In this document: piece after piece, positions 1 through 64,000 of the stretch
Position numbering within the stretch: the first letter of the stretch is position 1
Layout: the number at the start of each line of letters is the position of its first letter
Source of the DNA: Candidatus Binataceae bacterium
GTDB lineage: Bacteria > Desulfobacterota > Binatia > Binatales > Binataceae
Direction of reading: 5' to 3'
DNA length: 64,000 nucleotides
NCBI GenBank assembly: GCA_963722605.1
Contig: CAVRNO010000004.1
Location: forward strand, 410,335-474,334
The notes under the pieces: generated by a model
The model's input: the letters and a program-made list of their open reading frames with translations, nothing else
What the model was told of the DNA's origin: nothing
The model's database searches: none
Translations under genes and position numbers: made by a program

Positions 1-1011
1 CGAGGGGCGCATCCGCGGCGCCATCGAGAGCTTCAGATGATTCTTCACCAGGTACGCGACCCGCTCCTGGACCGCGCGCGAGCGCTTGAGCCGCGCCATG
101 ATTTCCGCCGCCTTCGCAGCGCCATCCTCGGGATGCCCGTAGAAGGTGACCTTGTCGCCGGCGACCGCGCGGCATTGCGGCTTGGCGATGTCGTGCAGCA
201 GGATTGCGAACGCAACGGTCTCGCTGCATCCGGCGCCAAGCATCGCGACGGCAAGCCGCGTATGGGTGTACACGTCGCCCTCGGGATGGAAATTTTCGGG
301 CTGCGCGCATCCGGCCATCAGCGCGACTTCGGGCAGGATCAATTGCATCAGGCCGCTGTCCATCATCAGGTCCATCGCGCGCGCGGCGGCGCCCTCGGTC
401 ATCATCATCACGATTTCTTCGCCGATTCGTTCGGCCGCAATGTCGATGATCGTCGGCGCGGCGCGTTTCATCGCGGCCCAGGTCGCGGGATCGATCGTGA
501 AGTTGAGCCGCGCGGCGAAGCGGGCGGCGCGCAGGATGCGCAAATGATCCTCGTCGAAGCGGTCGTAGGGATTTCCGATCGCGCGGATGATTCCGGCGCG
601 CAAGTCGCGCATCCCGCCGACCAAATCGATCAGGCGATCGGCGATCGGATCGTAAAACATCCCGCCGATGGTGAAGTCGCGGCGAATGGCATCCTCCTCG
701 ATCGCGCCGAAGCGCACCGACGAGGGCCGGCGTCCGTCGGTATATTCGGCGTCGGCGCGAAAGGTCGCGACTTCGATCGGCTTGAGGTCGTCAAACACTA
801 CGCCGATCACGCCGAACTTCGCCCCGACCGCCACCGTGCGATCGAACAGTTTCTGCACAACCTGGGGACGCGCGTCGGTGGCGACGTCGTAGTCCTTGGG
901 CTCGACGCCAAGAATTCGATCGCGCACGCATCCGCCGGCGAAGACGGCGCGAAAGCCGGATTCGACCAGGCGGCGAATGATATGGAGCGCCTTTTGCTCT
1001 TTGTCGCTCAT
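1..1011 (-). CDS. cca: CCA-adding tRNA nucleotidyltransferase / PcnB-family nucleotidyltransferase, N-terminal ~337 codons (3' end beyond window start)
   Basis: Reading the minus strand from ATG 1011..1009 gives MSDKEQKALHIIRRLVESGFRAVFAGGCVRDRILGVEPKDYDVATDARP..., the GGxVRD...DxD signature of the CCA/poly(A) polymerase family. It is missing from the ORF track because it runs off the window edge; + ORF 37..2001 is its antisense shadow. Alternative ATG at 1062. Confidence 0.75.
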   Translation of the reverse strand, partial: MSDKEQKALHIIRRLVESGFRAVFAGGCVRDRILGVEPKDYDVATDARPQVVQKLFDRTVAVGAKFGVIGVVFDDLKPIEVATFRADAEYTDGRRPSSVRFGAIEEDAIRRDFTIGGMFYDPIADRLIDLVGGMRDLRAGIIRAIGNPYDRFDEDHLRILRAARFAARLNFTIDPATWAAMKRAAPTIIDIAAERIGEEIVMMMTEGAAARAMDLMMDSGLMQLILPEVALMAGCAQPENFHPEGDVYTHTRLAVAMLGAGCSETVAFAILLHDIAKPQCRAVAGDKVTFYGHPEDGAAKAAEIMARLKRSRAVQERVAYLVKNHLKLSMAPRMRPS

Positions 1012-1104
1012 GGGCGACTCTCCGGCCGCACATTTTATAGCGCCGCGATTGTGAGGCGCCATACGGGGGAGAGGCTGGATGACGGTTGCGTGCGCGCCCG
1101 GCGC

Positions 1105-2178
1105 TCAGGCTGCTTCCTTGCGATTGCCCGAGTATTCCTTTCTATAGACGCGCAGCAACGACGCAAACACCGACATGATCGCGGGTCCCAGGAACAGGCC
1201 CAGCGGCCCGTAGGCTTCCAGCCCGCCGAGAATCCCCAGAAACAGCGCCATCGTGGGCAGGCCCGTGCCGTGTTTCATCGCCAGCGGCTTGATGAAGTTG
1301 TCGATTACCGCCAGCGCGATCGCACACCAGATGACCAGCCCGACCGCCGCCGACCATCCCGACGTCAAGCCCAGGTAGAGCGTCGCGGGAATCCACACCA
1401 GCGCAGTGCCGCCGATTGGCATCAGTCCCGCGGCGGACGATGCGATCGCCAGGAACAGCCAGTATGGCACGCCGAAGACCAGCATGCCCAGGCCGATCGT
1501 CACGCCCTGCAGCACGGCGGACAGCATCAGCCCGCGCATCACCGACGAAAGCGTCGTGCGCAGCGTGTCGAAGATCGCCTTCTTGTCGTCTTCATGCAGC
1601 GGGGTCAGCTCGCGCAGGCTGTGGTAGTAGTAGTCACCGTCGCGCAGCATATAGAAGAAGCCGAGCAGCGCGATTCCGAAATCGACGACGAACGCGAGGA
1701 CGTTTTTCGCGGCCTGGGTCGCGTTCCTGGCCACGTAATCGCTGGTCATCTGCGCCGCTTGCAGGGTGAGCTTGGGCAGTTGCTCGTCGAGCTTGTAACC
1801 GCGCTCCCCCATTTTTCTGGCGACCCATGCGCCAAGATCGGTGTGGACCGCCCAGTCGTGCAGCTTCGTCACGCCCCCACCGTTGACCGATTCCGCGGCC
1901 TGCGCGTACAGCGCCTGCGCCTCGACCACCAGCCGGCCCGAGAGCCAGATTGCGGGAACGATGACGCCAAGCCCGACGACAACGCTGATAATCGCCGTTG
2001 ACAGCGAGCGCCGCTTGACCAGCTTTTCGACTTCGATCAGCGCGGGATGCGCCATGAATGCGAGCAGGATTCCCCACGCCAACGGCGTCAGGAACGGCAG
2101 CATCAGTTCGTACAGCTCGTAGGCCATCACGGCCAGAAAGCCGAAGAAGAAGAGCTGCACTATGCGCTCGCGTTCCAT
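1105..2178 (-). CDS. AI-2E family (PerM/YhhT-like) membrane transporter
   Basis: ORF 1105..2355; start trimmed to MERERIVQLFFFGFLAVMAYELYEL... (ATG 2178, GGA-rich RBS). Multi-TM protein with typical AI-2E architecture. Confidence 0.7.
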   Translation of the reverse strand: MERERIVQLFFFGFLAVMAYELYELMLPFLTPLAWGILLAFMAHPALIEVEKLVKRRSLSTAIISVVVGLGVIVPAIWLSGRLVVEAQALYAQAAESVNGGGVTKLHDWAVHTDLGAWVARKMGERGYKLDEQLPKLTLQAAQMTSDYVARNATQAAKNVLAFVVDFGIALLGFFYMLRDGDYYYHSLRELTPLHEDDKKAIFDTLRTTLSSVMRGLMLSAVLQGVTIGLGMLVFGVPYWLFLAIASSAAGLMPIGGTALVWIPATLYLGLTSGWSAAVGLVIWCAIALAVIDNFIKPLAMKHGTGLPTMALFLGILGGLEAYGPLGLFLGPAIMSVFASLLRVYRKEYSGNRKEAA

Positions 2179-2368
2179 TTTTTGAGCCGTGGGCGTCCCT
2201 CCGTGCGCGCGCGATACTTGGCGCGAAATCCTAGCAGATGCCCCCGCTGCCGTCGCCTGCCCGCCCACGGCGGATCGGGGGCGCCCGGCGCTTCGGTTGC
2301 CCGCGCGCCCAATATCGGTTACCGTTTGCGTTTGCTTGACGTATCCAGCCAACACCGCTGCCCCGTGA

Positions 2369-2443
2369 AGGCACGTAGCTCAGTGGGAGAGCGCTTCCTT
2401 GACACGGAAGAGGTCGGCGGTTCAATCCCGCCCGTGCCTACCA
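2369..2443 (+). tRNA. tRNA-Val (anticodon GAC)
   Basis: 75 nt cloverleaf read directly. Acceptor AGGCACG/CGTGCCT, U8A9, D-arm GCTC-AGTGGGA-GAGC, anticodon stem CTTCC/GGAAG with loop TTGACAC (GAC), T-arm GGCGG-TTCAATC-CCGCC, discriminator A plus encoded CCA. Confidence 0.85.
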
Positions 2444-2511
2444 GGTCCGTGCCCACAGCCTCGCGCGCGCATTTCGCCCCGCCAGTTTCCTGCAATGATT
2501 AGAATCTTCGC

Positions 2512-4455
2512 TTGATGAGTTCCGAAGTAACCGTAACGCTGATCGGCGAATCGCGCGTCGTGCCGGCCGGCACTATCGTTCGCGAAGTACTCAGCGGGAT
2601 TCCGGGCCGCGAGCTGGTGGCCGCGCGGGTTGACGGCAAGATTGTCGATCTCACGCGCAAGCTCGAACACGACGCGTCGGTCGAGCCGGTGCTCGCCGGC
2701 TCGCCCGAGGGTCTCGAGATAATCCGTCATTCCACCGCTCATCTGATGGCGATGGCGGTGCAATCGCTCTATCCCGGCACGCAGGTGACGATCGGACCGG
2801 TAATCGAGGACGGCTTTTTCTACGACTTCGCCCCCGCCGCGCCGTTCACGGTCGAGGATTTGCCGAAGATCGAAGCCAAAATGCGCGAGCTGGTGAAGGC
2901 CGACCTCAAGATTGCGCGGAGCGAAATCTCGCGCGAGGACGCTATCCGCAAATTCTCGGCGATGGGCGAGAAATACAAGGTCGAGATTATCCAGGGCATC
3001 GCCGACGATCACGTGTCGATCTACAGCCAGGGCGACTGGCTGGATCTTTGCCGCGGACCGCACGTCCCCTCGACCCGCTATCTCAAGGCGTTCAAGCTCA
3101 CCAGCGTCGCAGGCGCGTACTGGCGCGGCGACGAGCACAACGCGATGCTCTCGCGCATCTACGGCACCGCGTTCGCCGGCAAAGAGGCGCTCGAGGAGCA
3201 TCTGAAGCTGGTCGAGCTCGCCCGCCAGCGCGACCATCGCAAGCTCGGCCGCGAGATGGGGCTGTACATTTTCGATCCGATCTCGCCGGGCTCGCCGTTC
3301 TACCTGCCCAAGGGCGTCATCATATTCAACGCGCTGGTGGACTACATGAGGCGGCTGTACCGGCGCTACGGCTACGACGAGGTGGTCACGCCGCTGATTT
3401 TCAAGAACGAGCTTTTCAACACCTCGGGCCACTGGGAAAATTTCCGCGAGAATATGTTTCTCTCGCCGGATCCCGACAGCGATGCGCAGCCGATCGACAC
3501 CGGCCCCGACGGATGGCATCACGGCTACGGGCTGAAGCCGATGAATTGCCCCGGCCACACCTTCGTGTACCGCGCCGAGAAGCGCTCGTACCGCGATCTG
3601 CCGCTGCGCGTGGCGGAGTTCAGCCGGCTGCATCGCGCCGAACGCTCGGGGACGCTGCACGGCCTGATGCGGGTGCGCGCGATGTCGCAGGACGACGCGC
3701 ACATCTTCTGCCGCGAAGATCAGATCGAGGACGAAATCGCGCTCAACCTGCAGATGGTCCGCGACGTTTACGGCGCGCTCGGTTTCGAGCGCGTCGAGTT
3801 CAAGCTGGCGACGATGCCCGAGCATCATCTCGGCACCGCCGAGCAATGGCGAATCACCGAGGCGAAGCTCGGCAACGCGATGAAGCGCAACGATATTGCG
3901 TACGAGATAAATCCGAACGAAGGCGCCTTCTATGGCCCCAAAATCGAGATTTACGTGTCCGACGCGCTCAAGCGCCGGTGGCAGGTGGCGACGATACAGC
4001 TCGATTCCAACATGCCCGAGCGCTTCGGCCTGGCCTATACCAACAGCGCCGGCGCCGAAGAACGTCCGGTGATGATTCATCGCGCTATTCTGGGCTCGCT
4101 CGAACGCTTTATCGGCGTGCTGATCGAGCATACCGGCGGCGTGCTGCCCTTGTGGCTTGCGCCGGAGCAGGCGCGGGTGCTGTCGCTCAGCGAAAAGGTC
4201 GAGGCCTACGCCGCCGAAGTCGCCGCCGTGCTGAGGCGCGAGGGATTCCGCGCCCACGCCGACATCCGCAACGAGAAGCTCGGTTTCAAGGTCCGCGAAG
4301 CGGAACTCGCCAAGGTGCCGTATATGGTAGTAGTCGGCGAGCGCGAGGCGGCCGATCGATCGGTGTCGCTTCGCCTGCTGCGCGGCGAGAAGAGCAATGC
4401 GATGCCGCTGGCTGCCCTGGTCGAGCTATTGAAGAACGAGCCGATTCCGGCTTAG
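2512..4455 (+). CDS. thrS: threonyl-tRNA synthetase
   Basis: 647 aa ORF with TGS/editing/class II core and anticodon-binding regions (…HWENFRENMF…, …GLMRVRAMSQDDAHIF…). ATG doublet at 2512/2515. Confidence 0.95.
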   Translation: MMSSEVTVTLIGESRVVPAGTIVREVLSGIPGRELVAARVDGKIVDLTRKLEHDASVEPVLAGSPEGLEIIRHSTAHLMAMAVQSLYPGTQVTIGPVIEDGFFYDFAPAAPFTVEDLPKIEAKMRELVKADLKIARSEISREDAIRKFSAMGEKYKVEIIQGIADDHVSIYSQGDWLDLCRGPHVPSTRYLKAFKLTSVAGAYWRGDEHNAMLSRIYGTAFAGKEALEEHLKLVELARQRDHRKLGREMGLYIFDPISPGSPFYLPKGVIIFNALVDYMRRLYRRYGYDEVVTPLIFKNELFNTSGHWENFRENMFLSPDPDSDAQPIDTGPDGWHHGYGLKPMNCPGHTFVYRAEKRSYRDLPLRVAEFSRLHRAERSGTLHGLMRVRAMSQDDAHIFCREDQIEDEIALNLQMVRDVYGALGFERVEFKLATMPEHHLGTAEQWRITEAKLGNAMKRNDIAYEINPNEGAFYGPKIEIYVSDALKRRWQVATIQLDSNMPERFGLAYTNSAGAEERPVMIHRAILGSLERFIGVLIEHTGGVLPLWLAPEQARVLSLSEKVEAYAAEVAAVLRREGFRAHADIRNEKLGFKVREAELAKVPYMVVVGEREAADRSVSLRLLRGEKSNAMPLAALVELLKNEPIPA

Positions 4456-4493
4456 AGAAGTTCATCCGGCCACCGAGCCGGAGGAGGTGCCTT

Positions 4494-5027
4494 ATCCGAA
4501 GAGATTTCAGAACCCCGCCCTCAAGGGAGCCCGCGATTCGCATCAACAACATGATTCGGGCTCAAGAAGTCCGTGTAATCGACGCCGACGGTAGCCAGAT
4601 CGGAATCCTGCCGCTGCGCGACGCGGTCAAAGTCGCGGAGAGCCGCGGCCTGGACCTGGTCGAGGTCTCCTCCACGGCGACGCCTCCGGTGTGCCGGGTC
4701 ACCGACTTCGACAAATACCGGTACGCGCAGAAGAAAAAGTCGCACGACTCCAAAAAGCACACCGTCAGCATGATCAAGGAAGTCAAGATGGGGTCGGCGA
4801 CCGGGAAGCATGATGTGGACTTCAAAGTTGCCCACATCAAGCGCTTTGTTGGAGAGGGTCATCGTGTTAAGCTCACGGTTTCGTTCCGCGGCCGCGCGAT
4901 TACCCATCCGGAACTCGGCCGCGCGTTGATCGAGAGAATCATCGCGCAGGTCACGGACATCGCGCAGGCCGAAGGCACGCCGCGGATGGAAGGACGCAAC
5001 ATGTCGGTGCTGCTGACGCCGCGATAG
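4494..5027 (+). CDS. infC: translation initiation factor IF-3 (non-ATG start, ATC 4494 or ATT 4536)
   Basis: In-frame tail of ORF 3048..5027 reads …RINNMIRAQEVRVIDADGSQIGILPLRDAVKVAESRGLDLVEVSS…VCRVTDFDKYRYAQ…MSVLLTPR, aligning with E. coli IF3 from RINGEIRAQEVRL. The first in-frame ATG (4551) would delete conserved N-terminal residues. GGAGGAGGTG RBS at 4481-4490 precedes ATC 4494; infC classically starts with AUU/AUC. Confidence 0.8.
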   Translation: MRRDFRTPPSREPAIRINNMIRAQEVRVIDADGSQIGILPLRDAVKVAESRGLDLVEVSSTATPPVCRVTDFDKYRYAQKKKSHDSKKHTVSMIKEVKMGSATGKHDVDFKVAHIKRFVGEGHRVKLTVSFRGRAITHPELGRALIERIIAQVTDIAQAEGTPRMEGRNMSVLLTPR

Positions 5028-5065
5028 GCCGGAAAAGAAAATTTAAGCAAAGAAGCAAAGCGACC

Positions 5066-5263
5066 ATGCCGAAAATCAGAACCAGCCGTACCGCCGCCAA
5101 ACGCTTTTCCGTGACCAAGAGCGGCAAGGTCAAGTTCAAACACGCGTATGCCCGCCATATGTTCTCGGCCAAAAGCCCGAAACAGAAGGCGCACTTGCGC
5201 ACCACCGGTATTTTGGGAAAGGCCGACGCCGCAAAAGTCCGCGCGATGATGCCGTACGCTTGA
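5066..5263 (+). CDS. rpmI: 50S ribosomal protein L35
   Basis: MPKIRTSRTAAKRFSVTKSGKVKFKHAYARHMF… 65 aa, classic L35. Confidence 0.95.
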   Translation: MPKIRTSRTAAKRFSVTKSGKVKFKHAYARHMFSAKSPKQKAHLRTTGILGKADAAKVRAMMPYA

Positions 5264-5313
5264 GCGCCGCCCCCTAACTTAGCCGATATCTACCAAGGAA
5301 GGATTCGACCCCG

Positions 5314-5679
5314 ATGCCTCGCGCCAAAGGCGGACCCAAGACGCGCCGCCGTCATAAGCGTCAACTCAAGCTCGCCTCCGGCTTTGTCGGCGGGCGCAAA
5401 CTCTACCGGCAGGCCCGCTCGACCCTCGAAAAGGGCCTCACCTACGCCTATCGCGATCGCAAGGCGAAAAAGCGCGACTACCGCACGCTCTGGATTGCGC
5501 GAATCAACGCGCTCGCCCGCGAATGCGGAATCTCGTACAGCAGCCTGATGAACGGGCTCAAGAAGGCGGGCGTCGAGGTCGATCGCAAGATGCTGGCGAA
5601 GCTGGCGCAGGAGCGCGACGGATTGTTTACCGAGCTGGTGCGCACCGCCAAGAGCGCGCTCGGCTCGCAAGCAGCATAG
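5314..5679 (+). CDS. rplT: 50S ribosomal protein L20
   Basis: MPRAKGGPKTRRRHKRQLKLASGFVGGRKLYRQA…RDRKAKKRDYRTLWIARINAL… 121 aa. Confidence 0.95.
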   Translation: MPRAKGGPKTRRRHKRQLKLASGFVGGRKLYRQARSTLEKGLTYAYRDRKAKKRDYRTLWIARINALARECGISYSSLMNGLKKAGVEVDRKMLAKLAQERDGLFTELVRTAKSALGSQAA

Positions 5680-5712
5680 AGCCGCGCCGTTCCAAGCGCC
5701 GCGCACCAGGAA

Positions 5713-5749
5713 CCATGTGGGCCGTCCGCCCACGTGGTTTTTTGTTTTT
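5713..5749 (+). terminator. intrinsic terminator / attenuator between rplT and pheS
   Basis: CCATGTGGGC-cgtcc-GCCCACGTGG hairpin (9 of 10 bp) followed by TTTTTTGTTTTT. Confidence 0.6.
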
Positions 5750-5819
5750 GGCGCGCGCAAGATTGCACGGCGGATCGATTCGATGGCGGCACTCTGCTGG
5801 ATGTCCGGGGAAGACCACG

Positions 5820-6866
5820 ATGAGAGAACAACTCGAAGAAATCAGGCGCCGCGCGATGGCGGAACTCGGCGACGACGCCGCCGAAGCGCAAATCGACGCG
5901 GTTCGGGTGCGCGTGCTCGGCCGCTCGGGCGAGCTTACGGAAATCATGCGCGGGATGCGCGAGGTGCCGGCCGCCGAGCGCCCCGCGCTCGGCCAGCTCA
6001 TCAATCAGATCAAGCGCGAAGTCGAAGCGCGGATCGAGAGCCTGAGCGCGAAACTAAAGGCCGCGGCTCTCGCCCAATCGCTCAGTGAAAAACGGCTCGA
6101 CGTGACCCTGCCCGGCATGCGCATCGCGCGCGGCCGCATCCATCCGATCACCGACATCCTGGAAAAAATGCTGCAAATTTTCGAGTCGATGGGCTTCGAA
6201 GTCGCGATGACCCAGGATATCGAGGACGACTTTCACAACTTCGCCGCGCTCAACTTCACCCCGCATCATCCCGCCCGCGACATGCAGGACACCTTCTACC
6301 TCGAAGGCGGGATGATACTGCGAACCCATACCTCCAACGGCCAGATCCGGGTGATGGAAAAACGCCGGCCTCCCCTGGCGGTCGTTTGTCCGGGGCGATG
6401 CTACCGGCGCGACGACCTGACGGTGCGCAGCTCGCCGATGTTCACCCAGATCGAGGGTTTCATGGTCGATAAGCGCGGGCGCGTCACGATGGCGCATCTC
6501 AAGGGCGTGCTGACCGAATTCGCGCGCGCGTTTTTCGGCACGACCGCGGTCCGGTTTCGCGCCAGCTATTTTCCCTTCACCGAGCCGAGCGCCGAACTCG
6601 ACATGCATTGCCTGCTATGCGACGGCGCGGGATGCCCGGTCTGCAAGCATTCGGGATGGACCGAAGTGCTCGGCTGCGGAATGATCCATCCCAACGTGAT
6701 GCGCGCGGTCGAGTACGATCCCGAGGAATACCAGGGGTTCGCCTTCGGCCTGGGCGTCGAGCGCACCGGCCTGCTCAAGCTCGGGGTTGACGACATGCGG
6801 CTGTTTTTCGAGAACGACCTTCGCTTCTTGAGCCAGTTCCCGGCGCTCAGCGGAGGCGTGCGATGA
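5820..6866 (+). CDS. pheS: phenylalanyl-tRNA synthetase alpha subunit
   Basis: Starts MREQLEEIRRRAMAEL… (ATG 5820, GGGGAAGA RBS) inside the longer ORF 5523..6866. Class II motifs …FTPHHPARDMQDTFY…, …GRCYRRD…, …FPFTEPSAE…GCGMIHPNV…. Confidence 0.92.
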   Translation: MREQLEEIRRRAMAELGDDAAEAQIDAVRVRVLGRSGELTEIMRGMREVPAAERPALGQLINQIKREVEARIESLSAKLKAAALAQSLSEKRLDVTLPGMRIARGRIHPITDILEKMLQIFESMGFEVAMTQDIEDDFHNFAALNFTPHHPARDMQDTFYLEGGMILRTHTSNGQIRVMEKRRPPLAVVCPGRCYRRDDLTVRSSPMFTQIEGFMVDKRGRVTMAHLKGVLTEFARAFFGTTAVRFRASYFPFTEPSAELDMHCLLCDGAGCPVCKHSGWTEVLGCGMIHPNVMRAVEYDPEEYQGFAFGLGVERTGLLKLGVDDMRLFFENDLRFLSQFPALSGGVR

Positions 6867-9292
6867 AGCTCCCGCTCAGTTGGTTGAGGGACTTCGTCAG
6901 CATCGACGCGCCGGTCGAGGAAATCTCGCGCCGGCTCAGTTTCGCGGGATTAGTCGTCGAGAACGTCGAGAAACTCACGCCCGGATTCGCCCGCGTGTAC
7001 GCCGCCCGGGTGCTCCACGTCGAAAAGCATCCCAACGCCGACCGGCTCAGCCTTTGCGAGGTGGACGCCGGCCCAAAAGGCCAATTCAAAGTCGTGTGCG
7101 GCGCGCCCAACGTGAAGGCCGGGATGATGGCGGCGCTCGCTCTGGTTGGCGCGCAACTGGGCAAGCAGCCGCCGCTGGAGGCAGCCGTAATTCGCGGCGT
7201 GCGCTCCGAGGGCATGCTCTGCTCGGGGCGCGAGCTCGGCCTGTCGGATGAACAGGCTGGAATCCTTGCGCTCGGCGCGGATGCGCCGCTGGGCGGGGAC
7301 GTGGCCGCGTATTTGCACCTCGACGACATCGTGCTCGATGTCGAAATCACGCCGAATCGGGGCGATTGCCTGTCGATTCTCGGGCTGGCGCGCGAGATTG
7401 CAGCGTTGTTCGCCGCCAGGCTGCGCGCGCCAAGGCTGCGCGCGGCGCATAGCCCCGTCGCGCCCGGCGGCGAGCACGTTTCGCTTTCGGTTTCGATCGA
7501 AGCGCCCGATCTGTGCCCGCGTTACGCGGCGCTGGCGATGACCGGAATCAAGGTCGGTCCTTCGCCGGCGTGGCTTAAGCGCCGGCTGGAAGTATGCGGG
7601 ATGCGCGCGCTCAACAACGTGGTCGATGCGACCAACTACGTGATGCTCGAACTCGGCCAGCCCTTGCACGCGTTCGACTTCGGCAAAATTGCGGGCGGAG
7701 GGATTGTCGTCCGCCGCGCCGGCGCCACCAGCGAGTTCGTGACGCTGGACAACGTCGCGCGCGCTCTCGATTCAAACGATCTGCTGATCGCCGACAGCGA
7801 CAAGCCGCTGGCAATCGCGGGCGTGATGGGCGGACTCAACTCCGAGGTCGGCGACTCGACCGGGACTATTTTGCTCGAGAGCGCATACTTCGAGCCGATG
7901 ACGATAGCGCGCACCGCGCGCCGCCTGGGCTTGCGCAGCGAGGCAAGTTACCGCTTCGAGCGCGGCGTCGATCGCGCGGGACAGGTCGGCGCGCTGATTC
8001 GCGCGGCCGAATTGATCCGCAAGATCGCCGGCGGACGCGAGGCGTCGCCGATCGCCGACTTCGAGCCGCGCAAGGCCGAGCCGCGCGAGATTGCGCTCGA
8101 CCTGGGCGCGATGGAATCGCTGCTCGGCGCCGCGATACCGCCGGCCGTCGCCCGCAGCCGCCTCAAATCGCTGGGCGCGCAAGTGAGCACCCGCGCCAAG
8201 GGTGTGCTCGCGGTCGTGCCTCCGTCGTACCGCTCCGATCTGGCCGAGCAGGCCGATCTGATCGAGGAAGTCGCGCGCCTGGGCGGCCTCGAGGACATCC
8301 CGGCCCGGCTGCCCGCGCGCGTCAGCTCGCTGGCTCCGGTCAATCGCGAGCGTGATTTCTTGAAGGGCACGCGCGAGGTGATGCTGGGATGCGGGCTGAC
8401 CGAGGCCGCCACCATCGCGTTCATCGGGCCCGCCGACAACGCGCGCTTTCCGGGTATTGAAGCGGCGACGCGGCCGGTCAAGGTGACCAACCCGCTGTCG
8501 GCGGAACTGAGCGAGCTGCGGGTGAGCCTGATGCCGGGGCTGGTCGCCTCGCTCAGGTTCAATTTGAACCGCGAGGCGCGCGCCTTTCACGCGTTTGAAA
8601 TCGGCAAGACCTTTTGCATGCACGGCGACGCCGCGACCGAGCACGATCATCTCGCCGCGGTCAGCTACGGAACGTACGCCGTGTCCGCAATCGGCGAGCA
8701 GAGCGTGGCGGCGGGATTTTTTTCGATCAAGGGAATTCTCGAGACGTACCTGGAAGCGATTGGCATTTCGCCGCGAGTGGCGTACAAAGCTGTCGAGAGC
8801 GGCGAAGCGCCATTTCTTCCATTTCTGCATCCGGGGCGCAGCGCCGTGATCACGCTGGACGGCGCGGCGATCGGTTTGATCGGCGAGTTGCATCCGGCGG
8901 AAGCGATGCGGCTCGATCTGAGCGGTCCCTGCGCGGTGTATGAACTTGACTTGAGTGGGCTCATTGCCTATGGTTTCTCGCCGCGCAAAGCTTTCGAGCC
9001 GCCGCCAAAATATCCCGCGATCAGGCGCGATTTGGCGCTGGTGATGGATCGAAATTTCCCGGCGGATATGGTAGTCAAAGCCATTCGGGAGTGCGGCGCG
9101 TCGCTGCTGGAAAGCGTCGAGGTATTCGACGTGTACGAGGGGACGGCGGTGGCGGCCGGAAAAAAGAGCGTGGCGTTGGCTTGTCGTTACCGTGCAAAAG
9201 ATCGCACGCTGACCGATGAGGAGGTTAACCGCATTCACGCGCTGCTGGTGGAGCAGGCGCGGGTGCGATTAGGGGCTGAGTTGCGGAAGTAA
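6863..9292 (+). CDS. pheT: phenylalanyl-tRNA synthetase beta subunit
   Basis: 809 aa, MKLPLSWLRDFVSIDAPVEEI…, tRNA-binding, B3/4, B5 and FDX-ACB regions; ATGA overlap with pheS. Confidence 0.95.
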   Translation: MKLPLSWLRDFVSIDAPVEEISRRLSFAGLVVENVEKLTPGFARVYAARVLHVEKHPNADRLSLCEVDAGPKGQFKVVCGAPNVKAGMMAALALVGAQLGKQPPLEAAVIRGVRSEGMLCSGRELGLSDEQAGILALGADAPLGGDVAAYLHLDDIVLDVEITPNRGDCLSILGLAREIAALFAARLRAPRLRAAHSPVAPGGEHVSLSVSIEAPDLCPRYAALAMTGIKVGPSPAWLKRRLEVCGMRALNNVVDATNYVMLELGQPLHAFDFGKIAGGGIVVRRAGATSEFVTLDNVARALDSNDLLIADSDKPLAIAGVMGGLNSEVGDSTGTILLESAYFEPMTIARTARRLGLRSEASYRFERGVDRAGQVGALIRAAELIRKIAGGREASPIADFEPRKAEPREIALDLGAMESLLGAAIPPAVARSRLKSLGAQVSTRAKGVLAVVPPSYRSDLAEQADLIEEVARLGGLEDIPARLPARVSSLAPVNRERDFLKGTREVMLGCGLTEAATIAFIGPADNARFPGIEAATRPVKVTNPLSAELSELRVSLMPGLVASLRFNLNREARAFHAFEIGKTFCMHGDAATEHDHLAAVSYGTYAVSAIGEQSVAAGFFSIKGILETYLEAIGISPRVAYKAVESGEAPFLPFLHPGRSAVITLDGAAIGLIGELHPAEAMRLDLSGPCAVYELDLSGLIAYGFSPRKAFEPPPKYPAIRRDLALVMDRNFPADMVVKAIRECGASLLESVEVFDVYEGTAVAAGKKSVALACRYRAKDRTLTDEEVNRIHALLVEQARVRLGAELRK

Positions 9293-9335
9293 GCGTGCCT
9301 AACGCGAGCGGGTGGGGATCGTTACGCCGCAGGGC

Positions 9336-9629
9336 ATGACTAAGGCTGATCTCGTGGATTTGATCTACGAGCGGGTAGGCTCCTCCAAAAAGGAAGCCTG
9401 CGAAGTGGTCGAGGCGGTGTTTGCGATCATCAAGGATTCGTTGCGCCACGGTCAGAAAGTGAAAATTTCAGGCTTCGGCACCTTCCTGGTCAATCAAAAA
9501 CATGCGCGCCGCGGGCGCAACCCGCAGACCGGCGAGCCGATTACCATCGACTCGCGCCGGGTGCTCTCCTTCAAGCCGAGCCAGGTGTTGAAGGATCGGG
9601 TCAACAACGGCTCCAAGCAGGCCGGATGA
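9336..9629 (+). CDS. ihfA: integration host factor alpha subunit
   Basis: MTKADLVDLIYERVGSSKKEACEVVEAVFAIIKDSLRHGQKVKISGFGTFLVNQKHARRGRNPQTGEPITI… HU/IHF fold in the canonical position after pheT. Confidence 0.9.
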   Translation: MTKADLVDLIYERVGSSKKEACEVVEAVFAIIKDSLRHGQKVKISGFGTFLVNQKHARRGRNPQTGEPITIDSRRVLSFKPSQVLKDRVNNGSKQAG

Positions 9630-10096
9630 CGCCGATGCCACGCCAGCCATCGGTTGCGCGGCGAAAACCCAAGCCGGATGCGCGCGCGACGATGCCGCTG
9701 TTCCCCGAGCGGGGGCTCAAGATCGGCGAAGCAGCGCGCGCGCTTGGGGTCGAGACCTACGTGCTGCGTTTCTGGGAGACCCAGTTTCCATTTCTGAAAC
9801 CCCGGCACACCCGCACCAAGCATCGCTTCTACAATGAAAAGGACCTCGACGTGCTGCGCCTGATCAAGCGCCTGCTGCACGACGAAGGCTTCACGATCGC
9901 GGGCGCGAACAAGCACATCAAGGAATTCGGAATCGAAGCCTTAATGAGCGGCAAGCCGGTGGCAAAGCCAGCACCGCCGCCGCCGCAATCGGAGCGCACG
10001 CCTCATCGCCCCGCCGGAATCGACGGCCAAGCCCGCCGCGCACTCAACGAGGTGCGCCGCGAACTCGAATCAATCCACAAAATTTTAGAAGACTGA
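9626..10096 (+). CDS. MerR-family transcriptional regulator
   Basis: …GLKIGEAARALGVETYVLRFWETQFPFLKP… HTH_MerR; ATGA-coupled to ihfA. Alternative start at 9692 (MPLFPERGLKIG…). Confidence 0.8.
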   Translation: MTPMPRQPSVARRKPKPDARATMPLFPERGLKIGEAARALGVETYVLRFWETQFPFLKPRHTRTKHRFYNEKDLDVLRLIKRLLHDEGFTIAGANKHIKEFGIEALMSGKPVAKPAPPPPQSERTPHRPAGIDGQARRALNEVRRELESIHKILED

Positions 10097-10125
10097 GCAG
10101 CGCCCTGCGGTCGCCTACTTTTTGT

Positions 10126-10155
10126 GTCATCCCGACCGAAGTGGAGGGACCCCGG
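10126..10155. repeat. left terminal inverted repeat of retron island
   Basis: gtcatcccgaccgaagtggagggaccccgg; 27 of 30 identical to the reverse complement of 12561-12590. Confidence 0.6.
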
Positions 10156-10486
10156 ATCCGGATCTGCGTATGATCCGCGCTGAGATACCTCGCCCGTTAT
10201 TTTCACGGGAGAGGCGGCCGGCCGCCTTGCGGCCGGTAGGTGAGGGTGCAGCCGGCGAATGCTGACTCCCCTCGCGGCGCGATTTTGTGGTGCGGCGCGC
10301 ATTGCGCGCCCGTGACCGACGCGAAACTGGCTTTTCGGGCGATTTCGTGGGAGGCCAACTGTGCCCCCGCGGCGCCGGAAACACCGTGTGAACAAAACCG
10401 GCTTGGCACCTTGCAGAGGCAGGCCGTTGGGTCTGTAGCGGAGCTGGGCATCGGAGAGTCGAAACGGAAGTTCCGGCTTGCTCCAC

Positions 10487-10515
10487 TTGACGCGATACAT
10501 TCCAATTCGTATTCT
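10487..10515 (+). promoter_or_regulatory. sigma-70-type promoter of retron operon
   Basis: TTGACG-17 nt-TATTCT, predicted TSS ~10522 right at the a1 repeat. Confidence 0.45.
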
Positions 10516-10520
10516 CGTCT

Positions 10521-10676
10521 CGCTCTTAGCTGGGTTCCCGTTGACGAAACGCGAGCCTTATGCCGGGCGATTCGCCAGGCTGTTATGTATTGACCGTCAT
10601 GCTGCGGGCGGGTTTCTCACCCCGCCGAGCACGCTCAGCCGGGCTGAGAAACCCGCCGCGCTCAAAGTAAGAGCAA
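10521..10676 (+). ncRNA. candidate retron msr/msd ncRNA
   Basis: Between promoter and effector ATG. 5' cGCTCTTAg (10521-10529) can pair with 3' gTAAGAGCa (10667-10675) as a1/a2. Stem-loop GCCGGGCGattCGCCAGGC at 10562-10580. A 13 bp perfect stem GGCGGGTTTCTCA/TGAGAAACCCGCC (10607-10657) with a structured 25 nt interior, msd-like. Confidence 0.3.
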
Positions 10677-10678
10677 CG

Positions 10679-11269
10679 ATGAGCCACCCGTTCGATCATC
10701 CGGCGCTGTCCAAGCCTTTGGACAGCGCGATCAATGCCTTCAAAACAAAACGGGTTTCCTTACTTCAAGGAGCCAAGCTTATGTTCGTTTGTGGCGGGCC
10801 TACCGACTCGGTCCCGCCTACTGTACGGCAGAAGTTTCTTGATTGGGCGGCCACCAACATGCCTAATTGGAAGATGTTCTTGGCCGAGAAGGCCGCGGAA
10901 GATGCGCTCTCCAACACCAACCCGCCCCCTCTCAGACTCGCCAAATTCGAAGAATTTCTTGGCAGAGTTGCCGACTGTGTGATCGTATTCCCAGAATCGG
11001 TTGGGTCTTTTGCGGAGACGGGCTACTTCTCAGCCAAGCCCAAGGCCCTCGATAATATCTTGATCGTAAACTCCGACTCTGACGCTGGGCAAAGCAATTC
11101 ATTCCTTAACCGTGGGCCGATTGACGAAATCGAGCGAATCCCAACTAATAAGAAACTCGCGTTGGACTTCGCTGCAAACCCGCCAAACTTTTCACTCATA
11201 AAAGCGCGTCTCGAGGGAGTCCTCCCAAACGGAGGACCGGGGTCTCCATGGAGTCCTTCAAAGGTTTAA
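10679..11269 (+). CDS. retron effector, nucleoside 2-deoxyribosyltransferase-like (SLOG/NDT superfamily) protein
   Basis: 196 aa from MSHPFDH… inside ORF 10478..11269. …LMFVCGGPTDSV… glycine-rich motif and …VIVFPESVGSFAETGYFSA… matching the DSGTAFEIGYA catalytic-Glu motif of NDT. Sits immediately upstream of a retron RT, as for RcaT in retron Sen2. Confidence 0.6.
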   Translation: MSHPFDHPALSKPLDSAINAFKTKRVSLLQGAKLMFVCGGPTDSVPPTVRQKFLDWAATNMPNWKMFLAEKAAEDALSNTNPPPLRLAKFEEFLGRVADCVIVFPESVGSFAETGYFSAKPKALDNILIVNSDSDAGQSNSFLNRGPIDEIERIPTNKKLALDFAANPPNFSLIKARLEGVLPNGGPGSPWSPSKV

Positions 11270-11336
11270 GGGGCGTCGAGCAATTGGCGTTTTTGCTTTA
11301 CCTCTTCGGTTATTCCCGTCCCTCGACCTGGAAGGT

Positions 11337-12532
11337 ATGAAGCGAATTTTTCAGTCGGTATTTGGCACAGGAGGCTGGGATATTAAACGCGTGAGCCACC
11401 TCTTGTCCATCCTCGTCTCGGCGAAATACGTCGACCATCTGGCAGCCGATAACGACTATTATCATTTATCGGACCGCGCCGTCTCCACCATCGTTGATAG
11501 AGATCGTAGGCATAAACCCAGTCAACTGCTAATCCAACATCTCGATATTTATTCACGATATTTCCGACTTTGGTGCCTGCATAAAGAACTGCTGATGTTA
11601 GCTAACGTCCTAGCCGGAAAGACTGGTGTAACTGCTTTGTATATAGAGCAGCTAGCACGCTCGGCTAGTCATTTTTATAAGGTCTATACTATTGATAAGC
11701 GTAATGGTGACAGAAAAGGATCATCCAGCAGCCTTCGCGCGCACTCAAATTTCTCCAGCGCTGGATTGTCGCCAATGTTATACAAGATATTCCGATCCAT
11801 ACCGCCGCGGCGGCGTACGTAAAGGGCAGCAGCATTAGGCTGCATGCTGAGCGGCATGTTGCGAACAACTACCTTTTGAGGTTGGATTTTCAGCGGTTTT
11901 TCCCTTCGATTAAGGTGATCGACATAAGACGACATCTCGTTAAAAATCGGCCGTAGCTTCACTTTGTCGAGGACAGCGATATTGAGCTACTGGTCGCCGC
12001 AGTTACTCGCAGCGGTGGGCTAGTGATCGGCGCACCATCGTCGCCTGCCTTGTCGAATCAGATTATGTTTCAATTTGACGATCTCTTACACCGATGGTGT
12101 GCTGACTCAAACGTGACGTATTCGAGGTATGCTGACGATTTATATTTCTCCACTCGCATGCCTGGCGTCTTGGACGGTGCTCGCGAAAAGGTCGTGGAGC
12201 TTTTGAATTCAATAGACTACCCGCGGCTCCGCTTAAACGACGATAAAACGGTTCACACCTCACGGAAGAAGAAGCGGCTGGTCACAGGGTTGTCGCTTTC
12301 CTCTGACGGAAAGGTTTCATTGGGAAGAGAGAAGAAGCGCGAGATACGAAGCAGGATACATAAGCATGTCGTCGCAGGCTTGGAATCGGAAAAGCGGGCT
12401 TATTTGGCTGGCTACCTCGCATATGCGCGCTCCGTGGAACCACAGTTTATCGCTAGCTTGGACGGAAATACGGTCCAGAGACCGATGCGGGCTGTGATGA
12501 AGATGTCCCAGCCTCCAAGGTCTGGGCACTAG
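11337..12532 (+). pseudogene. retron-type reverse transcriptase, disrupted (frameshift at A4 run 11714-11717 plus in-frame TAG 11954-11956)
   Basis: Three collinear pieces align with Ec86/Ec67-class retron RTs. Frame 0 reaches …YKVYTIDKRNGD. Frame 2 carries KRIIQQPSRALKFLQRWIVANVI…GSSIRLHAERHVANNYLLRLDFQRFFPSI… up to the TAG. After the TAG comes …ELLVAAVTRSGGLVIGAPSSPALSNQIM…VTYSRYADDLYFS…NDDKTVHTSRKKKRLVTGLSLS…LGREKKREIRSRIHKH. One extra A in agaaaagga restores GDRKRIIQQPSRAL. A likelier true start is M at 11595 (MLANVLAGK…). Confidence 0.8.
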
Positions 12533-14897
12533 TAAAGCGCCCGACCTTTCGGGCGAGTACCCGGGGGCGCTCCGCTTCGGTCGGGATGACAAAGGAACGA
12601 GCGACGCAAAGAAAAAGATCCGGGATTCTTCGCTTCGCTCTAGAATGACACGGGCGCGGCGCATCGGGCGACGCAAAGAAGAAGACTGAAGAAACTAGTC
12701 GGAGAGGCGGTCTTGCGAAGCCAATTGGGCGGGGGCGGGGTTGCGGGCGGCGGCGGTATCTTTTGCGACGGAAGGCTGGGCGTATCAGAACGCCTAGCGG
12801 GGCTAGATTTAGTTCGGTTGCGCAATGCTCGGTGGCGCGATGGGCGGTGCGGCCGGCTTCTATCATTTCGGATGCTATGCATACCGCGCCGGCTATCGTG
12901 AGCGCGCCCAGGCCAAGCGCTATCTCGGGCAATCCCGCTATCGCGGCGAATCCCGCGCTTAGCGTGCCCGCCGCCAGAGCTATCTTGGTCATTCGAGTGG
13001 ATTTGATCCGCACCAGCACGCGGTTGGTGACTTTGCCCGCCTCGTGCTCTTCGTCGGCGGTCTTGAGTTCGATTCGGGTCCACGGATTGAGCCGTAGTTC
13101 GAGGTCGTAGTCGTTCCATCCGGGATCGACGATCGGGCCGTAGCCGCTGCGCGCGAACAGCTTGAGCATCCTGTCGATCAGGCGGTCGCGGGTGATGCTT
13201 TCGTTGTTCCAATAGTCCAGCCGGATGGTGCGCCTTAGCCAGTGGATGGTTGGGCGTTGGCGCACGCCGCTTTCGCCGGCGAGTGCGGTCAGGGCTTTCG
13301 CCCGCGTTTTGTAGCGCGTCATCGTTCGCACCATCGGGCCCGTGTAAGCAAGATACGCGATCAGAAGCCGCGCGGTGAGACTTTCGTGAGATTTTTCGAG
13401 CGGCGCATGCCACGCATAGTAGAGCGCCCAAATCGGCCCTAACGCGAGCATCGCAGCCGCGGGAACGATCGAGACGCCGAGTACGATCGACGCGGCGATC
13501 GCGATTGCGGAGAGCATCGTCCATTCGAGCGTCTGCGGGAGAACCATCGCCAGGGTAAGTCCGGGATCGGAAAGCGTCTGCGCGCCGGCGGTCGCGTTTT
13601 TCCACATCACGCGCATCCTGCTCCCGCCGGGAATGGTGCGCGCCAGGCCGGGAATCACCCCGCGCCACGCGATTTGGCCGAGCAGGTTGAAGCGCTCGGG
13701 ATATTTCGGAAAGAGCATCGCCTCGGCGCGTCCGTAGCCGCGCTGCTGTCCGTAGTAAGCCTTGATCGTGTTGCGGCGGAAGTGCCAGACGAAGGCGGCC
13801 GGCGAAAAACCGAGCTTGAAGCCGGCGTCGAGCATCCGCCAGCAGATGTCAACGTCGTCGCCGGCGGCGGTGAACTGCGGATCGAAGCCGCCGATTTTTG
13901 CGAGCGCCGCCTTGGCGAAGAGCATGTTGCATCCCGCCAGATGCTCGGCGCGATCGTCGGCGACCAGCACGTGGCACGGGGCGCCGGGCGAAGCGGCGCA
14001 ACTGGCTTCGATCCATCCGTCTTCGTGCGGCGCGTAGTTGGGACCGCCGCATCCGTCGAAGTTGTTTTCGACCATCGAGCGGACCGCCAGCGTCAGCCAA
14101 TGCGGATCGACGACGCAATCGGAATCGGTGTAGGCGATAATTTCGCCGCGCGCCGCCTGCATCCCGACGTTGCGCGCAACGGCGAGGCCCTTGTTGGGCT
14201 GGCGAATGAGGCGGAACTCGGGAAAATCCGTGGAGATGAGAGCGGTGCGATCGCGCGAGCCGTCATCGACGATGATGACCTCGAAATTGGGGTAGTCGAG
14301 GCGGCGCAGCGACTCGAGGCAATCGCGCATGGTGCGCTCGGCGTTGTAGGCGCAAATGACGACGGAGACCATCGGCATCCTGGGCGGCCGCGGCGGGCAG
14401 GTGCCGTTGAGGGTGACGAAGGGCATCAGCTCCGACGCGCGCATCATGCGCACGCCAAGCCAGTCGTGAGAAACCGGAGCAGGAACGGGCGGAGCAACCA
14501 CGCCAGCCGCACCCGTGCCAAACGCCACTGCGACCGCTTCGTCCTGCCCCGGCGATGCATGTTTGAATTCGATCACCACCGGCCGCGCTTCGGCGAGGTT
14601 GTGCAAGGCGACGACGAAGTCTCGAATCTGGACCGGCTCGAGCGCGGGAATTTCGGCGTAAAGAAAATCCTGTTCCAGGATTGAAAGGGCGCGGGTTTCC
14701 GGCCGGACCTTTATTCCGACAATCGCGCCGGGGGCGTATTCCTTGATCGTGTTGACGACGGCGCGCATCCGCCGCCGCGCGTTTTCGAGTCCGCCCGCGC
14801 GCAGCGCGTCCTGGCCGATCTCGCAATCGAGGATGTAACCGGCGAGCGCAGGATGCCTTCCAAAAATGTTTGCAGTATGCGCGATTCGCGAGAGCAC
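12453..14897 (-). CDS. membrane GT2-family glycosyltransferase (polysaccharide synthase-like), 3' end chimeric with island sequence
   Basis: …MPMVSVVICAYNAERTMRDCLESLRRLDYPNFEVIIVDDGSRDRT…DSDCVV…QQRGYGRAE… GT-A fold with D, DxD and Q(R/Q)xRW-like motifs, then multiple TM helices. The last ~80 codons (12453-12700) are read from low-GC island DNA antisense to the RT. The N-terminal ~185 aa before MPMVSVV is of unclear status. Confidence 0.7.
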   Translation of the reverse strand: MLSRIAHTANIFGRHPALAGYILDCEIGQDALRAGGLENARRRMRAVVNTIKEYAPGAIVGIKVRPETRALSILEQDFLYAEIPALEPVQIRDFVVALHNLAEARPVVIEFKHASPGQDEAVAVAFGTGAAGVVAPPVPAPVSHDWLGVRMMRASELMPFVTLNGTCPPRPPRMPMVSVVICAYNAERTMRDCLESLRRLDYPNFEVIIVDDGSRDRTALISTDFPEFRLIRQPNKGLAVARNVGMQAARGEIIAYTDSDCVVDPHWLTLAVRSMVENNFDGCGGPNYAPHEDGWIEASCAASPGAPCHVLVADDRAEHLAGCNMLFAKAALAKIGGFDPQFTAAGDDVDICWRMLDAGFKLGFSPAAFVWHFRRNTIKAYYGQQRGYGRAEAMLFPKYPERFNLLGQIAWRGVIPGLARTIPGGSRMRVMWKNATAGAQTLSDPGLTLAMVLPQTLEWTMLSAIAIAASIVLGVSIVPAAAMLALGPIWALYYAWHAPLEKSHESLTARLLIAYLAYTGPMVRTMTRYKTRAKALTALAGESGVRQRPTIHWLRRTIRLDYWNNESITRDRLIDRMLKLFARSGYGPIVDPGWNDYDLELRLNPWTRIELKTADEEHEAGKVTNRVLVRIKSTRMTKIALAAGTLSAGFAAIAGLPEIALGLGALTIAGAVCIASEMIEAGRTAHRATEHCATELNLAPLGVLIRPAFRRKRYRRRPQPRPRPIGFARPPLRLVSSVFFFASPDAPRPCHSRAKRRIPDLFLCVARSFVIPTEAERPRVLARKVGRFTSAQTLEAGTSSSQPASVSGPYFRPS
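12561..12590. repeat. right terminal inverted repeat of retron island
   Basis: ccgggggcgctccgcttcggtcgggatgac; reverse complement is gtcatcccgaccgaagcggagcgcccccgg. Confidence 0.6.
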
Positions 14898-15517
14898 GGA
14901 TTTCCATCCGCGGCGGCGCGCAAGCTCATCGGCGGTGATTCTCGAGCTCGACCATCGCGACCAGTCCCGACTGGGCCGCGATGTCCATGCAGGGCTGCGA
15001 CTGCGCCTCGGTCAGGACGACGCCGGTGGTGTGCGCGGCTCTGAGATCGTCGAACCGCTTTCTCAGTTTGAGCTTGTGGGCGAAATCGAGGGTTGCGCCG
15101 ACGCCGTCGAGGCGCATCGCCTTGAAAAAGAACTTCTGTCCTGCGCGGGAAAGGAACTTACCGTGCGGGGTGACGTGTTGTGGCTGAACAGGACCGGAAT
15201 TGGCAAGCATCTGATGTAGGCGTCCTCTGGATCAGGAACCAAGTGCCAAAGCCATGCCATCGGGAAAGTCCAGCGATTATGGGGCTTTTTCGGCGAACCT
15301 CCGCCTCGCACAAACCAATTGGGATGAGCCGTGTACGTTTTGCGCGCCGGGCGGGACCGGGAGCGAGGGGTTCGCAGGGTGCAAAATCAGGCAGGATGCC
15401 GTCGTGATATACACGCATGCCGCCCGGATAGACACCGCTAGATTGGTTATTTTGCGAATGTTATACGTCAGTGGTTGAGATGCTAACGCAAGAATCCTTC
15501 CACCGGGTTTTACCGCA

Positions 15518-17251
15518 ATGAAACTATCGCTCACTTGTGGATGCCGGGGCCCCTCGAAGCTCGAACGAAAGCGTCAAACGACCGACGCGCCAATCGAGGC
15601 CACTGCCGAAGAACTGCAGGCGATGAGGGAGCAGCTCGCTGAGATCGAGCAATCGCTCTCGCGGCTATGGGGTCCGACAATCTGGAGCCGCACGCCCGAG
15701 TGCATCCAGATTCGCGCCGAGGCGGCGGATCTGATCGACCGGCACTTCGACGGGATCGTCGAACAGTGGGGAGATTCGATAGACGTCATCATCGACGGCC
15801 ATTCCAGTTACGACGAGAAGGGGCGCAGAGCGAGTTTGGCCAATGCGCTGATCCGGCTGGTCGATCATCTGCGCGATCCCGACGACATTTGCACCTACGT
15901 TTATCTGCGCCGGCATTGCCAGGAGGGGATGCTGGCGCGGGCCAAACCGTCGCAGTTCAACACCATCCACATCGCGCTCAAGCAAATAATTCTCAATCAC
16001 GTAAAATCCACGATGACCGGTCCGGCGATGGAACGGGTGCGCGACCTGGTGGTCGCGGCGATCGACGAGCGCCGCCTGATGGTCTCGCAGTTCTACATCG
16101 AGTCGCGCGAACGGCTGCTGCGCGAATCCGAAGAGAAGTACCGCAACACGATCGACCACGCGCCGGATCCAATGTACGAGATCGAACCGTACACCTGGAT
16201 CGTGACCGGGATGAATGCGGCTGCGCATCAGCTCGATGCTACGGTGGACGAATCGGGCGAGTATGGGGCGGTGATCGGGCGTCCGCTGCCGGATTGCGTA
16301 CCGCCGGAGGTGAGGGGGAAAGTTATCGAGAGCCTGGAGGCGGGCGTGGTCCCGGTTTTGCACCAGGGATCGACGAAGATCTCGGAGTTTCCGCTCGGGC
16401 CGTTTTTCTTCGACGTAAACTCCGCGCTCATCACTTACGGCAAGAAGCAATTCGTGCAGATGATCCTGCGCGACGTCACGCAGCGGCGCGACATGCTCGA
16501 CTCGCTGATCAAGGCCGAGCGATTGGCGGCGGCGGGCACCTTTGCGGCGGGCGTGGCGCACGAGGTGAACAACCCGCTGGCGTCGATCTCATCGCTGGTT
16601 CAATCGCTGCTGAGCGGCGAGAACGATCCCCAGCGGCGCACCTCGCTGCACACCATCCTGTCCCAGATCACGCGGATTTCGAGCACGCTCAAGGATCTGA
16701 TGAATTTCGCGCGACCCACCACCGCGCAGCGCAAGGCGATCGACGTAAACGGGCTCGTCGCCGAGACGCTGCGGCTGGTCAGCTACAACAAACGCTTCAG
16801 CGGCATCCGGATTGAACCGATTCTTGCACCCGATCTGCGCCGGGTGTTCGCCGACGACAACGAAATTCAGCAGGTGCTGCTCAATCTGCTGTTCAACGCC
16901 GCCGACGCCTCGCCCGCCGAGGGGGCCGTGATCAAGGTGATCACGGAGAACCAGCGGGCGGGACAGGGCGCGGACAAATCGCGCCGGGTGGTAATCAAGG
17001 TGGTGGACAACGGGATCGGAATCCCGCGCGAACATCTGGAACGCGTGTTCGATCCGTTCTTCACCACCAAGCCCGCGGGCGCCGGGGTCGGACTGGGACT
17101 GTCGCTATGCCAGCGGATGATCCTGGCCAATCAGGGCACGATTCGGGTTGACAGCGAGGTCGGCCGCGGCACCGCAGTCACGATCACGCTGGCGGCGGCA
17201 GCCGAGGATTCGGCGCGCGTGGAACCCGCGGCGAGCATGGCCGCGTCCTGA
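15518..17251 (+). CDS. cytoplasmic PAS-domain sensor histidine kinase
   Basis: …AAGVAHEVNNPLASISSLVQSL… H-box, …LLNLLFNAADAS… N-box, …VVDNGIGIP…GAGVGLGLSLCQRM… G-boxes; no TM segments. Confidence 0.85.
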   Translation: MKLSLTCGCRGPSKLERKRQTTDAPIEATAEELQAMREQLAEIEQSLSRLWGPTIWSRTPECIQIRAEAADLIDRHFDGIVEQWGDSIDVIIDGHSSYDEKGRRASLANALIRLVDHLRDPDDICTYVYLRRHCQEGMLARAKPSQFNTIHIALKQIILNHVKSTMTGPAMERVRDLVVAAIDERRLMVSQFYIESRERLLRESEEKYRNTIDHAPDPMYEIEPYTWIVTGMNAAAHQLDATVDESGEYGAVIGRPLPDCVPPEVRGKVIESLEAGVVPVLHQGSTKISEFPLGPFFFDVNSALITYGKKQFVQMILRDVTQRRDMLDSLIKAERLAAAGTFAAGVAHEVNNPLASISSLVQSLLSGENDPQRRTSLHTILSQITRISSTLKDLMNFARPTTAQRKAIDVNGLVAETLRLVSYNKRFSGIRIEPILAPDLRRVFADDNEIQQVLLNLLFNAADASPAEGAVIKVITENQRAGQGADKSRRVVIKVVDNGIGIPREHLERVFDPFFTTKPAGAGVGLGLSLCQRMILANQGTIRVDSEVGRGTAVTITLAAAAEDSARVEPAASMAAS

Positions 17252-17264
17252 GAATCGGACTGCG

Positions 17265-18689
<1,425 letters not shown>

Positions 18690-18778
18690 GAGGGCCACCG
18701 CGTAGGCGTGGCAATCCGGCGGTCAAGGATATAGACTTTTAGCGGGCTGGCTGCATGGCGGCGGGCCCGGAGAAAAAT

Positions 18779-18994
18779 ATGGATCTGTTTGCGCCAACTC
18801 ACCTGCTGATCATTCTGCTGATCATTTTGGTCATCTTCGGGCCCAGCAAGCTCGGCGATGTCGGCGGCGCGATGGGCAAAGCGATTCGCGATTTCAAGCG
18901 CGCGATGAACGAGCCCGACGATGCGGCCAAGACGGTCGCGAAGACCGACGACGCCAAAGCGGCAGAGGCCGCAAAGCCCGACAAGATTTCCTGA
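18779..18994 (+). CDS. tatA: twin-arginine translocase subunit TatA/E
   Basis: MDLFAPTHLLIILLIILVIFGPSKLGDVGGAMGKAIRDFKRAM… single TM plus amphipathic helix, acidic tail. Confidence 0.8.
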   Translation: MDLFAPTHLLIILLIILVIFGPSKLGDVGGAMGKAIRDFKRAMNEPDDAAKTVAKTDDAKAAEAAKPDKIS

Positions 18995-19627
18995 CCCGAA
19001 TCGATTCGCTGATTTTCCCGGACATTTCGGACATTCACTGAATCCGCCTGCGATGAGGCGCGCGTGAAGCGCGCGAGATCGCGACCGGACGGATTTTGAT
19101 CGCGCCGACGGGCGCACGATGGCCTTATCAGGTCTATCGAGCGTTCATCTGTGGTCTGCGTCCGATTTGGAGAGGTTGTGGAATAAAGGCGGCCTGGAAT
19201 CTTGCAGAGGCAGCCTGTTTGAACTAAAAGCGGGTTCAAATTAAAGGGTAAAACACGATCGCGAGAACTGTTACCGGCTTGCAAGGCGGTATAAAATTTG
19301 CTTACTTGGCAGGCAAATGTTTTTAGAATTATTTATGAGACGGCATTTCCCCCATGGCTTACAGGGACAGCGCCCAAGGGCTCAGGCCGATGATGATTCT
19401 TTTGGATACGAACACATCGCCCTTTGGAGGCAGTTGTCCTTGTCTTGGGGCAGAAACAGATTTTTTCCAGAGCAGTGAGAAGGCGAAGCTGACTACGAAG
19501 ATACCGGATCGGGTCCGGAGACGATCAAGACGAGGAAGAGGCCGGGACCAACAACGAATGACCTAACTTTCCGCCGCGGCCCGGCCCGCAAACCAACTGG
19601 CGGAAAAAGAACTGAAGGAGAGGATCC

Positions 19628-20041
19628 ATGGCGGAGAGCTTGAGAACCAACATTCGATCGAGACTGTGGACTTGGACCGCGTCGGCGATACCGGCGGTTG
19701 CGGCGCTGGCGTTGATCTCAACCGTCGCTCGCGCAGCCGATCTGACGTCCGCGGCGAGCAGTTACAAAGATACGTGCGCGAAGTGTCACGGCGACCTCGG
19801 CAAGGGCGACGGCCCCAAGGCGAAGGAACTGAAAGACAAGGAAGGCAAACCGGTCGCGATCGGAGATTTGAGCGATTGCGCCAAGATGGCCAAGGTCACC
19901 GACGACGACATGTTCAAGGAGCTGAAGGAAGGCGGCGCGTCGGTAGGCAAGAGCAAGTTCATGACCCCGTACGGCGACGCGATGGAGGACGACGAAATCA
20001 AGGCGATGGTCGCGTACGTCAGGACTTTGTGCAAGAAGTAG
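19628..20041 (+). CDS. periplasmic monoheme class I cytochrome c (paralog 1)
   Basis: Signal peptide …AVAALALISTVARAAD, single CAKCHG motif, 137 aa; GGAG RBS. Confidence 0.85.
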   Translation: MAESLRTNIRSRLWTWTASAIPAVAALALISTVARAADLTSAASSYKDTCAKCHGDLGKGDGPKAKELKDKEGKPVAIGDLSDCAKMAKVTDDDMFKELKEGGASVGKSKFMTPYGDAMEDDEIKAMVAYVRTLCKK

Positions 20042-20155
20042 CGGCGCGCGACAGGCTCTGAGCAGCGGTGGGCGGTTGAACGCGCGCTTTTGCCAACGGC
20101 AGGCACCCCAGATGGAAACGGCAAGCTGGACGTTAAGCAAGATGGAGGAGAAGCC

Positions 20156-20569
20156 ATGTCGAAGAGTTTGAGAACCGGGATTCGATCGAGGCTGTTGGTT
20201 TGGACCGCATCGGCGATACCGGCGGTTGCGGCGCTGGCGCTGATCTCAACTGTCGCTCGCGCGGCCGATATGACGTCTGCGGCGAGCAGTTACAAAGATA
20301 CGTGCGCGAAGTGTCACGGCGATCTCGGCAAGGGCGACGGCCCCAAGGCGAAGGACCTGAAAGACAAGGATGGCAAGGTCGTTGCCTGCGGAGATTTGAC
20401 CGATTGCGCCAAGATGGCCAAGGTCACCGACGACGACATGTTCAAGGAGTTGAAGGAAGGCGGCGCGTCGGTGGGCAAGACCAAGTTCATGACCCCGTAT
20501 GGCGACGCGATGGAGGACGACGAGATCAAGGCGATGGTCGCGTACGTCAGGACCTTGTGCAAGAAATAG
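20156..20569 (+). CDS. periplasmic monoheme class I cytochrome c (paralog 2, tandem duplicate)
   Basis: Starts MSKSLRTGIRSRL… (ATG 20156, GGAGGAG RBS). Near-identical to paralog 1 at protein and DNA level, including the 3' flank tagcggcgcgcg; 528 bp repeat unit. Confidence 0.85.
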   Translation: MSKSLRTGIRSRLLVWTASAIPAVAALALISTVARAADMTSAASSYKDTCAKCHGDLGKGDGPKAKDLKDKDGKVVACGDLTDCAKMAKVTDDDMFKELKEGGASVGKTKFMTPYGDAMEDDEIKAMVAYVRTLCKK

Positions 20570-20860
20570 CGGCGCGCGCCAGGCTCCAGAACGAGGAGCC
20601 CCGGCGCGCCGGGCTGGGAGCGAGCAGACTCAGGCAGCGGCTGGCGCGGAGTTCGCCGGCGGTATGCCCGGGGAGTTGTGCTCGCCCGTGCCCTGACCAC
20701 CCAAAGCGGCCAAGTGAAAGGGCTGGGACGGGTAGCCGGCGCAATCTCATCAGAGAGCGACCCAGGACAAGCGGGTCCGATCCACGGGATCGGACCGCTT
20801 GCCGCCCGGTAACCGGGCGCCGCTTCCCCGGATACAAGAAAGAAGCAACGCAGGTGGAAT

Positions 20861-22402
20861 ATGCAAACGAGCGGAGATGAGCCGGGCGCGCCGGGACCGG
20901 AGCGCAAGGAACAGCAGACTGGCGCCGAGGCCGAGCGCCAAGTTCCAAGCCTGGCTCGCAACCGGCTGAGCATCGCCGGCCTGATCATCGCCATCGTCGT
21001 GCTGGCGAACATGCTTTCGCTGGCCGGCATGACGATGCTGGGGGTGCAGTTGAACCCCTACGTCGGCATTTTTGCCTACCTGATCGGCCCGGCCGTGATG
21101 ATAGTGGGCCTGTTACTCATTCCGGTCGGGATGCTGTTCGAACGGCGGCGGCGCCGGAAGTATTTGCCGGGTGAGATGCCGCCTTTCCCCAAGCTCGATC
21201 TCAACGAGGCTTCGGTTCGGCGCGGCTTTCTCGGCGCGGTAGGCTTCTCGTTGTTTTTCGTGATTCTCAGCATGGTGGCAAGCTACCAAGGCTACCAGTT
21301 CACGGACTCGCCGATGTTCTGCGGCCAGACCTGTCACGTCCCGATGAAGCCGGAATTCGACGCCTACCAGGGTTCGCCGCACGCGCGGGTCGCATGCGCG
21401 GGCTGTCACGTGGGACCCGGCGCCACTTGGTTTGTCCGCTCCAAGCTGTCGGGCGCCTACCAGGTCTATTCGGTGATGTTCAACAAGTACCCCAGGCCGA
21501 TCGAAACTCCGATCAAGGAGTTGCGCCCGATTCGGGCAGCCTGCGAGCAATGCCACTGGCCGCAGAAGTTCTACGGCGCGCAACTCAAGGTCTTCCCGCA
21601 TTATGGATACGACGAGAAGAACACGCCCATGCGCATCCAGATGCTGATCAAGACCGGCGGTGGAGCTGCCGAGTTCGGCAACGCCACCGGAATCCACTGG
21701 CACATGAACATCGCCAACGAAGTATGGTTCGCGCCTGCTGACAAGCAGTCCCAGGTGATTCCCTGGGTAAAAGTAAAGACCCCTGACGGAAGGACCACCG
21801 AATACGTGGCCAAGGACAGTTCGCTCAGCGCAAAGCAGATCGCGGAGATTCCGATTCAGACGATGGACTGCGTGACCTGCCATGCACGCCCGTCGCATAA
21901 GTTTCTTCCGCCCGATCAGGCGGTCGATGCGGCGTTCGAGGCGGGTCAGCTCGACCCTACTCTTCCCTTCTTGAAGAGGCAGGCGGTCAAGACCCTGGTC
22001 AAGCACTACGACTCGCCGGAAAAGGCGGCCGAGGGAATCGCAACCGCCCTCGATACCTTTTACCGCAATCGCTATCCCCAGATTTATGGCCCGAGGTGGC
22101 CGCAAATCAAAGCTGCCATCGCCGCGGTGCAGGAGATTTACAAAAAGAACATGTTTCCGTATATGCGGGTTGACTGGCGCACCCATCCCGACAACATCGG
22201 CCACCTGTATTACCCGGGGTGCTTCCGCTGTCACGACGGGAAACACGTCAGCGCTGATGGCCGGGTGATTCCCCAGGCATGCGATTCCTGTCACACCGTC
22301 CTTGCAACTCCCACCAGCGTCGCCGAGTTCAAGCATCCGGTTGATCTGAGCGATGTAGGCGGCGCGACCTGTAGCACCTGTCACAGCGGGGGCGTGCTCT
22401 AG
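20861..22402 (+). CDS. inner-membrane heptahaem c-type cytochrome, ImcH-like (NapC/NirT-related quinol dehydrogenase)
   Basis: N-terminal TM helices (…LIIAIVVLANMLSLAGMTMLG…, …IGPAVMIVGLLLIPVG…), then seven CxxCH: CGQTCH, CAGCH, CEQCH, CVTCH, CFRCH, CDSCH, CSTCH; 513 aa. Confidence 0.7.
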   Translation: MQTSGDEPGAPGPERKEQQTGAEAERQVPSLARNRLSIAGLIIAIVVLANMLSLAGMTMLGVQLNPYVGIFAYLIGPAVMIVGLLLIPVGMLFERRRRRKYLPGEMPPFPKLDLNEASVRRGFLGAVGFSLFFVILSMVASYQGYQFTDSPMFCGQTCHVPMKPEFDAYQGSPHARVACAGCHVGPGATWFVRSKLSGAYQVYSVMFNKYPRPIETPIKELRPIRAACEQCHWPQKFYGAQLKVFPHYGYDEKNTPMRIQMLIKTGGGAAEFGNATGIHWHMNIANEVWFAPADKQSQVIPWVKVKTPDGRTTEYVAKDSSLSAKQIAEIPIQTMDCVTCHARPSHKFLPPDQAVDAAFEAGQLDPTLPFLKRQAVKTLVKHYDSPEKAAEGIATALDTFYRNRYPQIYGPRWPQIKAAIAAVQEIYKKNMFPYMRVDWRTHPDNIGHLYYPGCFRCHDGKHVSADGRVIPQACDSCHTVLATPTSVAEFKHPVDLSDVGGATCSTCHSGGVL

Positions 22403-22433
22403 CGCATCGGCGCGGCGCAGGCGGGAGGAACAA

Positions 22434-23807
22434 ATGGCGCAGGGATCATGGGGGATGGTTAGCTCCGGGCGGACGGCTGGCGGCCGCGGGCGCATCGCGT
22501 CCGCTATTGCCGCAATGATGCTGTGCGCGGTTGCGATGGGCCATGCCGCTGCTGCGACGAAGGCCGCTGTGACGCCGGCCGCGACGACGAAGGCGGCTGC
22601 TGCGACCAAGGCTGCTGCGGCGACGAAGCCCACCGCGACGACGCCGGCCGCCGCGACGACGAAGACGCCCACCGATAAGGATTGCCTGGGCTGCCATAAT
22701 CTCAAGGCTAGCGCCAAGTTGCAGGCGCGGCCGGTCAGCGTGTACGTCAATGCGGAGATCTACGAGCCATCGATCCACGCCAAGCAGGGGTGTGTTTCCT
22801 GCCATACCGACATCCGTTCCTTTCCGCATCCCGATCCGGTCACGCCGGTTTCATGCGCCGGCTGCCACGCGAAAGAAACCTCGGCCTACGCGATCAGCGT
22901 TCACGCAACCGCCGAGCGGGAGAAGAAGAGCCGCTTTCCGGCCTGCCTCAATTGTCACGGAAACCCCCACGGCCTGCGGGCGAAGACCGACCCGAAGTCG
23001 CGAGTCTATCCGCTCAACCTGCCGCGCACCTGCGGCACATGCCACGGAAACCCCGAGATTGCCAAGAAATATGGCTTTCCGGACGTGTACGGGCTTTACA
23101 TGGATTCGATTCACGGCTTCGCCCTGACCAGCGACGGGCTGCTGGTGGCCGCCACCTGCGCCAGTTGCCATGGGGCGCATGACGTCCTTAGCAGAAAGGA
23201 TCCGAAGAGCCGGACCTTCCCCAGAAATGTACCTGCCACCTGTGGCGGGTGCCATGCCGGCGTCCAAACCGATTACCTCGCCGGAGCGCACGGCACCGCG
23301 ATGATCGCCGGGCGCCCGAATGCTCCGGTATGCACGAATTGCCATACGGCCCATCAGATTGCCCAGGTGGAGGGCGCGAGCTGGCAACTCAAAACTGTCG
23401 CCACCTGTGGCAACTGCCACAAGGCCAGGCTGCAAAGCTACCACGATACTTTCCACGGGCAGGTGACCCAACTGGGTTTCGTCGCCACGGCGCGGTGCTG
23501 GAGTTGCCATGGCTCTCACTTGATTCTTCGGGCCTCCAATCCCAAGTCCAAGGTGGCGCCGGCCAACCTGCCGATTACCTGCGGCAAATGCCACAAAGGC
23601 GTAACCGCGAGCTTTGTCAGCTACGAGCCACATCCCAATCCGCACGACCGGAAGCAGAACCCGGGGTTATATTACGCGGCGCTATTTATGAACCTGCTGC
23701 TTTCGGCGGTTTTCCTCTTCTTCGGCATGCACACGGCGCTATGGCTTGCGCGGTCGTCGATGGGCGGGTCGCAGGGGAATGGCAATGGAGAAAGCGGTGA
23801 ACAGTAA
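22434..23807 (+). CDS. periplasmic 11-haem c-type cytochrome with C-terminal membrane anchor
   Basis: Signal peptide plus Ala/Thr/Lys-rich linker, eleven CxxCH motifs, repeated DPKS(R/K)xxPxNxPxTCGxCH modules, C-terminal TM …LFMNLLLSAVFLFFGMHTALWL…. Confidence 0.75.
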   Translation: MAQGSWGMVSSGRTAGGRGRIASAIAAMMLCAVAMGHAAAATKAAVTPAATTKAAAATKAAAATKPTATTPAAATTKTPTDKDCLGCHNLKASAKLQARPVSVYVNAEIYEPSIHAKQGCVSCHTDIRSFPHPDPVTPVSCAGCHAKETSAYAISVHATAEREKKSRFPACLNCHGNPHGLRAKTDPKSRVYPLNLPRTCGTCHGNPEIAKKYGFPDVYGLYMDSIHGFALTSDGLLVAATCASCHGAHDVLSRKDPKSRTFPRNVPATCGGCHAGVQTDYLAGAHGTAMIAGRPNAPVCTNCHTAHQIAQVEGASWQLKTVATCGNCHKARLQSYHDTFHGQVTQLGFVATARCWSCHGSHLILRASNPKSKVAPANLPITCGKCHKGVTASFVSYEPHPNPHDRKQNPGLYYAALFMNLLLSAVFLFFGMHTALWLARSSMGGSQGNGNGESGEQ

Positions 23808-24627
23808 CGATTCAGACCGCTATTATTTTCGGTTCTCGCTGGGACAGCGATACCTGCACGGCCTGGTGATCATAACCTTTCTGGGTCTTGCCGCCACCGG
23901 AATGACCTTGCGGTTCAGCGAGCGGGATTGGGCAAAGTGGCTGGCGGAAGCCATCGGCGGATTCACCGCAGTCCTATCTCTGCATAAGCTATGCGCGGTG
24001 CTCATATCAGCCGGCTTTATCTACCATGTTGGAGCGATCCTCTTCAGGGCGATAATCAAGAAGGAGCGGGGCCTCTTTTTGGGGCCATACTCGATGACTC
24101 CGCAGCCCAAGGACGCCATGGACCTTTTTGCGATGCTGCGCTGGTTTCTTTGGATGGGTCCGCGGCCCCAATTCGACCACTTTGCCTACTGGGAGAAGTT
24201 CGACTATTGGGCGGTGTTCTGGGGAATGGCGATTATCGGCATGACCGGCTACATGATGTGGTTCGGGCCTTTCTTTGCCCGCTACGTGCCCGGCTATGTC
24301 CTCAATATCGCGCTCCTGATTCACGGTGAGGAAGCTCTGCTCGCCGTCTGGTTCATCTTTATCGTCCACTTTTTTAATTCGCACCTGCGCCCTGAGGAAT
24401 TTCCGCTCGACCAGGTGATATTCACCGGCCGCGTCAGCGCTGGGGATTATCAGCACGAACGCCCGCTGGATTATTCGCGGCTTGGCGAGTCGGGCGCGCT
24501 TGAAACCTTGCGCGCCGACCCGCCTCCCCGTTGGCTCGAGAATTTCTCGCGGGTGATCGCGGTTATCTCAGTCGGAATCGGCTTTTCACTGCTGGTGCTT
24601 ACTGTGATCTCCTTTTGGGCTGAATAG
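23779..24627 (+). CDS. dihaem b-type cytochrome membrane subunit (FdnI/HydC/PhsC-like)
   Basis: Polytopic protein with conserved His in TM helices (…RYLHGLVIITFLG…, …HKLCAVLISAGFIYH…, …YWAVFWGMAIIGMTG…, …LLIHGEEALLAVWFIFIVHFFNSHL…). Overlaps the stop of the 11-haem gene by 29 nt. Confidence 0.65.
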   Translation: MAMEKAVNSNDSDRYYFRFSLGQRYLHGLVIITFLGLAATGMTLRFSERDWAKWLAEAIGGFTAVLSLHKLCAVLISAGFIYHVGAILFRAIIKKERGLFLGPYSMTPQPKDAMDLFAMLRWFLWMGPRPQFDHFAYWEKFDYWAVFWGMAIIGMTGYMMWFGPFFARYVPGYVLNIALLIHGEEALLAVWFIFIVHFFNSHLRPEEFPLDQVIFTGRVSAGDYQHERPLDYSRLGESGALETLRADPPPRWLENFSRVIAVISVGIGFSLLVLTVISFWAE

Positions 24628-24842
24628 GTGTGAATAGGTGTATGACCGGCGTTCACAGTTTTTTCGTAAGGGTCGCGCGGGCTTGTTTTTGCGGCCTGCC
24701 CGCCGTATGTTGACGCGCATCAAATTCCAGCATCCCATTGAGCTGGAGCGCCGGAACACCTGCGACAGATGCAGCAAAGGCGCAAGGCTTCAACGGGTGT
24801 GGAGAGACCTATGAACTCCGCTATCGCACAAGGAGAATCGCA

Positions 24843-25607
24843 ATGGTATCCGGCGTAGCGATCTTCATCGTCGCAATCTTTATTCTGAGCGGAGTTAAGG
24901 TTCTTAACGAATATCAGCGCGGCGTAATCTTCCGCCTGGGGCGGCTCGCGCCGCACCGCGGCCCGGGCATAGTTTACGTGATCCCGGTGATGGAGCGGAT
25001 GGTCCGCATCGATCTGCGTACGGTCACGCTCGACATCCCGCCGCAGGACGTAATCACCAAGGACAACGTGACCGTCAAAGTGAGCGCGGTGCTCTACTTC
25101 CGGGTGATCGATCCGTCGCGCGCGGTTACCGAGGTGGCAAATTACCTGTTCGCTACCATGCAACTCGCGCAGACCACGCTGCGCTCGGTAGGCGGACAGA
25201 CCGAGCTCGACGAACTCCTGAGCCAGCGCGACAAAGTCAACGCGCGCATCCAGGCGATCGTCGATGCCCAAACCGAGCCGTGGGGAATCAAGGTCATGCT
25301 CGTCGAGTTGAAGAACATTGATCTGCCGCAGGACATGCAGCGCGCCATCGCCGCACAGGCCGAGGCCGAGCGCGAACGGCGGGCCAAGGTGATCGCGGCC
25401 GAGGGCGAATTTCAGGCGGCGCAGCGTCTGGCCGAGGCGGCGGAAATCATGAGCAAAAGCCCCATCACGCTCCAGCTTCGCTACCTGCAGACGCTGGCCG
25501 AGATCGCGACCGAGCACAATTCGACCACCGTGTTTCCCCTCCCAATCGATCTGCTCGAGCCCTTTCGCAAGGTGACAGGCGCCGGCGACGCCGGCAAGCC
25601 GAAGTAA
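24843..25607 (+). CDS. SPFH/band-7 (stomatin/HflC-like) membrane protein
   Basis: [35 protein letters not shown]… N-terminal TM, SPFH core, coiled-coil [17 protein letters not shown]. Confidence 0.85.
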
Positions 25608-25804
25608 GGGGGAGAGAGCACCGCGCCGCCGTGGGGATGTGGCGCGCAGCAGTTGCAGCGTTGGCAATGATTTTGACGGCTGCGGGCAGCAGCGCGGGTG
25701 GCACATTCCGCGCTCGCGTGCAGGTCTTGGCAGACGGCCTGGGACGTGAAGAACGACTGCAGGAGGTCGGATGCCGATGGATTATTATGGCTGACAACTC
25801 AGCT

Positions 25805-25820
25805 TGGAATAAATATTGCT
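25805..25820 (+). promoter_or_regulatory. candidate sigma-54 (-24/-12) promoter upstream of cytochrome c paralog 3
   Basis: TGGAATAaaatATTGCT has GG and TTGC at the consensus 10 nt spacing but a weak -24 hexamer. Confidence 0.3.
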
Positions 25821-25969
25821 AATGCTTAAGCGAAGCGGATGAAGCAAGGGTAATCTATAACGAAAGTCAGAACGAGACGAATGTTACCATGTATCGACCG
25901 AATACACTTGTAGCCTTTCGTCACGATTTTTGGTAACGAAGCGAAAATTTGGAGAAAACAAGGAGCGAA

Positions 25970-26377
25970 ATGATCATGTCAGAAAATTCACCGGTGAAGA
26001 TTCGATCGAAAAGCTGGGGCTGGATACCCTCGGCGGCAGCACTAGCGTTGGTTTTAGCGCCGGCCTTGATCTCAACCGCCGCCCGCGCCGACGATCTGAA
26101 AGCCGCAGCCAGCAACTACACGGAGTCGTGCGCGGGTTGTCATGGCGCGACCGGCAAAGGCGACGGACCCAAGGCCGCGAAACTATCGGTGAAAGTGGGA
26201 GACCTGACCGATTGCGCGAAGATGGGCAAGGTCAGCGACGACGTCCTCCTCAAGGTGATCAAAGAGGGCGGCCCGGCGGCCAACCTCAACAAGGCGATGA
26301 CGGGGTTCGGCGATGCCTTTGAAGACAACGACATCAAAGGTCTGGTCGCCTATATCCGCAGTTTTTGCGCGAAGTGA
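25970..26377 (+). CDS. periplasmic monoheme class I cytochrome c (paralog 3)
   Basis: AAGGAG RBS 25960-25965, ATG 25970 or 25976. Signal peptide, CAGCHG, same fold as paralogs 1 and 2 (…GDLTDCAKMGKVSDD…LVAYIRSFCAK). Confidence 0.8.
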   Translation: MIMSENSPVKIRSKSWGWIPSAAALALVLAPALISTAARADDLKAAASNYTESCAGCHGATGKGDGPKAAKLSVKVGDLTDCAKMGKVSDDVLLKVIKEGGPAANLNKAMTGFGDAFEDNDIKGLVAYIRSFCAK

Positions 26378-26483
26378 AGCGGCGATTTCCAACCGGCTGC
26401 ATCGGTCGGAATCAGCGTGCCGACCGATGGGCGAATAGGTGGCAGGAATCGCAAGGAAATTGAATTGGCTGTGTGGATCTTTG

Positions 26484-26499
26484 TGGCATGCCCATTGCT
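26484..26499 (+). promoter_or_regulatory. sigma-54 (-24/-12) promoter of ACIII/Qrc-like operon
   Basis: TGGCATGcccaTTGCT, a near-perfect match to TGGCACG-N4-TTGCW, 45 nt upstream of ATG 26544. Confidence 0.6.
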
Positions 26500-26543
26500 C
26501 CGCCCTCCAAACTGAGATTATCGATTTGAGGTCATCCATCCAT

Positions 26544-27098
26544 ATGAGGGCGACGCCTTGGAGCACGGCATTTCTGCTGCTGCTATGCGGCTCCGCGTTG
26601 ATGCTAGGCGGCTGCAACTGGACGGTCCCGTGGTTCGGGCCGCCGGCGGCGGTGGAACAACCCATTGCTTTCAACCATCGCAAGCATGCCGCCGGTGCCG
26701 ACGGCATCAAATGCGATACCTGTCACAGCTATAGCTCCGCCACCACCGGAACGTTTGCCGGGCTTCCCCAAGTGGACACCTGCATGGATTGCCACAAGAT
26801 GGTGATGCGGATGCCACCGAAGAAGCTGGCGAAGAAACCGCAGTTCGCCAAGCTCAAGCAGTTCGTCGTCCTCGGCCGCATCCCGTGGGAGCGAGTATAT
26901 GCCGAGCCTGACTATGTCTATTTCTCCCACCGCCGCCACGTCGCAGTCGCGAAACTCGCTTGCGCGAACTGCCACGGCGACGTGCGCAATATGGTCGAAC
27001 CGGTTATGAGTCCGGTGGTCAATCAGTCGATGAATTGGTGCATGAATTGCCATCAACAGAAACGCGCCTCGCAGGATTGCATCGCGTGCCACAAATGA
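26544..27098 (+). CDS. pentahaem c-type cytochrome lipoprotein (ActA/QrcA-like electron-transfer subunit)
   Basis: Starts MRATPWSTAFLLLLCGSALMLGGC (lipobox). CDTCH, CMDCH, CANCH, CMNCH, CIACH; 184 aa. Confidence 0.7.
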   Translation: MRATPWSTAFLLLLCGSALMLGGCNWTVPWFGPPAAVEQPIAFNHRKHAAGADGIKCDTCHSYSSATTGTFAGLPQVDTCMDCHKMVMRMPPKKLAKKPQFAKLKQFVVLGRIPWERVYAEPDYVYFSHRRHVAVAKLACANCHGDVRNMVEPVMSPVVNQSMNWCMNCHQQKRASQDCIACHK

Positions 27099-29416
27099 AG
27101 CACCCGGCGGAAGAGCAAAACGCATTGCCGCGCGGCGACGGCGAGCAGCGAGGGATTGCCCGGCGCGATTTCCTCAAGCTGGCCGGCGCAGGCACGGTCG
27201 CGGCCGCGGTCGCCTCGACCGCGGTGGCGCACGCTGTTTCCGGCGCGCTGGAGGTCCGCGAGGACGAGTTTCCGCAGGGCGGGCCGGAATCCGTCATGGT
27301 GTCGCTGTGCGGGATGTGCCCGCAGCGATGTTCGATGACGGTGCGCGAAATCTCAGACCGGGCGGTTGCGGTCAAGGGCAATCCGCTCGATCCCAGCAAT
27401 CGCGGCGGCCTATGCCCGGTGGGCCAAGCCATCCTGCAACTGGTCTACAACCCCGACCGGGTGCGCAGTCCGATGGTGCGGGAGGGCGATCCAAATGCTC
27501 CGCGATGGCGCGAGATAAGCTGGGCCGAGGCGATCGCGCTGATCAAGAGCCGGCTTGAGGCGATCCGCTCCGGCGCCGGAGCGCATACCGTGGTGGCAAT
27601 CGGCGATGGCACGTCGGAGTTGTCGGGACTGATGATGGCGCGATTGCTGCGCGCCTATGGCTCGGCGAATTTCATCGCCGACGAGTCCGCACAGCCTTCG
27701 CACGGGCAGGATTTGACCCAGGCCATCAATGGCCGGGTGGCCTACGATTTCGAGAACAGCCGCTACATCCTGAGCTTTGCCGCACCGTTGGTGGAAGCCT
27801 GGATGTCGCCGGTGCGCCAGATGCGCGACATCGCGGATTTTCGCGCAGGATGGCTCGGCGAGCGCGGCAAGCTGGTGCAGATCGAGAGCCGCCTTTCAGC
27901 TACCGCGGCCAAGGCCGACGAGTGGATCCGGGTGAACCCCGGCACCGAGGGTGTGCTGGCGCTCGGGATCGCCGGCGTGCTGGTCAGATACCAGTTGTAC
28001 GACGCCGGGTTCGTGAAAGACCATGTGGCCGGCTTTGAGAATCCGCCCAATGAGAAATCGGTGCGCGGCCTGCGCGAGGTGGTCCTCCAAGACTATGATC
28101 CCGCCAAAGTTGCGGCCATCACCGGCGTCTCCAGCGAAGTGATCGTCCGGCTGGCGCATGAGTTTGCCCAGATGCGGCCCGCGCTGGCGGTGCCGCCGGG
28201 AGCGCGCCCCGGACGCCAAGACAAAGACTTTTTGGATGCGGCCACCCAGGCGCTGAACGCGCTGTCCGGCGCGATCGACCGGCCCGGGGGAGTGTTGGTA
28301 AACCGCGAACCGCCGCTGGCAGCCTGGGCGCCAATCAAACCGCAGCCTGATCAAGCCAAGCAGCCGCCCCTGCTCAAATTAAGCGAGCTTGCCGCCGCTG
28401 CCGAGGGGGGACATCCGTACCTTCCGAGCGCAGTGTTCGTGCTCGGGACCAATCCATTGTTCGGTTCCCAACCGATCCGGCCGGACGTGTTTGACCGGAT
28501 TCCATTCAAAGTCGCCTTCACAACGCTGCTCGACGAAACCGCGGCCCACGCCGACCTGGTGCTGCCCGACTGCACTTCGCTGGAGCGATGGGAAATCCGC
28601 ACGGCGACCCCGGGATATGCCCTGACCTCGGTCGGAGTTGGCAGCCCGGCGATCGCTCCCCTTTACGGTTCGCGCCCGGCGGCACAGGTGATCCTGGACC
28701 TGGCAAAGGCGATGGGAGGCGAGGTGGCCGGCGCGCTGGCGTGGAGTGATCCGGGCCAGGCGGTGAAGGAAATGCTTGTGGGGCTGCATGGCGCTGCGCA
28801 CGGCGAGATTTTCTCCGAGCGCTTCCGCCGCGAATACACGCGCCCGGAAATGAGGGCGTGGGGCTGGCCGGCGGATGCTTCGATCAAGCGTGATGAATTC
28901 GTTGAGCTGGTCATCAAACGCGGCGGCTGGATGGACCCGCGCTATTCGTTCGGAGACTACCAGTCGGTCTTGAAGACTCGGTCGGGCAAATTCGAGATGC
29001 CGGAGTTGCTGGGCTCCCCACCGCCGGTGGTTGCAGGCCAGCCCGGCTATCCGTTGGACCTCAATTTTTTCCAGCCGATCGCCTTGATGAGCACCATGGG
29101 GGCAAATCTGCCATACTTGCAGGAGGTGGCGGGCGCTCCCGAGGACTGGCCATGGGATTCTTACATAGAGATCAACCCTGCCACCGCTACCGCGCTCGGA
29201 ATCGACGACGGCGACTGGGTGGTGGTGGTATCGCCCATCGCGCAGATCGAACTGCAAGCTCACCTCTATCCGGGAGCGATGCCCAACGTGGTGAACATAC
29301 CGCTCGGCCAAGGGCATACTTCCCTGGGCCATTGGGCTAGCGGGCGCGGCGTCAACCCGTTCAAGCTGCTGCCCGAGGGCGGCGGCCCAGTGAAAGTGCG
29401 GATCGTAAAGAGATAG
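27095..29416 (+). CDS. molybdopterin-oxidoreductase-family large subunit (PsrA/ActB1/QrcB-like), Tat-exported
   Basis: Starts MKHPAEEQ… (ATGA overlap). Tat motif RRDFLKLAGAGTVAAAVA, N-terminal C-x2-C-x3-C…C cluster motif (SLCGMCPQRCS…GGLCPVGQ), ~770 aa with the CISM/DMSO-reductase-family fold. Confidence 0.75.
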   Translation: MKHPAEEQNALPRGDGEQRGIARRDFLKLAGAGTVAAAVASTAVAHAVSGALEVREDEFPQGGPESVMVSLCGMCPQRCSMTVREISDRAVAVKGNPLDPSNRGGLCPVGQAILQLVYNPDRVRSPMVREGDPNAPRWREISWAEAIALIKSRLEAIRSGAGAHTVVAIGDGTSELSGLMMARLLRAYGSANFIADESAQPSHGQDLTQAINGRVAYDFENSRYILSFAAPLVEAWMSPVRQMRDIADFRAGWLGERGKLVQIESRLSATAAKADEWIRVNPGTEGVLALGIAGVLVRYQLYDAGFVKDHVAGFENPPNEKSVRGLREVVLQDYDPAKVAAITGVSSEVIVRLAHEFAQMRPALAVPPGARPGRQDKDFLDAATQALNALSGAIDRPGGVLVNREPPLAAWAPIKPQPDQAKQPPLLKLSELAAAAEGGHPYLPSAVFVLGTNPLFGSQPIRPDVFDRIPFKVAFTTLLDETAAHADLVLPDCTSLERWEIRTATPGYALTSVGVGSPAIAPLYGSRPAAQVILDLAKAMGGEVAGALAWSDPGQAVKEMLVGLHGAAHGEIFSERFRREYTRPEMRAWGWPADASIKRDEFVELVIKRGGWMDPRYSFGDYQSVLKTRSGKFEMPELLGSPPPVVAGQPGYPLDLNFFQPIALMSTMGANLPYLQEVAGAPEDWPWDSYIEINPATATALGIDDGDWVVVVSPIAQIELQAHLYPGAMPNVVNIPLGQGHTSLGHWASGRGVNPFKLLPEGGGPVKVRIVKR

Positions 29417-29424
29417 GAATTAGT

Positions 29425-30123
29425 ATGGGACAGTCGATGCCGCGATGGGGAATGGTGATCGATCTCGACCGGTGCACCGGATGCCGCGGGTGCGTGGTCG
29501 CCTGCAAGCAGGAGAACAACATCGCCCCCTCGACCCAGGAACAAGCTGAGTCCAGCCGCATGATCTCGTGGATCAACGTGATCACGGTGATGGAAGGCGA
29601 TTACCCGGACGCCAAGCTGCGGATGCTTCCGATGCTGTGCCAGCAGTGCGAAAATCCCCCGTGTGTGCGGGTGTGTCCGGTCGGAGCGACCCAGAAGAGT
29701 TTGCAGGGGATCGTCGGCCAGATTTACCCGCGGTGCATCGGCTGCCGTTACTGCGCCTCCGCCTGCCCGTACCAGGTCAAGTACTTCAACTGGTTCCCGC
29801 CCAGTTGGCCGCGCGAATTTAAGCAATCGCTGAATCCCGACGTATCTGTGCGGCCCAAGGGAGTGATCGAGAAGTGCACGTTTTGCGTTCAGCGCCTTCA
29901 GCGCGCCCGCGATCAGGCCGCCTTCGAAGGGCGCAAGGTGCGCAGCGAAGGCGAGTTCGTTCCGGCGTGCGTGGAAAGCTGCCCGGCCAAGGCGATGTAT
30001 TTCGGCGACCTCGACGATCACACGACCGAAGTCGCCCACCTATCGCGCGACTCGCGAGCCTTTCGGGTAATGGACGAGCTGGGGACCGCGCCAAACATCA
30101 TTTACTTAAAAGAGAGCACCTAG
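29425..30123 (+). CDS. 4Fe-4S ferredoxin-type subunit (PsrB/NrfC/ActB2/QrcC-like)
   Basis: Four Cys clusters (CTGCRGCVVAC, CQQCENPPCVRVC, CIGCRYCASAC, CTFC…C…C). Confidence 0.8.
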   Translation: MGQSMPRWGMVIDLDRCTGCRGCVVACKQENNIAPSTQEQAESSRMISWINVITVMEGDYPDAKLRMLPMLCQQCENPPCVRVCPVGATQKSLQGIVGQIYPRCIGCRYCASACPYQVKYFNWFPPSWPREFKQSLNPDVSVRPKGVIEKCTFCVQRLQRARDQAAFEGRKVRSEGEFVPACVESCPAKAMYFGDLDDHTTEVAHLSRDSRAFRVMDELGTAPNIIYLKEST

Positions 30124-31479
30124 GTGGAAAACCGCGATTCAGAGCAAGATGCGATTCTCTTCGAGCCGGTGCTAAAGACCGGGCCCGGATATTGGCTCTT
30201 GATCTTTGTGTTGGTCAGTATCGTCTTGTGGGCGGTGTATGCATACGTGACCCAGTTTCGCCTGGGGCTGGGGGTTACAGGGCTCAACCGGCCCGTATAC
30301 TGGGGCTTCTACATTACCAATTTCGTCTTTTTTGTCGGTATCAGCCATGCCGGGACGCTGATTTCGGCGATTTTGCGGCTATGCCAGGCCGAATGGCGCC
30401 GGCCGATAACCAGGATGGCCGAGGCGATTACGGTGCTGGTCCTGTTTTTCGGCGCCGGCAACATCCTGCTCGACCTCGGGCGGCCGGACCGGCTGCTTTA
30501 CATGTTCCGTTACGGTCACCTCACTTCGCCCCTCATGTGGGACTGTATCAGCATCACGATCTATCTCTGCGGCAGCACGACCTATTTGTACGTCGCGATG
30601 ATTCCCGACCTGGCGCTCTTGCGCGACCGGATCACGGATTGGCGCCAGCCGATCTATCAGGTGCTCGCGCTGGGATGGAACGGAAGCCATGAGCAGGAGC
30701 AGCGGCTGCAGACCGCGATTGCGATCCTGGCGATCGCCGTCATTCCGATTGCGGTTTCCGTCCATACGGTGGTGTCGTGGGTATTTGCGATGACGATCCA
30801 GCCGATGTGGCACTCGAGTATTTTTGGGCCCTATTTTGTGGTGGGCGCGATTTACTCGGGCATCGCGGCGCTGATGCTGACGATGATTCTGCTGCGCAAA
30901 ATTTACCATCTGGAAGACTACCTGAAGGAAATCCACTTCGAGTATCTCGGCGAGTTGCTGCTGGCCATGTGTCTCTTATGGTTCTACTTCACGTTCGCCG
31001 AGTACCTGACGGCATTCTACGGGCGCGAGCCGGTCGAGATGAAGATCTTCTGGGCGAAGGTGACGGGACACTATGCGCCATACTTCTGGACGATGGTGGT
31101 GACAGACTTTGTCATTCCCCTGTCGATCCTGTGCAACGGCAAGACGCGCAAGATTCCCGGAATCGCGGTGGCCTCGGTATCGGTGTGCATCGGCATGTGG
31201 CTGGAGCGTTTCACGATCGTCGTGCCAACCCTGGTCAATCCGCGCCTGCCTTGGGCGCGGGGTTCGTATGCCCCGTCCTGGGTGGAGATTTCGCTGTTTG
31301 CCGGTTTCATCGCGGGATTTATCCTGCTTTATGCGATTTTCATCAAACTGTTCCCGATCATTTCCATTTGGGAAATACGCGAGGGACGCGAGCAAGGTGT
31401 CGCGGAAGTCACCGAGCGGTTACGCGGCTACCTGCCGGGCGACGGCGGGCTTGACCAGCCTGCTAAAGCCGGATCCTGA
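30124..31479 (+). CDS. NrfD/PsrC-family polytopic membrane quinone-interacting subunit (ActC/QrcD-like)
   Basis: GTG start directly after the upstream TAG. …GLGVTGLNRPVYWGFYITNFVFFVGISHAGTLISA… NrfD signature, ~10 TM, 451 aa. Confidence 0.8.
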   Translation: MENRDSEQDAILFEPVLKTGPGYWLLIFVLVSIVLWAVYAYVTQFRLGLGVTGLNRPVYWGFYITNFVFFVGISHAGTLISAILRLCQAEWRRPITRMAEAITVLVLFFGAGNILLDLGRPDRLLYMFRYGHLTSPLMWDCISITIYLCGSTTYLYVAMIPDLALLRDRITDWRQPIYQVLALGWNGSHEQEQRLQTAIAILAIAVIPIAVSVHTVVSWVFAMTIQPMWHSSIFGPYFVVGAIYSGIAALMLTMILLRKIYHLEDYLKEIHFEYLGELLLAMCLLWFYFTFAEYLTAFYGREPVEMKIFWAKVTGHYAPYFWTMVVTDFVIPLSILCNGKTRKIPGIAVASVSVCIGMWLERFTIVVPTLVNPRLPWARGSYAPSWVEISLFAGFIAGFILLYAIFIKLFPIISIWEIREGREQGVAEVTERLRGYLPGDGGLDQPAKAGS

Positions 31480-31559
31480 TCGGAATATCGAGGCTTGGAC
31501 ACGGGAGGCTTGCGCGCGCCGGCTGCGCGCGCTGGGCACTCCCCGCAACGGGAGATAAT

Positions 31560-31955
31560 GTGAAGCGGTTGGCAATTACAGCGGCAAGCCTGACGATCGC
31601 GGGCGCTCTACTACTGGCCGCCACCGGTCCGTGCATCGCGCAGGACTTGGCGGCGGCAAAGGGCAAATTCGATTCTCTCTGCGTCAAATGCCACGGAGTG
31701 TCCGCAAAGGGTGACGGGCCTGCGGCCGCGACGCTGGTGACCAAACCGGGAGACCTGACGGATTGCACCAAGATGCGTGAGGTTACCGACGACACGCTCT
31801 TCAAGATCATCAAAGATGGCGGCTCGGTGGCCGGTTTCGACCAGGCGATGCAAGGGTTCAGCGAGGGATTGAGCGACGACGAAATCAGGGGTCTAGTCGC
31901 CTACATCCGCAATTTCTGCGACCACCCGACGCCCGTCGCCGCAAGCCAACGCTAG
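31560..31955 (+). CDS. periplasmic monoheme class I cytochrome c (paralog 4, ActE position)
   Basis: GTG start with GGGAGA RBS, signal peptide, CVKCHG, …GDLTDCTKMREVTDD…LVAYIRNFCDH. Confidence 0.75.
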   Translation: MKRLAITAASLTIAGALLLAATGPCIAQDLAAAKGKFDSLCVKCHGVSAKGDGPAAATLVTKPGDLTDCTKMREVTDDTLFKIIKDGGSVAGFDQAMQGFSEGLSDDEIRGLVAYIRNFCDHPTPVAASQR

Positions 31956-32054
31956 CGGATTAAGCGGCGGGCGGGGCGCCAGTCGCGCTGATTTCCTGTT
32001 TCATTCCCGGCCTTTGCGCCCAGATCGCGCCCTCCATCTCCTCGATCGGAAAAT

Positions 32055-32092
32055 AAAAAGGGCCGCGGGATTTTCGCCCGCGGCCCTTTTGG
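32055..32092. terminator. bidirectional intrinsic terminator between convergent operons
   Basis: AAAAGGGCCGCGGG-attttcg-CCCGCGGCCCTTTT, perfect 10 bp GC stem flanked by A/T runs on both sides. Confidence 0.7.
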
Positions 32093-32124
32093 AAATCGGC
32101 CTTTTGACGGTTCACAAGACCGCG

Positions 32125-33480
32125 TCACCCGGGCGGGCGAACGGTCTCTCCACCCAGGTAGAACTGGTGCTGCGCTGCGGCGGCGCCGGCGAACCCGTAG
32201 CCTGCGCGTTCCTGCTCTTGCACCGTTCGCGCCCTGCGCGGCGGGATGCCGAAGACCAGGCCCATCCCCGCCAGAAACACCAGGCAACCAAGCGAGTACA
32301 CCCCGGCCATCAGCGACCATTCCAGCGTTGTTGGCGCGTAGGAGGAGACGGCGCCCGTGAAAGCGGCGGGCCGCATCAACGAAGGCAGCAGCAGGTAGAG
32401 GCGCTCGGCAAACACCCCCACGACCACCAGCAGCGAGGCTACTCCGATGGTGGCGGTCGCCCGCTTGCTCTTCGGTAGCCCGAGCAACAAAAGCGGGATC
32501 AGCAGGCCTACGACCGCGTCGAACCAGAAGATCTTGGAGAAGCGGCCGAAGAGCAGCTCGTTGAACACCGCAAGGTGGGGCACGGTTCCCGAGTATCCGA
32601 CGGTCAGAAATTCGGTGAAGATCATATACATCAGCACCAGGATCGCGACAATCAAGTACCGCGCCAGCATCCGTACGGATTCTTCAGCGACCGGAAACTT
32701 AAACAACCGGCGCCCAACGATCATCGACAGCATGACCATGGCAAACCCCGAGACCAGCGCGGAGGCAATGAACAGGGGCGCCAGGATCGAGGTGTTCCAG
32801 CCGGGCTGGCCTTTTACCAGTCCCAGAATCCATGCGGTCACGGAATGGAGCGCCACCGCGGCCGGGACCGAAATGATCGCAAGCACGCTCAGGCAGCGAT
32901 GGTCCCATTCCAGGGAGCGGGGAGAGAGGCTGGTGTGGCCCAGAGTTGCCAACTCCACCAGGGGACGCAGCGACGGATGATCCTGGAGGCGTTGCACCAA
33001 CTGCTGGCGCGCGCTGAAGTACAACAGCGCGAGACACAGAATCAGGTAGCATGAGATCACGGAGCAATCCCACAATAGCGGCGATTCAATGTTCGGGTGG
33101 CGAAACACGTTGAGCATGTACAGCGGCCGTCCGAGATCCATGATGATGAAGCAAGCGGCCAGGACGAGGAAGCTCGCCGCCAGAATTTCAGACATTATCG
33201 CAACCGGCTTCATCTCTTTCTTGTCGAGCAGATGGACCAGCGCGGAAACTGCTATTCCGCCGGCGCTCAAGCCGACGCAGAATATGAAATTGGCGATATA
33301 CAGGCCCCAGAACACTGGTCGGTTGAGCCCCGTCACTCCCAGCCCCTCAGTGAACTGCTGGGAGTACATGTAAATGGCCCAGCCAATCAGCGCCCCGAAA
33401 ACCGCTGCCGCGGCCCAATAGGGGGTCCGGCTGCCTCTTGGGACGTCCATCGTCCCATTCAATTGGTCATTGTAATTCAT
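32125..33480 (-). CDS. second NrfD-family polytopic membrane protein (ActF-like), no partner Mo/FeS genes
   Basis: Starts MNYNDQLNG… (ATG 33480, GAGGAGAAAGGGA RBS). …GLGVTGLNRPVFWGLYIANFIFCVGLSAGGIAVSA… paralogous to 30124..31479. Confidence 0.75.
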   Translation of the reverse strand: MNYNDQLNGTMDVPRGSRTPYWAAAAVFGALIGWAIYMYSQQFTEGLGVTGLNRPVFWGLYIANFIFCVGLSAGGIAVSALVHLLDKKEMKPVAIMSEILAASFLVLAACFIIMDLGRPLYMLNVFRHPNIESPLLWDCSVISCYLILCLALLYFSARQQLVQRLQDHPSLRPLVELATLGHTSLSPRSLEWDHRCLSVLAIISVPAAVALHSVTAWILGLVKGQPGWNTSILAPLFIASALVSGFAMVMLSMIVGRRLFKFPVAEESVRMLARYLIVAILVLMYMIFTEFLTVGYSGTVPHLAVFNELLFGRFSKIFWFDAVVGLLIPLLLLGLPKSKRATATIGVASLLVVVGVFAERLYLLLPSLMRPAAFTGAVSSYAPTTLEWSLMAGVYSLGCLVFLAGMGLVFGIPPRRARTVQEQERAGYGFAGAAAAQHQFYLGGETVRPPG

Positions 33481-33491
33481 TCCCTTTCTCC

Positions 33492-33674
33492 TCAACCGCT
33501 GACGGCTGCCAGCACCAGCACTCCCATCGCTGCCGCCGTCAATAACACGGACAGTCCGATCAGGATGTTAATGACCACGAAGAAAGTTCGGCCTTCATCA
33601 GCATGCGCGGCGTCGCTAACATGCGTGGCACCGCTAACATGTGCGGCGGCGTTAAGATGCGTGGCGGCGTTCAT
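33492..33674 (-). CDS. small single-TM protein with His-repeat N-terminal tail
   Basis: MNAATHLNAAAHVSGATHVSDAAHADEGRTFFVVINILIGLSVLLTAAAMGVLVLAAVSG; ATGA overlap with the upstream gene. Three roughly 18 nt DNA repeats encode the A(A/T)H(V/A)S units. Confidence 0.5.
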   Translation of the reverse strand: MNAATHLNAAAHVSGATHVSDAAHADEGRTFFVVINILIGLSVLLTAAAMGVLVLAAVSG

Positions 33675-33931
33675 CGTCCTGCCGCCGCTGTCCTATGAAC
33701 ATTTCCGAGTCCCGAAGCCGACCCTCGATGGGCGCCTGTCGCCATCCCGTGCGCGCCTCGCAGCGTGAATACCGCTGCAACAGCGAGCGGGGCAACGGCG
33801 ATCAATCCCATCTGGCCCACGACTGCCCAGTCCACGTATCCATACTGGTAGGTGCTGAGCAGCACGGTCAGGACGTTGATCCAGACGAAGATCGCAACGG
33901 CGATCCCAACGGCAGTTCTTTTGGCGTTCAT
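33671..33931 (-). CDS. small two-TM membrane protein
   Basis: MNAKRTAVGIAVAIFVWINVLTVLLSTYQYGYVDWAVVGQMGLIAVAPLAVAAVFTL…; ATGA overlap with the cupin gene. Confidence 0.5.
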   Translation of the reverse strand: MNAKRTAVGIAVAIFVWINVLTVLLSTYQYGYVDWAVVGQMGLIAVAPLAVAAVFTLRGAHGMATGAHRGSASGLGNVHRTAAAGR

Positions 33932-34311
33932 GATCGTTCATCTCCTTGCTGAATGTCTGCGCCCTCGCGTGCGAAGAACAAGCTGACGAGCTTCGCCCGC
34001 GTGGGAGCTGGGTTCACAATTCTGTAGGGACCCGGCTGGTCGAGGCACAGCCAATGGCCGGGAAGCAATTCCCAACTCTGATCGTCTCGCTGGATGACTG
34101 GCTGGCCTTCGACCACCAGATGCCAGGAGCAACCCGCCCACAACGAAGGCTCAGCGAGAGTTGCACCGCCACCGATCTCGATTGCCAGCACCTCCAGGTT
34201 CTCACGCTGATAGAGGACACTGATCTTGGCATCCTGGCGCTGAACCGAACGCAGCGCCGTGCCGCTTCCGATTACGGGCGCCGTATGCCCAATTGCTCCA
34301 TGCAGGTCCAT
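33928..34311 (-). CDS. cupin-domain protein
   Basis: 127 aa, …GQPVIQRDDQSWELLPGHWLCLDQPGPYRIVN… small beta-barrel cupin signature; first gene after the sigma-54 promoter. Confidence 0.6.
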   Translation of the reverse strand: MDLHGAIGHTAPVIGSGTALRSVQRQDAKISVLYQRENLEVLAIEIGGGATLAEPSLWAGCSWHLVVEGQPVIQRDDQSWELLPGHWLCLDQPGPYRIVNPAPTRAKLVSLFFAREGADIQQGDERS

Positions 34312-34353
34312 CTGCCAATCTCCTCGCGTATCGAGGTACTACAGACCTCTATC

Positions 34354-34368
34354 GCAAGCAGGGTGCCA
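34354..34368 (-). promoter_or_regulatory. sigma-54 (-24/-12) promoter driving cupin / small TM / NrfD-like operon
   Basis: Minus-strand TGGCACCctgcTTGC (plus strand GCAAgcagGGTGCCA), about 45 nt upstream of the cupin ATG. Confidence 0.6.
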
Positions 34369-34516
34369 GCGGATCGAGCAGGGAGCCTTGCAAATAAGGC
34401 TTGAGATTGCTGGAGATTTTAGAGCGGCGGTGCGAGCGGGTGGGCGGTACCCTTACAAAATGTAACCAAGGCCAGGAATTACAGAAATACTATTTCAAAA
34501 TGAAACAGTCCAAGTA

Positions 34517-35890
34517 TCATCGCTCCTCTTCATCATTTTCCTTAGACAACTTCCGCCATAGGGTTACTGATGATACGCCGAGAATTTCGGCGGCGCGGGT
34601 GCGATTGCCACCGCAGGCATCGAGTACCTTTCGAATATGCTCGGATTCCATCTCGCGCAAGCTGCGTAAGGGGTTTACGGGCGCTGGCTCACGATGCGGT
34701 TGCTCCGCGTGCAGGCTCGGGGGCAGTTGAGCCTGACGGATGGGTTCTCCGGGCGTGGCGAAAATCACAGCGCGCTCAACGACATTACGCAGTTCGCGCA
34801 CATTGCCCGGCCAATCGTGGTCAGCCAAGGCCGCGAGCACCTCGGGGGAGAAATCGAGCGGCGCCTTCTTAAGTTCGTGGGCGTAGAATGCCAGGAAGTG
34901 GCGAGCCAGCGGTATGATGTCTTCGGGACGCTTGCGCAACGCCGGCACCTCCAACTGGACGACGTTTAGGCGCCAGTAGAGGTCTTCGCGGAACCTGCCG
35001 GCCTTGATTTCCTGTTCGAGGCTTTTGTTGGTCGCCGCTATGATCCGGACGTCAACGTCCATCGATTCTTCCGAACCCACCCGCTTGATCTGGTGCTCTT
35101 CCAGGGCGCGGAGGATCTTGGCCTGCATCTCGACCGGCATTTCTCCGATCTCGTCGAGGAACAGGGTCCCGCCGTTGGCTAGCTCCCAGCTGCCGCGCCG
35201 GCTGTAGACCGCGCCGGTGAACGCGCCGCGGCGATGGCCGAAAAGTTCCGATTCAAGCAAGTTGGGCGGGATAGCGGCGCAGTTGACGGTGACGAACGGA
35301 TGACCCTTGCGCGGGCTTTCGGCATGGATGAAACGCGCGATCACCTCCTTGCCGGAACCGCTCTCGCCGACCACTAGCACGCTGCTATCGGTGGCCGCCA
35401 CGGTTTTCGCCAGCCTGAACAGACGCTGCATCGCCTCGCTCTGGCCGATCACCACACCGTCGCCGAACAGATTTTGCAGCTCAAGCTTCAAATAGACGTT
35501 TTCGTCGAGCAGCCGCTTCTGCTCCATGGCCCGGGCGATCACATGTCTAAGCTGGTCGGGAGTGAAAGGCTTGGGCAGATAGTCCGTCGCCCCCATCTTG
35601 ATCGCGGCCACCGCGGACTCAATGGTCGCGTAACCGGTGATCATGACGACGATCGTACCGGGACAGGTTTGCTTGATATGTTCGAGCAGCGCCATGCCGT
35701 CCATGCCCGGCAGCTTGATGTCGCACAGCACGAGGTCCACCGGACCGCGCTCGAGCCTGTCTTGGGCGGCTTCGGCGCTGCCCGCAACCTCGACCGAGTA
35801 GCCCACCCGCTCCAGCGCCTTCTTGACCGATTCGACCACGTTGCGCTCGTCGTCAACCGCCAAGATCCTTCCCAACGGCGTCTCGCTCAT
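34517..35890 (-). CDS. sigma-54-dependent response regulator (NtrC family)
   Basis: REC (…ILAVDDERN…DLVLCDIKLPGMDG…), AAA+ GESGSGKE…GAFTGA, Fis-type HTH. Confidence 0.9.
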   Translation of the reverse strand: MSETPLGRILAVDDERNVVESVKKALERVGYSVEVAGSAEAAQDRLERGPVDLVLCDIKLPGMDGMALLEHIKQTCPGTIVVMITGYATIESAVAAIKMGATDYLPKPFTPDQLRHVIARAMEQKRLLDENVYLKLELQNLFGDGVVIGQSEAMQRLFRLAKTVAATDSSVLVVGESGSGKEVIARFIHAESPRKGHPFVTVNCAAIPPNLLESELFGHRRGAFTGAVYSRRGSWELANGGTLFLDEIGEMPVEMQAKILRALEEHQIKRVGSEESMDVDVRIIAATNKSLEQEIKAGRFREDLYWRLNVVQLEVPALRKRPEDIIPLARHFLAFYAHELKKAPLDFSPEVLAALADHDWPGNVRELRNVVERAVIFATPGEPIRQAQLPPSLHAEQPHREPAPVNPLRSLREMESEHIRKVLDACGGNRTRAAEILGVSSVTLWRKLSKENDEEER

Positions 35891-37551
35891 GCCTTCAGCT
35901 CCGTCGAAAGTGGAAGCACGATTCTTACGGTAGTTCCACCCTGGCCGTCGGGACCGGCCGCCTCACGGGTGCAGCTTTCCATCTCAAGTCGGCCCATGTG
36001 CTCCTCGATTATGCCGTAACTGATCGAAAGTCCGAGCCCGGTGCCCTCGCGTTTAGTGGTGAAAAACGGCTCGAATACCCGCGAACGGTTCTCCTCCGAT
36101 ATTCCAACGCCAGTGTCCTTGACCTCGATCGTCAGCGAATTGCCGGTGAGCTGTGCACTGACCGACAGGCGGCCTCCGCTTTCCATCGCCTGGGCGGCGT
36201 TAACGAACAGGTTGGTGAAAACCTGCACCATTCGCTCGGAGTCCCAGAAAACTTCGGGAAGGCCGGCTTCGATTCGGCGCTCAACGCTGATGCCGCGGAG
36301 TTCGATTTCATGCTCGGCCAGCCGCAACGCCTGATCGATCACATCCTCAGGCCTGCATAGCGCCTTGCGCAGGTCGTGGCGGCGCGAAAAAGCGCGCAAG
36401 TCCTCGATGATGCGCCTGCAACGGCCGGCATCTTCGTCGATCCTCTTAAGCTCACCGTAAAGCGGGGAGTCATGCCCGACCTCTTCGATCAGCAGGTTAG
36501 CGTTCATCAGGATGCCGGTCAGCGGGTTGTTGAGTTCATGGCACACGCCGCTGGCGAGCAACCCGAGCGAGGCGAGCTTCTCCGACTGGCGAAGCGCCTC
36601 GTCCTTTCGCTTCAGTTCCTCGGTCCGCCGCATGACGCGCTCCTCGAGGGTGCGGCTGTACCGGTTCAGCTGATCGCGATAGCGCTGTACCTCCTCCACC
36701 ATCGCGTTGAACGACAGGGCCAGTTCACCGATCTCGCCCAATCCGACCATCACTCGGTATCCCCAGTCTCCCGCCCTGACGCGGCGAGTGCCCTGGAGCA
36801 GACTCTGGATGGGGCGCGAGACCCGGTCCGCCAGGAAGGCCGCGATGCACGAGCCCATCACCACCACCGCAACGCTTACCAGGATCATCAGCGTCAATGC
36901 GCGCTCGCTCAGCGCCTGCGACTGTTCGCGCAAGACCGCGACCCGTTTGACCAGGATGTCCGCCATCGTCTGGAGTCGGTGACTTATCCCGGAAACCAGC
37001 AGGTCGACATCGTCCGCCTCGCCCGGGCGGGATGACTGTACGCTCGGGCCCGCGGCGTCGAAGACCTTGAGGCCTTTGATCCGGAGCCGCTCGAACTTGG
37101 GGCTGAGTGAAGCCGCCATCTCTTTGGTCGTCAACAGCGAGTTCCCGTGACAGGAGGCCGAGGCGCATGACGTGAGTTGCTGCTGTGCCGAATGCACCGC
37201 GCCCTCGAACTCCTGCGGGCCGCCGTCGCGCCGGTGCAGCAGGAAAGCCCCCACCGTCGCGTCTGCCCTAAAGAGTGCCAGTTGTATATGGTCGGTGGCC
37301 TCGAGCGACAGGCTGATTTCGTCGAGTTGGCGGTTGACGGCGACCAGCGAGCGGATCGAATAGATCGTGAAAAGCCCCAACAGGATCGTCCCTGGTATGG
37401 TGGCGATTAGGTAGCCTAGTATGAAACGGCGGGTCAGATTCCCCCTGCGGGCCTTATTCTGAAGCTCGCTCTGCGGCTTGGAATTGTCGTCGTGGTTGGT
37501 ATTGATCGGGCCCGCGCTGGAGACGAGCGCCGCTGGCGCGTCGGGAATCAC
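35887..37551 (-). CDS. membrane sensor histidine kinase (2 TM, periplasmic domain with CX4CH motif, HAMP, HisKA, HATPase)
   Basis: TM1 …FILGYLIATIPGTILLGLFTIYSI…, periplasmic ~150 aa including QLTSCASASCHGNS (nt ~37147-37170), TM2 …LTLMILVSVAVVVMGSCIAAFL…, then …SGVCHELNNPLTGI… H-box and N/G boxes. Confidence 0.85.
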   Translation of the reverse strand: MIPDAPAALVSSAGPINTNHDDNSKPQSELQNKARRGNLTRRFILGYLIATIPGTILLGLFTIYSIRSLVAVNRQLDEISLSLEATDHIQLALFRADATVGAFLLHRRDGGPQEFEGAVHSAQQQLTSCASASCHGNSLLTTKEMAASLSPKFERLRIKGLKVFDAAGPSVQSSRPGEADDVDLLVSGISHRLQTMADILVKRVAVLREQSQALSERALTLMILVSVAVVVMGSCIAAFLADRVSRPIQSLLQGTRRVRAGDWGYRVMVGLGEIGELALSFNAMVEEVQRYRDQLNRYSRTLEERVMRRTEELKRKDEALRQSEKLASLGLLASGVCHELNNPLTGILMNANLLIEEVGHDSPLYGELKRIDEDAGRCRRIIEDLRAFSRRHDLRKALCRPEDVIDQALRLAEHEIELRGISVERRIEAGLPEVFWDSERMVQVFTNLFVNAAQAMESGGRLSVSAQLTGNSLTIEVKDTGVGISEENRSRVFEPFFTTKREGTGLGLSISYGIIEEHMGRLEMESCTREAAGPDGQGGTTVRIVLPLSTELKA

Positions 37552-37966
37552 TCGCGCGCCCTAGAACTCGACCCGGATGGAGCTGTTGAATCGGAGCTGC
37601 AAAGTCCATTTTTGCGCCTCATCCACCAGCTGCCTCTTCCACACCACCTCAAGGCGCATCCAAACCCGCATCGATCAGGACTCTTCGAGGATCTTATCAA
37701 ATCGGTAGACGAATTCGAAAACGGAAATCCGGCTTAAGAAAATGCTTGGCCGCCCATAGGCAACCAAGCATACATAACCACTTACATGATTAGGCGATGC
37801 GCAGAGAAAATTCAAGCGGGCGGGCGCATGTCTAGTCGCCAGGGATGAATCGTGATGCTGCGAACCGAGCCCGGCCTTTTCGCCGCTCGGGGCCGTGCGC
37901 CCATTGTCAAAACTTGTTCGATGCAAGCGGGAGCGCATATACTCGAAATGGTCAGGTGATGTATCC

Positions 37967-39085
37967 ATGATGCCCTCGATTGACTTCGCGAAAGCGCCCT
38001 TTCTGGTTATCTGGGAAACGACTCAGGCGTGCGACCTCGCCTGCAGCCATTGCCGCGCCTCGGCTCAGCCGCTGCGCCATTGCGACGAGCTGAACACCGC
38101 GCAAGGCTTCGCGCTGCTTGCCGAGGCCGCCGCGATGGGCACTCCGGTGTTCATCCTGAGCGGTGGCGACCCGCTCAAACGCCCCGACCTGTTCGGCCTC
38201 GTGCGCGAGGGCAAGCGGCTCGGTCTGCGCATGGGAACCATCCCCGCGGCGACTCCGGCGCTGACTGCGGCCGTGGTCCGCCAGTTGAAGGAGGCGGGCC
38301 TGGACCAGATGGCGCTGAGCCTCGATTATCCGCGCGCTGACCTTCACGACGGTTTCCGCGGAGTGCCGGGGGCCTTCAAGAAGACCATGGCGGCCGTCGA
38401 ATGGGCGCGCGAATGCGGCCTGCCGCTGCAGATCAACACGACGCTGTGGGCTGGTTCGGCGCCGTTTCTGTCCGAGATGGCCGAGTTGGTCGAACGTCTT
38501 GGAGCGGTCTTCTGGGAGGTGTTCTTCCTGGTCCCGATGGGTCGCGGCGAGGCCCTCGACGGCGTCGCGGCAAGCCAGTGCGAGGAACTGTTCGCCGTCT
38601 TATACGCGGTTCAGAAAAAGTCCCACTTCGTCGTCAAGGTGACCGAGGCGCCCCACTACCGGCGCTTTGTTGCGCAACACGAGGCGGAAAGCACGGGCAA
38701 GCAGCACCAGGTCCACCCCGGCTCGGTCGCGATGCCCGACATGCTTCGCCGATCGGAAGGTCCCGGGCACACCGTCGGGCTTGCGCCTCACAGCGTCAAC
38801 GCCGGCAAGGGCTTTGTCTTCGTGTCCCACACCGGCGAGGTCTATCCGAGCGGATTCCTGCCGATTTCTGCCGGCAACGTGCGTGAGCAAAGCTTGACCG
38901 CAATTTATCGCGACTCCGAGCTCTTCCGCACGCTGCGCGATCCCGCCGCGCTGCATGGCCGATGCGGGCGGTGCGAGTATAGCTCCTTCTGCGGCGGCTC
39001 GCGCTCGCGCGCCTACGCGCTGACCGGCGACTTTCTCGCGACTGACCCGTGGTGCAACTACCAACCGGCCCGCTCCGCCGCCTAG
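37967..39085 (+). CDS. radical SAM / SPASM-domain protein (AhbC/AhbD/NirJ-like)
   Basis: MMPSIDFAKAPFLVIWETTQACDLACSHCRA… CxxxCxxC, C-terminal Cys-rich SPASM region …CGRCEYSSFCGGSRSRA…; TTGTTC-18-TATACT promoter at ~37913-37942. Confidence 0.7.
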   Translation: MMPSIDFAKAPFLVIWETTQACDLACSHCRASAQPLRHCDELNTAQGFALLAEAAAMGTPVFILSGGDPLKRPDLFGLVREGKRLGLRMGTIPAATPALTAAVVRQLKEAGLDQMALSLDYPRADLHDGFRGVPGAFKKTMAAVEWARECGLPLQINTTLWAGSAPFLSEMAELVERLGAVFWEVFFLVPMGRGEALDGVAASQCEELFAVLYAVQKKSHFVVKVTEAPHYRRFVAQHEAESTGKQHQVHPGSVAMPDMLRRSEGPGHTVGLAPHSVNAGKGFVFVSHTGEVYPSGFLPISAGNVREQSLTAIYRDSELFRTLRDPAALHGRCGRCEYSSFCGGSRSRAYALTGDFLATDPWCNYQPARSAA

Positions 39086-39140
39086 CCAGGCGCTGCTGCT
39101 CGAAAAAACCCTGATCGGATGGGCCGCGGGCCCCGCCCGG

Positions 39141-40874
39141 CTAGCCCTTGCGAAGCGCAGCCGCGGCGCGGCTCGGCTCGATCGCGCCGTAGCATACGAT
39201 TGGCTCGAACAGCTCGAGTATCGTGCGGTCGTCCGACAGCAGGCCGCGCATCGGATGGTGCCCGAGATGCGTTTCGGCGAACAGATGGGCGATCACTGCC
39301 TTGCGCGCGCTGCCGGAAGTGCTGAGCTCGAAGGCGGCCTCCTCCAGCAGCAAGGCGGCTGAGGCGGCGTCGGCAAGATAGTTGCCGAAGACTCGCGCGC
39401 GCAATTGCGCCACCTCGCGATCGACACGCGACAGATGCGCCAGCGCCTCGCGCACTTCGCCGAGCGCGCCCACCACCTTCTCGCGCGTGGCTGCAAGCAG
39501 ATTGCCCGCCGCCTCGGCGCGCTCGCCGAGCGCGGCGAACGCGGCCTGCATCACCTGCTCGCTGCGCAGCGCGCGCAGGATGTCGAGGCAGATGATGTTC
39601 TCGGTGCCCTCCCAGATCGTGTTGCTCTGCGCATCGCGCAACTGGCGCGCGAGCGGCCAGTTCTCCACATAACCGTTTCCCCCATGCACTTCGACCGCCT
39701 GCGACGCGAACTCGATCCCGCGCCGGCTGGCGCGCAGCTTCGCCACCGGCACCAGCAGCCGCGCGAGCGCCTTGTTGTCCGAGACCGAGGCGAATACCAG
39801 CGCCGCGGCGGCCTCCAGCTCGACCGTCATCCCTACCAGCATCTCGCGCATCATCGGCAGATCGCGAAGTGCGCGGCCGAACGCGCGGCGCTGCCAGGAG
39901 AAGATCGCGGACTCGAGGAACGAGCGGCGCATGATGCCAAGGCCCATCACGGCGATGCCGACTCGCGACTCGTCCACCATCTCCATCATGCGGTTGATCC
40001 CTTGACCGTCGGTCGCCGTGCCGCCGCTGCCCGCGAGCAGCGACGCTTCGGCCTCGACGAAATCGACTTCGGCGGTGGGCACCGCGCGGGTGCCGAGCTT
40101 GTCCTTCAGGCGGCGAATCGCGATGCCGTTGCGGGAGCCGTCGCGCCGGATGCGCGGCACCAGGAACAGCGCCACTCCGCGCAGTCCGTCGGCGCCGCCC
40201 TCGGGACGGGCCAGCGTCGCAATCGCGCTCGCATCGACATTCGAGCAGAACCACTTGGAGCCGTTCAGGATCCAGCGATCGCCGTCGCGCCGCGCGACGG
40301 TGGTCAGCGTGGCCAGGTCGGAGCCGCCGGTTTTCTCGGTCATGAACATCGCGCCGTCCCAGGCGTCGTCGAAGTGCTCGGCGGTGAGATGCGGCATGAA
40401 CTCGCGCTGCACCTCGGCCGGCGCGAAGCGGCGCACCAGGCCGATCACCCCGCTGGTCATGCCGACCGCGCACAGCATCCCAATCTCGGCCTGCGATAGC
40501 ATGTACTTGAGCGCGGTCGGGACTCCTTCGTGCAGATGGCGGCCGCGCCGCTGCGCTTCGTTGTACAGGCGTGGGCCGCTTACTCCCGCTTCCCAGAGAT
40601 CGCGCTTGGTGGCGAGCGCGCCCGGATGGTGGCGCACTTCGTCGAGCGGATCGCCCCATCGATCGAACTTTACCAGTTCGGGTGAATGCTTGTCGGTGAC
40701 CTCGGCGCGCGCGGCGACCGGACCGCCGCACAGCGCCCCGATCTTGCGCAGCTCCGGCTCCAGCCATTCGAAGTCGGCGGGGTCGAGCATCCGGCGCATC
40801 AGAAATTGCAGGTTGGGATCGATCTCGTACCAGTTAAGTCCGATTGCGCTCTGGAATTCTGCGTAGTCAATCAT
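39141..40874 (-). CDS. AidB-like acyl-CoA dehydrogenase family protein
   Basis: Starts MIDYAEFQSAIGLNWYEIDP… (ATG 40874); the ORF track also offers TTG at 40940. ~575 aa with the ACAD middle and C-terminal domains (…GGSDLATLTTVARRDGDRWILNGSKWFCSN…). Confidence 0.7.
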   Translation of the reverse strand: MIDYAEFQSAIGLNWYEIDPNLQFLMRRMLDPADFEWLEPELRKIGALCGGPVAARAEVTDKHSPELVKFDRWGDPLDEVRHHPGALATKRDLWEAGVSGPRLYNEAQRRGRHLHEGVPTALKYMLSQAEIGMLCAVGMTSGVIGLVRRFAPAEVQREFMPHLTAEHFDDAWDGAMFMTEKTGGSDLATLTTVARRDGDRWILNGSKWFCSNVDASAIATLARPEGGADGLRGVALFLVPRIRRDGSRNGIAIRRLKDKLGTRAVPTAEVDFVEAEASLLAGSGGTATDGQGINRMMEMVDESRVGIAVMGLGIMRRSFLESAIFSWQRRAFGRALRDLPMMREMLVGMTVELEAAAALVFASVSDNKALARLLVPVAKLRASRRGIEFASQAVEVHGGNGYVENWPLARQLRDAQSNTIWEGTENIICLDILRALRSEQVMQAAFAALGERAEAAGNLLAATREKVVGALGEVREALAHLSRVDREVAQLRARVFGNYLADAASAALLLEEAAFELSTSGSARKAVIAHLFAETHLGHHPMRGLLSDDRTILELFEPIVCYGAIEPSRAAAALRKG

Positions 40875-40998
40875 GGCCGGCTCTCCTGCTGCGGCAAGGC
40901 GCCAGAGATTCGAGGCATGGGCCCGCCGCGCTCGATTCAAAAGTTACTCGCGCGCATGCAAACTGTCTAATGGAGCGCGGGATTCTCCGCGCCGGCGC

Positions 40999-41772
40999 CT
41001 ACTTCTGGAACTTGCGAAAATCCGGCGTCCGCCGCTCCATGAATGCGTTGCGTCCTTCCATCGATTCTTCGGTGCGGTAGTACAGCCCGAGCGAAATTGC
41101 GCCCATCGCTCCGATTCCTTTGATATGGTCGGTTTCGGCGTTGAACGAAGCCTTCGCGATCCTGATCGCGGTCGGGCTCAAGGCGAGCATCTCGCGCGCC
41201 CAGGCCCGCGCCTCGTCCATCAATTGCGCCGCCGGCACCACCTTGTTGACCAGCCCCATCTCCAGAGCTTCATCCGCCGAATACTGGCGGCACAGGTACC
41301 AAATCTCGCGCGCCTTTTTCTCGCCGACCAGGCGCGTCAGGTAGGCCGTGCCGAACCCGGGATCGACGCTGCCAACCCGCGGGCCAACCTGGCCGAAGCG
41401 CGCGGTATCGGCCGCGATCGAAAGGTCGCAGATTATATGGAGGACGTGTCCTCCGCCGATTGCGTAGCCGTTGACCGCGGCGATAACCGGCTTGGGGATG
41501 TCGCGGATCACTTCGTGCAGCTCCTCGACGTTCATCCCGCCGCGATAGCCTGTGCCACTGCGCGCCGCCTGGTCACCGCCAGAGCTAAACGCGCGGTCCC
41601 CAGCTCCGGTCAGAATCACCACCCCTACTGAACGGTCTCGCCAGGCGTCCCTGAAAGCCTCCACCATCTCGTCCACGGTTTGACCGCGAAACGCGTTACG
41701 GACTTCCGGACGGTTCATCGTGACGGTGGCGATCCCGTCCTGCTTCTCGTAGATGATGTCCTGAAACGCCAT
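40999..41772 (-). CDS. menB: 1,4-dihydroxy-2-naphthoyl-CoA synthase
   Basis: Crotonase fold with the MenB-specific …RAFSSGGDQAARSGTGYRGG… and C-terminal …RTPDFRKFQK. Confidence 0.8.
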   Translation of the reverse strand: MAFQDIIYEKQDGIATVTMNRPEVRNAFRGQTVDEMVEAFRDAWRDRSVGVVILTGAGDRAFSSGGDQAARSGTGYRGGMNVEELHEVIRDIPKPVIAAVNGYAIGGGHVLHIICDLSIAADTARFGQVGPRVGSVDPGFGTAYLTRLVGEKKAREIWYLCRQYSADEALEMGLVNKVVPAAQLMDEARAWAREMLALSPTAIRIAKASFNAETDHIKGIGAMGAISLGLYYRTEESMEGRNAFMERRTPDFRKFQK

Positions 41773-41801
41773 CTTCGTCTCCTTCGGCTGCGGCGCCGGG
41801 C

Positions 41802-42746
41802 CTAGCGGGCGAAGGCCGCCCTCAAGGCCTCGGCGGCTTGGCGCTCGCCCTCTTTGCCTTTGTCGAGCAGGTCGGCGAAGCTGACAAAGGCGTGGGTCAC
41901 GCCTTCATACCGGGTGCAGGTCGCTTTGACCCCGGCGGCGATCAGGCGCTCGGCGAACCTCTCGCCTTCGTCGCGCAGCGGGTCGTGGCTGGCAGTCAGG
42001 ACGAGCGCGGGCGGCAGGCCCTTCAAGTTCTTCGCCCGCATCGGACAGGCGTAGGGGTTATTTTTTTCCGTGCCGGGATCGCAGTAATTTTTCCAGAACC
42101 ATTCCATGTCGGCGCGCGACAGCGCGAAGCCGTCTTCGGCGAATTCCTTCTGCGAGGGAGTGTCGAGCGCGCAATCGGTGACCGGATAAAGCAGCAACTG
42201 GAATTTGATCGCGGGTCCGCCGCGATCCCGCGCCATCATCGAGACCACTGCCGCCAGGTTTCCACCCGCGCTGTCGCCGCCCACCGCTATCCGCGCCGGG
42301 TCAGCGCCAATCGCGGCCGCGTTTTCGGCTATCCACTTTGTCGCCGCGTAGCAATCTTCGGCGCCGGCCGGAAAAACGTGCTCGGGCGCGAGCCGGTAAT
42401 CGACCGACACCACCACGCATCCCGCGCCGTTGGCGAGCCCGCGGCAGAGATGGTCGTGACTGTCCAAATCTCCCAGCATCCATCCGCCGCCGTGGAAATA
42501 GGCCAGCACCCCCATCGGCGGGCTGCCCTCGGGGGTGTAAATCCGTGCCGCGATCGGACCGTCGGCGCCCGCAATCTGGCGGTCCTCGACGCGATAGATC
42601 GGGGGCGCCGGCGTCGGATTCGACTCGACCAGCGCGCGCAGCTTGGCCCGCGCCTGCTCGGCGGTTTCCGCGCGCAGGAACATCGGGCCCGCCGCGTTGA
42701 CCATGTCCAGGAGCATTTTCATCTGGGGATCGAGGGCGGTGGCCAT
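41802..42746 (-). CDS. alpha/beta-hydrolase, HSL-family esterase/lipase
   Basis: HGGGW oxyanion motif, GDSAGGNL nucleophile elbow, DPLRDEG…H catalytic residues. Confidence 0.8.
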   Translation of the reverse strand: MATALDPQMKMLLDMVNAAGPMFLRAETAEQARAKLRALVESNPTPAPPIYRVEDRQIAGADGPIAARIYTPEGSPPMGVLAYFHGGGWMLGDLDSHDHLCRGLANGAGCVVVSVDYRLAPEHVFPAGAEDCYAATKWIAENAAAIGADPARIAVGGDSAGGNLAAVVSMMARDRGGPAIKFQLLLYPVTDCALDTPSQKEFAEDGFALSRADMEWFWKNYCDPGTEKNNPYACPMRAKNLKGLPPALVLTASHDPLRDEGERFAERLIAAGVKATCTRYEGVTHAFVSFADLLDKGKEGERQAAEALRAAFAR

Positions 42747-42860
42747 GCAAAAACTCCTCCTGGACCGCGCGTGTTTGACCGTGCTCGGCGACGGTCCAGA
42801 GCTCAGCGAGATACTTAAGTTAGGCGAGGCCGAGACGCAAGCGCCGCCGCGCGCGCGGCG

Positions 42861-43616
42861 CTAATTCTCGAAGCGATGAAAGTCCGCCCGCCAATGCGCG
42901 CGGAACCAGGGCTCGCCGTCGCGCGTGCCGTACACGTCGGCGTTGACGATCATCTCGTCGCCGGCGATCCGGCAGTCGAGATTGGTGGTTTCGTCAACCG
43001 CAAACGTTGGAGACAAGCCGTCGGCGCGAGTTTTGTACTCGTCGAAATCCAGGCGCGAGCGCATCGCGGCGTAAGCGCGGCCGTCGGTCGTGATCGCCGT
43101 CACGTTGCCATGCGGATTGATAATCTTCTCGCTCGGCGCGACGCCGGTCTCGGTGAACGTGAGCGTGAACGGCCGATCGCCGACGCGCTTGTAGCACAGC
43201 CGGTAGGTCTTCGGCGTCCAGAAACCTATCTTGTGCGCACCCGGTTCGCGCCTGATCCAATCGAGTTGATTCACCTGTCCGTTCCAGCATCCGCGGAACA
43301 CCGCCGGCAAAGCAGGAAGCGTTTGCGCCGTCATCGGCGCGGCGTTCACGGGAGGATGCGGGGGCGATTGCGCGGGTGGGAGCGGCGCGGGTGCGGGCTT
43401 CCACAACTCCTGCGGCAGCAGTTGAATCGAGTCGCCGTTATCGGCCCCCGACGGCGCCCACGTGGCCGCTGGCGGCGCCGGACGCGGGGGAATATTCGGC
43501 TGATTCTGCTGCGCGGGTCCGGGAACCTCCAGGGTCGCTTGCGCGCGGGCGGATCGAGTCCCACTCGAAGCAAGTGCGCACGCGAGCGCAAACAGTATGA
43601 GAATACGACTCCGCAT
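42861..43616 (-). CDS. secreted protein of unknown function with Pro-rich linker
   Basis: Start trimmed to the signal peptide MRSRILILFALACALASSGTRSARA; PAPPAATWAPS…PAPAPLPPAQSPPHPP linker then a ~150 aa globular domain. Confidence 0.5.
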   Translation of the reverse strand: MRSRILILFALACALASSGTRSARAQATLEVPGPAQQNQPNIPPRPAPPAATWAPSGADNGDSIQLLPQELWKPAPAPLPPAQSPPHPPVNAAPMTAQTLPALPAVFRGCWNGQVNQLDWIRREPGAHKIGFWTPKTYRLCYKRVGDRPFTLTFTETGVAPSEKIINPHGNVTAITTDGRAYAAMRSRLDFDEYKTRADGLSPTFAVDETTNLDCRIAGDEMIVNADVYGTRDGEPWFRAHWRADFHRFEN

Positions 43617-43760
43617 CGAGCATCTCACTGGTATTCTACTATACTCGAACGCCTCTCGAATGGCGCGGCTGTTGGCGGCTGCGGCGTAGATTGATCGCGA
43701 ATCGACAGCTACCATCGAGAAAAGTTCGCAGGATTTTCCGATCAATACCAACCAAGAAAA

Positions 43761-44492
43761 ATGAGCGATCAAACTGTCAATTTCGAATCCGCGTGGGCTG
43801 CGATGCATCCGCCCGCGACCAGGCGCCGTGCCCAGGCTTATCGATTGGCCGCCGCGATGCGCCGCGTGATCGACCATCTGGTGCAGGTCGCCGCGCCCGA
43901 GGAAGACTTGTCAGCCGCCGCCGACGCGTTGGAGCGCTACGCCCGGCGCTTGTCGAAATATCCGATCTCGCGCAGCTACGAGGGCTTTGCCGAGAGCGCC
44001 AACGCCGGCGACCCGCACGCCTTCTTCGATCACAGCCCGTTGATTGGAATGGCAAATCCGCTTGCGCCGCCGATTCGGATGGCCGTGCTCGGCGACAAGG
44101 TCGAGGGCCGCGGGACGTTCGGCGTCGCATACGAAGGGCCTCCGGGACACGTGCACGGAGGATTTCTCGCCGCCGCCTTCGACGAAGTGCTCGGGATGGC
44201 GCAGTCGCTCACCGGCAATCCCGGCATGACCGGGACGCTTACGATTCGTTACCGCCGCCCGACGCCCTTGCTGACCGAGCTCACCTTCGAGGCCTACGTC
44301 GATCGCGTCGAGGGGCGCAAGATATTCACCCACGGAACCTTGTCGGCCAACGGCCTGCTGACGGCGGAAGCCGACGGACTGTTCATCGCAGTCGGGCAGG
44401 AGCGCTTCGCCGCGATGGCGGCGCTGGTCACAGCGCGCGCCGATTCGGCGAATAAGAAGAAATCCGCGGGAAAGACCGCGCCCGAGAAGTAA
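43761..44492 (+). CDS. hotdog-fold (PaaI/YbgC-like) thioesterase
   Basis: …GTFGVAYEGPPGHVHGGFLAAAFDEVLGMAQSLTG…MTGTLTIRYRRP… 4HBT-type motif. Confidence 0.65.
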   Translation: MSDQTVNFESAWAAMHPPATRRRAQAYRLAAAMRRVIDHLVQVAAPEEDLSAAADALERYARRLSKYPISRSYEGFAESANAGDPHAFFDHSPLIGMANPLAPPIRMAVLGDKVEGRGTFGVAYEGPPGHVHGGFLAAAFDEVLGMAQSLTGNPGMTGTLTIRYRRPTPLLTELTFEAYVDRVEGRKIFTHGTLSANGLLTAEADGLFIAVGQERFAAMAALVTARADSANKKKSAGKTAPEK

Positions 44493-44519
44493 GGGTCGCC
44501 CGGTTCGATCGGCGACAGG

Positions 44520-44954
44520 CTACTTGCAGCTCACGTTCTTGACTACGCGGCGGCCCTCCCCGCCGAAGCGAACGTTGCGCTCGTAGGTGACATCGCATCG
44601 CGAGACATCCGCCGGCAACCGCCGGGAGATCTGCGCCGTGGTGTTCGCATACTCGCACTGCAGCCAGTAACCGCGGTCACTTTTGGCCAAACTCCAGGTC
44701 TGGACCACGATCTCGCTGGTCGTTTGCTCGCGATCGGGCACGAGCGACGCCTGCTCGGCGGGTGGGCCCTCGAAGATGGTGACGCCCGCAAGCGCAGTAT
44801 TGTAGCCGGAGTAAGCAACGGTCCATTCCGGCGCCGGCGCCGCCGTTTTCTGTTCGACCACCAGGGCGGGAGGACAAGTCGCCTGCGCGCACGCGAGATG
44901 CGGCGCCGCAATCGCGCATGCGAACGCAATCAGGGTGATCATAATTTGCTTCAT
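44520..44954 (-). CDS. secreted hypothetical protein
   Basis: Start trimmed to MKQIMITLIAFACAIAAPHLACAQA; 144 aa, four Cys. Confidence 0.5.
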   Translation of the reverse strand: MKQIMITLIAFACAIAAPHLACAQATCPPALVVEQKTAAPAPEWTVAYSGYNTALAGVTIFEGPPAEQASLVPDREQTTSEIVVQTWSLAKSDRGYWLQCEYANTTAQISRRLPADVSRCDVTYERNVRFGGEGRRVVKNVSCK

Positions 44955-45105
44955 TTTGTACCTCCCCGGCCTGGGCGCAAGTTTAGAACGCGGCGCGAGG
45001 AAAAACGAGTGCGGGACGGAGCACGAAGACAATTCGCACTCCGCCCCGCAGAAAAGGCAAGTCGCTTGCGGCGCCGGCGCCGGATTCAGGCGCGGCCGGC
45101 CGGGA

Positions 45106-45216
45106 TTACTGCTCGGCCTTTGGGCTCTTGTAGTAGGGCCTGGCGGGACCCGCGATTATCACAATCGCAATAACCAATCCCGCCACCAAAGATATTGCTT
45201 CCATCATCATGATCAT
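45106..45216 (-). CDS. 36-aa single-TM peptide
   Basis: MIMMMEAISLVAGLVIAIVIIAGPARPYYKSPKAEQ with GGGAGGGAG RBS 8 nt upstream; below the ORF-track size cut-off. Confidence 0.45.
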   Translation of the reverse strand: MIMMMEAISLVAGLVIAIVIIAGPARPYYKSPKAEQ

Positions 45217-45441
45217 GTTGCTAACTCACTCCCTCCCGCCGAGCTCGCGGCCGAGCTGCGCAGCGCAATCTCAGGTCGGTTGTTCACGGCTCGTCCATCC
45301 GCACGTGCGAGGTGCTCATGCGCGTGGCGTGCCGCGATGCGCGCATCTGTCGAGGAAGTAACTCAAGAACGCTTCGGGAAGCCGATCGAAGTTGATTCGC
45401 TTGACCGGGTCCTTCCCGAGCGTGGTATGCGATGCGTCGAT

Positions 45442-45615
45442 TTACAGGCCCATGAACGAGAGCACGATATACGCCAGCGTCAGGAATGCGAACGTCACAC
45501 CGGGCAATTCGCTGAGCATACTGTTTTGCGCGATACGAACCGCCGCAGCAGTCTCGGTCTGCTCCCTTACCTGCTGAAAGCCTGCGAGTCTCCGATCAAC
45601 TGTGGTAGCAGCCAT
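45442..45615 (-). CDS. 57-aa tail-anchored small membrane protein
   Basis: MAATTVDRRLAGFQQVREQTETAAAVRIAQNSMLSELPGVTFAFLTLAYIVLSFMGL with AGGAGGTGA RBS 4-5 nt before the ATG. Confidence 0.45.
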   Translation of the reverse strand: MAATTVDRRLAGFQQVREQTETAAAVRIAQNSMLSELPGVTFAFLTLAYIVLSFMGL

Positions 45616-46013
45616 TTTCCTCACCTCCTGTAAAAGTTCGCCGTCACCGTGGGAAGAGCAAGGCTGATGCCAAGGACCCGATCGTTCATTTCATTGGATT
45701 ATTTTCGACCGACACAGTGCCTATCATTTGCGATTCGCAAAACATTGGCCGCGAGTCGCGAATACTCCGCCATTTTCATAGACACCGTCGTTCAAGCCGG
45801 CTCATCGATGCTAAGCAGCCGAGCGACTGCATGCAGCGCGATCATGTCGTCAAGATGTCACCTAATTGTTACCAACGTGTTGCGGACGCTGTCGCATCTC
45901 GACACCCCCACGGCGTACGCGACGGCTGAGATCGAGCGACATGTAGCGATGGCTAATGGCCGCGCCGCCCTGGCGCCGCTTTCGTTTGACGGCGTCACCC
46001 GACTCGGTCTTTA

Positions 46014-47432
46014 ATGCCCGTCATGGCTGGAATAGTTTCTTACGGTTCATACGTTCCGTACCGACGCCTCAAGCGCTCCGCGATCGCCGCCGTCCTCGGC
46101 ACGCCTGCCGGCAAGGGCGAGCGCGCAATCGCGAGCTTCGACGAAGACAGCGTATCGATGGCGGTCGAAGCGGTTCGCGACGCGCTGAAAGCTGCGCCGC
46201 CCGGCAACGTGCAGGCGCTCATCTTCGCAACCACGACGCCGCCCTACGCGGAAAAACTCAGCGCCGCGGTGATCGGCGCAGCCGCTTTGCTGCCGGCGGA
46301 AATCCGCGCATCGGATATGACCGGCTCGGTCCGCGCCGGCTTGTCTGCCCTGCTGCAAGGCGCCGATGCGATCGGCGGCGGCGCCAAGCGCGCGCTGGTC
46401 GCCATCGGTGATTGCCGGCTGGCGGCGCCCGAGGGCAAGGCCGAGCAGACGACCGGCGACGGCGCGGTCGCTTTTGTCCTCGGTGCGGAGGGCGTGATCG
46501 CCGAAATCGAGGCGAGCGCCTCGCTCACGCGCGAGTTCCTGGACAGTTGGCGCGCGCAGGGCGAGCGTTTTTCGCATTCGTGGGAAGAGCGCTTCACGCT
46601 GACGCAGGCGCATTCTCCGCTGCTCGGCGCGGTGATCAAGAACGTGCTGGGGAAGGCGAAAGTCGCGCCGGGCGATCTGTCGAAGGTGATCCTCGACGCG
46701 CCCAACGTCCGCGCGGCCGACGAAATCGCGCGTGCGCTCAAGATCGATCCCGCCAAATTCTCCGATTCATTTGCCCTGACGGTCGGACAAACCGGCGCCG
46801 CGCACGCGGGCCTGATGCTCGCGGCCGCGCTGCCCTCCGCTAAGCCGGGCGACAGGATACTGGTCGCGACCGTGGCCGACGGCGCCGATGCGATTCTGTT
46901 CCGCGTCACGCCGGCCAACGCCGGCTTCAAGCCGGTGCATTCCGTCGGCCGGATGATCGAGTCCAAGGGCGACGTGTCTTACGCCAGCTATCTCAAGTGG
47001 CGCGAGATTCTGCCCACCGAGCCGCCGCGCCGCCCGGATCCCGATCGGCCCGCGGGACCCCCGATGATGCGCTCGGAGAAGTGGAAGTTCGGGTTTATCG
47101 GTTCGCGATGCACCAACTGCGGGACTCCGCAGCTTCCGCCGCAGCTGGTCTGCGTGAAATGCCATCAGCGCGGCAAGATGGAACCTTATGGATTCGCCGA
47201 CCGCACCGCGAAAATCGCCACCTACGCCATCGATCGCCTCGCCTATTCCCTCAATCCGCCGACGGTTAACGTCGTGCTCGACTTCGCCGGCGGCGGCCGC
47301 TTCCTGTGCGAGATGACCGACTGCGAACCCGACAAGGTCGCGATTGGCGACGAAGTCGAAATGACGTTTCGCCGGCTCTTTACCGCCGCCGGCGTCAACA
47401 ACTATTTCTGGAAAGCGCGCCCCAAGCGTTAA
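46014..47432 (+). CDS. thiolase-fold HMG-CoA-synthase-like domain fused to DUF35/OB-fold Zn-ribbon domain
   Basis: MPVMAGIVSYGSYVPYRRL… HMGCS-like N-terminus; C-terminal …CTNCGTPQLPPQLVCVKCHQRG… Zn ribbon plus OB fold. Confidence 0.7.
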   Translation: MPVMAGIVSYGSYVPYRRLKRSAIAAVLGTPAGKGERAIASFDEDSVSMAVEAVRDALKAAPPGNVQALIFATTTPPYAEKLSAAVIGAAALLPAEIRASDMTGSVRAGLSALLQGADAIGGGAKRALVAIGDCRLAAPEGKAEQTTGDGAVAFVLGAEGVIAEIEASASLTREFLDSWRAQGERFSHSWEERFTLTQAHSPLLGAVIKNVLGKAKVAPGDLSKVILDAPNVRAADEIARALKIDPAKFSDSFALTVGQTGAAHAGLMLAAALPSAKPGDRILVATVADGADAILFRVTPANAGFKPVHSVGRMIESKGDVSYASYLKWREILPTEPPRRPDPDRPAGPPMMRSEKWKFGFIGSRCTNCGTPQLPPQLVCVKCHQRGKMEPYGFADRTAKIATYAIDRLAYSLNPPTVNVVLDFAGGGRFLCEMTDCEPDKVAIGDEVEMTFRRLFTAAGVNNYFWKARPKR

Positions 47433-47449
47433 GCCCGAGGAGAAAATCA

Positions 47450-48635
47450 ATGGCAAGCAGAGGAATCAAGGACCGCGTCGCGATCATCGGGATGGGATGC
47501 ACCAAGTTCGGCGAGCATTGGGACAAGGGGACCGAAGACCTGCTGGTGGATGCCGCGTACCAGGCCTATGAATCGGCCGGCGTCGAGCCCAAAGACGTCG
47601 ACGCGTACTGGCTCGGCACCATGGGTTCGGGAATCTCGGGGCTTACGCTCTCCGAGCCGCTCAAGATTCAGTACAAGCCGGTCACTCGCGTCGAGAACAT
47701 GTGCGCGACGGGATCCGAGGCGCTGCGGCAGGCGTGCTACGCGGTCGCGTCGGGCGCGTTTGACGTCGCGATGGCGATCGGCGTCGAGAAACTCAAGGAC
47801 TCGGGCTACTCGGGATTGGTGATCAACAATCCGCCCAACGACGGCACCCAGGGCAGCATGACGGCGCCTGCGTCGTTCTCGCTGCTGGCGCCGGCGTATT
47901 TCAAGAAGTACGGACTCGACCCCGACAAGGGCAAGGACGTGCTGACGCGCATCGCGTGGAAGAATCACAAGAACGGCGCGAAAAATCCCAAGGCGCAGTT
48001 CCAGAAGGAAATATCGCTCGAGGCGATCAAGAACTCGCCCAAGATTGCCGACCCGCTCGGAATCATGGATTGCTCGGGCGTGTCCGACGGCTCCGCGGCC
48101 GCGATCGTCGTCCGCGCCGAGGACGCGCACAAGTACTGCAAGAATCCCATCTACATAAAGGCGCTCTCGTTCATCGCCGGGCCGGCGGAAGGACCGCTGT
48201 CGCCCGGACTACGATTTCACGACCTTCACCGAGGTCGTCGCCAGCGCCAAAGACGCGTACGCGCAGGCGGGCATCACCAATCCTCGCGAGCAGATCAGCA
48301 TGGCCGAGGTCCACGATTGCTTCACGCCCACCGAACTCGTGCTCTACGAGGATTTCGGCTTCAGCCCGCGCGGGACCGCATGGCAGGACGTGCTGGACGG
48401 GTTTTTCGACCTCGAGGGCAAGCTGCCGGTCAATCCGGACGGCGGTCTCAAGTCGTTCGGTCATCCGATCGGCGCGTCGGGCCTGCGCATGATGTACGAG
48501 ATGTGGCTGCAGTTGCGCGGCGAGGCGGGACCGCGTCAGATCAAGAATCCGAAAGTCGGACTGACGCACAATTTGGGCGGCGCGCCGGGCCGATGCGTCA
48601 GCTTCGTGTCGGTGGTCGGCAGCCAGGTCGGCTAG
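47450..48635 (+). pseudogene. SCP-x-type thiolase (acetyl-CoA C-acyltransferase), frameshifted near 48201-48206
   Basis: MASRGIKDRVAIIGMGCTKFGEHWDKG… active-site Cys region in frame 2. The C-terminal half …PDYDFTTFTEVVASAKDAYAQAGITNPREQISMAEVHDCFTPTELVLYEDFGF…HPIGASGLRMM… is in frame 0. Removing one C from tcgcccgga joins them. Confidence 0.75.
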
Positions 48636-48690
48636 TCGCGCTGTCATTCTGAGCGCAACGAAGAATCCCGATCCTTACTGAGCGGTTAGA

Positions 48691-48725
48691 ACGGCCGGCA
48701 TAAGCGAATGCCGGCCGTTTTCTTT
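48691..48725 (+). terminator. intrinsic terminator after thiolase gene
   Basis: ACGGCCGGCAT-aagcga-ATGCCGGCCGT then TTTTCTTT. Confidence 0.8.
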
Positions 48726-48736
48726 GCGCGACTAAG

Positions 48737-49030
48737 ATGCAGAACGCCGCTCCACTGGTCAAACGAATAGCTACGGTCGTAGCCGTGTTACTATGTATTT
48801 TTTATGCGGGCGAATTTATCTCAGTTAAGTATAGAATTCCCGCAAGCCGCGAGCCTTTCGCAACCGTGCAGATCAATAAGTATTACGCGGTGCCTCAGAA
48901 AAACGGCAAGACCGAGTTCGAGCCCGGTGAGCCTGAGACTCAGACCTGTGTCAACTCGATATTCCCGCACCTGGGTTACAGTCCGTGCTGGTACGTCCGA
49001 CGGCACAAGAACCAGCAAATAAATCTCTGA
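48737..49030 (+). CDS. hypothetical exported/membrane protein in low-GC segment
   Basis: MQNAAPLVKRIATVVAVLLCIFYAGEF… 97 aa, AT-richer than its surroundings; weak support. Confidence 0.3.
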   Translation: MQNAAPLVKRIATVVAVLLCIFYAGEFISVKYRIPASREPFATVQINKYYAVPQKNGKTEFEPGEPETQTCVNSIFPHLGYSPCWYVRRHKNQQINL

Positions 49031-49401
49031 CGGTCGCGCGCCGCCCTCGGTTTGATTGCCTGGATAGGAGGAGCAGCGACGACATAGTTCACCGCCAGAA
49101 TGAACCTCACCGCGGGCGTGTTTCGTTACGGCCGTTCTTCTCGTGCCGGACCGTTCGTGCCGTCAGGGCTATCCAGTGTGATCGAGCCACTTTTGAATCA
49201 TTTCTTGCGCTTCGGGCTTCTTCACGTCGCGAAAAAACTCGTCGCCGTCGAACGCAGGAAACGAGCCCATGAGACAACGCTGATCGGCGCATCGTTGAGG
49301 CTCGGAATTTCAATGAAATTTGCACTGGAAAGCACGATGCATTTTGAAATCTCATGGGATTGCAGAATGCAAAAAACCTTGTAGTATCGGGTTTTCCGGT
49401 T

Positions 49402-49417
49402 TGGCACGCGCGGTGCT
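49402..49417 (+). promoter_or_regulatory. sigma-54 (-24/-12) promoter upstream of kdpF-kdpABC
   Basis: TGGCACGcgcgGTGCT; -24 element perfect, -12 GC conserved with correct spacing. Confidence 0.5.
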
Positions 49418-49622
49418 GATAACCTTGTCGCTCAATTGCGATGCGAGGGAGAGGTCTCAATGAAACACACCGTAGCAGCGACGATGCGCCATGTGTTTGC
49501 GGTCAAAGCACTGGACGCATCGGACGGCCACGCTCCCTGGTTGCCCCAGGAACACTCTCGTCGTTCCGAACTCCCGGCTCACTAAGAGACCGCACTGAAC
49601 TTTACCAGGTGGGGAAGCCATT

Positions 49623-49706
49623 ATGTGGGACTTGATTTCGATTCTCGGCAGCATCGCATTTTTTGCGATTGCAATCGCCTACGTTTGGGGGTGCGACTAC
49701 TTATGA
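49623..49706 (+). CDS. 27-aa hydrophobic peptide upstream of and overlapping kdpF
   Basis: MWDLISILGSIAFFAIAIAYVWGCDYL; ATGA overlap with the kdpF start. Confidence 0.35.
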   Translation: MWDLISILGSIAFFAIAIAYVWGCDYL

Positions 49707-49795
49707 GTCCGGTTGAAACCGTGTTCGGCGGGATATGCGCTGTCTTGCTGGGTGCTTACTTGATTTACGCATTGATCCGTCCCGAAAAATTCTGA
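49703..49795 (+). CDS. kdpF: K+-transporting ATPase subunit F
   Basis: MSPVETVFGGICAVLLGAYLIYALIRPEKF, matching the KdpF motif L(L/G)xYLxYAL(I/L)xPE(K/R)F; below ORF-track cut-off. Confidence 0.7.
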   Translation: MSPVETVFGGICAVLLGAYLIYALIRPEKF

Positions 49796-49820
49796 ACCGC
49801 ACTAGCCGGTACATACCTAC

Positions 49821-51548
49821 ATGCTATCCAATTCGGTAGTTCAGCTCGTTGGTTACTTCCTGCTTGTCACGGCGATCAGCGTGCCGTTGGGCCTGTACAT
49901 GGCGCGCGTGTTCTCGAATGAGCGCACCTTTCTGGACCCGGTGCTCTTGCCGATCGAGAGATTGATTTACAGGATCTGCGGGATAAGCCCCGGCGTCGAG
50001 ATGGGCTGGGCGGGATATACGGTCTCGATGCTCGCGTTCAGCCTGGTCTCGATGGTTTTTCTGTACGCGCTGCAGCGGCTCCAGTACTACCTGCCGCTGA
50101 ATCCGCAGGGACTCGCCGGAGTGCCGCCGGGACTCGCCTTTAACACCGCGGCGAGCTTCACGACCAATACCAACTGGCAAGCATACTCGGGCGAGCAGAC
50201 GCTGAGTTATCTGACGCAGATGGTCGGGCTCACCTCGCACAACTTTCTCTCGGCGGCGGCCGGAATCGCGATGGCGGCGGCGGTGATTCGCGGATTCGCG
50301 CGCCGCAGCGCAAAGACGATCGGTAACTTCTGGGTCGATCTCACGCGCACGACGCTGTGGGTGCTGATTCCCATTTCTTTGATCTTTGCACTGGTTCTGG
50401 TTTGGCAGGGCGTGCCGGACAACTTCAGTCCGTACGTAAACGCGACGACGGTGGAGGGCGCTTCGCAAACGATCGCGCAAGGACCGGTGGCGTCCCAGGA
50501 AATAATCAAGGAGCTGGGCACCAACGGCGGCGGCTTCATGAACGCCAACTCGGCGCATCCCTACGAGAATCCGACGCCGCTGACCAACCTGATCGAGATG
50601 CTCGCGATCTTCTCGATCGGCGCGGGCCTGACCCACACCTTCGGCAAGATGGTCGGTGACCGGCGCCAGGGATGGGCGCTGTTCGCGGTGATGGCGATTC
50701 TGTTTTTGGGCGGCGCGACCACAGCCATCTGGGCCGAGCAGGGCGGCAATCCGCAATTCAGCGCGATTGGAATCGATCAGCATGCCTCCGCAACGCAAAG
50801 CGGCGGCAACATGGAGGGCAAGGAAGTCCGCTTCGGAATCGTCGATTCCGCGCTGTGGGCGACCGTAACCACCGACACCTCGTGCGGCGCGGTCAACTCG
50901 ATGCACGACAGCTACACGCCGCTTGGCGGGCTGGTGCCGATGGTTGACATGCAGCTCGGCGAGGTGATCTTCGGCGGCGTCGGCTCGGGTCTTTACGGAA
51001 TCATCGTGATGGCGGTGCTGGCGGTGTTCATCGCGGGCCTGATGGTAGGCCGGACGCCCGAGTACCTGGGCAAGAAAATCGAAGCGCGGGAAATGAAGCT
51101 CGCGATGCTCTACGTGCTCATCTTCCCCGCCGTCATTCTGATACCGACTGCGCTCGCGACCGTGTTGCCCGCCGGCCTGTCGGGCATTTCCAATCCGGGG
51201 CCTCACGGCTTCTCGCAAATCCTGTACGCGTACACGGAAGCGGGCGCGAACAACGGCTCCGCGTTCGCCGGGCTTAGCGCGAACACGCCCTTCTACAACG
51301 TGTCAATCGCGATCGTGATGCTGCTCGGCAGGTTCATGATGGCGATCCCGGCGCTTGCGATCGCGGGCTCGGTCGCGGCCAAGAAAACCACCGCCGTCAG
51401 CGCCGGCACTTTCCCGACCGACGGCGTCCCGTTCGTGTTCCTGTTGATTGGCGTAATCGTGATCGTCGGCGCGTTGACGTTCTTCTGCGCCGTCGCACTC
51501 GGACCGATCGTCGAGCAACTGCTGATGATGGCCGGGAAACTCTTCTAG
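49821..51548 (+). CDS. kdpA: K+-transporting ATPase subunit A
   Basis: 575 aa, …[15 protein letters not shown]…, …[18 protein letters not shown]… selectivity-filter regions. Confidence 0.95.
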
Positions 51549-51564
51549 GCATGGTGTCCCAAGC

Positions 51565-53607
51565 ATGAGTGATCGCAAGGCTCCCGCACTCTGGAATCGC
51601 GAAATCGTCTCGCGCGCGTCGATCGAATCGTTCGTCAAGCTCGACCCGCGCCTGATGATCAGGAATCCGGTGATGTTCGTGGTCGAAGTCACCAGCGTGA
51701 TGGTGATGTTCACCCTGTTTCGCGACTTGCTGGCTCATCGGATGGCGCTGGCCGGATTCGAATTTCAAATCGCGCTGTGGCTGTGGTTCACCGTGCTCTT
51801 CGCAAATTTCGCGGAGGCAATGGCGGAAGGCCGCGGCAAGGCGCAGGCCGACAACCTGCGCAAGACCCGCACCGAAACCCAGGCCAAATTGGTCATCGAA
51901 GGCGGCAAGACGAATCTCGTGCCGGCCGCACAACTCCGGCGCGGCGACATCGTAATGGTCGCGGCCGGCGACGTCATTCCCGGCGACGGCGAAGTTATCG
52001 AGGGCATCGCCGCGGTTAACGAGGCCGCCATCACCGGCGAATCGGCGCCGGTGATTCGTGAAAGCGGCGGCGATCGCAGCGGCGTCACCGGCGGAACCAC
52101 GGTGATTTCCGACTGGATCAAGGTGAAGATCACCGCCAACCCGGGCGAGACCTTCCTGGACCGCATGATCGCGCTGGTCGAAGGCGCGCAGCGTCAGAAA
52201 ACACCCAACGAGATCGCGCTCAGCATTCTGCTGTCCGGCCTCACCATCGTTTTCCTGCTCGTGGTCGTTACCCTCTACCCGTTCGGGCTGTATGGCGGCA
52301 CGCGGCTGGCGCTGCCGGTGCTGGTGGCGCTGCTGGTATGCCTGATTCCGACGACCATCGGCGGATTGCTCTCGGCGATCGGTATCGCGGGGATGGATCG
52401 CCTGGTGCAGCACAACGTGCTCGCGATGTCGGGCCGCTCGGTTGAAGCGGCCGGCGACGTCGATACCCTGCTGCTCGACAAGACCGGAACCATCACGCTG
52501 GGAAACCGGATGGCGGCGGAGTTCATCCCGGTGGATGGCGTGGACGAGGGCGAACTGGCCGAGGCCGCACAACTCGCGTCGCTGGCCGACGAGACTCCCG
52601 AAGGACGCTCGATCGTCGTGCTGGCCAAACGCAAATACAACCTGCGCGGGCGCGAACTCGGCGAGGACGGCGCCACCTTCATCCCGTTTTCCGCGCAGAC
52701 CAGGATGAGCGGCGTTGACTTCCACGGGCGTCGAATCCGCAAGGGCGCTGCCGAACAGATCGTACGTTTCGTCCAGGACAATCGCGGCACGCCGCCTGCC
52801 GACTTAAAAGCGATCGTCGAGCGCATCGCGCGCGGCGGCGGAACTCCGCTGGTGGTCGCCGACGAGGCCAAGGCGCTTGGCGTGATTCATCTGAAGGACA
52901 TGGTCAAGGAAGGAATCCGCGAGCGCTTCGAGCGGCTGCGCGCGATGGGTCTGCGCACGGTCATGATTACCGGCGACAACCCGCTGACCGCGGCCGCGAT
53001 AGCCAAAGAATCGGGGGTGGACGACTTCCTGGCCGAGGCCACTCCCGAAACCAAGCTGCGGCTGATTCGCGAGGAGCAGAACCAGGGCAAGCTGGTGGCC
53101 ATGATCGGCGACGGCACCAACGACGCACCCGCGCTCGCGCAGGCGGACGTCGGGATCGCGATGAACGCCGGCACCCAGGCTGCGCGCGAGGCCGGCAACA
53201 TGATCGACCTCGACTCGAATCCGACCAAGGTGATGGAAGTCGTCGAGATCGGCAAGCAACTGCTGATGACCCGCGGCGCCTTGACCACGTTCTCGATCGC
53301 CAACGACGTCGCCAAGTACTTCGCGATCATCCCGGCGCTGTTCATCGTGGAATATCCGGAGCTCCAGCGGCTCAACGTGATGCATCTGGCGACGCCGCAG
53401 AGCGCGATTCTGTCCGCGGTAATTTTCAACGCGCTGATCATAGTCGCGCTGATACCGCTGGCGCTGCGCGGCGTGCGCTACCGTCCGGTGGGCGCGGCCG
53501 CGATTCTGACCCGCAATCTTTTTATCTACGGCGTCGGTGGCGTGATTATTCCGTTCATCTTTATCAAGGCGATTGACATTATCGTGGCGGCGCTCCATCT
53601 CGCCTGA
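51565..53607 (+). CDS. kdpB: K+-transporting P-type ATPase subunit B
   Basis: 680 aa, DKTGTIT phosphorylation motif, …[21 protein letters not shown]… hinge. Confidence 0.95.
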
Positions 53608-53617
53608 GGAAAATTCC

Positions 53618-54220
53618 GTGCGAACATTCATATCGGCACTGGTTGTAACTGCCCTGCTCACCGTGATTACCGGCATCGTCTATCCGCTGGCAGTATGGGG
53701 CATCGCGCAGGCGATTTTCCCGGCCCAGGCGGGTGGCAGCCTGGTCGTCGCGGGCAACAAGGTCGCCGGCTCGAGCCTGATCGGGCAGAATTTTTCCTCG
53801 CCCCGCTATTTTCAGAGCCGGCCTTCCGCCGCCGGTGACAAGGGCTACGACGCCGCCAACTCCAGCGGCTCGAATCTCGGGCCGACCAACAAGGCGCTGA
53901 TCGACGCGGTCAAGCTGCGGCTGAAGAACTTCATCGAGAGCAATCCGGCCGCCGATCCGCGCCAGGTTCCGGTGGACCTGGTGACCGCTTCAGGCAGCGG
54001 CCTCGATCCCGAGATAAGTCCGGCCGCCGCCGGCCTGCAGGTGGCACGTGTTGCCCACGCGCGCGGCATAAGCGAAGATCAGGTGCGGCAGTTGATAGCC
54101 GAGAACACGCGGCCGCGATTTGCGGGAATCTTCGGCGAGCCCGGGGTAAACGTGCTGCTGTTGAACCTCGCCCTGGATCGCGCCGCGGGAAGTCATGGCG
54201 GAACAACTCCCGGGACTTGA
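53618..54220 (+). CDS. kdpC: K+-transporting ATPase subunit C
   Basis: GTG start after GAGGA RBS (VRTFISALVVTALLTVITGIVYPLAVWGIAQAIFPAQAGGSLV…); the ORF track extends to 53573. Confidence 0.85.
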   Translation: MRTFISALVVTALLTVITGIVYPLAVWGIAQAIFPAQAGGSLVVAGNKVAGSSLIGQNFSSPRYFQSRPSAAGDKGYDAANSSGSNLGPTNKALIDAVKLRLKNFIESNPAADPRQVPVDLVTASGSGLDPEISPAAAGLQVARVAHARGISEDQVRQLIAENTRPRFAGIFGEPGVNVLLLNLALDRAAGSHGGTTPGT

Positions 54221-55381
54221 ATGAGCGATGATAAACGACTTGAGCCCGAAGCTTATCTCGGTCTGGTGCCCCAAACTCAACGGGGACAGCTCAAAGTCTA
54301 TATCGGTGCGGCCGCCGGCGTAGGCAAAACCTACCGGATGCTCGAGGAGGCGCATCAACTCCGCGCTCGGGGAGTGGATGTGGTGCTTGGCCTGGTTGAA
54401 ACCCATAACCGCCGCGAGACCGAGGAACGGATCGGCAACCTCGAGGCCGTTCCGCGCCGCAAGATTTCGTACCGCGAAGTCACCCTCGAAGAGATGGACG
54501 TCGATGCGATCATCGCGCGCAAGCCCGAGTTCGTAATCGTTGACGAGCTTGCCCACACCAACGCCCCCGGCTCGCACCACGAAAAGCGCTACCAGGACGT
54601 CGAGCAGATCCTGGCCACCGGCATCAACGTGATTACCGCCATGAACATCCAGCACGTCGAAAGCCTCAACGCGCTGCTGCGCCGCATCACCGGCATCGAC
54701 GTGCGCGAGACGGTGCCCGATTCGATCCTGGCGCGGGCCGATCAGATCGTAAACATCGATGTGCCCGTGGAAGCGCTGCGCGAACGGCTGCGCGAGGGGA
54801 AGATTTACCCGCAAGCGCAGATCGAGCACGCGCTCAAGAATTTTTTCAAGCCGAGCAACCTTTCTTCGCTTCGTGAACTGGCGCTGCAAGAGGTCGCGCG
54901 CAGTCTGGACCGCCAGCGCCTCGACCGCGAGGCGCTCAAGCGCGAGGGCGGCCGCCACGCAAACGTGATCGAGCGCATCATGGTCGGAATCTCGTCCAAC
55001 GCCGCCGACACCGGACAGCTGCTGCGCAAGGCCTCGCGCATCGCCGGGCAGCTCAACGCGGAATGGTTCGCCGTGCACATCGAGACCCCGGCCGAGTCGG
55101 TGAAAAATATCGGCACCAGTGATTTCGTCGCGCTGCTCAACAACATCAATGTCGCCAGCGACCTCGGCGCGGAAACCGTGTGGCTCAAGTCCGACGACGT
55201 GGTCAAGGCGTTGATCGACTTCGCCCACGACAAGGGCGTGACCAAGCTGATCATCGGCCGGACCCATCAGCCGCGATGGCGCCGGTGGCTGAAGGGCGAC
55301 GTGCCGGCGCGGCTGGTTGAGGACGCACGCGACCTGGACGTGGAAATAGTCGCGACCGAGGAACGGGAGGAATCGCAATGA
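54221..55381 (+). CDS. kdpD: KdpD N-terminal sensor domain protein (KdpD plus Usp domains, no kinase core)
   Basis: …LKVYIGAAAGVGKTYRMLEEAHQL… Walker-like KdpD domain, then a USP-like domain …RIMVGISSNAADTGQLLRKASRIAG…; 386 aa, no TM/HisKA. Confidence 0.85.
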   Translation: MSDDKRLEPEAYLGLVPQTQRGQLKVYIGAAAGVGKTYRMLEEAHQLRARGVDVVLGLVETHNRRETEERIGNLEAVPRRKISYREVTLEEMDVDAIIARKPEFVIVDELAHTNAPGSHHEKRYQDVEQILATGINVITAMNIQHVESLNALLRRITGIDVRETVPDSILARADQIVNIDVPVEALRERLREGKIYPQAQIEHALKNFFKPSNLSSLRELALQEVARSLDRQRLDREALKREGGRHANVIERIMVGISSNAADTGQLLRKASRIAGQLNAEWFAVHIETPAESVKNIGTSDFVALLNNINVASDLGAETVWLKSDDVVKALIDFAHDKGVTKLIIGRTHQPRWRRWLKGDVPARLVEDARDLDVEIVATEEREESQ

Positions 55382-57165
55382 CCGCGGCATCGCTGCAACG
55401 CCAGATTCGCAACGGCACTTTGCTGATGCTGGCGTTGGTCGTTGTGCTGGGAATCTACACGCTGCCGCGGGTTTACTCGCTTGGCGGCGCAATCCGCGAG
55501 ACCCTTTATCGCAACTACGTCAGCATCGAGGCCGCACAGAACATGCACGCCGCGCTCACGACGCTTCAGGTCGCCGAGCACGACGGCCGCGCCAGGGACG
55601 TTCTGCCCGGGGCGCGGCAAAATTTCCTGCAGTGGATCGACGTCGAGAATCACGACTTTACTGAAGTTGGCGAGCCTGATCTTGCCGCCGATATCGCCCG
55701 GCGCGGCAACCAACTGTTCGCCGCCGTCGCCGCCGCGCCGCCCGGCGCGCTGCACGATCGCGAATTCGCCGAATTGAACGGCCGCCTCGACGATCTGATC
55801 GCGATGAACAAGGCCGCGATGTTCCGCGCGGACAGCCGCTCGGTAAAGCTGGGGCGGCGGCTGGCGTACGAATTCGCCGGCGGGCTTGCGCTGGTGCTGC
55901 TGGTGGGCGCCGCGGTGTCGTGGGGTCTGGGATGGCGGCTCTCAAAGCCGCTGACGGAACTCGCCGAGCGCCTGCGCGGAATCAGTCAGCGCAAGTCGCA
56001 GGTGCGGCTTGGCCCGCAGCCGCTGGCCGAGCTGGAAGCGGTCGCGCGCGAATTCAACCAGATGGCCGAGCGGCTCGAGCACTACGACCAGCTCAACGTC
56101 GAGCGCCTCGTTTACGAAAAGAGCAAGACCGAAGCCATCATCGAGAGCCTCGAAGACGGCGTCGTGCTGATCGACACCGGAGGAATCGTTGCGCACATAA
56201 ATGAGATCGCGTCGCTGATCCTTGGCGTCGATCTTCAGGACGCGCTCGGCAGCCCGTTCGACGACCTCAGCAGCAACCATCCTCATTACCTGCGCGTTCG
56301 CGATGCGTTGCGCGCACTTCAGCGGGCCGGGCCGGAAGGCCAGCGCACTGAAATCGATCTTCACGTCCGCGGCCGCGCCCATTCCTACGTGCTCAAGTCT
56401 GTCCCGCTTCATCACACGGCCGGCGCCTCGCTCGGCACGCTGCTGATTTTGCAGGACGTGACCTACCTCCGCGATCAGGATCGCGCCCGCACCAACCTGG
56501 TCGCCACCCTGTCGCACGAGCTCAGGACCCCGCTCACCTCGCTTGCGCTGTCGGCGGAGCTGCTGGGCCGCGATATGCCGGCTTCAAATCCGAAGAGCAC
56601 CGAACTGTTGCAGGTGATCATCGAAGAATGCACGCGGATGCGTCAGCTTACCGACAACCTGCTCAACCTCGCGCGCGGCGAGATCCCGGCCATCGCGGTT
56701 CAGCAAAAGCGTCTCGATCTTGCCCGTCTGGCGGCCGATGTGACCAGGCGCTTCGCAATCCAGGCCCGCGAGAAGCACGTCGAGATCCAGGAGCAGATCG
56801 GACCGGTGCCCGAGGTGATCGGCGACCCGGTCAAGCTCTCCTGGGTGATATCGAACCTGCTCGGCAACGCGCTCCGCTACACGCCCGCCGGCGGAACCAT
56901 CAAAGTCGCGACCCGCGGCGCCAAGCAGGCGACGCGGCTGGAAGTCACCGACTCGGGGCCCGGAATTCCGCCCGAGCTGAAAGACTATATTTTCGAGCGT
57001 TTCGTGCAGTACGGTTCCGACGGGCTCGAAAAGGGATCCGCCGGGCTGGGATTGTCGATCGTCAAGGAAATTGTCGAGGCCCACGGCGGCAGGATTTTCG
57101 TCGAGAGCGCCAACTCTCACGGCTCCCGATTCATCGTCGAAATTCCCGCCGCGAAGGAGCTTTGA
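55378..57165 (+). CDS. membrane sensor histidine kinase (TM-HAMP-PAS-HisKA-HATPase)
   Basis: …LVATLSHELRTPLTSL… H-box, …ISNLLGNALRYTPAGG… N-box, …DSGPGIPPE…GSAGLGLSIV… G-boxes; ATGA-coupled to kdpD-N. Confidence 0.85.
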   Translation: MTAASLQRQIRNGTLLMLALVVVLGIYTLPRVYSLGGAIRETLYRNYVSIEAAQNMHAALTTLQVAEHDGRARDVLPGARQNFLQWIDVENHDFTEVGEPDLAADIARRGNQLFAAVAAAPPGALHDREFAELNGRLDDLIAMNKAAMFRADSRSVKLGRRLAYEFAGGLALVLLVGAAVSWGLGWRLSKPLTELAERLRGISQRKSQVRLGPQPLAELEAVAREFNQMAERLEHYDQLNVERLVYEKSKTEAIIESLEDGVVLIDTGGIVAHINEIASLILGVDLQDALGSPFDDLSSNHPHYLRVRDALRALQRAGPEGQRTEIDLHVRGRAHSYVLKSVPLHHTAGASLGTLLILQDVTYLRDQDRARTNLVATLSHELRTPLTSLALSAELLGRDMPASNPKSTELLQVIIEECTRMRQLTDNLLNLARGEIPAIAVQQKRLDLARLAADVTRRFAIQAREKHVEIQEQIGPVPEVIGDPVKLSWVISNLLGNALRYTPAGGTIKVATRGAKQATRLEVTDSGPGIPPELKDYIFERFVQYGSDGLEKGSAGLGLSIVKEIVEAHGGRIFVESANSHGSRFIVEIPAAKEL

Positions 57166-58497
57166 TGGCCAGGCTGCTCATTGTCGATGACGAGCGCAAT
57201 ATCCGCCGAAGCCTCGTCGCGTTTTTCGAGTCGCTTGGCCACGAGGTCCGCGCCGCCGAGAACGGCACGCAGGCCGTCGCGATGCTCGCCGAGACCCAGT
57301 TCGATCTGGTGCTGACCGACTACCGGATGGCCGAGATGACCGGGCTCGAACTGCTGCGCGAGATCAAGCGGCGCGCCCCCGACTGCCTGGTAATTCTGAT
57401 GACCGCTTATGCGACCGTTGAAAATGCGGTCGAGGCGATGAAGTCCGGCGCCTACGACTATGTCACCAAGCCGTTCTCGCTCGAACAGATCCAGCACACC
57501 GTCGATCGGGCGCTGCACGTCAGGGTGCTTCAGGCGGAAAATCGCGCACTGCGCAGCGCGATCGACGAGGAGCCGCTGCTCGACTCGCGCAGCCCCGCGA
57601 TGCAACGCCTGCTCGAAACTGCGCGCCAGGCCGCCGCCAGCGACGCGACTATTCTGCTCACCGGCGAGAGCGGCACCGGGAAGAACGTCATCGCCCGCCA
57701 GATTCACCGATGGAGCCGGCGCCAGAGCAAGCCGTTCGTGGTGGTCAATTGCACCACGCTCTCGGAAGAACTGCTGGAGAGCGAGTTGTTCGGGCACATG
57801 CGCGGCGCGTTCACCGGCGCGGTCAAGGACAAGCCCGGGCGGCTCGAGGCGGCCAACGGCGGGACGGTTTTCCTCGACGAGATTGCCGACTTGACGCCCA
57901 CCCTGCAGACCAAGTTTCTGCGCTTTCTCCAGGATCAGAACTTCGAGCGGGTCGGTGGCGAACGCACGATTCACGTCGATGCGCGAATAATCGCCGCGTC
58001 CAATCGCGACCTCGACTCCGAAGTCGCCGCGCATCACTTTCGCGAGGATCTCTACTACCGCCTCAACGTCATCACCCTGCGCGTGCCTCCGTTGCGCGAA
58101 CGCCGCGAGGATATTATCCCGCTCGCACAATGGCTGCTGAACGTCGCCGCAGTGCGCAATTCGCATCCCGGCCTGGCATTTTCACCCGGAGCGATCGCGG
58201 CGTTGACCGCACTATCGATGGCCCGGAAATGTGCGCGAACTTCGCAACGCGATCGAACGCGGCACCGTCCTGATGCACGGCGAGACGATCGCGCCCGAGG
58301 ACCTGCCCGATTCGCTGTTTCACGAATCCACCGACGCCCTCACCGGCATCCCCAACGCCGCCAGCCTCGACGAGGTCGAACGCGAGCATATCGCGCGCGT
58401 GCTCGCCGCCAGCGCCACGCTTGAAGAAGCCGCCGACACGCTCGGCATCAACGTCACGACGCTCTGGCGAAAGCGCCGGCGCTACGGAATCGAATAG
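57165..58497 (+). pseudogene. sigma-54-dependent response regulator (NtrC family), frameshifted at ~58207-58213
   Basis: REC plus AAA+ (GESGTGKN…GAFTGA) in frame 0 up to …AIAALTA. The expected …HYRWPGNVRELRNAIERG…HTH is in frame +1 (ORF 58231..58497). A 1-2 nt indel at accgcactatcg joins them. Confidence 0.8.
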
Positions 58498-58560
58498 CCG
58501 CAGGCGGCCGCGCTTGCCGGAGCTTGAATCGCTTGTTATCCGGTGACTCGGCGGATTCGC

Positions 58561-59376
58561 TTAAGCTCGCTTGCGCGCGCCGAAGGTCAGCACCGAGCCG
58601 TCGAGTTGCGGGCGGAAATCCTCGAAACCTGCCTGAGTCAGGTATCCATCGAGCTGCGCCGGTTCGAACAGCCGCACCCCAACCCGCTCGATACGCTCGC
58701 GGATGCGCTGGTAGCGCAGGATACCCGTGCGCACAGCGGCAAAGGTCGTTACCGCCAGGATTCCGCCCGCTTTCATCACCCGCGCAATCTCGCTGAGCGC
58801 GGCGACCGTGTCTGGAAACAGATGGAGTGCGCCGCCGCACAGAGCGACGTTGAAGAACGCGTCGGGGAAAGGCAAGGCGTCCGAACTCGCGCGCGCGAAT
58901 TCGACGTTGCCGATGCCCGCCTGAGTTACGTAGGCCGCGCCTTGCCGTAACATGCTCCACGAAATGTCGACCCCGTAAACGCTCCTGGTCGGCGACGCGA
59001 TCCGGCGTCCCAGCGTCCCCGGCCCGCAGGCGACGTCCACCACCGGTCCGCTTTGCGCCGCCACTATCGCCCCGACCTTGTCCATCAGCTGCCCGAAGGA
59101 CGGGGCTTTGTTTCCACCGACCATTCTCAGGATCACCGGATACCAGAGCTTGGTCTCGTACAATCGCGAGATCAGTGGCACATTCATCGCGCGCAATGCC
59201 CGGTTCATTCTGGGGCCGATTCTGGAAGCGAAATCTTGCCCGGTGAAATCCGGGATACCTTCGACGATCGGATAGCTGGCCTGACAGGCGCGGCAATCGA
59301 ACGCCACGGCGCCGCGCGTCAGCGGACCTTTACAGGAAGGGCAAACGTAGACGTTGAGTGGCTCGGCCATACTCAC
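58561..59376 (-). CDS. class I SAM-dependent methyltransferase with N-terminal Zn-ribbon
   Basis: CPSCKGP…CRAC ribbon, then …VVDVACGPGTLG… motif I. Confidence 0.75.
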   Translation of the reverse strand: MSMAEPLNVYVCPSCKGPLTRGAVAFDCRACQASYPIVEGIPDFTGQDFASRIGPRMNRALRAMNVPLISRLYETKLWYPVILRMVGGNKAPSFGQLMDKVGAIVAAQSGPVVDVACGPGTLGRRIASPTRSVYGVDISWSMLRQGAAYVTQAGIGNVEFARASSDALPFPDAFFNVALCGGALHLFPDTVAALSEIARVMKAGGILAVTTFAAVRTGILRYQRIRERIERVGVRLFEPAQLDGYLTQAGFEDFRPQLDGSVLTFGARKRA

Positions 59377-59419
59377 TCCTCGCAGCCTGCCGTCTACTCT
59401 CCTTGCCGCCGCGCCGCAA

Positions 59420-61414
59420 CTACGAATTCTCCGGCTCTTCCGTTGCTCTCAAACTTAGCGGACGCAGCCGCGACGACTTCTTGGACTGATGGTCCTGCAT
59501 GCGGCGCAGGATGTCGTCGAGCGCGCTGACCGCCGCGACAATGTGAGGCCCCTTGTTCAGCATCACGCACTCGGCGCGTTCTCCCATCGCGGCGTCGGTG
59601 ATTTCTGCGCGCGACGCCTGGCCTTTCTTGGCCAGCGTCTCGAGCACCTGCGTCGCCCATATCACCGGCAGATGCGCCGCCTCGCAGATCCACAGAATTT
59701 CCTCCTGAACCTCCGCCAGCCGTTCGTAGCCGCACTCCACCGCCAGGTCTCCGCGTGCGATCATGATACCCACCGGTTGCTGCCGCATCGCGGCGAGCAT
59801 CAGGTTGGGCAAACGCTCGAAGCCCTGGCGCGTCTCGATTTTCAGCACGATTCCCAAATGATCGCCGCCAAGCTCCCGCAGTCGCGATTGAAGTTGAACG
59901 ATGTCGCGCTCATGGCGCACGAACGACATCCCGACCAGGTCCGCGTGCCGAACGATAAACTTAAGATCTTCGAGGTCTTTCGGCGTGAGCGCGGGCAGGT
60001 TGATGTGGGTATCGGGCAGATTGATTCCTTTGTCGGCCCCCAGCCGGGTCCCGCCCGCTTTGGCCTCGGTTATCTCGATCCGAAGCGCGCCGGGCTCGGC
60101 CTCCTTCACGATTCCGCCGATCTTGCCGTCGTCGAACCAAATCTTCTCGCCCACGCGAACCATCGGGAAAACCTCCGGCAGCGTGCACGAGACCGTCGCC
60201 GGACTGAGCGTCCGTCCATCCGAATCGACCGAAGCGTTTTTGCCCACGATCGGCTCGCCCGTGAGCAGAATGAAGTCCCCTTTGCGCAGCATGATTCCTT
60301 GCGCGCGGCGCGGTAATTCTCCCACCTGCGCTTCGCGCCTTGCTTCGCGGTCCACATCGACGCGGATCAGGACCGTTCCCGCGGTCACGTAGGCGGTTTG
60401 GCTGCATTGAGCCCATCGCCCTGCCTCGCCGATACCGACCACTTCGAGCACCCGCCGTTTCCCGCGCGCATCTTTGAAGTGGATGCGTTCTCCGGGTTTG
60501 ACCTCATCCAGCCATTGCGCTGAGGCGACGGGGATCGCCGCGTCCGCACCCGGGGGAGGATGGCGGGCCGGCTCGGCGCCCGCGAGCCAGATTCGCGCCG
60601 GTTCCGTCACCCGTCCAAAACTATCGCGCCTGGGATGCCACGCGACCACTTGAGGCCCCGGTTCGATTTCCCCGGTTCGGAGCTTCGGCCCGGCAATGTC
60701 CATCTCGATACGGCATGGCAGACCCAGTTCCCGCCGCGCGCGCTCCAGATGATCGGCCATCCGGCCCCAGATTTCCGGGGTATCGTGCGCGCAGTTTATC
60801 CGCATGCAGTTCATTCCATGGGAAACCAGGTCGCGCACCAGCGCGTAGTCATCCGCAGCCTCGGCTGACATCGTAACCATGATGCGGACGCCGCGATGCT
60901 CCGGCGCGGGACCCAGTAGCGCCTCGGTATTCGCCGCGAGGATCGACCTGCCTTCGCGAAAGCCCGGACATTCCGACGGCGCCGGCGCTTCAATCTTCCG
61001 ACCTGCCAGGCGATGGAGCGCCAGCAGCACCGCATTCAGCGTGCTCATCACGTGGGCTTCCGTCCGGCCGAGCGATGAGAGGCCGAGCACCGCGAGTTCG
61101 TCCTGCAGTATCCGAATATCTTCGCGTCTGAGCGCGAGATAATGGATCAAATTGATCGCGCTTTTCCGATACGCGGGATGGACCGTCGAGGCGCGCTGGT
61201 GAAGTTCGCTTTCGTGCCTTAGCAGCGACCGGCGGATTTCACCAAGCCTCGCGATTAGAGCTTCAAACGAATCGGGGCTTGCTAACGGCGATTCGATTTT
61301 ATTGTTCACGGCGGCACAATAATTGGTGCAATCGACGTGCCGATTCGATTCTACCTCTCGTCTCTCTCCCGTAACAAAGAGAGCATCTGCGCGGCTTCGC
61401 GGAAGCCTCGGCAA
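59420..61414 (-). CDS. pyruvate-kinase-family protein with long N-terminal extension
   Basis: …IMIARGDLAVECGYERL…ICEAAHLPVIWATQVLETL… PK barrel signature; 664 aa; start uncertain. Confidence 0.55.
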   Translation of the reverse strand: MPRLPRSRADALFVTGERREVESNRHVDCTNYCAAVNNKIESPLASPDSFEALIARLGEIRRSLLRHESELHQRASTVHPAYRKSAINLIHYLALRREDIRILQDELAVLGLSSLGRTEAHVMSTLNAVLLALHRLAGRKIEAPAPSECPGFREGRSILAANTEALLGPAPEHRGVRIMVTMSAEAADDYALVRDLVSHGMNCMRINCAHDTPEIWGRMADHLERARRELGLPCRIEMDIAGPKLRTGEIEPGPQVVAWHPRRDSFGRVTEPARIWLAGAEPARHPPPGADAAIPVASAQWLDEVKPGERIHFKDARGKRRVLEVVGIGEAGRWAQCSQTAYVTAGTVLIRVDVDREARREAQVGELPRRAQGIMLRKGDFILLTGEPIVGKNASVDSDGRTLSPATVSCTLPEVFPMVRVGEKIWFDDGKIGGIVKEAEPGALRIEITEAKAGGTRLGADKGINLPDTHINLPALTPKDLEDLKFIVRHADLVGMSFVRHERDIVQLQSRLRELGGDHLGIVLKIETRQGFERLPNLMLAAMRQQPVGIMIARGDLAVECGYERLAEVQEEILWICEAAHLPVIWATQVLETLAKKGQASRAEITDAAMGERAECVMLNKGPHIVAAVSALDDILRRMQDHQSKKSSRLRPLSLRATEEPENS

Positions 61415-61784
61415 AATTATTAGATTCGTTAATTCAAGCCGTCATTTATGTAGATCCGAAGCTGTCCCCCATAGCACCACCGGCCCGCCCTCGCTGATGC
61501 GTACGGACACAGCTAGACGGGCTAACGAACGGAGCCGATGATCAGCCAGGCCCGCAATCGCGAGCGGCCCGCTACCGCCAATCTGGCGCCGACTTGACGC
61601 TGGAACGGCCATCGGGTTAAGAACCGCGTATCTGCAAACTCAAAAACGGAGATCCCGGATTAAGTCCTTTTGTGCCTCTCACCCGATTGGTGAGGGGGGG
61701 CGCAGCCCCGCCGCCCGATGTTAACCCAGGATGGTTTGCCTGAACCAAATTACGGCTGGAAGGCCGGAGAAGGGAATCGTTCAA

Positions 61785-62807
61785 ATGCAATGCTCGAGAA
61801 AATCTGAACCGGCAAGGTCGCGCGCGCTTCGGCGCGGGTTAGGGGCGCTTCTGATCTGTTCGGCGTTGGTGGGTGTTGCCGCGCCGGCCGCACGGGCCGC
61901 GTCAGGCGCTCTATGGATTGCAGACGCGGACAATCACCGGGTTGACGAGTACTTGCCCAGTCAGCTTCAGAGCAGCCACACGCCGACTCCGCTCACTGTT
62001 TCGATTGGGGCTGCGCCATATGGGGTGTGCTTCGACAAATCGAAGAATCTTTGGGTCATCGATAGCGACGAACAGATACTCGGCTTTACCGCCTCGGAGC
62101 TTAAGAAACTCCCAACCGCTCCCAGTCCAACAGTAACGATCACCAGCTCGTCGTTCAAAGACATCGTTGGCTGCGCCTTTGACAAGCACGGCAATCTCTG
62201 GCTGGCGGACCTCGACAAAGACAGTCTGGATAAGATCTCTGCGGCGCAATTGAAAGCCGGCAGCGGCATCATCACTCCCGCCGTCATCATTACGGATTCT
62301 GCGGAGATGTCGTCCGCTGCTCCGGGCTTCGTTACGTTCGACAAATCGGGGAATCTGTGGATGGACGGCGGGGATGACGAGGAGCTCTTCGAATTTTCTG
62401 CTTCTGAGCTCACCTCCGGCGGCGACAAGACCGCGGCAGTTGTCCTGGGGGGCGGCGGGAGTTTGAGCGATCCGGGCCAGATCGGATTCGATGGCCATGG
62501 CAATCTCTGGGTGAGCAGTTACGACGACAATACCGTCGTGGAATTCCCGAAGCGCCAAATCAGCAGCTCGAACAACGACGCGCCGACTGTAACGATTAGT
62601 AGCTCAAGTCTGGACGGGCCATGGGGCCTCGCTTTTCACGGCAGCGACTTGTGGGTGATGGACTACGGCGATGGCAACGCCCAGGAGTTTATTCCCTCTC
62701 AAATTAAGCGCAGTGGGTCGCCTGCTCCGAAGGTTCTCTTGACCGGTGCTGCAGCCACAGATTCGTGGGGAATTACGTTCGGTCCCGCGTTCGGGAAGCT
62801 GCCCTAG
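61785..62807 (+). CDS. secreted NHL/beta-propeller repeat protein
   Basis: Start MQCSRKSEPARSRALRRGLGALLICSALVGVAAPAARA (possible Tat motif RRGLG). Six repeats of …GNLW(V/L)(A/S)D… blades. Confidence 0.65.
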   Translation: MQCSRKSEPARSRALRRGLGALLICSALVGVAAPAARAASGALWIADADNHRVDEYLPSQLQSSHTPTPLTVSIGAAPYGVCFDKSKNLWVIDSDEQILGFTASELKKLPTAPSPTVTITSSSFKDIVGCAFDKHGNLWLADLDKDSLDKISAAQLKAGSGIITPAVIITDSAEMSSAAPGFVTFDKSGNLWMDGGDDEELFEFSASELTSGGDKTAAVVLGGGGSLSDPGQIGFDGHGNLWVSSYDDNTVVEFPKRQISSSNNDAPTVTISSSSLDGPWGLAFHGSDLWVMDYGDGNAQEFIPSQIKRSGSPAPKVLLTGAAATDSWGITFGPAFGKLP

Positions 62808-62960
62808 CAGGGTGTTGAATAACACATATCGAAGGGTAGCCCGGGTCGCGAACCGTTCAACACCCTGCGTAAAAGATGGCTTCTTACCTACAACATCTCC
62901 CCCTTTGGGGGAGACAAGAGAGAGGGAGCAGGCGTTGAAAATTACTTGGTGATTATGCAC

Positions 62961-62989
62961 TTGACAAAAGTGCGCGTCTCTGGTAAAGT
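62961..62989 (+). promoter_or_regulatory. sigma-70 promoter of IS transposase
   Basis: TTGACA-17 nt-TAAAGT, 8 nt before ATG 62998. Confidence 0.55.
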
Positions 62990-62997
62990 TCCAAATC

Positions 62998-63912
62998 ATG
63001 AAGAAAGACGCGCCCAAACAGTCCACGAAGCCGATTCAACCGTCGCTGCTTCAAATCGTCGAACGGTTCCCGTCCGAAGAGAAGTGCATCGCGCATTTCG
63101 AGCGCATCCGCTGGCCGCAAGGTCTGGCGTGCATCCGTTGCGGTGCGATGCGCATTCACAAATTCGACCAAGCGGGGAAGACCGGGAAGATGCGCCATCT
63201 CTACTATTGCCCTGATTGCGACTATCAGTTCTCCGTGACCACGGGCACGATTTTTCACGACTCTCATATTCCGCTCCGCAAATGGTTCATTGCGATCTAC
63301 CTGATTTGCACGGCGAAGAAAGGAATCGCGGCGTTGCGGCTTCAAGAGTACTTGGGTCTCGGCTCTTATCGGACTGCGTGGTACATCGCCCATCGCGTGC
63401 GATTAGCGATGGGGGAAGACTCTGACTTTGCGACAAAGTTCTCCGGAATCGTTGAAGCGGACGAAACCTATATAGGCGGCACACGAAAAGGTCTGCACGG
63501 GCGCGGAAGCGCCAATAAGATTCCCGTAGTCGGTATCCGAGAGAAAACATCAGGCAAAGTCCGCTTGCAGGCTGTAAAGGACTGTTCTAGCCATGTGCTC
63601 GCGGAGTTCATTCGCAAGCATGTGCAGGGCGGCTCTATCCTGCACACCGATGAGTGGCGCGGCTATGCGTGGCTTGATTCGTCCGAGTTTGCACATAAGA
63701 CGGTGCGGCACAACCGGACCTACGTTACCGCTGCTGGCGTGCACACCAATGGAATTGAGAATGTATGGTCCCTGTTCAAGCGTGCTGTCATGGGAACCTT
63801 TCACAAAGTCTCCGCCAAGTATCTTGCGCTCTATCTCGATGAGTTTTCTTTTCGTTTCAACAACCGTGGCGAATTCGACCTGATGGACCGCGTATTGCAA
63901 AGGTGCGATTAA
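62998..63912 (+). CDS. IS1595-family (ISXO2-like) transposase
   Basis: N-terminal Zn-ribbon …CIRCGAMRIHKF…YYCPDCDYQF…, DDE core …VEADETYIGG…ILHTDEWRGY…; 304 aa. Confidence 0.85.
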   Translation: MKKDAPKQSTKPIQPSLLQIVERFPSEEKCIAHFERIRWPQGLACIRCGAMRIHKFDQAGKTGKMRHLYYCPDCDYQFSVTTGTIFHDSHIPLRKWFIAIYLICTAKKGIAALRLQEYLGLGSYRTAWYIAHRVRLAMGEDSDFATKFSGIVEADETYIGGTRKGLHGRGSANKIPVVGIREKTSGKVRLQAVKDCSSHVLAEFIRKHVQGGSILHTDEWRGYAWLDSSEFAHKTVRHNRTYVTAAGVHTNGIENVWSLFKRAVMGTFHKVSAKYLALYLDEFSFRFNNRGEFDLMDRVLQRCD

Positions 63913-64000
63913 GGAGCAAGCCCGCAAGCGGCAAGAATTTCATCCAACGCAGCGTTGTACTTAACCAAGTCTGTCTCTAAACGTCGCGCGATGACTATAG

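Follow-up and report, generated by a model that had tools for sequence, protein, structure and literature searches.

Type II-A1 retrons are defined by an effector that combines an NDT-like part with a DNA-binding part (PMC7736814). In Retron-Sen2, a member of this type, the toxin is held in check by the reverse transcriptase (RT) and msDNA (bioRxiv 10.1101/2020.06.22.160168). Retron mobility has not been demonstrated to date (PMC7736814). Variable or defence hotspots located between conserved core genes of the chromosome are known from E. coli (PMC10121019) and P. aeruginosa (PMC10250203).

The retron examined here lies in a 64-kb stretch of Candidatus Binataceae DNA (termed the window), where a preliminary description had reported a complete retron cassette bracketed by an inverted repeat. 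The best overall explanation, which we regard as probable, is that the locus holds a decayed St85-type retron module in a hotspot, and that the two arms of the inverted repeat are copies of a dispersed motif. Coordinates of all features are collected in Table 1.

Retron components and family assignment

The module exhibits the gene order ncRNA, effector, RT that is shared by Retron-Sen2 (St85), Retron-Vch2/Vc81 and Retron-Eco3/Ec73 (type II-A1). With its frames joined, the RT fits the type II-A1 profiles end to end (PADLOC RT_II-A, positions 3-302 of 304, E=5.9e-107; NCBIfam retron_St85_RT, 326.6 bits against a cutoff of 235) and is 87% identical to an intact homolog of 315 aa, which places it in the retron RT clade. 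The effector, likewise with joined frames, matches PADLOC NDT_II-A over positions 3-242 of 279 (E=1e-37), and the intact effector of a related locus (L089) matches STM3845_fam with 136 bits. As in type II-A1 retrons, an N-terminal NDT-like part is followed by a C-terminal DNA-binding part.

Upstream of the effector is an msr-msd ncRNA with the a1/a2 helix and long msd stem typical of type II-A1 retrons. A consensus fold of five copies comprises the a1/a2 helix, msr stem-loops and the long msd hairpin, and four of its pairs carry compensatory changes. The same region was also picked up as an inverted repeat (I3), and it matches the Rfam msr model with 24.2 bits, which is below the gathering score of 52 for that model. 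A promoter-like site is conserved in all copies of the retron. The retron-type RT, NDT-like effector and structured leader named in the preliminary description were thus all found. On sequence grounds, the module is assigned to the type II-A1 (St85/Sen2 family) retrons, with a putative promoter, msr-msd, an NDT-like effector with a DNA-binding tail, and an RT.

Unlike Sen2-type retrons, the module is found in Candidatus Binatota, and its window copy is disrupted in both genes. The clade to which it belongs (RT identity of at least 75%) also differs from those retrons in having a conserved 5′ leader of ~120 nt and a copy of the dispersed motif at its end. A more distant retron copy (L093, 72%) carries neither the leader nor the terminal motif. 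If it worked as Retron-Sen2 does, an intact copy would produce msDNA from its msr-msd, and in such a toxin/antitoxin mode of action the RT and msDNA would restrain the NDT-like toxin until perturbed.

Table 1. Features of the merR/GT2 site and of the retron module (positions in the window)
Feature	Coordinates	Strand	Evidence and remarks
ihfA/HU-family DNA-binding protein gene	9312..9629	+	Pfam Bac_DNA_binding E=1.5e-32; conserved left flank in about 60 relatives
MerR-family regulator gene	9626..10096	+	Pfam MerR_1 E=2e-20; variable site bounded on the left by its stop codon
Motif copy A, left arm	10121..10158	+	nhmmer E=4e-10; host repeat scaffold, outside the retron module
Second short dispersed repeat (TACCTCGCCCGTT...GGGAGAGGCGGCCGGCCG...)	10186..10260	+	host-like GC; adjoins motif A
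Discrete retron module, type II-A1 / St85 family	10365..12590	+	2.23 kb, 52.8% GC; DNA homology across contexts
Promoter-like site TTGACG-17-TATTCT	10487..10515	+	consensus scan 9/12; just upstream of msr; putative function
msr-msd ncRNA gene	10522..10674	+	a1 10522-10528, a2 10668-10674, msd stem 10607-10657
Truncated effector ORF, N-terminal NDT-like part of St85/STM3845 effector	10679..11269	+	NCBIfam STM3845_fam 105 bits, profile 9-140/277
Effector C-terminal DNA-binding remnant, shifted frames	11237..11594	+	six-frame translation; alignment to intact L089/L084
Retron RT pseudogene	11595..12532	+	joined frames against PADLOC and NCBIfam; lesions against intact homologs of 313-315 aa
Small stem-loop (GCGCCCGACCTTTCGGGCG)	12537..12557	+	after the RT stop; conserved in all module copies
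Motif copy B, right arm	12560..12593	-	conserved 3′ terminus of the retron module
Motif copy C	12616..12651	-	25 nt beyond arm B; host scaffold adjoining GT2
GT2-family glycosyltransferase gene	12696..15213	-	Pfam Glycos_transf_2 E=2e-33; conserved right flank
Motif copy D	48642..48670	+	E=8.8e-6; intergenic, immediately 3′ of a stop codon; unrelated site

Module boundaries and the dispersed motif

The ends of the module emerge from comparison with syntenic loci of Candidatus Binatus/Binataceae (about 60) and with five further settings in which this retron occurs. DNA homology with L084, L089/L090 and L091 places the left end at 10365-10373, and comparison with L084, L085-L088, L089 and L091/L092 places the right end at 12590-12600. 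Homology with L090 ends at 12579, at the end of its contig, and L085-L088 lack the left part of the module, their contigs starting inside the effector gene. Genes flanking the module are unrelated between contexts. Judged by this homology, Binataceae genomes carry the module at several unrelated positions with the same pair of ends. An exact empty site for the module was found in none of the compared loci.

The inverted repeat described at 10126-10155 and 12561-12590 is present and extends to 31 nt (10125-10155 and 12561-12591), with 28 of 31 positions complementary (90%). It is not a chance occurrence: at three or fewer mismatches, the 30-mer is found at two places in the 64 kb, which are the two arms, where shuffled sequences give an expectation of 0.00. 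The module, in contrast, begins 207 bp inside arm A. The segment between the arms had been called AT-richer than its surroundings, and this is true of the block at 10365-12590, whereas the first 206 bp after arm A have a GC content of 66%.

Arm A is assigned to the repeat-rich host sequence downstream of merR because its spacer differs in GC content from the module (66% versus 52.8%), because L089 and L091, two of the three informative left flanks outside the window, lack the left motif, and because an A-like copy with the same neighbouring repeat is present in L005, which has no retron. The closest relative of copy A is a copy in L007 (97%); in the ranking for A, copy B comes only 7th among 52. 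Further matches to the neighbouring repeat are found in L003 (1304-1377, 88%), L005 (10855-10892), L084 (7047-7079) and L091 (~190-240), and the rest of the spacer (10261-10364) had no match among the fetched loci. A left-side motif is present in two of four informative flanks (the window and L084). In L084 an inverted motif pair surrounds the retron with its left copy 203 bp from the module, and the left spacers of L084 and the window are unrelated (z = -0.45).

Arm B, as far as the compared contexts indicate, is the integral 3′ end of the module. The motif lies 25-40 nt past the RT stop in L084, L085-L088, L089/L090 and L091/L092, and homology stops at its outer end. In the window, B also falls within host-type homology with L007, and the retron-type and host-type homologies overlap exactly on it. 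There is no motif at the left end of the module. We consider it likely that arms A and B do not delimit a single mobile unit but represent two distinct copies of a short, ubiquitous motif.

This motif is ~28-30 nt long, with the consensus TGTCATyCyGAnCGnAGyGrAGrrAyCCC and the conserved centre GAnCGnAGyGrAG; the additional outer similarity once noted for the arms (cTTTGTgtCAT) belongs to the family consensus and is not special to the pair. The window carries four copies (A-D), two of which (C and D) had escaped the preliminary description. Copy C is kept in L002 (14996-15033) and L007 (12637-12671), both without the retron, and L007 carries B and C in tandem. A total of 35 matches were found in 1.44 Mb (window plus related loci), about one-third of them outside the merR/GT2 gap, versus none in reversed-sequence controls. 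Viral contigs of 32-70% GC contain more than 120 exact 25-mer matches, with conservation limited to ~28 nt, and 142 motif matches are spread across 80 viral-contig loci. Plasmids of cyanobacteria, Bacteroidota, Acidobacteria and others carry the motif as well, without annotation. The arm thus belongs to a motif dispersed over many unrelated sites, an outcome that the preliminary description had itself set against its reading of the repeats as termini.

Copies of the motif occur in both orientations, mostly in intergenic regions and often as close inverted doublets, and a stem of 4-5 bp covaries between subtypes (ATTCT/AGAAT, ATCCT/AGGAT, TCCC/GGGA). In being short, multi-copy and mostly intergenic at unrelated sites, in its doublets and in its covarying stem, the motif resembles REP/REPIN sequences. 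It differs from classical REPs in sequence, and from lineage-specific REPs in being nearly unchanged across phyla and from 32 to 70% GC. Nearest-neighbour folding gives it energies no better than those of shuffled sequences (z +0.4 to +1.2).

The preliminary description had proposed that the repeats are terminal inverted repeats of a MITE-like vehicle. On this view, the A-to-B segment would be a single non-autonomous unit, with ends that a transposase recognises in trans and with the retron as cargo. As with MITEs, the segment contains no transposase and is enclosed by a real, non-random inverted repeat of ~30 nt, and L084 has an inverted motif pair around its retron too. At the same site in relatives, moreover, a small GIY-YIG gene lies between inverted repeats of ~85 nt whose outer ends are formed by the motif, which indicates that motif pairs can bound discrete segments, and in L013 it makes up a gene-less miniature that is truly MITE-like. 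The proposal is not supported here because the conserved unit excludes arm A and the motif is dispersed. The start of the unit near 10365, the absence of the left motif from L089 and L091, the non-homologous spacers, the occurrence of A and its neighbouring repeat without a retron in L005, and the fact that A and B are not mutual closest relatives (in one direction) all argue against it. As had been noted, the segment encloses no transposase and has no visible target-site duplication. Near the site, the 64-kb window likewise contains no transposase, direct repeats are missing next to A and B and at the module ends in four contexts, and the A-to-B segment was not found in further copies. This reading is largely refuted, and we judge it very unlikely.

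Recombination between A and B that flips the retron and switches its expression, as an invertible segment would do, is extremely improbable. The arms are inverted and 90% identical, and relatives hold a GIY-YIG segment in both orientations, although there the inverted repeats are much longer; those in the window measure only 31 nt, with three mismatches. The idea is not supported because the orientation of the retron relative to GT2 is the same in the window and L085. In addition, no invertase gene is present, and an inversion would not switch expression, since the promoter is itself part of the segment. The closest of the three earlier suggestions was an insertion captured by host REP-like repeats, which comes near to the data for arm A; arm B is a part of the module itself.

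Reading-frame disruption in the window copy

Neither gene of the window copy retains an intact reading frame, with the caveat that assembly errors can have this effect. The effector, previously described as intact, has an ORF that spans only positions 9-140 of the 277 in the profile, with its remainder in other frames; relative to the intact genes of L089 and L084, single-base deletions are located near 11215, 11307, 11521 and 11568. The cassette is also not complete, since the RT requires one frame change at a single-base deletion near 11710 and read-through of an in-frame TAG (11954-11956) where homologs have a conserved His codon. A compensated -1/+1 pair is present at 12462/12482. Because the reading frames of effector and RT are both lost, the window retron is most likely a non-functional remnant.

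Some or all of these breaks could be assembly errors. If all had arisen as consensus errors, in a region where a long-read metagenome assembly had low coverage and variation between strains, then the retron would be intact and functional, which we consider distinctly unlikely. This possibility draws on the near-identical relative L002 (97-98%, with long-read-style contig names), in which single-base indels split pheT and cca, on the adjoining GT2 gene, which also has frame breaks near 12778 and 14942 needs two frames relative to four reference proteins and differs from L002 by indels, and on the observation that every frame break in the retron is a single-base deletion. In contrast, ~13 kb of flanking housekeeping genes in the window contain no frameshifts, versus five uncompensated deletions within ~0.5 kb (11215-11710) plus the compensated pair. 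None of the deletions lies in a homopolymer run, and the TAG codon requires substitutions and not an indel.

The merR/GT2 site and arrival of the retron

Gene annotation agrees that the segment lies between a pheT-ihfA-merR block and the GT2 gene. L002 matches the window at 98% identity as far as 10096, beyond which the two diverge. Among relatives, the distance from merR to GT2 ranges from ~90 bp (L009 and L023, which are empty sites) to more than 6 kb (L007 and L050). The same conserved genes thus flank sites that are empty or differently filled, with cargo that includes a Lamassu-like system, a HEPN gene, metabolic genes, an IS110-like gene and the small GIY-YIG element. The retron is present in none of about 60 syntenic genome loci; it does occur at this site in L085. 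Short repeats of several families crowd the site.

By these comparisons, the merR/GT2 site is a hypervariable hotspot. It fits the general concept of such hotspots (PMC10121019, PMC10250203) in that the interval between merR and GT2 is either empty or filled with differing cargo, including retron, Lamassu-like and HEPN genes. As points of difference, the site here also holds metabolic genes, the small GIY-YIG element, an IS110-like gene and many short repeats. The hypervariability of the site, with its empty or different cargo in relatives, suggests that the retron most likely arrived when cargo was exchanged at a recombination hotspot, and that its right-hand junction falls at motif B or inside it.

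A different role for the motif, as a recombination or insertion site loosely like an integron attC or a REP target, with the module a cassette that uses its terminal copy, is rather unlikely. This role would fit the coincidence of the module's right end with the outer end of B in five contexts and the exact overlap of retron-type and host-type homology on B. It would also fit L005, which lacks the retron and in which the B-type motif at this junction is reduced to its outer half, and L085 and L087, whose sequences agree for 153 nt beyond B before parting at the outer end of the following motif. Breakpoints of homology within the hotspot show a mild excess at motifs (12 of 95 versus 6.9 expected, p=0.04); this excess is weak, drawn from non-independent events and tested without correction. 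Against such a role, the left end of the module carries no motif, no recombinase is encoded nearby, motif orientation is mixed, and metagenome contigs can break or misjoin at repeats.

The attC sites of integrons have conserved cores of the GTTRRRY/RYYYAAC type. No such cores are visible on reading the motif, which occurs in both orientations, and there is no integrase among the neighbouring genes; an integron cassette with attC was rejected on this basis.

Cargo exchange at the hotspot remains our preferred account of how the retron arrived. That a clade of St85-type retrons moves between sites as a discrete cassette by way of the motif copy at its 3′ end, with the motif serving as recombination or insertion site, is unlikely. 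If true, it would provide a concrete mechanism for retron mobility, as well as a function for an unannotated motif of wide occurrence across phyla.

Identity and probable decay of the retron

Profile searches place the window retron, which comprises an msr-msd region, an NDT-like effector gene and a reverse transcriptase (RT) gene, in the St85/Sen2 type (type II-A1; type definition in PMC7736814). Specifically, the RT with its frames joined matches the PADLOC profile RT_II-A over positions 3-302 of 304 (E=5.9e-107), and the effector joined in the same way matches NDT_II-A over positions 3-242 of 279 (E=1e-37). NCBIfam likewise assigns the former to the retron St85 family RT (326.6 bits; cutoff 235) and the latter to the St85 family effector. 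The msr-msd is conserved, with five copies folding as an a1/a2 helix, msr stem-loops and a long msd hairpin; the match to the Rfam msr model is below threshold.

The preliminary description took this cassette to be complete and its effector gene to be intact, which is contradicted by the translation. The coding frame shifts near 11240, 11335 and 11715, an in-frame TAG occupies 11954-11956, and the effector ORF as it stands covers only NCBIfam profile positions 9-140 of 277. When aligned with two intact copies, the effector gene lacks single bases near 11215, 11307, 11521 and 11568, and the RT gene lacks one near 11710. The RT gene also has the TAG at a position that encodes His in relatives and, at 12462/12482, a compensated -1/+1 pair. 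Intact RT homologs, 313-315 aa long, are 81-87% identical.

Because the relatives resemble long-read assemblies and L002, a locus with flanks 97-98% identical to those of the window, carries single-base indels, the window's own frameshift background was measured. One frame each suffices for about 13 kb of flanking housekeeping genes, and the only frame breaks in the flanks lie in the GT2 gene, near 12778 and 14942. The retron lesions are far above this background. In L002, single-base indels at about 1405-1479 and about 9287-9307 split cca and pheT, both of which are unsplit in the window, and this suggests consensus indel errors in such assemblies. A locally poor consensus, which the L002 indels would favor and the unbroken housekeeping genes of the window oppose, is an unlikely source of the retron lesions.

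The GT2 gene borders the hotspot, and its two frame changes relative to orthologs, either real decay or local assembly error, cause the listed ORF to extend across motif copies C and B and to enter the 3′ end of the RT gene. The window retron belongs to a known type, is degraded and occupies a variable hotspot.

Module boundaries and the merR-GT2 hotspot

A metagenome scan and exact-protein look-ups recovered other copies of the same retron at 81-88% nucleotide identity, for which the flanking genes are unrelated and short dispersed repeats alone are held in common (see table). Homology to the window begins at 10365-10373 in three of these contexts (L084, L089/L090 and L091) and ends at 12590-12600 in L084, L085-L088, L089 and L091/L092. 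This right end coincides with the outer end of a minus-strand copy of a dispersed motif, 25-40 nt past the RT stop codon. Furthermore, module GC content is 52-54% in every context versus 62-63% around it, and the spacer between the left arm (A) of the inverted repeat and the module has 66%. Thus, the right arm (B) lies within the retron module and arm A does not. The St85-type retron appears to act as a discrete module of 2.2 kb that keeps both of its ends at several unrelated sites, which we regard as a lead and not a result. No integrase or transposase was found near the retron, and a search of viral contigs yielded neither the retron clade nor the retron-type motif variant.

The 5′ end of the module is a conserved leader of about 120 nt, upstream of the msr promoter-like site, that holds a near-palindrome (ACACCGTGT) and a second promoter-like pair (TTGCAG-17-TGTAGC). 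Both this leader and the terminal motif are absent from L093, a more distant copy (72% identity) in a defense-island-like context.

The inverted repeat was found as stated, with 31-nt arms that are 90% complementary, and in the 64-kb window the 30-mer, with as many as three mismatches allowed, matches just two places, the arms themselves, where shuffled sequences are expected to yield none. A looser pattern and a hand scan nevertheless established that the arms are not unique, as a third motif copy lies 25 nt past arm B and a fourth directly follows an unrelated gene. An AT-rich block is also present, although the GC profile places its start near 10400-10450 and not at arm A. The original observation is therefore confirmed in part. 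Its main claim, that terminal inverted repeats (TIRs) bound a retron vehicle, is unsupported with arm A outside the module and is not carried forward; of the alternatives offered, an insertion among host REP-like repeats fits best.

The remaining comparisons concern the origin of the arms. The copy most similar to arm A is that of L007 (97%), a retron-less locus from another species, and arm B ranks only 7th of 52. L007 also carries a B-like motif, spacer and copy C in tandem, with other cargo on both sides, and copy C next to GT2 is kept in L002 as well. Two motif copies follow merR in L005, which is also retron-less, and the second is followed by the neighboring repeat of arm A as in the window. 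We rejected a longer unit with a motif at both ends common to the window and L084, as the spacers of about 205 bp are unrelated: the L084 motif lies 203 bp upstream of the module, and its spacer compared with that of the window gives z = -0.45 (positive control 14.6). The left motif is absent from L089 and L091.

Syntenic loci from Candidatus Binatus/Binataceae (phylum Binatota), about 60 in all, were retrieved by exact-protein look-up and by scanning genomes with MerR; none of them contains the retron. At its shortest (L009 and L023, in effect empty sites) the merR-GT2 distance among them is about 90 bp, and at its longest it exceeds 6 kb. At the same site, L002 carries a SIR2-domain protein, an LmuC/MComp1-like protein and an LmuB-like SMC ATPase, and this Lamassu-like system shows recent cargo replacement. 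Other gaps hold a Swt1-like HEPN protein (L005), a TPP-dependent oxidase, RidA, an SDR, an IS110-like gene and more. Variable sites of this sort, flanked by core genes, have been described before (PMC10121019, PMC10250203); the merR-GT2 interval is a clear case, from a poorly known phylum, of a chromosomal hotspot swapping defense and other cargo.

These intergenic regions are also dense in short dispersed repeats of at least three further families, which reappear in many Binataceae loci at positions unrelated to one another (for example, TACCTCGCCCGTT..GGGAGAGGCGG, GGCAGGGGTGACCCCTGCACCC..GTGTTAAGG and GGGCTTCGCCCTGTTAGAAG..GGTTAAGGGGG).

Coordinates of features in the window and comparison loci, with retron contexts
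Locus	Feature	Position	Strand	Remark
Window	Inverted repeat, arm A	10125-10155
Window	Inverted repeat, arm B	12561-12591
Window	Motif copy A	10121-10158	+
Window	Motif copy B	12560-12593	-
Window	Motif copy C	12616-12651	-
Window	Motif copy D	48642-48670	+
Window	Further repeat families	10186-10260
Window	Retron module	10365-12590
Window	Leader	10365-10486
Window	Effector ORF as it stands	10679-11269
Window	GT2 gene	12696-15213	-
L002	Lamassu-like system	10934-14276
L005	Further repeat families	10480-10900
L007	B-like motif, spacer, C	12576-12671
L084	Further repeat families	4270-4460
L084	Retron context			Ethanolamine lyase one side; methyltransferase and sigma factor other side
L085/L086	Retron context			Same GT2 hotspot as window; intact RT
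L087/L088	Retron context			RT protein identical to that of L085; flank diverges further on
L085	Stretch shared with L087	1669-1823
L087	Stretch shared with L085	1572-1724
L089	Further repeat families	4330-4470
L089/L090	Retron context			NnrS one side; alcohol dehydrogenase other side
L091	Further repeat families	1-240
L091/L092	Retron context			FUR and rubrerythrin downstream
L093	St85-type retron (RT 72% identical)	5089-12912		Beside SMC/AAA, metallophosphatase and OLD-TOPRIM genes
L012	GIY-YIG element	4013-4527
L018	GIY-YIG element	12867-13379		Frameshifted
L049	GIY-YIG element	9066-9577
L032	GIY-YIG element	10541-10898		Partly deleted
L013	GIY-YIG miniature	12317-12507		Gene-less

A widespread dispersed motif

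The four window copies of the motif have in common TGTCAT, a short stem, the conserved center GAnCGnAGyGrAG, a complementary stem and CCCGGATC. An iterated nhmmer profile detected 35 copies in 1.44 Mb (window and relatives) and none in the reversed sequences used as a control; about two-thirds are in merR/GT2 gaps, and the others lie elsewhere, at positions unrelated to these gaps. A single covariance model was dropped in favor of this profile because the subtypes differ by a one-base offset in their 3′ halves. The stem covaries between subtypes, and the term ‘hairpin-like’ is kept on that ground alone, as nearest-neighbor folding gives no excess stability that would indicate a stable hairpin.

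Beyond these genomes, 142 matches were located in 80 viral-contig loci (L094-L173) of 32-70% GC. Conservation is limited to about 28 nt, TGTCATyCTGAGCGnAGCGAAGrATCTC being nearly invariant between unconserved flanks, and close inverted doublets are common. One subtype gave more than 120 exact 25-mer matches among the viral-contig matches listed. Plasmids from cyanobacteria, Bacteroidota, Acidobacteria, Alphaproteobacteria and a spirochaete also carry the motif without annotation. Rfam has no family for it and we found no description in the literature searched. The terminal motif of the module belongs to a very widespread, unannotated short repeat, again a lead and not a result.

Next to the GT2 stop codon of some loci there is an element of about 480 bp bounded by inverted repeats of about 85 nt, in which the motif makes up the outer 40 nt or so. 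The element codes for a small nuclease of the GIY-YIG family (96 aa; PF01541, E=1.5e-16), and its inner segment in L012 and L032 is opposite in orientation to that in L018 and L049. A general tie between the motif family and small GIY-YIG genes was rejected, as these four loci represent one orthologous spot. The link is regarded as local because no GIY-YIG homolog was detectable in the 80 independent motif loci by a single tblastn query, which may miss divergent genes. No description of a TIR-bounded small GIY-YIG element was found in the literature searched.

Probable cargo exchange and retron fate

Retron-type homology (to L084) and host-type homology (to L007) overlap exactly on window motif B. 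At the position of the full motif in L085 and the window, L005 retains no more than the outer half of a motif of the B type, and to the left of this motif each genome carries its own cargo. These junctions suggest that cargo may be exchanged at or in the motif. Homology breakpoints fall at motifs in 12 of 95 cases against 6.9 expected (p=0.04), a weak enrichment among events that are not independent, and the left end of the module is without a motif. For these two reasons we consider it improbable that the motif is a recombination site, and a role for motifs as general breakpoints of cargo exchange is a minority hypothesis.

L085 and L087 have 153 nt in common after motif B and part company where the following motif copy has its outer end, with GT2 next in L085 and a DUF952-like ORF in L087. 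Either the retron has a second location in the genome, or the assembly at the repeat is chimeric or reflects strain variation.

The retron most likely arrived at its site by cargo exchange within the hotspot. In Retron-Sen2, the RT and the msDNA derived from msr-msd neutralize an NDT-like toxin, which is released on perturbation (bioRxiv 10.1101/2020.06.22.160168), and an intact copy of the present retron should, by family membership, work in the same manner. In the window, the predicted toxin and RT antitoxin are both broken, as would be expected for the end state of a decaying toxin/antitoxin-like module regardless of the order of the lesions. A discrete retron module that ends 3′ in a copy of a ubiquitous, uncharacterized motif is an interesting lead.

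What the first reader, a model, noticed from the sequence alone, without database searches (positions are those of the whole stretch)
10487..10676. Candidate msr/msd ncRNA with a1/a2 pairing and a 13 bp msd-like stem directly upstream of the effector gene
A TTGACG-17-TATTCT promoter places the TSS at ~10522, exactly where cGCTCTTAg begins. Its complement gTAAGAGCa lies at 10667-10675, just before the effector ATG, giving an a1/a2-like clamp around ~145 nt. Within that span sit a GCCGGGCG/CGCCAGGC hairpin and a perfect 13 bp stem GGCGGGTTTCTCA / TGAGAAACCCGCC enclosing a 25 nt structured interior. The order ncRNA-effector-RT matches retron Sen2 (msrmsd-rcaT-RT).
Basis: partly seen in the sequence, partly recalled or inferred. 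Interest (0 to 1): 0.55.

Follow-up and report, generated by a model that had tools for sequence, protein, structure and literature searches.

The report
Retron msr-msd RNA gene, relic operon
The flagged leader is a genuine retron non-coding RNA gene (the template for a small satellite DNA used in anti-phage defence) of the well-known St85/Sen2 family, sitting in a Candidatus Binatus genome in front of an effector gene and a reverse-transcriptase gene that both read as broken, so it is an ordinary, probably defunct, member of a known system.

Summary
Observation confirmed, interpretation supported.

- **Fold.** The region folds much better than shuffles (z = -4.4).
- **Comparative evidence (decisive).** A covariance model built from this leader and five close relatives finds one site in the window. 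It also finds the equivalent site, same strand and about 1 kb upstream of the RT, in roughly 95 loci from many phyla that carry St85-family retron RTs.
- **Covariation.** In a 36-sequence alignment, 91% of cells pair, against 37-46% for slid controls. All 7 a1/a2 pairs and all 20 msd-stem pairs covary. The msd stem almost lacks G·U pairs (0.6% against 11-12% in the msr hairpins), as expected for a stem that must also form in the cDNA.
- **Link to the curated family.** The same model hits the leader of an annotated E. coli St85-family retron exactly where Rfam msr passes its gathering score. The window itself scores only 24 bits on Rfam msr.
- **Protein genes.** They match NCBIfam retron St85 effector and RT. 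Relative to intact homologues they carry at least 7 one-base indels and one TAG stop, so no msDNA is expected.

Verdict: a new member of a known kind (type II-A1 retron), probably a relic. Low interest.

The parts
10365..10486 (+). Conserved block upstream of the promoter. It marks the left end of the about 2.2-kb unit shared with retrons in other genomic contexts. Function unknown.
   Evidence: blastn and MAFFT homology with L001, L005 and L007 starts at window 10365/10366. It is absent from the more distant relatives L009 and L010. No shared ORF or consensus fold was found.
10487..10515 (+). Sigma-70-type promoter: TTGACG, 17 nt, TATTCT. The -10 hexamer ends 6 nt before a1.
   Evidence: A promoter scoring at least 9 of 12, with its -10 hexamer ending 4-12 nt (mostly 6-8 nt) before a1, is present in 29 of 36 related loci, against 0.6% of random control positions.
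10522..10528 (+). a1 arm (GCUCUUA), the predicted 5' end of msr.
   Evidence: Pairs with 10668-10674 in the MFE fold. All 7 pairs covary and 99.2% of cells pair in 36 sequences.
10529..10529 (+). Candidate branching G, whose 2'-OH would prime the cDNA. It lies in the UUAG context.
   Evidence: Unpaired in the MFE fold. G in 31 of 36 aligned sequences. Its role as the priming residue is inferred by analogy with characterised retrons (PMC11701397).
10532..10558 (+). msr stem-loop 1.
   Evidence: All 10 pairs (helices 3 and 4) show double-sided changes; 93% and 82% of cells pair; 11.8% of cells are G·U.
10562..10580 (+). msr stem-loop 2 (GCCGGGCG-AUU-CGCCAGGC), nearly invariant across the family and followed by the conserved single strand UGUAUUGA (10586-10593).
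   Evidence: 100% of cells pair, with one covarying pair, CG to UA. This hairpin drives the Rfam msr match. The same hairpin, GUCGGGCGAUUAGCCAGAC, occurs in the E. coli St85-family retron.
10604..10661 (+). msd stem-loop, the template for the DNA part. The perfect 13-bp core is 10607-10619 with 10645-10657.
   Evidence: All 20 pairs covary, 96.6% of cells pair, and only 0.6% are G·U. The window carries its own compensatory variant: UCUCA/UGAGA where L001 has UCGAC/GUCGA.
10662..10667 (+). UCAA-AG linker just 5' of a2. Its complement would give TTGA at the predicted 5' end of the msDNA.
   Evidence: The UCNA motif is conserved in the alignment. TAGA or TTGA is the tetranucleotide reported as important for msDNA cleavage in Sen2, Vc95 and Ec83 (PMC11701397). 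Applying this here is inference.
10668..10674 (+). a2 arm (UAAGAGC). It is also the only Shine-Dalgarno-like sequence before the effector ATG.
   Evidence: The effector start lies 4 nt downstream here and 4-15 nt downstream in 30 of 35 loci.
10679..11583 (+). Retron St85-family effector gene (RcaT/STM3845-like: NDT-like N-terminal domain plus a C-terminal DNA-binding domain). It reads as a pseudogene.
   Evidence: NF038232 at 105.4 bits; PADLOC NDT_II-A at 4e-33. One-base deletions at about 11216, 11308, 11525 and 11568 relative to L001 and L005, which have intact genes of 323 and 311 codons.
11595..12532 (+). Retron St85-family reverse transcriptase gene. It reads as a pseudogene.
   Evidence: The reconstructed product scores 326.6 bits on NF038233 and is 87% identical to the intact P0001. 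Lesions: a -1 deletion at about 11710; TAG at 11953-11955 where relatives have TAC or CAC; a compensated pair, -1 at about 12462 and +1 at about 12482.
12533..12590 (+). Conserved tail after the RT stop codon, containing the GC-rich hairpin GCGCCCGACCTTTCGGGCG. It is the right end of the shared unit.
   Evidence: Alignment; blastn homology with L001 and L002 ends at 12590.

Best explanation
Window 10522-10674 (+) is the msr-msd gene of a type II-A1 (St85/Sen2-family) retron carried by a Candidatus Binatus genome.

How the family works (established knowledge; applying it to this element is inference):
1. One promoter (10487-10515) starts transcription at the first base of a1.
2. The RNA folds so that a1 (10522-10528) clamps a2 (10668-10674). 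This presents G10529 beside the 3' end of the msd template.
3. The cognate RT recognises the two msr hairpins (10532-10558 and 10562-10580), primes from the 2'-OH of that G, and copies the msd stem-loop (10661 back to about 10600). The product would be a branched msDNA of roughly 65-75 nt.
4. RT plus msDNA hold the RcaT-like effector toxin inactive until phage interferes with them.

In this copy the RNA gene and its promoter look intact. The effector and RT genes carry several frameshifts and a stop codon. The locus is therefore most likely a recently inactivated relic that may still be transcribed but can no longer make msDNA.
For: Shown here:
- All named sequence features are present and the fold is significant.
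- The protein genes match the St85-family retron effector and RT. The closest intact homologues (87-55% identity) have the same leader directly before the effector.
- Model R1 finds the element once in the window. In about 95 loci with St85-family RTs it finds the element on the RT strand 0.9-1.25 kb upstream of the RT match, with one exception (L147) where the hit lies downstream of the RT.
- Covariation: 91.3% of cells pair against 37-46% for slid partners; 44 of 49 pairs have double-sided changes; 0 of 500 shuffles reach any of the five measures; a1/a2 covaries at 7 of 7 pairs and the msd stem at 20 of 20.
- G·U pairs make up 0.6% of msd-stem cells against 11-12% in the msr hairpins. This fits a stem that must also pair in the complementary DNA.
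- The promoter sits at a fixed distance from a1 in 29 of 36 loci.
- Bridge to the curated family: in an E. coli genome annotated with St85-family effector and RT, RF00170 msr scores 53.4 bits (GA 52) at 1488-1557, and R1 hits 1486-1652.
- Lesions were mapped against three intact relatives, while pheT, ihfA, merR, the glycosyltransferase and the HisKA gene flanking the retron are full length.

From the literature:
- The architecture (two msr stem-loops, a1/a2, a promoter about 6 bp before msr, and the order msr-msd, ORF, ret) matches Sen2 and Vmi1 (PMC11701397).
- The tripartite toxin/antitoxin mechanism is described in bioRxiv 10.1101/2020.06.22.160168.
- Type II-A1 is defined as an NDT-like effector plus the IA/IIA1 ncRNA class in PMC7736814.
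Against: - The window's leader does not reach the Rfam msr gathering score (24.2 against 52), and neither do 18 other related loci tested in gathering mode.
- No msDNA, transcript or 5' end has been observed.
- The a1/a2 arms are invariant among the closest relatives, so covariation there comes only from more distant family members.
- The 36-sequence alignment was fitted to the model, which biases pair counts towards the structure, although the slid controls argue strongly that the signal is real.
- 'Relic' depends on the indels being real. The source appears to be a metagenome-assembled genome, so consensus errors in a strain-variable island cannot be excluded.
Confidence: 0.7

Rival explanations
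1. The retron is intact and functional, and the eight lesions in the effector and RT genes are assembly or consensus errors in a strain-variable, lower-coverage island of a metagenome-assembled genome. The ncRNA would then be actively used to make msDNA.
For: Six of the seven indels are single-base deletions, which is also the typical bias of long-read consensus errors. The host PheT sequence is held only as an unnamed NCBI/ENA record on a 938-kb contig, consistent with a metagenome-assembled genome. The site between merR and the glycosyltransferase differs between close strains, so mixed coverage is plausible. The ncRNA and promoter carry no damaging change.
Against: About 8 kb of flanking genes (pheT, ihfA, merR, glycosyltransferase, HisKA) have no frame breaks, against 8 lesions in 1.85 kb. 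One lesion is a substitution that creates TAG. Most deletions are not in homopolymers. The syntenic relative L002 also has a damaged copy, with an IS3-like transposase start inside the effector and a contig break there in three assemblies. This suggests real decay of this retron in the lineage.
Confidence: 0.25
2. The leader is an ordinary structured 5' UTR or attenuator of the effector mRNA and is not reverse transcribed. The hairpins regulate transcription or translation only.
For: The a2 arm overlaps the only Shine-Dalgarno-like sequence 4 nt before the ATG, so the fold could regulate translation. No msDNA data exist for any close relative.
Against: The element co-occurs with retron RTs across phyla. 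It is homologous to the leader that Rfam msr recognises in E. coli. The msd stem has no T-run terminator. The near-absence of G·U pairs in that stem only points to a requirement at the DNA level. In enterobacterial members the effector start lies 45-80 nt away, yet a1/a2 is still conserved.
Confidence: 0.04
3. The inverted repeats are chance matches, or a REP-like or terminator palindrome belonging to the upstream merR operon, unrelated to the retron genes.
For: A 7-nt complementary pair within about 150 nt is not rare by chance, and GC-rich genomes contain many palindromes.
Against: Fold z = -4.4. The element travels with the retron genes into unrelated genomic contexts. There is covariation at 44 of 49 pairs. 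Sister genomes without the retron lack the element downstream of merR.
Confidence: 0.01

Closest known systems
Retron-Sen2 (St85) of Salmonella Typhimurium and its relatives Retron-Eco9 and Retron-Vmi1; type II-A1 of Mestre et al. 2020
   Same: The gene order is msr-msd, RcaT/STM3845-like effector, RT. The proteins match the NCBIfam St85-family models. The ncRNA has a1/a2, a G after a1, two msr stem-loops and one msd stem-loop. The promoter ends about 6 nt before msr (PMC11701397). There is a TNGA-type tetranucleotide at the predicted 5' end of the msDNA. The near-invariant second msr hairpin is shared with the E. coli St85-family retron.
   Different: The host is Candidatus Binatus (Binatota), not an enterobacterium or vibrio. 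The predicted msd is shorter (about 65-75 nt against 85). The effector start abuts a2 (4 nt), whereas the E. coli and Mangrovibacter members have a 67-80 nt spacer with a hairpin. Both protein genes are disrupted here. The leader is below the Rfam msr threshold.
Rfam RF00170 (Retron msr RNA)
   Same: It is the top-scoring of the five sub-threshold Rfam matches in the region, centred on the GCCGGGCG/CGCCAGGC hairpin and the UAUUGA motif. The homologous E. coli leader passes the gathering score.
   Different: The window scores 24.2 bits against a gathering score of 52. RF00170 models msr alone (69 positions, no a2 or msd), and its outer helix is not the a1/a2 helix supported here.
Retron-Eco1 (Ec86), type II-A3
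   Same: An NDT-like effector plus RT plus an ncRNA with a UUAG branch context at the end of a1. The Ec86 sequence is from my own memory and was not tested here.
   Different: It belongs to a different RT clade (clade 9 against clade 1) and a different ncRNA class according to PMC7736814. No sequence comparison was run.

Membership tests
Retron (msr-msd / RT / effector system) | A retron-clade reverse transcriptase encoded next to the ncRNA. | tested here: met
   The reconstructed RT scores 326.6 bits on NF038233 (cut-off 235), and the C-terminal fragment scores 202 bits on PADLOC RT_II-A. The gene is present but reads as disrupted.
Retron (msr-msd / RT / effector system) | The ncRNA ends (a1/a2) pair so as to enclose msr and msd. 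| tested here: met
   10522-10528 pairs with 10668-10674. All 7 pairs covary and 99.2% of cells pair.
Retron (msr-msd / RT / effector system) | A conserved priming G immediately 3' of a1. | tested here: met
   G10529; G in 31 of 36 aligned sequences. Its chemistry (the 2'-5' branch) was not testable.
Retron (msr-msd / RT / effector system) | One to three msr hairpins and a long, stable msd stem-loop. | tested here: met
   Two msr hairpins and a 19-pair msd stem, all supported by covariation. A possible third short helix (10582-10594) is not supported (55% of cells pair).
Retron (msr-msd / RT / effector system) | Production of branched multicopy single-stranded DNA. | not testable with these tools
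   This needs msDNA extraction. With the RT as it reads (frameshift at about codon 39 and a TAG), none is expected from this copy.
Type II-A1 / St85 (Sen2) family | An effector with an N-terminal NDT-like domain and a C-terminal DNA-binding domain (STM3845/RcaT family), encoded between the ncRNA and the RT. | tested here: met
   NF038232 at 105.4 bits (cut-off 100) on the N-terminal 196-aa fragment; PADLOC NDT_II-A at 4e-33. Homologues carry Pfam PF28093 STM3845. The C-terminal domain is recognisable only after frame correction.
Type II-A1 / St85 (Sen2) family | An RT of the St85 family (NCBIfam NF038233). | tested here: met
   Database neighbours are named 'retron St85 family RNA-directed DNA polymerase'.
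Rfam RF00170 msr | A score at or above the curated gathering threshold (52 bits). | tested here: not met
   24.2 bits, E 0.68. None of 19 related loci passed in gathering mode. The E. coli St85-family leader passes at 53.4 bits, so the shortfall reflects the narrowness of the model.
Type II-A2 (Mestre et al.: a conserved frameshift separates the NDT and DNA-binding domains, with the latter fused to the RT) | A single conserved frameshift between the domains, with otherwise intact genes. | tested here: not met
   The window superficially resembles this type, because ORF 11337-11822 joins the C-terminal domain to the RT N-terminus. However, there are four separate deletions in the effector plus further RT lesions, and the closest relatives have unsplit effectors.

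The most novel reading that the evidence does not exclude
In the non-enterobacterial St85-family retrons, including this one, the a2 arm (UAAGAG[G/C]) is also the Shine-Dalgarno sequence of the toxin gene, whose start codon follows 4-15 nt later in 30 of 35 loci. Formation of the a1/a2 clamp, the same helix that licenses reverse transcription, would then occlude the toxin's ribosome-binding site. Toxin translation would be coupled in cis to the folding and processing state of the ncRNA. This layer of retron toxin control has not, to my knowledge, been described.
Probability: 0.2. Interest if true: 0.45.

Novelty: new member of a known kind. Interest (0 to 1): 0.25.

Why it matters
It confirms that a sequence-only reader can correctly call a retron ncRNA.

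It extends the St85/Sen2 retron family, with a well-supported ncRNA structure, to Candidatus Binatus, and shows that the curated Rfam msr model misses most non-enterobacterial members. The 36-sequence alignment and model made here could seed a broader family.

Two side results may interest retron engineers. The msd stem is almost free of G·U pairs, which gives a computational signature for the part that is reverse transcribed. The a2 arm overlaps the effector's ribosome-binding site.

For the biology of this genome it matters little, because the operon reads as dead.

Tried and rejected
- **Inverted RT segment.** I first suspected that 11720-12020 in the RT was inverted or replaced, because the forward frame broke there. 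Six-frame translation showed a simple -1 frameshift plus a TAG. Rejected.
- **Rfam.** The evalue-mode search on the window gave only a sub-threshold msr hit. Gathering mode on 19 related loci gave no msr hit; the first attempt exceeded the size limit.
- **tRNA target.** No tRNA was found in 9000-14000, so there is no tRNA-linked integration.
- **Type II-A2.** Considered because of the 'conserved frameshift' architecture (PMC7736814). Rejected because there are multiple independent lesions and the closest relatives have unsplit effectors.
- **Retron in sister genomes.** Loci L172, L173 and L174 lack the ncRNA at the pheT-ihfA-merR site and carry different cargo there.
- **Upstream block 10365-10486.** No shared ORF, no consensus fold, no sigma-54-type spacing. 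Unexplained.
- **Alternative ncRNA at 11270-11594.** There is no model hit there. The inverted repeats in that range are short and imperfect and lie inside coding sequence.
- Two early family scans failed because I was one base off on the effector ATG, using 10680 instead of 10679.

Full report
**1. What is in the sequence**

Between merR (ends 10096) and a glycosyltransferase gene on the minus strand lies a segment of lower G+C content (0.44-0.53, against 0.61-0.66 in the flanks). Reading one search gives these features:
- a TTGACG-17-TATTCT promoter (10487-10515);
- GCTCTTA at 10522-10528, followed by G10529;
- a hairpin, GCCGGGCG (10562-10569) with CGCCAGGC (10573-10580);
- a perfect 13-bp stem, 10607-10619 with 10645-10657, enclosing 25 nt;
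- TAAGAGC at 10668-10674;
- the ATG of the next ORF at 10679.

The 13-bp stem extends to 18 nt at 94% complementarity and is the longest inverted repeat in 10100-11700. RNA 10521-10678 folds at -76.2 kcal/mol against -56.2 +/- 4.6 for shuffles (z = -4.38). The MFE structure contains the a1/a2 clamp with G10529 unpaired, two hairpins (10532-10558 and 10562-10580) and the long stem-loop 10604-10661.

**2. The genes behind it**

- The ORF at 10679-11269 matches PADLOC NDT_II-A (4e-33) and NCBIfam NF038232 'retron St85 family effector protein' (105.4 bits, cut-off 100).
- The ORF at 12023-12532 matches RVT_1, PADLOC RT_II-A (3.6e-60) and NF038233 'retron St85 family RT'.
- Six-frame translation shows the RT starting at ATG 11595. 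The reconstructed 312-aa product scores 326.6 bits on NF038233 (cut-off 235). It is 87% identical to an intact 315-aa protein, P0001, which is encoded in Candidatus Binatus soli UBA7539 (L011).
- Aligning the window DNA with intact relatives shows these lesions:
  - effector: one-base deletions at about 11216, 11308, 11525 and 11568;
  - RT: a one-base deletion at about 11710;
  - RT: TAG at 11953-11955 where relatives have TAC or CAC;
  - RT: a compensated pair, -1 at about 12462 and +1 at about 12482.
- The flanking genes pheT (809 aa), ihfA, merR, the glycosyltransferase and HisKA are full length compared with relatives.
- The host is a Candidatus Binatus species, judging from PheT neighbours.

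**3. Comparative evidence for the RNA**

The leader is present directly before the effector start in every close relative that has upstream sequence (L001/L011, L005/L006, L007, L009, L010).

In these relatives the msr half is almost invariant. The msd stem changes with compensation: UCUCA/UGAGA in the window against UCGAC/GUCGA in L001.

I built covariance model R1 from six of these sequences and searched 170 loci that had been collected only by RT similarity:
- It hit 60 of 79 genome loci and 35 of 80 metagenome loci, always on the RT strand. In all but one (L147, where the hit lies downstream of the RT) it lies 0.9-1.25 kb upstream of the RT match, that is, just before the effector.
- Many of the misses are contigs too short to hold the site.
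- The hosts span Acidobacteriota, several proteobacterial classes, Nitrospira, Campylobacterota and others.
- In the 64-kb window the only hits are 10520-10678 (171.6 bits) and the reverse-strand echo of the palindromic msd stem.

**4. Covariation**

On the 36 best matches (A3), one search gives:
- 91.3% of cells form standard pairs, against 37-46% when the 3' partners are slid by 1-3 columns.
- 44 of 49 pairs have changes on both sides.
- None of 500 shuffles reaches the observed value on any of the five measures.

| Helix | Pairs that covary | Cells paired |
|---|---|---|
| a1/a2 | 7 of 7 | 99.2% |
| msr stem-loop 1 | 10 of 10 | 93% and 82% (two sub-helices) |
| msr stem-loop 2 | 1 of 6 (CG to UA); otherwise near-invariant | 100% |
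| msd stem | 20 of 20 | 96.6% |
| short helix 10582-10594 | not supported | 55% |

Caveat: A3 is fitted to the model. However, the slid control uses the same alignment.

G·U pairs make up 0.6% of msd-stem cells and 2.8% of a1/a2 cells, but 11.8% and 10.6% of cells in the two msr hairpins. A stem that must also form in the complementary cDNA cannot tolerate G·U, because it becomes C·A in the DNA. This asymmetry is independent support that 10604-10661 is the part that is reverse transcribed (inference).

The base after a1 is G in 31 of 36 sequences.

**5. Promoter**

A sigma-70-like promoter scoring at least 9 of 12, with its -10 hexamer ending 4-12 nt (mostly 6-8 nt) before a1, occurs in 29 of 36 loci, against 0.6% of random control positions. 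This matches the description of retron-Vmi1 and Sen2, where the promoter lies 6 bp upstream of msr (PMC11701397).

**6. Link to curated and experimentally characterised retrons**

- Rfam msr (RF00170) is the top-scoring of the five sub-threshold Rfam matches in 9500-13500, but it scores only 24.2 bits against a gathering score of 52 (E 0.68). None of 19 related loci passes in gathering mode.
- In E. coli HS30-1, RefSeq annotates 'retron St85 family effector protein' and 'retron St85 family RNA-directed DNA polymerase'. There, RF00170 scores 53.4 bits at 1488-1557 and R1 hits 1486-1652 (E 5e-9). The two models therefore recognise the same element.
- The E. coli leader shares the GUCGGGCGAUUAGCCAGAC hairpin and the UUAUUGA motif with the window.
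- The literature describes the St85/Vmi1 class as msr-msd, ORF (RcaT-like), ret, with two RNA stem-loops and a1/a2 repeats (PMC11701397).
- The literature also assigns Sen2 to type II-A1, with an NDT-like effector and ncRNA class IA/IIA1 (PMC7736814).
- The RNA tetranucleotide UCAA (10662-10665) just before a2 would give 5'-TTGA in the msDNA. TAGA or TTGA is the tetranucleotide reported as important for msDNA cleavage in Sen2, Vc95 and Ec83 (PMC11701397). Relatives have UCAA, UCGA or UCUA there.

**7. Mechanism**

The family mechanism is established, not shown here. The RT primes from the 2'-OH of the branch G and copies msd into msDNA. RT plus msDNA neutralise the RcaT toxin, and perturbing msDNA releases it (bioRxiv 10.1101/2020.06.22.160168). 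For this copy I infer an msDNA of roughly 65-75 nt templated by about 10600-10666.

As the sequence reads, the RT is truncated after about 39 codons, so no msDNA can be made. The toxin is also broken, which would make loss of the antitoxin harmless. That order of events is inference.

With 7 indels in 1.85 kb, the expected number in the 153-nt RNA gene is about 0.6. Its intactness therefore does not demonstrate continued selection.

**8. Context and history**

- The unit shared with retrons in unrelated contexts spans 10365-12590.
- The site between merR and the glycosyltransferase is variable among Binatus genomes. L174 carries a DUF2971 protein, RidA and a TPP enzyme there. L172 and L173 carry other genes and have no retron RNA.
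- L002 has the same right-hand synteny (RT, glycosyltransferase, HisKA, sigma-54 regulator). Its divergence from the window is equal in the flanks (87.8%) and the RT (88.0%), which suggests an orthologous insertion.
- In L002 the effector is interrupted. The sequence upstream of the break reads, on the reverse strand, as the start of an IS3-type transposase. That is my reading of the sequence, not a tool result. Three assemblies break at that point.
- Independent inactivation of the toxin in two lineages fits real decay rather than sequencing error. Assembly error in a strain-variable island still cannot be excluded, and I give that rival 0.25.

**9. Things that remain open**

- The 120-nt block upstream of the promoter (10365-10486) is conserved only among the closest relatives. 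It has no ORF or fold that I could find.
- In 30 of 35 loci the effector start lies 4-15 nt after a2, and a2 (UAAGAG[G/C]) is the only Shine-Dalgarno-like sequence available. The a1/a2 helix may therefore also gate toxin translation. In enterobacterial members the start is 45-80 nt away, behind a hairpin, yet a2 is still conserved, so this would be at most a secondary role.

**10. Verdict**

This is a new member of a known kind (type II-A1, St85/Sen2-family retron ncRNA) in a Binatus genome, attached to an operon that reads as dead. Interest is low (0.25). The most novel reading that is not excluded is the a2/Shine-Dalgarno coupling (probability about 0.2).

Noticed in passing
window 10365-10486: A block of about 120 nt upstream of the retron promoter is conserved (about 80-85%) with L001, L005 and L007, which sit in unrelated genomic contexts. 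It is absent from the more distant relatives L009 and L010. It contains an imperfect 14-nt inverted repeat (10374-10387 with 10464-10477). I found no shared ORF and no consensus fold, so its function is unknown.
   Followed up: partly
window 10668-10681, and 35 related loci: The a2 arm UAAGAG(G/C) is purine-rich and resembles a Shine-Dalgarno sequence. The effector start codon follows 4-15 nt later in 30 of 35 loci (4 nt in the window's clade). The a1/a2 helix would therefore occlude the toxin's ribosome-binding site. Enterobacterial members instead have a 45-80 nt spacer containing a hairpin.
   Followed up: partly
window 10097-12700, compared with L172, L173, L174 and L002: The interval between merR (downstream of pheST-ihfA) and the glycosyltransferase gene is a variable-cargo site in Candidatus Binatus genomes. 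It holds the retron in the window, DUF2971 + RidA + a TPP enzyme in L174, and other hypothetical genes in L172 and L173.
   Followed up: partly
L002 1-400 (also L003, L004): In the syntenic relative the retron effector is cut off at its 5' side. The adjoining sequence reads on the reverse strand as MKGSRFSEEQIIGVLREHE, which looks like the start of an IS3-family OrfA (my own reading; no tool was run). Three independent assemblies break here. The RT downstream is intact.
   Followed up: no
window 12560-12660; L002 about 1750-1900; L005 about 6000-6130: There are repeated copies of a motif resembling TTCGCTTCGCTC(A/T)(G/A)GATGAC downstream of the retron and in relatives' flanks. It looks like a dispersed REP-like element of these genomes. 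In addition, an Rfam Acido-Lenti-1 RNA hit (55 bits, GA 37) lies about 220 nt upstream of the retron ncRNA in L042 (2151-2196, minus strand).
   Followed up: no
L171 1560-1678: The msd part of the E. coli St85-family retron gives a sub-threshold match to Rfam STnc400 (53 bits, GA 80). This suggests that the Salmonella 'sRNA' family STnc400 may correspond to the retron Sen2 msd region.
   Followed up: no
L147 2441-2634; L135 4940-5086 (minus strand): There are additional model R1 hits that are not upstream of the RT used to fetch the locus. One lies downstream of the RT in L147 and one lies on the opposite strand in L135. They may be second retrons or orphan ncRNAs.
   Followed up: no
window 11337-11822: After the two upstream deletions, the effector's C-terminal domain is in frame with the RT start. 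This produces an ORF that mimics the 'DNA-binding domain fused to RT' arrangement described for type II-A2 retrons (PMC7736814). Here it appears to be an accident of decay.
   Followed up: yes

Follow-up and report, generated by a model that had tools for sequence, protein, structure and literature searches.

The window analysed here, a 64-kb stretch of DNA, carries a retron cassette on the + strand (10365..12590), the limits of which were set by blastn homology to the intact retrons L005/L002 and L001 (L005 comes from Candidatus Binatus soli UBA7539, the metagenome locus L002 has an identical sequence, and the nearest retron relative of the window genome is from Candidatus Binatus soli). Identity over ~10553-12473 is 81-84% to L005/L002 and 72% to L001; blastn detected no homology to these loci outside 10365-12590, and the flanking genes differ between the window, L005/L002 and L001 genomes. 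Because homology ends at 10365 and 12590 and the flanks differ, the ~2.2-kb cassette is evidently set in different genomic contexts. The GC content of this island is 49-54% versus 62-67% in the flanks, with pheT (6863-9292) and genes resembling ihfA and merR lying upstream and an 814-aa open reading frame (ORF; 12453-14897) lying downstream on the opposite strand. A repeat search found that the island is bracketed by a 31-nt inverted repeat, TGTCATCCCGACCGAAGTGGAGGGACCCCGG, whose arms (10125..10155 and 12561..12591) are 90% complementary and which occurs in these two copies and no others in the window (0.05 expected). The right arm has a similar sequence after the reverse transcriptase (RT) gene in L005, whereas the left arm lies outside the retron-homologous stretch and has no counterpart in L005 or L001. 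We therefore rejected the repeat as transposon ends or as the border of a defined mobile element, and it may instead be an element of REP/MITE type or have been left behind when the cassette inserted. Elsewhere in the window, a lower-GC stretch holds two tandem, near-identical small c-type cytochrome genes (19628-20041 and 20090-20569; 137 and 159 aa, with CAKCH motif).

The cassette begins with a sigma-70-type promoter-like site (TTGACG-17 nt-TATTCT; 10487..10515, + strand) that was found by consensus scan and is conserved in L005/L002, its function being putative. Just 3' of it lies a predicted retron ncRNA (msr-msd; 10522..10674, + strand), identified by an inverted repeat and by the consensus fold of three homologs: the a1 and a2 arms, GCTCTTA (10522-10528) and TAAGAGC (10668-10674), pair with each other, a candidate branching G at 10529 is followed by msr stem-loops, and a long msd hairpin is formed by arms at 10607-10624 and 10640-10657. 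Across the three homologs the 7-bp a1/a2 stem is invariant and the msd hairpin shows four compensatory pairs (fold z-score -4.0). As the Rfam msr match (RF00170 at 10536-10598; 24 bits, E 0.59) falls below the gathering score of 52, the ncRNA call is based on the consensus fold. A putative msr-msd with a1/a2 repeats and an msd hairpin upstream of an effector gene is the arrangement of a type II-A retron.

The ncRNA is followed by an ORF of 196 codons on the + strand (10679..11269), running from ATG 10679 to TAA 11267-11269, which an earlier note had taken for an intact, stand-alone NDT/SLOG-like retron effector, quoting two motifs. Both motifs are indeed present (MFVCGGPTD and FPESVGSFAETGYFSA), and profile, fold and alignment together show that the ORF encodes the N-terminal NDT-like domain of an St85/Ec86-family effector, after which come a stretch of 15 codons in the wrong frame and a stop. 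ATG 10679 is the same start as that of the conserved M-x-HPFDHP of intact homologs; a TTG at 10478 would mechanically give a longer, 263-aa version, but intact homologs begin at the equivalent of 10679. The PADLOC profile NDT_II-A matches the ORF with an E-value of 4e-33 over profile positions 3-134 of 279 only, and the NCBIfam model NF038232 ('retron St85 family effector protein') matches it at 105.4 bits (E 4e-30), above the curated cutoff of 100 bits, over positions 9-140 of 277, whereas the intact homolog P0003 spans positions 4-247. PF28093 (STM3845) is a precomputed domain of the window product and of its homologs, while our Pfam-A search returned no match for either the ORF or intact homologs, the copy searched seemingly being without PF28093.

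Structure comparison supports the same assignment. The AF2 model of the 196-aa product (mean pLDDT 82.5) is confident over residues 31-180, with 103 of the 196 residues above 90, and its best Foldseek matches are chains of the Eco1 (Ec86) effector (E 4e-8 to 7e-8, TM 0.63 normalised to the query), a protein represented by PDB entries 7v9x, 7xjg, 8qbk, 8qbl and 8qbm and to which the structure-based identity is only ~20%. Next come CMP N-glycosidases, DNPH1 and nucleoside 2'-deoxyribosyltransferases (E 0.02-0.1); NDT, DNPH1 and the CMP N-glycosidases MilB/BcmB share a Rossmann-like fold (Foldseek probabilities 0.9-0.99) and the acidic nucleophile motif with the window product, but they are remote from it, at 12-16% identity and with no Pfam NDT match. 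Lactobacillus NDT has a different active site from the Ec86 effector (10.1101/2023.08.16.553469). The family profile, built from 41 members, spans both domains of the solved Ec86/Eco1 effector (E 1.6e-30; 7v9x, 7xjg, 8qbk and 8qbm) and ties the window residues to those of Eco1, with E65, S100, E106 and S133 of Eco1 corresponding to E70, S107, E113 and S141 of the window, all of which are present. Neither E70 nor E113 varies in the 41-sequence alignment, where conservation of S141 is 90% or more, and all 18 family-invariant residues are kept in the window ORF, including E70, E106, S110 and E113. The glutamate that had been proposed as catalytic was thus correctly chosen: E113 aligns with Eco1 E106, the residue replaced by alanine in PDB entry 8qbl, which fixes the correspondence. 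The identity of the protein as an NDT-like retron effector is therefore borne out by the NDT_II-A, NF038232 and Ec86/Eco1 profile matches and by the AF2/Foldseek comparison, which places it in a related fold (the Eco1 effector first, then NDT) with the conserved glutamate aligned.

The word 'intact', by contrast, does not hold. Alignment of the window DNA with the two intact retrons L001 and L002 shows a 1-nt deletion following 11220, such that only residues 1-181 (10679-11220) are native and the 15 codons that close the ORF, LPNGGPGSPWSPSKV*, belong to a shifted frame. The missing half of the effector is still recognizable downstream (11221..11584, + strand) by tblastn with the intact homologs P0002, P0003 and P0004 and by DNA alignment, as a C-terminal domain remnant that is out of frame with the ORF and corresponds to the predicted DNA-binding domain of the St85/Ec86 family. 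Residues 197-231 of P0002 match frame mod3=1 at 11200-11304 with 57% identity (for example, SPPKRRTGVSMESFKGLRGVEQLAFLLYL), and its residues 232-317 are found in frame 0 at 11304-11564 with 55% identity (for example, LFPSLDLEGMKRIFQ...LSILVSAKYVDHLAADNDYYH...IYSRYF). According to the three-way DNA alignment, 1-nt deletions after 11220, 11309, 11519 and 11560 and a net +1 change at 11469 move the remnant through frame 1 (~11221-11309), frame 0 (11310-11469), frame 1 (11470-11519) and frame 0 (11520-11560) and then into frame 2, the original frame again, where the ancestral effector stop (TAA 11582-11584) is found. Programmed frameshifting was rejected as an explanation, since five shifts would be needed within 340 nt, mostly off slippery runs. 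As the effector frame is lost after codon 181, translation gives only the NDT-like domain with a 15-residue nonsense tail, and the two-domain, ~300-aa single-polypeptide architecture of the family is absent from the window ORF. The statement that the protein lacks a C-terminal extension is accordingly true of the ORF and untrue of the locus, which retains the sequence of that domain at 11221-11584 in other frames.

The RT gene fared no better, as the earlier note had suspected. An St85-family RT pseudogene (11595..12532, + strand; tblastn, PADLOC and NF038233) begins with an ATG at 11595, 10 nt past the ancestral effector stop, the same spacing as in L002. It carries a 1-nt deletion after 11711 that shifts the frame at codon 40, an in-frame TAG (11954-11956) where L002 has a His codon, a compensated -1/+1 pair at 12461/12482 and two in-frame 3-nt deletions (at 11968 and 12367). 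With the intact L002 RT as tblastn query, frame 0 yields residues 1-41 and frame 2 yields residues 40-314, with 86.5% identity and with the YADD motif kept. RT_II-A (PADLOC; 3.6e-60 on the 3' fragment) and NF038233 (retron_St85_RT) are the best matches; the window fragment scores 176 bits against the latter, below the cutoff of 235 bits, compared to 325 bits for the intact L002 RT. Of the eight frameshifting indels in the cassette, the effector gene thus has five and the RT gene three, the latter together with the single in-frame TAG. The window locus is, to judge by its reading frames, a pseudogene of a family member and not an intact member, and the 196-aa ORF is the putative N-terminal remnant of that pseudogene.

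A length of 196 aa is also out of keeping with the family. Among homologs retrieved by word index, 40 of 45 are 284-338 aa long, 133 of the 186 collected family proteins measure 280-339 aa, and ~60 of 72 loci in species-representative genomes give 295-312 aa. (One candidate member, P0050, with 4769 aa and 29 matched stretches, was rejected as a compositional false positive, being a cadherin-like repeat protein.) Intact relatives have 0-10 nt between effector and RT: in L001 the effector (303 aa) is directly followed by the RT (303 aa), and in L002 the effector (323 aa) and the RT (315 aa) are separated by 10 nt. The reading of the window product as stand-alone and NDT-only is contradicted by the half-length profile matches, the ~300-aa homologs and the missing half that lies downstream out of frame.

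Shortened effectors do occur, at roughly a tenth of the loci in representative genomes, yet none of the five relatives of 166-235 aa (L003/L004, L016, L079 and L080) is a natural ~190-aa NDT-only member devoid of C-terminal DNA. All five stop at a frameshift or an in-frame stop, and in four of them (L003/L004, L016 and L080) DNA for the C-terminal domain is recognizable downstream. In L003 (38-957) and L004 (39-958) a single frameshift at a poly-A run (FFKKQL*) splits the effector into ORFs of 166 and 111 aa upstream of an intact RT of 307 aa; this sequence is identical in two independent samples, and the split may reflect slippage-prone inactivation of the toxin. The L016 effector is frameshifted near residue 229. 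L080 (298-1026), which has Asp in place of the catalytic Glu (SFADTG), is interrupted by an in-frame stop at residue 192, after which the C-terminal domain goes on in the same frame, while L079 has an in-frame stop followed by degenerate sequence. Such repeated truncation of St85-family effectors (the window, L003/L004, L016, L079 and L080) fits their toxicity.

These observations are best explained by decay of a type II-A retron belonging to the St85 (Sen2)/Ec86 (Eco1) family, the 196-aa product of which is probably an inactive remnant, and the ancestral layout is promoter, msr-msd ncRNA, two-domain effector and RT. The lesions are local, because the other long genes in the 64-kb window are uninterrupted. 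The substitutions tell less of decay: lineage-specific non-synonymous to synonymous counts for the window versus L002 are 4:12 versus 3:10 in the RT, 7:9 versus 9:6 in the C-terminal domain and 9:7 versus 15:11 in the NDT domain, so that no relaxed constraint is seen on the window branch, with no excess of substitutions or of non-synonymous change relative to L002. It follows that the decay is very recent or that some of the indels are not real, which weakens the reading as an old pseudogene and keeps an assembly error in contention. The indel-to-substitution ratio in the cassette (10679-12532 versus L002/L005) is near 1, unusual for a bacterial pseudogene, and likewise suggests that the locus either decayed very recently or is a strain-variable island with local consensus errors. 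Two compensated pairs make up four of the eight indels, and these could predate inactivation.

If the indels were local consensus errors, for instance in a strain-variable island of a long-read MAG, the true locus would encode a complete effector of ~300 aa and an RT of ~312 aa and so be an ordinary, intact retron of the St85 family. Besides the unremarkable substitution pattern, this explanation would account for seven of the eight frameshifting lesions being single-base deletions or insertions and for the frame-repaired RT having all its motifs and its high identity to the intact relative; the source contig, at 937,815 bp, suggests long reads, and another frameshifted effector, that of L016, is in a long-contig MAG. 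We nevertheless regard it as rather unlikely, given that no other gene in the window appears broken, that most of the indels lie outside homopolymer runs, and that truncated effectors are found in other samples too, one of them identical in two independent samples. Moreover, the TAG at 11954-11956 is two substitutions away from the His codon of L002, atypical of a consensus error. Real pseudogenisation is thus favoured by the TAG, with its two substitutions, and by the lack of any other interrupted gene in the window. Whether the cause is decay or artefact, the effector gene is of the ordinary two-domain type and in neither case encodes an NDT-only effector.

How an intact relative of the decayed retron would work is suggested by two known systems. 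The Sen2 (St85) retron of Salmonella Typhimurium, with the effector RcaT/STM3845, shares the gene order msr-msd, effector, RT with the window, and the window fragment scores above the cutoff of the RcaT family (NF038232, PF28093); unlike in Sen2, the window effector is cut after residue 181 and the RT is broken. RcaT consists of an NDT-like domain and a DNA-binding domain (PMC8632793). The Eco1 effector is an N-glycosidase that hydrolyses NAD(P)+ in RT-msDNA filaments after a phage Dcm methylase modifies the msDNA (PMC12673091), and it has a C-terminal domain and an RT-msDNA partner, both of which the window product is without. According to published work on Sen2 and Eco1, the RT of an intact system copies the msd part of the ncRNA into msDNA, and the RT-msDNA complex binds the effector and restrains its N-terminal NDT-like N-glycosidase domain; perturbation of the msDNA by a phage then frees the enzyme, which in Eco1 hydrolyses NAD(P)+, and the infection is aborted. 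As the RT frame breaks at codon 40 and also carries the TAG, the window locus would presumably make no RT and no msDNA antitoxin.

The same comparison bears on the activity of the 196-aa product. Among the spontaneous loss-of-toxicity rcaT alleles that arose in antitoxin-lacking strains are E180* (recovered three times), E217*, D296V/Y and a frameshift at nt 697 of the 963-nt gene, D296 being singled out as a key residue (10.1101/2020.06.22.160168). From these Sen2 suppressor alleles it follows that NDT-only truncations of the RcaT archetype are non-toxic at native expression, which speaks against the idea of a minimal NDT-only toxin at the window locus. By analogy, the 196-aa remnant probably has neither toxicity nor function, because truncation of this kind (in RcaT numbering) abolishes RcaT toxicity and because selection would act against an active toxin that lacks its antitoxin.

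We also weighed a proposal close to that of the earlier note, in which the retained retron promoter drives expression of the NDT-only fragment as a working N-glycosidase, either a toxin or a domesticated enzyme. Expression of the fragment is conceivable, since the NDT part retains the catalytic residues and the native start, with the promoter and an apparently intact ncRNA before it. None of the 18 invariant residues, the catalytic Glu among them, has changed, folding of the domain is predicted with confidence, both promoter-like site and ncRNA are conserved, and the first 541 nt of the gene are free of lesions. This lesion-free stretch carries no signal of selection, however: some gap of at least 541 nt is expected among nine randomly placed lesions with P 0.43, which is not significant, and the dead RT gene has a lesion-free gap of 506 nt as well. 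RcaT truncated at E180 or E217 loses toxicity, C-terminal D296 is essential, the five short relatives include no natural NDT-only member, and a toxin unopposed by antitoxin is selected against. We therefore consider a working fragment very improbable, and its more specific form, in which the truncated NDT-like domain made from the conserved promoter acts as an autonomous N-glycosidase/NADase free of RT-msDNA dependence, more improbable still. If it were true, nature would have produced from a retron either a 'minimal' toxin or a domesticated enzyme in the form of this autonomous fragment.

The reading as a stand-alone minimal NDT toxin is thus not supported, and the locus is a pseudogenised, or possibly mis-assembled, retron of a known family. 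Its biological weight is small, as it adds one more decayed copy to a well-characterised retron family, but it carries a caution: an ORF whose catalytic motifs are perfect may still be only what a frameshift has left of a two-domain toxin. Because such a stump can keep perfect motifs, apparently 'minimal' architectures need to be checked against the length of the family and against the downstream reading frames.

Two further observations concern the intact relatives. Compared with the window and L001, the effector of Binatus soli has 66 nt (22 aa) inserted (L002 ~1005-1070; L005 ~5140-5205), and this insertion repeats the adjacent FLDW motif (ERFLDWVAP ... GQFLDWAAT), suggesting a partial tandem duplication in the NDT domain of an otherwise intact gene. 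The genes beside the intact retron of L001 (8031-12912) match SMC/AAA_15-type ATPase, metallophosphatase and OLD-like TOPRIM Pfam families, and this region may be a defence island.

Follow-up and report, generated by a model that had tools for sequence, protein, structure and literature searches.

A putative type II-A1 retron with both protein genes interrupted in a strain-variable island of a Binatia-like bacterium

Within the window, by which we mean the whole 64,000-nucleotide stretch of DNA that was analyzed, a small low-GC island carries what is, judged by homology, a real retron of the ordinary type II-A1 (St85/Sen2 family), the anti-phage toxin-antitoxin kind. The cassette runs in the order msr-msd RNA (10520-10678), effector gene (10679-11584), and reverse transcriptase (RT) gene (11595-12532). 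As written, neither protein gene translates in full. We put it at slightly better than an even bet that most of the lesions are consensus errors, introduced in base calling or polishing, and that the real element is intact. Whether the lesions are read as error or as decay, the predicted toxin is as disrupted as the predicted antitoxin. The features on which these statements rest are given here by position, strand, and basis.

10101-12694, no strand: low-GC cargo island of 2.6 kb; 44 to 55% GC versus about 63%, homology of the flanks breaks at its edges
10125-10155, plus strand: left arm of an inverted repeat, 31 nt; seen only at the window locus
10378-10486, plus strand: conserved stretch, about 110 nt, preceding the promoter; found in L001, L006, L007, and L008
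10487-10515, plus strand: sigma-70-like promoter, TTGACG-17-TATTCT; conserved in homologous loci
10520-10678, plus strand: msr-msd noncoding RNA (ncRNA); fold, covariation, and a subthreshold Rfam match
10679-11584, plus strand: effector gene (St85/STM3845; NDT-like N-terminal and DNA-binding C-terminal domains), disrupted; profiles, alignments, 302 aa when restored
11215/11216, plus strand: E1, 1-nt deletion, phase 2 to 1; DNA alignment with intact loci
11307/11308, plus strand: E2, 1-nt deletion, phase 1 to 0; DNA alignment with intact loci
11469, plus strand: E3, net length change of +1; homologue length varies there (-5 versus L007, +4 versus L001)
11520/11521, plus strand: E4, 1-nt deletion (CCAAGT to CCAGT) that compensates E3; DNA alignment with intact loci
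11568/11569, plus strand: E5, 1-nt deletion that joins the effector C-terminal frame to the RT frame; DNA alignment with intact loci
11595-12532, plus strand: retron RT gene (St85 family), disrupted; profiles and homologue alignments, 312 codons when restored
11710/11711, plus strand: R1, lost T of GAT (GAT CAG to GA-CAG; GGTGATCAG to GGTGA-CAG); DNA alignment with intact loci
11954-11956, plus strand: R2, TAG nonsense codon where the residue varies; L002 (syntenic) has TAC (Tyr), L001 and L006 have CAC (His)
12461/12462, plus strand: R3, 1-nt deletion; DNA alignment with intact loci
12482, plus strand: R4, 1-nt insertion (extra C); restores the frame lost at R3, with seven codons altered in between
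12561-12591, minus strand: right arm of the inverted repeat, 31 nt; copies in other loci

The family assignment comes from profile and structure matches. With its frames restored, the RT scored 325.6 bits against the NCBIfam model for St85-family RTs, NF038233, and so passed the cut-off of 235, whereas it scored 120 bits against the Ec67 model NF038237 and failed the cut-off of 450. It also matched PF00078, and its YADD and RLVTGL motifs are invariant across the alignment, which is a statement of sequence homology only. In comparisons with solved structures, the Ec78/Ec83-type RTs (170 to 188 bits) ranked above Ec86 (123 bits) and Ec67 (54 bits). An Ec86/Ec67-class label, which had been attached to the gene in the preliminary description, is therefore replaced by St85. 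The Ec67 family proper (type I-C, RT-TOPRIM) was rejected both on its score, 120 versus 450 bits, and because the RT ends at 312 aa without a TOPRIM domain. The top PADLOC models for the cassette proteins were RT_II-A (354.9 bits) and NDT_II-A.

The effector was assigned in the same way. Its open frame alone (10679-11269) reached 105 bits against NF038232, for which the cut-off is 100, and covered only positions 9 to 140 of the 277 in the model. A first-pass splice of three frame pieces reached 119 bits and covered positions 9 to 254, so that splicing the next two frames onto the effector open reading frame (ORF) added about 13 bits. The frame-spliced effector likewise covered positions 3 to 241 of the 279 in PADLOC NDT_II-A, and the sole solved-structure match to its NDT domain was the NDT/DNA-binding effector of Ec86 (E value of 2.6e-7). 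In the classification of Mestre et al. (2020; PMC7736814), type II-A1 effectors, Sen2/St85 among them, combine an NDT-like domain at the N terminus with a DNA-binding domain at the C terminus. An effector with this pair of domains lies between the ncRNA and the RT gene in the window, and the gene order is the same in the intact homologues (81 to 87% identity).

The RT gene begins later than had been supposed. An RT of about 400 codons had been drawn from position 11337, but RT profiles from NCBIfam and PADLOC begin only at residues 87 to 92 of that ORF, and eight close RT homologues (63 to 87% identity, all 303 to 315 aa) start at the equivalent of MLANV. The start is the ATG at 11595, giving an RT of 312 codons, and the preceding 86 codons (11337-11594) encode the C-terminal domain of the effector and lie outside the RT. 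The long ORF from 11337 exists because E5 fuses the effector C-terminal frame to the RT frame.

From its start, the RT is found in three collinear pieces: 11595-11717 (phase 0), 11711-11953 (phase 2), and 11957-12532 (phase 2). In a three-forward-frame translation, YTIDKRNGD is read in one frame and the stretch from QKRIIQQPSRALKFLQRWI to KNRP in a frame set back by one base, and past the TAG at 11954-11956 that same frame runs on to the stop at 12530-12532. The preliminary description of the gene as encoding a retron RT and carrying both a frameshift and a TAG is borne out by this translation and by the profiles; the reading frame shifts by -1 near 11710-11717, an in-frame TAG occupies 11954-11956, and one extra A in the run at 11714-11717 does restore the frame. 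However, the frameshift had been placed at that A4 run, which is identical in six intact homologues. GAAAAG stands in frame in six of six, and the window alone lacks the T four bases upstream, so the true site is the lost T at 11710/11711. The TAG had also been thought the only other lesion in the RT. Two more indels, at 12461/12462 and 12482, together change ERKYGSET to DGNTVQRP, which brings the interruptions of the RT frame to three indels and one TAG. The R2 codon is His in most homologues other than the syntenic relative, and relative to the latter the change is TAC to TAG.

The effector gene had been taken to be intact. As written, its frame ends at the TAA at 11267-11269 and encodes 196 aa, of which about 180 codons are native. 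A tblastn search with the intact 311-aa effector of L007 found four collinear pieces in the window, in codon phases 2, 1, 0, and 2. Measured against intact homologous effectors of 302 to 323 aa, the predicted toxin carries five frame-breaking indels, E1 to E5, and an uninterrupted frame is lacking. A toxin left without its antitoxin had been seen as a paradox. No such paradox arises, because the effector carries these five indels and is as disrupted as the RT; its appearance came from the misdrawn gene boundary.

The noncoding part of the cassette looks different. The candidate promoter is followed by an ncRNA of 159 nt that is closed by a 7-bp a1/a2 pairing, with a1 (GCUCUUA) at 10522-10528 and a2 (UAAGAGC) at 10668-10674. 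A candidate branching G stands at 10529, directly after a1, and the fold contains two msr hairpins and one long msd hairpin with arms at 10607-10624 and 10640-10657. The minimum free energy is -76.2 kcal/mol (z of -4.75 versus shuffled sequence), and the consensus structure, with four covarying pairs, is common to four other loci. The Rfam msr model hit the expected position and strand with 24.2 bits, which is below its gathering threshold of 52 and does not count as confirmation. The ncRNA appears intact. The tip of the msd hairpin, 10624-10640, is inverted relative to the homologues (GAG..CTC here, CTCG..CGAG there) with pairing kept, and changes on both sides that keep the pairing suggest that the RNA structure has been under selection in this lineage.

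Other conserved elements surround the cassette. The conserved stretch of about 110 nt that precedes the promoter is common to retron loci in other genomic contexts and is absent from L010; at 10378-10486 we found no convincing consensus RNA structure and no conserved ORF. The 31-nt inverted repeats that bracket the cassette are 90% complementary. An equivalent of the right arm lies about 40 nt past the RT stop in L001, L008, L009, L011, L012, and L013, in at least two other genomic contexts, and the repeats may be the cassette ends or a small repeat element. In the noncoding right part of the island there are also two 21-nt direct repeats, 12598-12618 and 12665-12685, which are 90% identical and adjoin short palindromic repeat-like sequences.

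A merR-like gene and a glycosyltransferase gene flank the island, in which positions 10,450 to 12,560 form a low-GC patch (44 to 55%) in a genome of about 63% GC. Homology to contigs of the same species that hold other cargo ends at 10096-10100 and picks up again at 12695, and a Logan contig of 99.75% identity ends exactly at the island edge. A strain of 99.75% identity is present in run ERR10755942. Contigs with 96 to 98% flank identity hold two other cargos at exactly the same site. One, in L015 (8469-12855), consists of a SIR2-like (SIR2_2) gene, a gene for 178 aa, and an SMC/AAA-like gene; the other, in L016 to L021, is a Schlafen-AlbA_2/TPR gene of 734 to 753 aa where the window has its retron. 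By these comparisons, the interval from the merR-like gene to the glycosyltransferase gene is a strain-variable defense hotspot. As one that swaps a retron, SIR2/SMC-like genes, and a Schlafen/TPR gene within a species, it is a modestly useful marker of defense-island turnover in Binatia.

The nearest relative in a species-representative genome, and the only one, is in "Candidatus Binatus soli" UBA7539 (DLMJ01000046.1), whose RT, WP_428126660.1, is annotated as a retron St85 family RNA-directed DNA polymerase. Its retron region shows 81 to 84% DNA identity to the window, with the same ncRNA and the same repeat past the RT stop, but its copy is intact (effector of 323 aa, RT of 315 aa) and lies in another genomic neighborhood. 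L001, which has the same effector sequence as UBA7539, is 87% identical to the window in the RT and about 66 to 71% in the effector. A second relative, L002 (JGI contig Ga0395986_000032; also L003 to L005), occupies the same chromosomal site as the window retron, and its downstream glycosyltransferase, histidine kinase, and response regulator genes show 89% DNA identity. The L002 RT is intact, at 313 aa and 81 to 82% protein identity to the window RT. The L002 effector breaks off at about residue 125, next to an IS3-family transposase gene. The contig end at L002 1-100 (also in L003) encodes the start of the IS3-family transposase OrfA on the opposite strand (MKGSRFSEEQIIGVLREHEA), and L004 and L005 start at the effector/transposase junction; the break point is shared by four assemblies, L002 to L005.

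Within the cassette, the best-matching allele changes from part to part. For the effector it is L007 (89% in the N-terminal domain, versus 71% to L001), and for the RT as a whole it is L001 (87%), with RT residues of about 187 to 215 matching L008. This mosaic suggests module exchange among retron alleles. Searches of genome and metagenome contigs, of 5.8 billion proteins, and by exact ORF look-ups recovered no independent copy of the window allele and nothing above 87 to 89% identity.

Eight indels and one nonsense codon fall within 1.86 kb, compared with two frameshifts in the other 62 kb of the window. At the background rate, about 0.06 indels would be expected in 1.86 kb, and the clustering of indels in the cassette is not chance. 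Seven of the eight are single-base changes, and all eight fall outside runs of the same base three or more long; the six 5-nt homopolymers of the cassette all agree with the homologues. Once nine single sites are repaired, the two proteins can be aligned over their full length with intact homologues and contain no other stop. Conserved positions are broken at 4 of 88 sites in the effector and 3 of 180 in the RT, all conservatively and no more often than in intact homologues. Changes in the RT that are unique to the window number 16 synonymous to 15 nonsynonymous, compared with 5:4 to 4:12 in intact homologues, a test of low power. A mixed-allele consensus would be expected to place lesions beside sites polymorphic among alleles, but a comparison for such a preference has no power because the background is already 43 to 93%. 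The 2.4-kb genes on both sides of the cassette are clean.

Two other frameshifted genes, a thiolase and a response regulator, had been reported from the window, and both were recovered by a codon-phase model run over its whole length, which found just these two other phase changes without a gene boundary. The thiolase-like gene changes from phase 2 to 0 at about 48190 (...IAGPAEGPLSPG / PDYDFTTFTEV...), and the sigma-54-dependent response regulator gene changes from phase 0 to 1 at about 58205 (...AIAALTA / HYRWPGNVRELRN...). In L015 (ERZ25039467 contig_37155), the essential gene pheT has a private extra A at about 6975, equivalent to window position 8546, that splits the gene into ORFs of 578 and 224 aa. 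That assembly has Flye-style contig names, the extra base is outside any homopolymer, and it is probably a consensus error of this same-species ENA assembly.

Two of the three outcomes offered in the preliminary description survive these results, namely, that the effector is also inactive and that the disruptions are assembly or sequencing errors. The latter, as consensus errors in a strain-variable island, is the reading to which we give a shade over even chances. An island carried by part of the sampled population could have locally low or mixed read support, from which consensus errors could follow. Eight fixed indels unaccompanied by visible neutral substitutions are unusual in natural decay, while single-base, non-homopolymer indels resemble residual consensus errors, and two more single frameshifts lie in conserved genes of the same 64 kb. 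The size of the source contig, 937,815 bp, and the private pheT base in the same-species assembly were also counted toward error, although Illumina assemblies of the same species reach contigs of 460 to 615 kb as well, and the size is not decisive. However, the confinement of the lesions to a dispensable, horizontally acquired, and potentially toxic cassette with clean flanks resembles real pseudogenization, the five-base homopolymers in the cassette are correct in six of six cases, and one lesion is a C-to-G substitution giving a stop. A stop-making C-to-G substitution is not a usual type of long-read error. The syntenic L002, with its effector truncated next to an IS3-family transposase gene, further argues that the locus decays in this clade. 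Also weighed against error was that the searches turned up no independent assembly of the allele.

If the lesions are instead real, the retron is dead, a possibility that we take seriously but hold to be somewhat short of even. The effector would have been lost first, the selection on RT-msDNA would then be gone, and both genes would decay, leaving the ncRNA and promoter as a remnant; the E3/E4 and R3/R4 pairs may date from earlier, as frameshifts that compensated each other and that variable segments could tolerate. Such a course is favored by nine lesions within 1.86 kb of dispensable cargo between clean flanks, by the nonsense substitution among them, by the turnover of hotspot cargo within the species, and by L002 to L005, where four assemblies have an effector cut off next to an IS3-family transposase gene and an intact RT. 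The toxin has taken no less damage than the RT, which fits an order of loss allowed by toxin-antitoxin logic, an argument underlain by the toxin-antitoxin work on Retron-Sen2 (bioRxiv 10.1101/2020.06.22.160168). Against a dead retron, no relaxed constraint was seen on substitutions, as judged by a low-power ratio and conserved-site counts, the restored frames have no other stop codons, and the indels are nearly all single-base and in nonrepetitive contexts. In general mutation spectra, natural one-base indels favor runs, and by bacterial mutation spectra many fixed indels without a substitution load are unexpected in a slowly decaying pseudogene. From conserved-site counts, we estimate at most about 11 neutral RT substitutions versus three indels, which also weighs against decay. 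That ratio is at or above the upper end for bacteria. A variant in which the lesions are real and arose in one burst, with eight small indels (seven of them single-base) and almost no substitutions alongside, confined to the retron, is very improbable. Were it true, it would point to a local indel-prone process, such as error-prone repair or cDNA-mediated conversion via retron activity, or, alternatively, to repeated selection to disarm a toxic cassette.

The altered frames could mark an emerging split of the II-A2 kind, which we consider very unlikely, with 10679-11269 encoding the NDT domain by itself and the DNA-binding domain joined to the RT N terminus. In type II-A2 as described by Mestre et al. 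(2020; PMC7736814), the DNA-binding domain has been detached by a frameshift and joined to the RT, and E5 does put the effector C-terminal frame in phase with the RT start. However, the fused frame breaks 38 codons into the RT at R1 and again at the TAG, a 17-codon stretch between E3 and E4 is out of frame, and the PADLOC model for the fused II-A RT was matched via its RT part only (positions 189 to 455 of 477). Every close homologue has separate intact genes without E5, and the fusion in the window leads into a broken RT. Recoding, in which a -1 slip on A_AAA_G (11714-11718) and read-through of the TAG at 11954 would yield the RT, comes last in probability and is close to negligible. A -1 slip by tRNA-Lys would give NGDRKRII, close to the HGDQKRII of the homologues, but a slip is needed only because the window lost a T upstream of the A4 run; the six intact homologues read the identical run in the zero frame, whereas a programmed -1 frameshift implies relatives that need the slippery site. 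TAG is the commonest stop in the window, used by 14 of 33 well-defined genes, and it also terminates the RT; it is an ordinary terminator here, with no sign of reassignment or read-through. Recoding would also leave the five effector indels unrescued. It had been ranked last before, and the zero-frame A4 run in the homologues and the TAG usage of 14 in 33 uphold that ranking.

Frameshift clusters in strain-variable defense islands of metagenome-assembled genomes are best compared with the reads before they are called pseudogenes. The locus is also an example of how a misdrawn boundary and a plausible homopolymer can mislead a reading of raw sequence.

Retron-Eco1 (Ec86, type II-A3) and Retron-Eco2 (Ec67, type I-C) have core RT motifs in common with the window RT, but the latter differs from Retron-Eco2 in having no TOPRIM domain and a structure match of just 54 bits. 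The closest known counterpart is Retron-Sen2 (St85) and type II-A1, in which the toxin is RcaT and RT-msDNA is the antitoxin. Retron-Sen2 differs in its enterobacterial host, compared with a Binatia-like soil bacterium here, and in its NAxxH-type RT motif, which is HAERH or HAEKH in the clade of the window; moreover, both protein genes in the window are interrupted. The two retrons have in common the order msr-msd, effector, and RT, each ncRNA carries a1/a2 repeats with a G following a1 and forms one msd and two msr hairpins, and the window effector matches the St85/STM3845 model over both domains once its frames are restored. By analogy with Retron-Sen2, the promoter would drive the msr-msd RNA and then the effector and RT genes, and the RT is predicted to copy the msd into msDNA. 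The RT-msDNA complex would then bind the effector toxin and restrain it until phage infection disturbs the complex, as expected for this family of retrons.
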